From contig NW_021828035.1 in the NCBI RefSeq assembly GCF_006345805.1, positions 1 through 8,904 on the forward strand: a stretch of DNA of 8,904 nucleotides. Reading direction: 5' to 3'. This stretch comes from Octopus sinensis (lineage: Eukaryota). The notes under the pieces are model-generated. The model was not told the DNA's origin. It made no database searches and saw nothing but the letters and a program-made list of their open reading frames with translations. The position numbers were made by a program, and so were the translations under genes. Positions 1 to 8,904 of the stretch are shown here, piece by piece. The first letter of the stretch is position 1; each line of letters starts with the position of its first letter.

Positions 1-123
1 AACCAGCCTTTTTAAATAATTTTTTTTTTTTTTACACAACCCCCTCCTCCTTGTCGGCTACGGGGAATACGAATCTGCCACAAAAAAAATTGGCAAAAAT
101 CGACATTTCCTGCGGATTTTTAT

Positions 124-885
124 TGGTACTTAATTTTTCGACCCCGAAAGGATTGAAAGGCAAAGTCGACCTCGGCGGAATTTGAACTCAGAACGTAACA
201 GGGGCAGACGAAATACCTATTTCTTTGTGGTGCACCTGAGCACTTGTGGTGCACCTGAGCACTGTATACAATAATTTCATTATTATATTATTTTACTACC
301 CACAAGGGGCTAAACACAGAGGAGACAAACAAGGACAGACAAAGGGATTAAGTCGATTATATCGACCCCAGTGCGTAACTGGTACTTATTTAATCGACCC
401 CGAAAGGATGAAAGGCCAAGTCGACCTCGGCGGAATTTGAACTCAGAACGTAACGACAGACGAAATACCTATTTCTTTATTACCCACAAGGAGCTAAACA
501 TAGAGGGGACAAACAAGGACAGACATAGGTATTAAGTCGATTATATCGACCCCAGTTCGTAACTGGTACTTAATTTATCGACCCCGAAAGGATGAAAGGC
601 AAAGTCGACCTCGGCGGAATTTGAACTCAGAACGTAATGGCAGACGAAATACCTATTTCTTTACTACCCACAAGGGGCTAAACACAGGGGACAAACAAGG
701 ACAGACATAGGTATTAAGTCGATTACATCGACCCCAGTGCGTAACTGGTACTTAATTTATCGACCCCGAAAGGATGAAAGGCAAAGTCGACCTCGGCGGA
801 ATTTGAACTCAGAACGTAACAGCAGCAGACGAAATACGGCTACGCATTTGGCCCGGTGTGCTAACGACTCTGCCAGCTCGCCGCC
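124..885 (-). mobile_element. tRNA-derived SINE family A, tandem array: 48-bp head (838-885) + units 653-837, 469-652, 217-468 and partial 124-216
   Basis: Minus strand starts GGCGGCGAGCTGGCAGAGTCG with an A-box-like TGGCAGAGTCG (865-875) and a B-box-like GAGTTCAAATTCC (798-810). The ~184-bp unit repeats with B boxes at 177-189, 432-444, 616-628 and 798-810. Junctions at 216/217, 468/469 and 652/653 all read AAATAG|GTATTT on the sense strand. Assignment to octopus SINEs is from recall. Confidence 0.9.
227..294 (+). mobile_element. 68-bp insertion in SINE unit 3; probable 5'-truncated non-LTR 3' end with (ATT)n-like tail
   Basis: Absent from the other units, which read TTCTTT-ACTACC/ATTACC. 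Carries an exact 19-bp tandem duplication TGTGGTGCACCTGAGCACT (226-244, 245-263) and ends in CATTATTATATTATT. Confidence 0.55.
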
Positions 886-930
886 TTTACCAATACTTAT
901 ACCGAAGTTACGCCGAAAAAGAAAAAAAAA

Positions 931-1007
931 CACTAGCCCGAAGTTCCACGCTGTGGGATTGAACCCGGGACCATGTAGCTGGGAAGCAGACGTCTTCCAA
1001 CACAGCC
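931..1007 (-). mobile_element. Degenerate 5' tRNA-like head of SINE family B
   Basis: Reverse complement GGCTGTGTTGGAAGACGTCTGCTTCCCAGCTACATGGTCCCGGGTTCAATCCCACAGCGTGG aligns to the family-B heads at 7616 and 8490; B box GGTTCAATCCC at 956-966. Confidence 0.8.
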
Positions 1008-1276
1008 TGAGATATGTGTGTACCGTTACACACTCGCCCGCGCGCGCACCCACAAGTCTATACAAATGTATGTGTACACACATATATATATATTTGTAAT
1101 GCATGTATATAGGTGCATATGAATGCGTAAGTGTTTATCAGACCAGCAGTTAAGTGTAGCACTCCTTTCAGTTGCGTAAACTAGGTCATTGCTGTACTAA
1201 CATTACTAAGTACAGCTACAGTCTGCCCATCACAGTATAGGTAAGTCTATAAGTCTAAGCATGTAACATTTATATA

Positions 1277-1320
1277 ACACCACACAACACACCCACACAC
1301 CACACACACACACACACAAC
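1277..1320. repeat. Imperfect (CA)n microsatellite
   Basis: Seen directly. Confidence 0.9.
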
Positions 1321-1620
1321 ATGTGTAGGAGTTTTTGAAATGTGTGTGGCGTAATGGTCTAATTGAACTTTCTGAATATTTTTAATTTTTATCCATTTCA
1401 CTTCCTGTAACTCTTAACCAAAATTTCATTCAACAAGATGGTAACTTCTGTCGAGATCCTTGGGCCAAACTTGAAGAAGAAAAAAAAAAGCTCTTTTGAT
1501 TAACCCTCCTCCAATGAAAGAAAACCCGACAGATTGAAACGACACACCCGTATATTCGATGTGTATTGTTTTAGACGTAGGTACCCCCTAGGAAAATGGG
1601 TTTGGGTGGTTGCTACTGGA

Positions 1621-1946
1621 CGAGGTCGACTTTGCCTTTCATCCTTTCGGGGTCGATAAATTAAGTACCAGTTACGCACTGGGGTCGATGTAATCGACTT
1701 AATACCTATGTCTGTCCTTGTTTGTCCCCCTCTGTTTAGCCCCTTGTGGGTAATAAAGAAATAGGTATTTGTCGTCTGCCGTTACGTTCGAGTTCAAATT
1801 CCGCCGAGGTCGACTTTGCTTTCATCCTTTCGGTTTCGATAATTAAGTACCAGTTACGCACTGGGGTCGATGGAATCGACTTAATACCTATGTCTGTCCT
1901 TGTTTGTCCCATCTATGTTTAGCCCCTTGTGGGTAGTAAAGAAATA
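1621..1946 (+). mobile_element. SINE family A, 5'-truncated 1.8-unit multimer flanked by a target-site duplication
   Basis: Partial unit 1621-1764 + full unit 1765-1946, with the same AAATAG|GTATTT junction as the first array. Direct repeat GCTACTGGA at 1612-1620 and 1947-1955 (8-9 bp; the G may belong to the element end). Confidence 0.9.
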
Positions 1947-2653
1947 GCTACTGGAATATTCTTTATCGTAAGTAGCCAAAGTGTGGTCGATCGTGTTTAA
2001 GCAGGAAGTAAACAAATAATTATATTTAGCTTGGCCTGTCGGGCCGAGAAGCATTAATAATATATCGAGAACACACTCTATGCTACATAGACGTGAAATC
2101 GTCATTACATTATATTTTTGCCGTCTTGCAGAAAACCGTAGCTAAATCTTCCTCAATCACATCCTATTGTCTTTTTTTTTTTTTTTGGGAAAATATATAC
2201 ATACATATATACACACATGTATTATATGAGCAACCCTCTTCGGGAAGCGAGCCGCATGAGGCGTGATTCATCGTCAAATAGGCAAAAATACTAAAAAAAA
2301 AAAAAAATTAATTTTTCAGAGGGGTGAAAATTTTTCATTCAGGAATTCTCGCGGGGCCACACGTGGGCCGCAGCTCATGACAGTTGTATTTAGATATAGA
2401 CGATACTATTCCAAACTGGAATAGTTTTGAAAAGCTTCAGCGTAGAAGTCTGGGACCGATCATTGCTAATAATGGAAAGAGACTAGCACAGTTCTTACAA
2501 TAAGGAATAATAATAAAAATCAACAGGTTATATAATCAGAGACGATAAAAAAATTCGGTGGCAACTTGGTTGTAAAAACCTGATAAGCCCAGGAGAGATA
2601 AGTGACATATAGGTCAAGTAAATAAAACTTGCGTTAAAGCTAAATAGTAAAAT

Positions 2654-2701
2654 ACGAAATTTGGTGGTCGGAAAACGAAATTCTCTGGTCGGAAAACGAA
2701 A
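2654..2701. repeat. 2.3 copies of a 21-bp tandem repeat
   Basis: TGGTCGGAAAACGAAA at 2665-2680 and 2686-2701; ACGAAA(TT) recurs at 2654, 2675 and 2696. Confidence 0.85.
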
Positions 2702-2731
2702 CCTGTTGCTACGAGAAATTGGACGCGCACA

Positions 2732-3334
2732 TTATATTATATACATATATATAAAATGTATGTATGTATATGTATATATGTATGTATATATGTATGTATG
2801 TACATGTATGTATATATGTATGTATGTACATATATGTATGTATGTATATGTATGTATATATGTATGTATATGTATATGTATATATATGTATATGTATGTA
2901 TGTATGTATATATGTATGTATGTATATATGTATGTATGTATGTATATATGTATGTATATATATATGTATGTATATATATATGTATGTATGTATTATATAT
3001 AGGTATGTATATATATATGTATGTATATATTATGTGTATATATATGTATGTATTATATATATATATGTATGTATATATATATATGTATGTTTATATGTAT
3101 GTATATATTTTTATTTATGTATGGATTATTATTTATATGTATGTATATATATATGTATGTATGTATATATGTTGTATGTATATATATTGTATGTATGTAT
3201 ATATGTATGTATGTATATATATATATGTATGTATGTATATAGTATGTATGTAGATAATATATATGATGTATATATATATATATATATGTATGTTATATTA
3301 TATATATATGTATATATATATATATGTATGTATG

Positions 3335-3365
<31 letters not shown>

Positions 3366-3390
3366 GTATGTATGTATATATATATGTATG

Positions 3391-3445
<55 letters not shown>

Positions 3446-3560
3446 GTATATGTATGTATGTATGTATATGTATGTATGTATGTATATATATGTATGTATG
3501 TATATATATGTATGTATGTATATATATGTATGTATGTATATATATGTATGTATATGTATG

Positions 3561-3599
<39 letters not shown>

Positions 3600-3688
3600 G
3601 TATATGTATGTATGTATATATATGTATGTATGTATATGTATGTATGTATATATATGTATGTATGTATGTATATGTATGTATGTATATG

Positions 3689-3773
<85 letters not shown>

Positions 3774-3858
3774 GTATGTATATGTATGTATGTATGTATG
3801 TATGTATATCTATGTATGTATATGTATGTATGCATATATATATATGTATGTATACATA
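2732..3858. repeat. ~1.1-kb compound (TATG)n/(TA)n microsatellite
   Basis: Seen directly. All ORFs in 2661-3957 are Y/M/C/V/I or H/T/Y/I homopolymer-like translations of this repeat. Confidence 0.97.
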
Positions 3859-3912
3859 CACTACCGTCAGAAATTAATTAGCACCCTTGATTTGCTCTTC
3901 ACTCAAGGTATT

Positions 3913-3931
3913 TGCTGTCACCTAGTGGCCA
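3913..3931 (-). promoter_or_regulatory. CTCF-like motif in the Tc1 left subterminal region
   Basis: Minus strand TGGCCACTAGGTGACAGCA; one core deviation from the familiar CCACTAGGTGGCAG form. Motif match only. Confidence 0.35.
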
Positions 3932-4239
3932 TATCTCGAACTATTGCTTTGTTGTGAGTTCACTGTTGTGCAGAACGAGACCGTAACTTTGTTTGCAGAG
4001 CCAGTTTGAGAGTCTACAGCCTAATGATGTGTGGACATAGCAGTGCCAACAACAACTTTGAGTGCGGATGCAGACAAATCTTCCTTTGTTTAATAGATAT
4101 AGGTGTAGCGCCTCGCAAGGACCGAAATCACAGTTACTAAGTTTTCTCATCGCGTAAGACGTTTTGAACAGCTCGTAGGTAATTGATTTGTGTATTAGCA
4201 AGATTTTTTTCCTCACAAATTCTCCTACGCTCTGCTTGA

Positions 4240-4247
4240 TGACGTCA
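4240..4247. promoter_or_regulatory. Perfect CRE/ATF palindrome TGACGTCA upstream of the transposase
   Basis: Seen directly; function untested, and an 8-mer can occur by chance. Confidence 0.25.
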
Positions 4248-4286
4248 CTTCGGTTCACAAAAACTTTCTGTTATACATCAAATAAG

Positions 4287-4412
4287 GTGAGAATTCTGCT
4301 TTCTTTCTTTTTGTTTAATGATAATAAACTCATAGCAGTTTTGTTATAGCATAACATTATTCAAATAAATAGTTTTAATGAAAATAACTGGTTTTTTATC
4401 GTTCATTCCTAG
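4287..4412 (+). other. Probable 126-bp spliceosomal intron immediately before the transposase ATG
   Basis: Donor AAG|GTGAGA, very AT-rich interior, branch-like AATAAC about 25 nt upstream of the acceptor, pyrimidine tract TTTTTTATCGTTCATTCCTAG|ATG. Confidence 0.6.
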
Positions 4413-5378
4413 ATGTGCCAAGGACCTCGCATGACCTTGGAGAGACGGTACGAGGTCTCTCGTGGCGTGGGAAGCTGTCGGAGGCTGCAATAGCCAGAAA
4501 ATTGGTTGTAGCCAGGCGCACAATTCAGTGCTTATTTAAGAAATACGAGGAAACCAGATCAGCAGCTGACAAAAAAGGGTAGGGGATGGAAGGCTGACGA
4601 ACCCAGCAGAGAGGACCAGATGCTGATCCAAAAGTCACTGTACAACCGAAGGGCAACGAGCCGGCAACTGGCGCGAGGAGATGCAAAGATGACAGGAAGC
4701 AGTTGTCTACAACCACCGTCAAGACCAGATTACTGGAAGCCGCTCCTTACAGCCCAAAACCGGAAGAGGCGGCTGCTCTGGGCCCGTGCCCAAAAGACAT
4801 GGACCGTGCAGCAGTGGCAGACAGTGATACTTCACTGACGAGTCGCGATTCAGTCTCGTCAGTGACAAGCCTGTCATGTGCGACGCTGCAGGGTGAGCGC
4901 TTCAACAAAGACGCATTGCTTCCACCATGAAGCATGGTAGGGGTGGTCTGATGGTGTGTGGGGGCGTTCAGCTACAGTGGTGTTGGGCGGCTCTATGCCG
5001 TCGAAGGCAACATCAAGCAGCAAAGTGCGTTGAGAGGTACGGGATACCTCTTGGTGGCGAGGGAGTACGTGCTCCAGCAGGACAACGCGCCTTCCCACAC
5101 AGCCAAGCTCACAAACGGTTTCTTCAAGGACCATGGGGTGACGGTCATGGACTGGCCTGGCCAGTCACCTGACCTGAACCCTATTGAGAACCTCTGGAGT
5201 CGATTGGGTAGGGATTTGAATTGAATGTGCAGCAATACAGGAACCGACACGAGCTGTTTGGGGCACTTCTTGCTGCATGAGGGGCCATCCCTGCACAGTA
5301 CCTGCAGGCACTCATAGACAGCATGCCGACCGCGTAGCAGCTGTCATTGCTGCCAAAGGAGGAGCAACAAGATATTGA
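4413..5378 (+). pseudogene. Tc1-type DD34E transposase pseudogene (multiple frameshifts, stops and deletions)
   Basis: Stitched frames give: HTH LSEAAIARKLVVARRTIQCLFKKYEET, GRGWK (degenerate GRGRK), TTVKTRLLEA, KPLLTAQNRKRRLLWAR, FTDESRF (D at 4837), WGAFSYSGVG-like segment, QQDNAPSH (D at 5081), WPGQSPDLNPIENLW (E at 5186; 34 residues between D and E), and C-terminus IDSMP..VAAVIAAKGGATRY* (TGA 5376-5378). Confidence 0.95.
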
Positions 5379-5652
5379 CTAAATTTCACGATTAATAACA
5401 ATTATGTGGTGTGCTGGGATATGTATTAATTAATTTTTGATTAAAAACGAGTTCGTTTCTGATAATAAGTTAATTAAATTAAGAAAATGTAAGAAAATGT
5501 AGAAATTTGAGAAGTGCTAATTAATTTCCGACGCAAGTGTATATATACATGTATATATATATATATATATGAATGCAGTGTGACAGGTGTTTGTAATCCA
5601 TTTAAGAAACACACAAAACCCGTTCAATTCACTTAAACATTTAAGTTTAATT

Positions 5653-5698
5653 TGTCAAAATATTTTCGTCGCTAAAATCCGCGACCTTCTCACTGACA
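5653..5698 (-). ncRNA. Degraded hammerhead-like motif (mirror copy)
   Basis: TGTCA-GTGAGAA-G-GTCGC/GCGAC-GAA-AATATT-T-TGACA. The core has G3/A8, which cannot pair, so it is probably inactive. Confidence 0.4.
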
Positions 5699-5717
5699 CA
5701 AAATCCGTGCGCATCTC

Positions 5718-5765
5718 TTGTCAGTGAACAGGTCGAGGATTTAGCGACCGAAAATATTTTGACAA
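5718..5765 (+). ncRNA. Type I minimal hammerhead ribozyme candidate with swapped G3-C8 core
   Basis: Stem I TTGTCA(5718-5723)/TGACAA(5760-5765); core GUGAACA (5724-5730); stem II GGTCG/CGACC (5731-5735/5745-5749); G12A13A14 at 5750-5752; palindromic stem III AAUAUU (5753-5758); H17=U5759. Predicted cut 5759/5760. Confidence 0.65.
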
Positions 5766-5904
5766 ATTAAACTTAAATGTTTAAGTGAATCGAACGGGTT
5801 TTGTGTGTTTCTTAAATGGATTACAAACACCTTCCACGCTGCAATTGTTTTCGTTTCAGCACACGATCTCAGATCAAATCACTTGCTATGCAAGTACATC
5901 TCCC

Positions 5905-5930
5905 TATATATATATATATATATATATATA
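5905..5930. repeat. (TA)13 microsatellite
   Basis: Seen directly. Confidence 0.95.
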
Positions 5931-6228
5931 ATTATATGATACGTAATTTGTCTGTCTATCTATCTATTTATCTATCTAAAATATAGCTTCTGTTGAAATA
6001 GGTACTTAAATTGAGGTACATCGCTAGATCAGAATAATCTATCAAACTTCGTACACAAGTAGCAGCCGGTGGGGCGGTATTTTTTGATCTACTGTAGGCA
6101 ATGTGTGTCTTTTTGTGGGGTCCGGAGACAGCAAACGGAAGGTGGCCGCCCTGGGCGGCACACACTCTAGCTACACTAGTGCTGGCCGGATGATATTCCT
6201 GCAGTATCTGTAGACAAACGCAGCTTTT

Positions 6229-6790
6229 GGATCTTTTCGGTTTGAACGGCAGTTTTCTCTAGCGGTGTCATATGAAATTCTCACCCATAATTATGACCCT
6301 AGAATCGATCTATTGCATTTCAATCGGTTTTAGGGTTAGGGGTGGGGGGAAGGGTATCTTTTTTTCTTCAGAAATGTAAATAAACCCAATCTGTTTCTTA
6401 AACGAGGGACATATTCATACGGCACAGAATGTTTTTTTTTTACCTCAATAGACGTCATTGATTTGTTGAAATTGCAGAAATTGAAGAAAAAAAACAAAAA
6501 TATCTTACAAACTATAGAATTTTCTCAATAAAGCCAAGAGAAAAAGATGTTTTATAAACACATTCTACCAGTATATGAAGTTTAAAAGTGTTTAGTTACC
6601 TAGAAATTATGTTAAAAATTGCCGTTCAAACCGAAAAGATCCCAAATATATTACAAACTATAGAATTTTCTCAATGAAGCCAAGAGAAAAAGATGTTTTA
6701 TAAACACATTCTACCAGTATACGAAGTTTAAAATTTTTTTAGTTACCTAGAAATTATGTTAAAAACTGCCGTTCAAACCGAAAAGATCCC
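6229..6790. mobile_element. MITE-like non-autonomous DNA transposon with one left and two right TIRs
   Basis: 28-bp TIR GGATCTTTTCGGTTTGAACGGCAGTTTT (6229-6256) is a perfect inverse of 6762-6789 and 27/28 of 6615-6642. The 3' 146/147 bp is tandemly duplicated (6498-6643, 6644-6790). No coding capacity; superfamily not determined. Confidence 0.85.
6330..6354 (+). other. G-quadruplex-forming motif beginning with two TTAGGG units
   Basis: TTAGGGTTAGGGGTGGGGGGAAGGG: four G tracts with 3, 1 and 2-nt loops. Confidence 0.6.
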
Positions 6791-7010
6791 AGCTGAGTGA
6801 AATAGTAACTTAATCATTGTAAATGCTTTTGCTCCGTGGATTTTAAGTGTTAAATCATTTAGAATGTCCTTTATTTCGAATTTCATGAATTCATCTGACG
6901 AAAACGGTTTCTTTACAATGGTGTGATATTTTCATTAATCAATTAAAGAAGCCGTTAGAAATGGCTGCAATGCATTGACATCTGTACCTCTACTGTTACT
7001 CATTTATAAG

Positions 7011-7027
7011 TATCTCTATCTATCTAC

Positions 7028-7077
<50 letters not shown>

Positions 7078-7089
7078 CTATCTATCTAT
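7011..7089. repeat. (TATC)n microsatellite
   Basis: Seen directly. Confidence 0.95.
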
Positions 7090-7288
7090 CTCTTTACTCT
7101 TTTACTTGTTTCAGTCATTTGACTGTGGCTATGCTGGAGCACCGCCTTTAGTTGAGCAAATAGACCCCGGGACTTATTCTTTGTAAGCCCAGTACTTATT
7201 CTATCGGTCTCTTTTGCCGAACCGCTAAGTAATGGGGACGTAAACACACCACCATCGGTTGTCAAGCAACGCAAGGGGGAAAAACACA

Positions 7289-7321
<33 letters not shown>

Positions 7322-7525
7322 CATATATATAACGGGAAGCTTTATGAAAATAAACAAAAGACGAAGGCAGGTGGAAACATACATACATATATACGACAGG
7401 CTTCTTTCAGTTTCCGTCTACCAAATCTACCCACAAGGCATTGCCCAAGATGCCACGCAGTGGGACTGAACCCGCAACCATGTGGTTGGTTAGGAAGCTA
7501 CTTACCACACAGCCACTCCTGCGCC
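7090..7525 (-). mobile_element. tRNA-derived SINE family B, full length, with a 31-bp core deletion and a ~47-bp internal insertion
   Basis: Head GGCGCAGGAGTGGCTGTGTGG (A-box-like), B box GGTTCAGTCCC, CTTGGGCAA core start (resembles the CORE-SINE motif; octopus OR-type SINEs are known CORE-SINEs, assignment is inference), internal CA/TA repeat, tail GAAACAAGTAAAAGAGTAAAGAG. Confidence 0.92.
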
Positions 7526-7615
7526 TATATATATATATAAGCAGACAGATAGATATACATGGATATAGATAGATAGAGATAGATAGATAGATAAATAGAT
7601 GGATAGATATACATA
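7526..7615. repeat. (TA)n/(GATA)n spacer between the head-to-head SINEs
   Basis: Seen directly. Confidence 0.85.
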
Positions 7616-8024
7616 GGCACAGGGGTGGCTGTGTGGTAAGTAGCTTGCTAACCAACCACATGGTTGCGGGTTCAGTCCCACTGCGTGGCATCTTGGGCAA
7701 GTGTCTTCTGCTATAGCCCCGGGCCGACCAATGCTTTGTGAGTGGATTTGGTAGACGGAAACTGAAAGAAGCCTGTCGTATATATGTATATAAATATTTG
7801 TATGTGTGTGTGTTTGTGTGTCTGTGTTTGTTCCCCTAGCATTGCTTGACAACCGATGCTGGTGTGTTTACGTCCCCGTCACTTAGCGGTTCAGCAAAAA
7901 GAGACCGATAGAATAAGTACTGGGCTTACAAAAAGAATAAGTCCTGGGGTCGAGTTGCCCAACTAAAGTCGGTGCTCCAGCATGGCCGCAGTCAAATGAC
8001 TGAAACAAGTAAAAGAGTAAAGAG
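7616..8024 (+). mobile_element. tRNA-derived SINE family B, full length
   Basis: Inverted homologue of 7090-7525 along its length; A-box-like TGGCTGTGTGG, B box GGTTCAGTCCC, same (A/G)-rich tail. Confidence 0.93.
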
Positions 8025-8025
8025 T

Positions 8026-8489
8026 ATTAAAAAGTTTAGAAGCTCTAAAAAGATGTTTGTATTTTTTTTCTAAGACTAATAATTTATGTTAAGTTATTAA
8101 TGGTTTATATTAGTTGTTAAGGCACCATTTCCGCTAGATATTAAAAAGCTAATGTATTGTGGTACAATGATATTAATGATGAGACTAAATTCCTTGCTTA
8201 AATGCAGTAATATTGACAATAGATTAGAATACTTAGCTAAGAGGAAAGATTTATAATTTTAAAAGACCATAAACCTAATTTTCATGATAAACCTAATTTA
8301 CGTTTGTTAAACCCAGTGAGATCTGAAATTGAACAAGTAGCTAAAAAAATACTAACAAACATTAGTAATTAATTTAGAGAAATTGCTGGTCTTCAACAAT
8401 GAAATAACAGTTTTACTGCAACAGCCAGGTTTAAGAATAAGAATAAGGCTAAATTCACCCAGTTTCACAAATTTTTATTCCCCTACATA
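8026..8489 (+). pseudogene. Decayed Penelope-like element reverse transcriptase fragment
   Basis: Across frameshifts and stops: IKKFRSSKKMFVF..KTNNL, RY*KAN..YNDINDETKFLA, NIDNRLEYLAKR, FIILKDHKPNFHDKPNLRLLNPVRSEIEQVAKKILTNI, LQQ*NNS..FKNKNKAKFTQF..FY. This is colinear with the PLE RT pattern FADKTxNLY..AFITLKDHK.NF.N.P.CRLINP.KSE.G..NQWKN..WF..FDI..FYPSI as I recall it. KDHK at 8262-8273. Confidence 0.85.
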
Positions 8490-8904
8490 GTTGTAGGGGT
8501 GGCTGTGTGGTAAGTAGCTTGGACATTGTTGTAGAGCTGAAAAAGGGGTAATTTCTACTCTTCTCCTCTGGAAGCCATCTACTCGCAATGCCAGAGGGCG
8601 CACACTCTCCTACCCTGATGTAATCTCCAGGGATACAGGCATCCAGCAACAGGACCTCCGTAATGCCGTGATGGACCGTGAAGTCTGGCGTAGCATGGTA
8701 AATTCCATTGTCTCGACCACGGTCGAACAATGATGATGATGAGCTTGTTTACAAACACCATGGTTCCAGGTTCAGTCCCACTGTGTGGCACCTTGGGCGA
8801 GTGTCTTCTACTATAGCCTCGGGCTGACCAAAGCCTTGTGAGTGGATTTGGTAGACGGAAACTGAAAGAAGCCCGTTGTATATATGTATATATGTATGTA
8901 TATA
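8490..8904 (+). mobile_element. SINE family B (runs off the window), interrupted between A and B boxes by a LINE fragment
   Basis: Head 8490-8521, resumes at 8742 through GGTTCAGTCCC, CACCTTGGGCG and the core into the TA-rich repeat. Confidence 0.9.
8522..8741 (+). mobile_element. 5'-truncated RTE-type LINE 3' end (220 bp)
   Basis: TSD AGCTTG (8516-8521, 8742-8747); (TGA)n tail. Uninterrupted frame 8521-8733, GHCCRAEKGVISTLLLWKPSTRNARGRTLSYPDVISRDTGIQQQDLRNAVMDREVWRSMVNSIVSTTVEQ*, matches the GHC.R..LLW.P..RGR..DR..WR C-terminus typical of RTE-clade proteins. Confidence 0.88.

What the first reader, a model, noticed from the sequence alone, without database searches (positions are those of the whole stretch)
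1612..1955. A SINE multimer inserted as one event (single TSD around 1.8 units)
One 8-9 bp TSD (GCTACTGGA) encloses a 5'-truncated unit plus a full unit, and the element ends exactly at the junction nucleotide (..GAAATAG). The multimer therefore existed at the RNA/cDNA stage rather than arising by later unequal crossover. The same AG|GT junction occurs four times in two independent loci. The unit starts with GT and ends with AG, like an intron. Possible routes: a multimeric master gene, repeated RT template jumps, or rolling-circle copying of a ~184-nt circular RNA as in retrozymes, although no hammerhead core is visible in this unit.
Basis: partly seen in the sequence, partly recalled or inferred. 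Interest (0 to 1): 0.75.

Follow-up and report, generated by a model that had tools for sequence, protein, structure and literature searches.

The report
Truncated multi-unit SINE, inserted once
This is one retrotransposon insertion that carried more than one tandem body unit of an octopus-type SINE, in a family where about a third of all units are joined head-to-tail at one exact base; such SINE arrays are already described, but this one offers a testable way for a scattered repeat to become tandem DNA.

Summary
GCTACTGGA occurs only at 1612 and 1947 and brackets a unit cut at its position 43 plus a full 184-nt unit. The tail-to-unit joint occurs four times in the window.

The element is a SINE with a Pol III-type head and a 184-nt body, moved by LINE-type target-primed insertion: 32 of 40 copies have 8-22 nt direct repeats.

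A near-identical second copy of the locus (C8135) has the same repeat around 2.8 units. The insert was therefore multi-unit, and 1.8 is secondary.

Genome-wide there are 87,590 intact tails; 66% are followed by GGT and 31% by GGTATTTCG, the unit start. The spacer was exactly 1 nt in 100 of 100 listed joints.

The SINE ends in GAAATA. The G belongs to the target, so "GT...AG like an intron" is an effect of phase.

In most other arrays sampled the units differ in age. A young head and unit sits upstream of older units that have no near-identical twin anywhere (best 93-97%). This favours growth in place by insertion at the family's own internal GGTAT motif.

No ribozyme was found, and a circular RNA is unlikely.

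The scan has noted this family before on other DNA of this genome. I class it as a new variant of a known kind.

The parts
1612..1620 (+). 5' copy of the target-site duplication, GCTACTGGA
   Evidence: this 9-mer occurs only here and at 1947. The same repeat is present in the second copy of the locus, L002.
1621..1764 (+). 5'-truncated unit (unit positions 43-185, type AA)
   Evidence: 98% to the reference unit; 100% identical over 109 nt to unit 1 of the neighbouring inverted array (687-795). It differs from its L002 counterpart at a cluster of sites, which suggests gene conversion.
1765..1946 (+). Full 184-nt unit ending ...AAAGAAATA. The joint with the previous unit lies at 1764|1765.
   Evidence: Its 3' two thirds match unit Uc of L002. 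Its first ~77 nt match neither Ub nor Uc well.
1947..1955 (+). 3' copy of the target-site duplication, GCTACTGGA.
838..888 (-). Head of the second, full-length array of the same family. It carries the A-box-like motif TGGCAGAGTCG.
   Evidence: The true 5' end is about AAGGCGGCGAG, because the preceding GTAAA is often part of the direct repeat in other copies.
653..837 (-). Unit 1 of the full-length array (the reference unit; type AA). It contains the B-box-like motif GAGTTCAAATTCC.
469..652 (-). Unit 2 (type AA)
217..468 (-). Unit 3 (type BB), with an insertion of roughly 65 nt in its tail (about 226-290) that includes a 19-bp tandem duplication
124..216 (-). Partial unit 4 (unit positions 1-92), broken off at its 3' side
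   Evidence: The L002 copy has the same structure.

Best explanation
Positions 1612-1955 hold one LINE-type (target-primed) insertion of a 5'-truncated, multi-unit cDNA of a SINE.

The family has a ~51-nt head with an A-box-like motif, followed by a 184-nt body that carries the B-box-like motif. The body is often repeated in tandem behind a single head.

The template of this insertion was most likely a linear read-through transcript of a genomic array. The unit contains no run of four T, so Pol III should read through all units. Reverse transcription stopped inside a unit at position 43.

The original insert had at least 2.8 units, as kept in the second copy of the locus. The 1.8 units in this contig arose later, by in-register loss or gene conversion, or by collapse in assembly.

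The arrays that supply such transcripts mostly grow in place. The family's insertion machinery strongly prefers targets that begin GGT(AT), and the same motif lies at the head/body border of the SINE (...GCG|GTATTTCG). New copies land there in older copies, joining their end GAAATA to GGTATTTCG. The 5' side is then resolved through homology with the resident head, leaving a seamless head-unit-unit.

Shown: the direct repeats, the truncation, the exact joint, the GGT preference, the age difference between units, and the absence of twins. Inferred: the linear multi-unit transcript, the resolution by homology, and the cause of the GGT preference.
For: TPRT signature:
- 32 of 40 elements that end in the canonical tail have direct repeats of 8-22 nt, median 12.
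- 5'-truncated copies carrying such repeats also exist: L046, L041 and L004.

This locus:
- The 9-mer is exact and unique.
- The same repeat surrounds 2.8 units at C8135.
- The middle unit there is type BB and is only 88-89% identical to its neighbours, so it is not a recent chimera of them. 2.8 is therefore the older state.
- Its two full units show equal CpG decay, 4 of 11 sites each.

Genome-wide exact counts:
- Intact tails: 87,590.
- Tail followed by GGT: 57,642.
- Tail followed by GGTAT: 48,103.
- Tail followed by GGTATTTCG: 27,302.
- The 22-mer joint: 31,246, against 0 for the reversed control.
- The spacer between ...ATA and GTATTTCG was exactly 1 nt in 100 of 100 listed cases: G 86, A 9, C 4, T 1.

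Target motif:
- In the local sample 16 of 40 tails are followed by GGT. In 11 of those 16 the direct repeat starts exactly at that GGT, so GGT is target sequence.
- Most heads end ...GCG before GTATTTCG, which makes GGTAT at the head/body border.

Growth in place:
- In 7 seeded arrays the unit next to the head is 98.4-99.5% identical to other copies, while the next unit is only 88-92% identical to its array mate.
- The best non-self match anywhere in the genome for three such downstream units is 95%, 97% and 93%.
- L022 shows the same GGTAY site used twice.
- A second joint type, GAAATA|AGAAAC at head position ~22, matches the direct-repeat starts AGAAAC/AGAAT of other copies.
Against: - The multi-unit transcript is therefore inferred.
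- The self-targeting route predicts a hidden duplication of the first bases of the resident unit and an old head. Private variants at the start of the old unit are not duplicated in L005 and L017. Heads of such arrays mostly look young: 0-2 private changes, and about 6 in L017. Extra assumptions are therefore needed, namely long annealing and repair towards the new strand.
- The classical, non-seamless product (unit start, up to 22 nt, then a head start) is rare: 182 cases.
- The seeded loci were chosen for a young first unit, and the unbiased arrays are few.
- The twin test scored only 40 candidates per query.
- The partner LINE was not found in 300 kb.
- The window's 1.8-unit state may be an assembly error.
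Confidence: 0.6

Rival explanations
1. Serial template jumping. During a single target-primed event the reverse transcriptase copies one SINE RNA up to the head/body border, then jumps to the 3' end of another SINE RNA, and so on. Every array would then be made at the cDNA stage and inserted at once.
For: - Single direct repeats surround whole arrays: L008 (18 nt), L010 (15), L035 (17), L004 (14) and this locus.
- The joint is exact.
- The joint lies at the edge of the apical loop of the predicted head hairpin.
- LINE reverse transcriptases are known to switch templates; this rests on my own knowledge and on titles listed.
Against: - Units made in one event should be equally old. In 7 arrays the head-proximal unit is about 1% from other copies, while the next unit is 3-7% from its nearest relative anywhere.
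- An old-looking unit copied from an old source should leave that source as a twin. None was found in 3 of 3 tests.
- The cDNA end made at the border (...GAAATACC) resembles the tail rather than complementing it. A jump would therefore need acceptor RNAs that carry GGUAU after the tail.
Confidence: 0.15
2. A few multi-unit master genes plus ordinary DNA-level events only. An ancient duplication would have made a dimeric master. All joints would descend from it by retrotransposition of multimers, and copy number would change by unequal crossover.
For: - This locus is a retrotransposed multimer.
- Some arrays have units that are each other's nearest kin: L008, L022 units 3 and 4, and L002 units Ua and Uc.
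- Copy number differs between the two copies of this locus.
- Long regular arrays exist, for example C1:12139147-12140248 and C29:6698001 onward.
- Unequal recombination is the published explanation for SINE arrays (PMC11481361, PMC10702118).
Against: - The downstream units of young arrays are unrelated to one another, each with 5-12 private changes, and lack twins. Many independent joinings are therefore needed.
- Unequal crossover cannot place a young unit next to an old one.
- It does not explain why the joint motif equals the start of the direct repeats.
Confidence: 0.15
3. Rolling-circle reverse transcription of a circular unit RNA, of one or two units, as proposed for retrozymes.
For: - The joint is exact.
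- The tail GAAAUA can pair with UAUUUC at the unit start (sequence).
- The C8135 copy reads X-B-X: units Ua and Uc share rare variants around a different middle unit. A two-unit circle would give that order.
Against: - No hammerhead or other self-cleaving ribozyme family matches at E<=1 over the window or at E<=10 over head+2 units.
- Full-length arrays start with a head that is not part of the repeat unit.
- Units in arrays are mostly of different type and age.
- The GT...AG look is a matter of phase.
- The fold of head+unit is no more stable than shuffles, z = -1.0.
Confidence: 0.03
4. Not one event: the 9-mer is a chance match or an assembly artefact, and the array is a fragment of a larger array.
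For: - The window is a short unplaced contig.
- Its full unit carries several single-base indels.
- The number of units disagrees with the second copy.
Against: - The 9-mer is exact, unique in the window and sits at both borders.
- It is reproduced in an independently assembled copy with identical flanks.
- The family as a whole shows such repeats.
Confidence: 0.03

Closest known systems
Tandem-like SINE arrays of bivalves, structure TSD1-(SINE)n-TSD1, in Scapharca broughtonii (PMC11481361)
   Same: The first unit has the complete tRNA-related head, the following units lack part of the head, and one target-site duplication surrounds the whole array. The host is also a mollusc.
   Different: - There, about 3% of the SINEs are in arrays. 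Here, at least 31% of intact tails are internal joints.
- There, inner units are truncated at the tail as well. Here, the full tail is kept and the joint is exact to the base.
- The authors suggest unequal recombination. Here, the units differ in age and the joint motif equals the preferred target.
SINE-derived satellites of squamate reptiles (PMC10702118)
   Same: Tandem repeats are built from part of a SINE, with a longer terminal unit that reaches the SINE terminus. Origins are independent and recurrent.
   Different: - Those arrays reach up to 1000 units, are often subtelomeric and are homogenised. Here, arrays are mostly 2-8 units and dispersed.
- Here at least one 5'-truncated array has its own direct repeat, which shows that arrays retrotranspose.
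Multimers of rodent and bat SINEs (Dip, B2, B1, Ves) and dimeric SINEs such as Alu (PMC8466645, PMC10702118)
   Same: A large share of copies lies in head-to-tail multimers (Dip 49%, B2 40%). The same two routes are debated: insertion into an older copy, or retrotransposition of a multimeric template.
   Different: Those multimers are made of complete SINEs joined at the A-rich tail, which is the target of L1. Here the entry point is internal, at the head/body border, so the arrays share one head.
Link between TSD start and 3' end in RTE-related SINEs and LINEs (PMC6007223)
   Same: The first bases of the target-site duplication correlate with the 3'-terminal sequence of the element, which is explained by pairing of primer and template.
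   Different: - Here the preferred start (GGT, with a decaying match to GGTATTTCG) depends on subfamily. All 9 terminal tails of the youngest type are followed by GGT, against 0 of 8 for type AB.
- That same preferred start is also present inside the element.
Non-LTR retrozymes of animals (abstract of bioRxiv 10.64898/2026.07.22.740005)
   Same: Short non-coding units in tandem, with rolling-circle copying proposed.
   Different: Retrozymes are defined by a hammerhead ribozyme in each unit, and none is found here. This family has a Pol III head and LINE-type direct repeats.

Membership tests
SINE (Pol III-transcribed, LINE-mobilised short retroposon) | Internal Pol III promoter (A and B boxes) derived from a small RNA gene | tested here: inconclusive
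   A-box-like TGGCAGAGTCG in the head and B-box-like GAGTTCAAATTCC in each unit are read from the sequence. ARAGORN finds no tRNA, and Rfam gives no tRNA match at E<=10 over head+2 units.
SINE (Pol III-transcribed, LINE-mobilised short retroposon) | Short, non-coding and in high copy number | tested here: met
   A monomer is about 235 nt. There are 87,590 exact tails in the genome, and about one copy per 18 kb in 200 kb of arbitrary sequence.
SINE (Pol III-transcribed, LINE-mobilised short retroposon) | Target-site duplications of variable length, and 5' truncation | tested here: met
   32 of 40 elements have 8-22 nt repeats. Truncated copies with repeats: this locus, L046, L041 and L004.
SINE (Pol III-transcribed, LINE-mobilised short retroposon) | 3' tail shared with a partner LINE | tested here: inconclusive
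   No tail-only match outside SINE units in 300 kb. The genome could not be searched further.
Tandem-like SINE array / SINE-derived satellite | Head only on the first unit, with following units starting at one fixed internal position | tested here: met
   The joint is exact genome-wide.
Tandem-like SINE array / SINE-derived satellite | One target-site duplication around the whole array | tested here: met
   This locus and L002 (9 nt), L008 (18), L010 (15), L035 (17), L004 (14), L013 (19 with 1 mismatch) and L020 (18 with 1 mismatch).
Retrozyme (circular-RNA, hammerhead-bearing retroelement) | A self-cleaving hammerhead ribozyme in every unit | tested here: not met
   Rfam cmscan shows no ribozyme family at E<=1 over the window or at E<=10 over head+2 units.
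Retrozyme (circular-RNA, hammerhead-bearing retroelement) | A circular RNA of unit length | not testable with these tools
Target-specific non-LTR retroelement (target chosen by pairing with the RNA 3' end) | A non-random start of the target-site duplication that matches sequence at or after the element's 3' end | tested here: met
   66% of tails are followed by GGT, and 55% by GGTAT. The direct repeat starts at that GGT in 11 of 16 local cases. Whether the cause is the endonuclease or RNA pairing was not tested.

The most novel reading that the evidence does not exclude
The family may be a self-homing SINE.

Its RNA would carry a few bases of the source's 3' flank (GGUAU). This would do two things. 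It would pass the target preference on to daughter copies, and it would steer new copies into the identical motif at the head/body border of older copies.

Each hit would be resolved through homology with the resident head and would add one head-less unit. A dispersed SINE would thus turn itself into tandem DNA, with about 3x10^4 exact joints, without unequal crossover. The arrays would then be transcribed and retrotransposed as wholes, as at this locus.

A rolling-circle intermediate for the X-B-X order at C8135 remains formally possible, at about 3%.
Probability: 0.4. Interest if true: 0.7.

Novelty: new variant of a known kind. Interest (0 to 1): 0.5.

Why it matters
How dispersed repeats give rise to tandem and satellite DNA is an old question, usually answered by appeal to unequal crossover.

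This family has tens of thousands of base-exact joints. The joint motif equals the element's preferred target. The units of one array differ in age. Together these make a retrotransposition-driven route testable with data that exist or are easy to get: several Octopus genomes, long reads and Pol III RNA ends.

It also matters for annotation. Octopus SINE counts, age landscapes and claims of activity depend on whether a 184-bp unit is counted as an insertion event.

For this particular locus the message is narrower. Arrays, once made, are themselves mobile, and they change again after insertion.

Tried and rejected
- **Reads.** No letters of 2185-2230 were sent to any search tool afterwards, and the work stayed beside them. 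There is therefore no RNA evidence, no empty-site test in related species and no check of 1.8 against 2.8 units.
- **More genome DNA.** Only coordinates and pattern counts were used after that.
- **Partner LINE.** No tail-only match was found in 300 kb.
- **Solitary heads** as a sign of priming at the internal site were uninformative.
- **Hidden duplication** at the start of the young unit was not seen.
- **Single dimeric master AA-BB** is rejected, because the second units are unrelated.
- **Pol III stop at the TTT of GTATTT** as the source of monomers is rejected. The unit has six TTT and no TTTT (sequence).
- **Microhomology template switch at AGAAA or GGTAT** is rejected. The joints keep both full copies of the motif.
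- **RNA editing** as the cause of the old-looking units is rejected. Read by eye from the alignment, many of the changes are C-to-T or G-to-A.
- **CpG retention** turned out to be a weak clock here. Old units keep 9-10 of 11 sites.
- **Literature.** No paper in the held library describes multimers of octopus SINEs.

Full report
**What is there**

The window is contig C4506 of a 2.72-Gb genome with 13,516 contigs. Its size and its SINE content fit an octopus; I did not verify the species.

Positions 1612-1955 read: GCTACTGGA, then 144 nt matching positions 43-185 of a 184/185-nt repeat unit, then a full unit, then GCTACTGGA again. The 9-mer occurs nowhere else in the window.

About 800 bp away, on the other strand, lies a full-length member of the same family. 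It consists of:
- a ~51-nt head (838-888);
- three units (837-653, 652-469, 468-217), the last with a ~65-nt insertion in its tail;
- a broken fourth unit (216-124).

The tail-to-unit joint occurs four times in the window.

**What kind of element it is**

The head carries an A-box-like motif, and each unit carries a B-box-like motif (sequence). ARAGORN and Rfam do not call a tRNA.

I worked with 30 loci seeded with head+unit and 20 arbitrary 10-kb stretches. Forty elements in them end in the canonical tail. Of these, 32 are bracketed by direct repeats of 8-22 nt, median 12. Several copies are 5'-truncated.

This is the signature of LINE-driven target-primed reverse transcription. The partner LINE was not found in the 300 kb.

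A related, older family (U') shares the head and the first ~121 nt of the unit but has a different tail.

**The true border**

In 11 of the 16 local copies whose tail is followed by GGT, the direct repeat starts exactly at that GGT. The SINE therefore ends ...AAAGAAATA.

The repeat unit is better written GGTATTTCG...GAAATA. The intron-like GT...AG is an effect of phase.

**Genome-wide numbers (exact pattern counts)**

| Pattern | Count |
|---|---|
| Intact tail, TTGTGGGTARTAAAGAAATA | 87,590 |
| Tail followed by GGT | 57,642 (66%) |
| Tail followed by GGTAT | 48,103 (55%) |
| Tail followed by GGTATTTCG, the unit start | 27,302 (31%) |
| The 22-mer joint | 31,246 (reversed control 0) |
| Tail, 0-4 free bases, then GTATTTCG | 29,170 |

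In the last search all 100 listed cases have exactly one base in the gap: G 86, A 9, C 4, T 1.

About a third of elements are multimers. This holds in the unbiased sample too, where 4 of 12 are. Arrays of eight or more units exist, for example C1:12139147-12140248.

**This locus**

Contig C8135 (L002) is a near-identical second copy of the first 2.2 kb of the window. Substitutions amount to about 2%, and two of the three full units of the full-length array are 100% identical, the third 98.9%.

It has the same flanks and the same 9-mer, but 2.8 units: 43-185, a full unit of type BB, and a full unit of type AA.
- The middle unit is only 88-89% identical to its neighbours and carries a 14-nt deletion. 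It is therefore not a fresh product of unequal exchange between them, and 2.8 is the older state.
- Its two full units have lost the same number of CpG sites, 4 of 11 each, as expected if they arrived together.
- The first and last units at C8135 share rare variants (CCCATCTATG), giving an X-B-X order.
- In the window the corresponding stretch is replaced by younger-looking sequence with several single-base indels. The truncated unit is 100% identical over 109 nt to unit 1 of the neighbouring inverted array.

From this I infer in-register loss plus gene conversion, or a collapsed assembly of this short contig. I cannot tell which.

Either way, a copy truncated inside a unit has no head and no internal entry site. 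It cannot have grown in place, so a multi-unit cDNA was inserted once. The claim that later exchange played no part is not.

**How the arrays arise**

The units of one array are usually not each other's nearest kin. In seven seeded arrays (L004, L005, L012, L017, L020, L022, L024):
- the head-proximal unit belongs to the youngest types and is 98.4-99.5% identical to other copies;
- the next unit is of another type (mostly BB) and carries 5-12 private changes;
- the downstream units of different arrays are unrelated to one another.

I searched the whole genome with three such downstream units. The best non-self matches were 95%, 97% and 93%.
- A single dimeric master is excluded for these arrays.
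- Copying from an old source in one event would leave a twin, so this is not supported either.
- These units therefore aged where they are, and a young head+unit was added in front of them. The young/old border lies within about 17 nt of the joint.

The site of addition is the motif that the family prefers as a target. Most heads end ...GCG before GTATTTCG, which makes GGTAT.

The preference depends on subfamily:
- all nine terminal tails of the youngest type are followed by GGT;
- none of eight type-AB tails is; those are followed by TAT, TAA or AGA.

This points to a determinant in the RNA, for example a few read-through bases of the source's flank, rather than to the endonuclease alone. That is an inference.

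A second, rarer joint (GAAATA|AGAAAC at head position ~22; L016, L035, L049) likewise equals the direct-repeat starts AGAAAC/AGAAT of other copies. In L022 the same GGTAY site was used twice.

**Weak points of the self-targeting route**

- The expected classical product (head, a few bases of unit, then a new head) is rare: 182 exact cases, some amplified into 64-76-bp satellites.
- Heads of young/old arrays mostly look young.
- No hidden duplication is seen at the start of the young unit.
- The 5' side must therefore be resolved by long annealing with the resident head, with repair towards the new strand. This is plausible but untested.

Homogeneous arrays (L008, L022 units 3 and 4) and this locus show that whole arrays also retrotranspose. 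Not every joint is an independent event.

**Circle and ribozyme**

Rfam finds no ribozyme at E<=1 in the window or at E<=10 over head+2 units. Arrays start with a head that is not part of the unit. The units are heterogeneous. The fold of head+unit is not unusually stable, z = -1.0, although the joint lies at the edge of the apical loop of the head hairpin. I put the rolling-circle reading at about 3%.

**Comparison with what is known**

- Bivalve SINE arrays of the form TSD1-(SINE)n-TSD1, with one full head (PMC11481361), describe the same architecture.
- So do the squamate SINE-derived satellites (PMC10702118). Both are attributed mainly to unequal recombination.
- Multimers of complete rodent SINEs joined at A-tails are common, and whether they arise by insertion or from dimeric templates is left open (PMC8466645).
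- A link between TSD starts and 3' ends is known for RTE-related SINEs (PMC6007223).
- I found no description of octopus SINE multimers in the held library.

What differs here:
- the scale;
- the base-exact internal joint;
- the identity of joint and target motif;
- the age structure of the arrays;
- a 5'-truncated array with its own direct repeat.

I class it as a new variant of a known kind.

**Earlier notes of this scan**

The scan has already noted this family on other DNA of the same genome. I reached the GGTAT reading before that look-up, so those notes agree with it rather than support it.

**Limits**

- No RNA data and no cross-species test were possible.
- The seeded loci are biased towards a young first unit.
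- The twin test scored 40 candidates per query.

Noticed in passing
G000:C1:195358956-195359246; C7:15322785-15323080; C4:103048078-103048271: Short satellites of period 64-76 bp, built from the SINE head plus the first 13-24 nt of the unit. They look like amplified products of a classical self-insertion at the GGTAT site.
   Followed up: no
L022 (G000:C13:34196451-34199684), minus strand, oriented 1460-2400: Two different dimers sit in the same target, with three copies of GGTAYAAGACATTGA (target-site triplication). The GGTA site was used twice.
   Followed up: partly
L021:740-1320: Tandem duplication of a SINE together with about 40 nt of its 5' flank. This is a DNA-level duplication, distinct from the exact joints.
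   Followed up: no
window 217-290: An insertion of about 65 nt inside the tail of the third unit of the full-length array, including a 19-bp tandem duplication (225-263). The same structure is present in the C8135 copy.
   Followed up: no
window 2733-3858: About 1.1 kb of (TATG/TATA)n microsatellite, which produces many sub-threshold miRNA-model hits in Rfam.
   Followed up: no
window 4620-5224: Decayed Tc1/mariner-type transposase pieces: DDE_3 at E 1e-10, and HTH_Tnp_Tc3_2 at E 1e-4, below its cut-off.
   Followed up: partly
window 5574-5843: A foldback with 134-nt arms, 87% complementary. Another note of the scan (s1-116990) reads 5718-5765 as a hammerhead. Rfam gives no hammerhead match at E<=10 over 5560-5860.
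   Followed up: partly
window 7090-8024 and 8484-8903: Nested inverted and direct copies of another SINE-like family (starting GGGGTGGCTGTGTGGTAAGTAGCTTG). They give long hairpins and sub-threshold plant-miRNA model hits.
   Followed up: no
window 6488-6791: A tandem duplication of about 146 bp, with copies 92% alike.
   Followed up: no
Its message says the filter also trips by chance. They were left out of all later searches.
   Followed up: no
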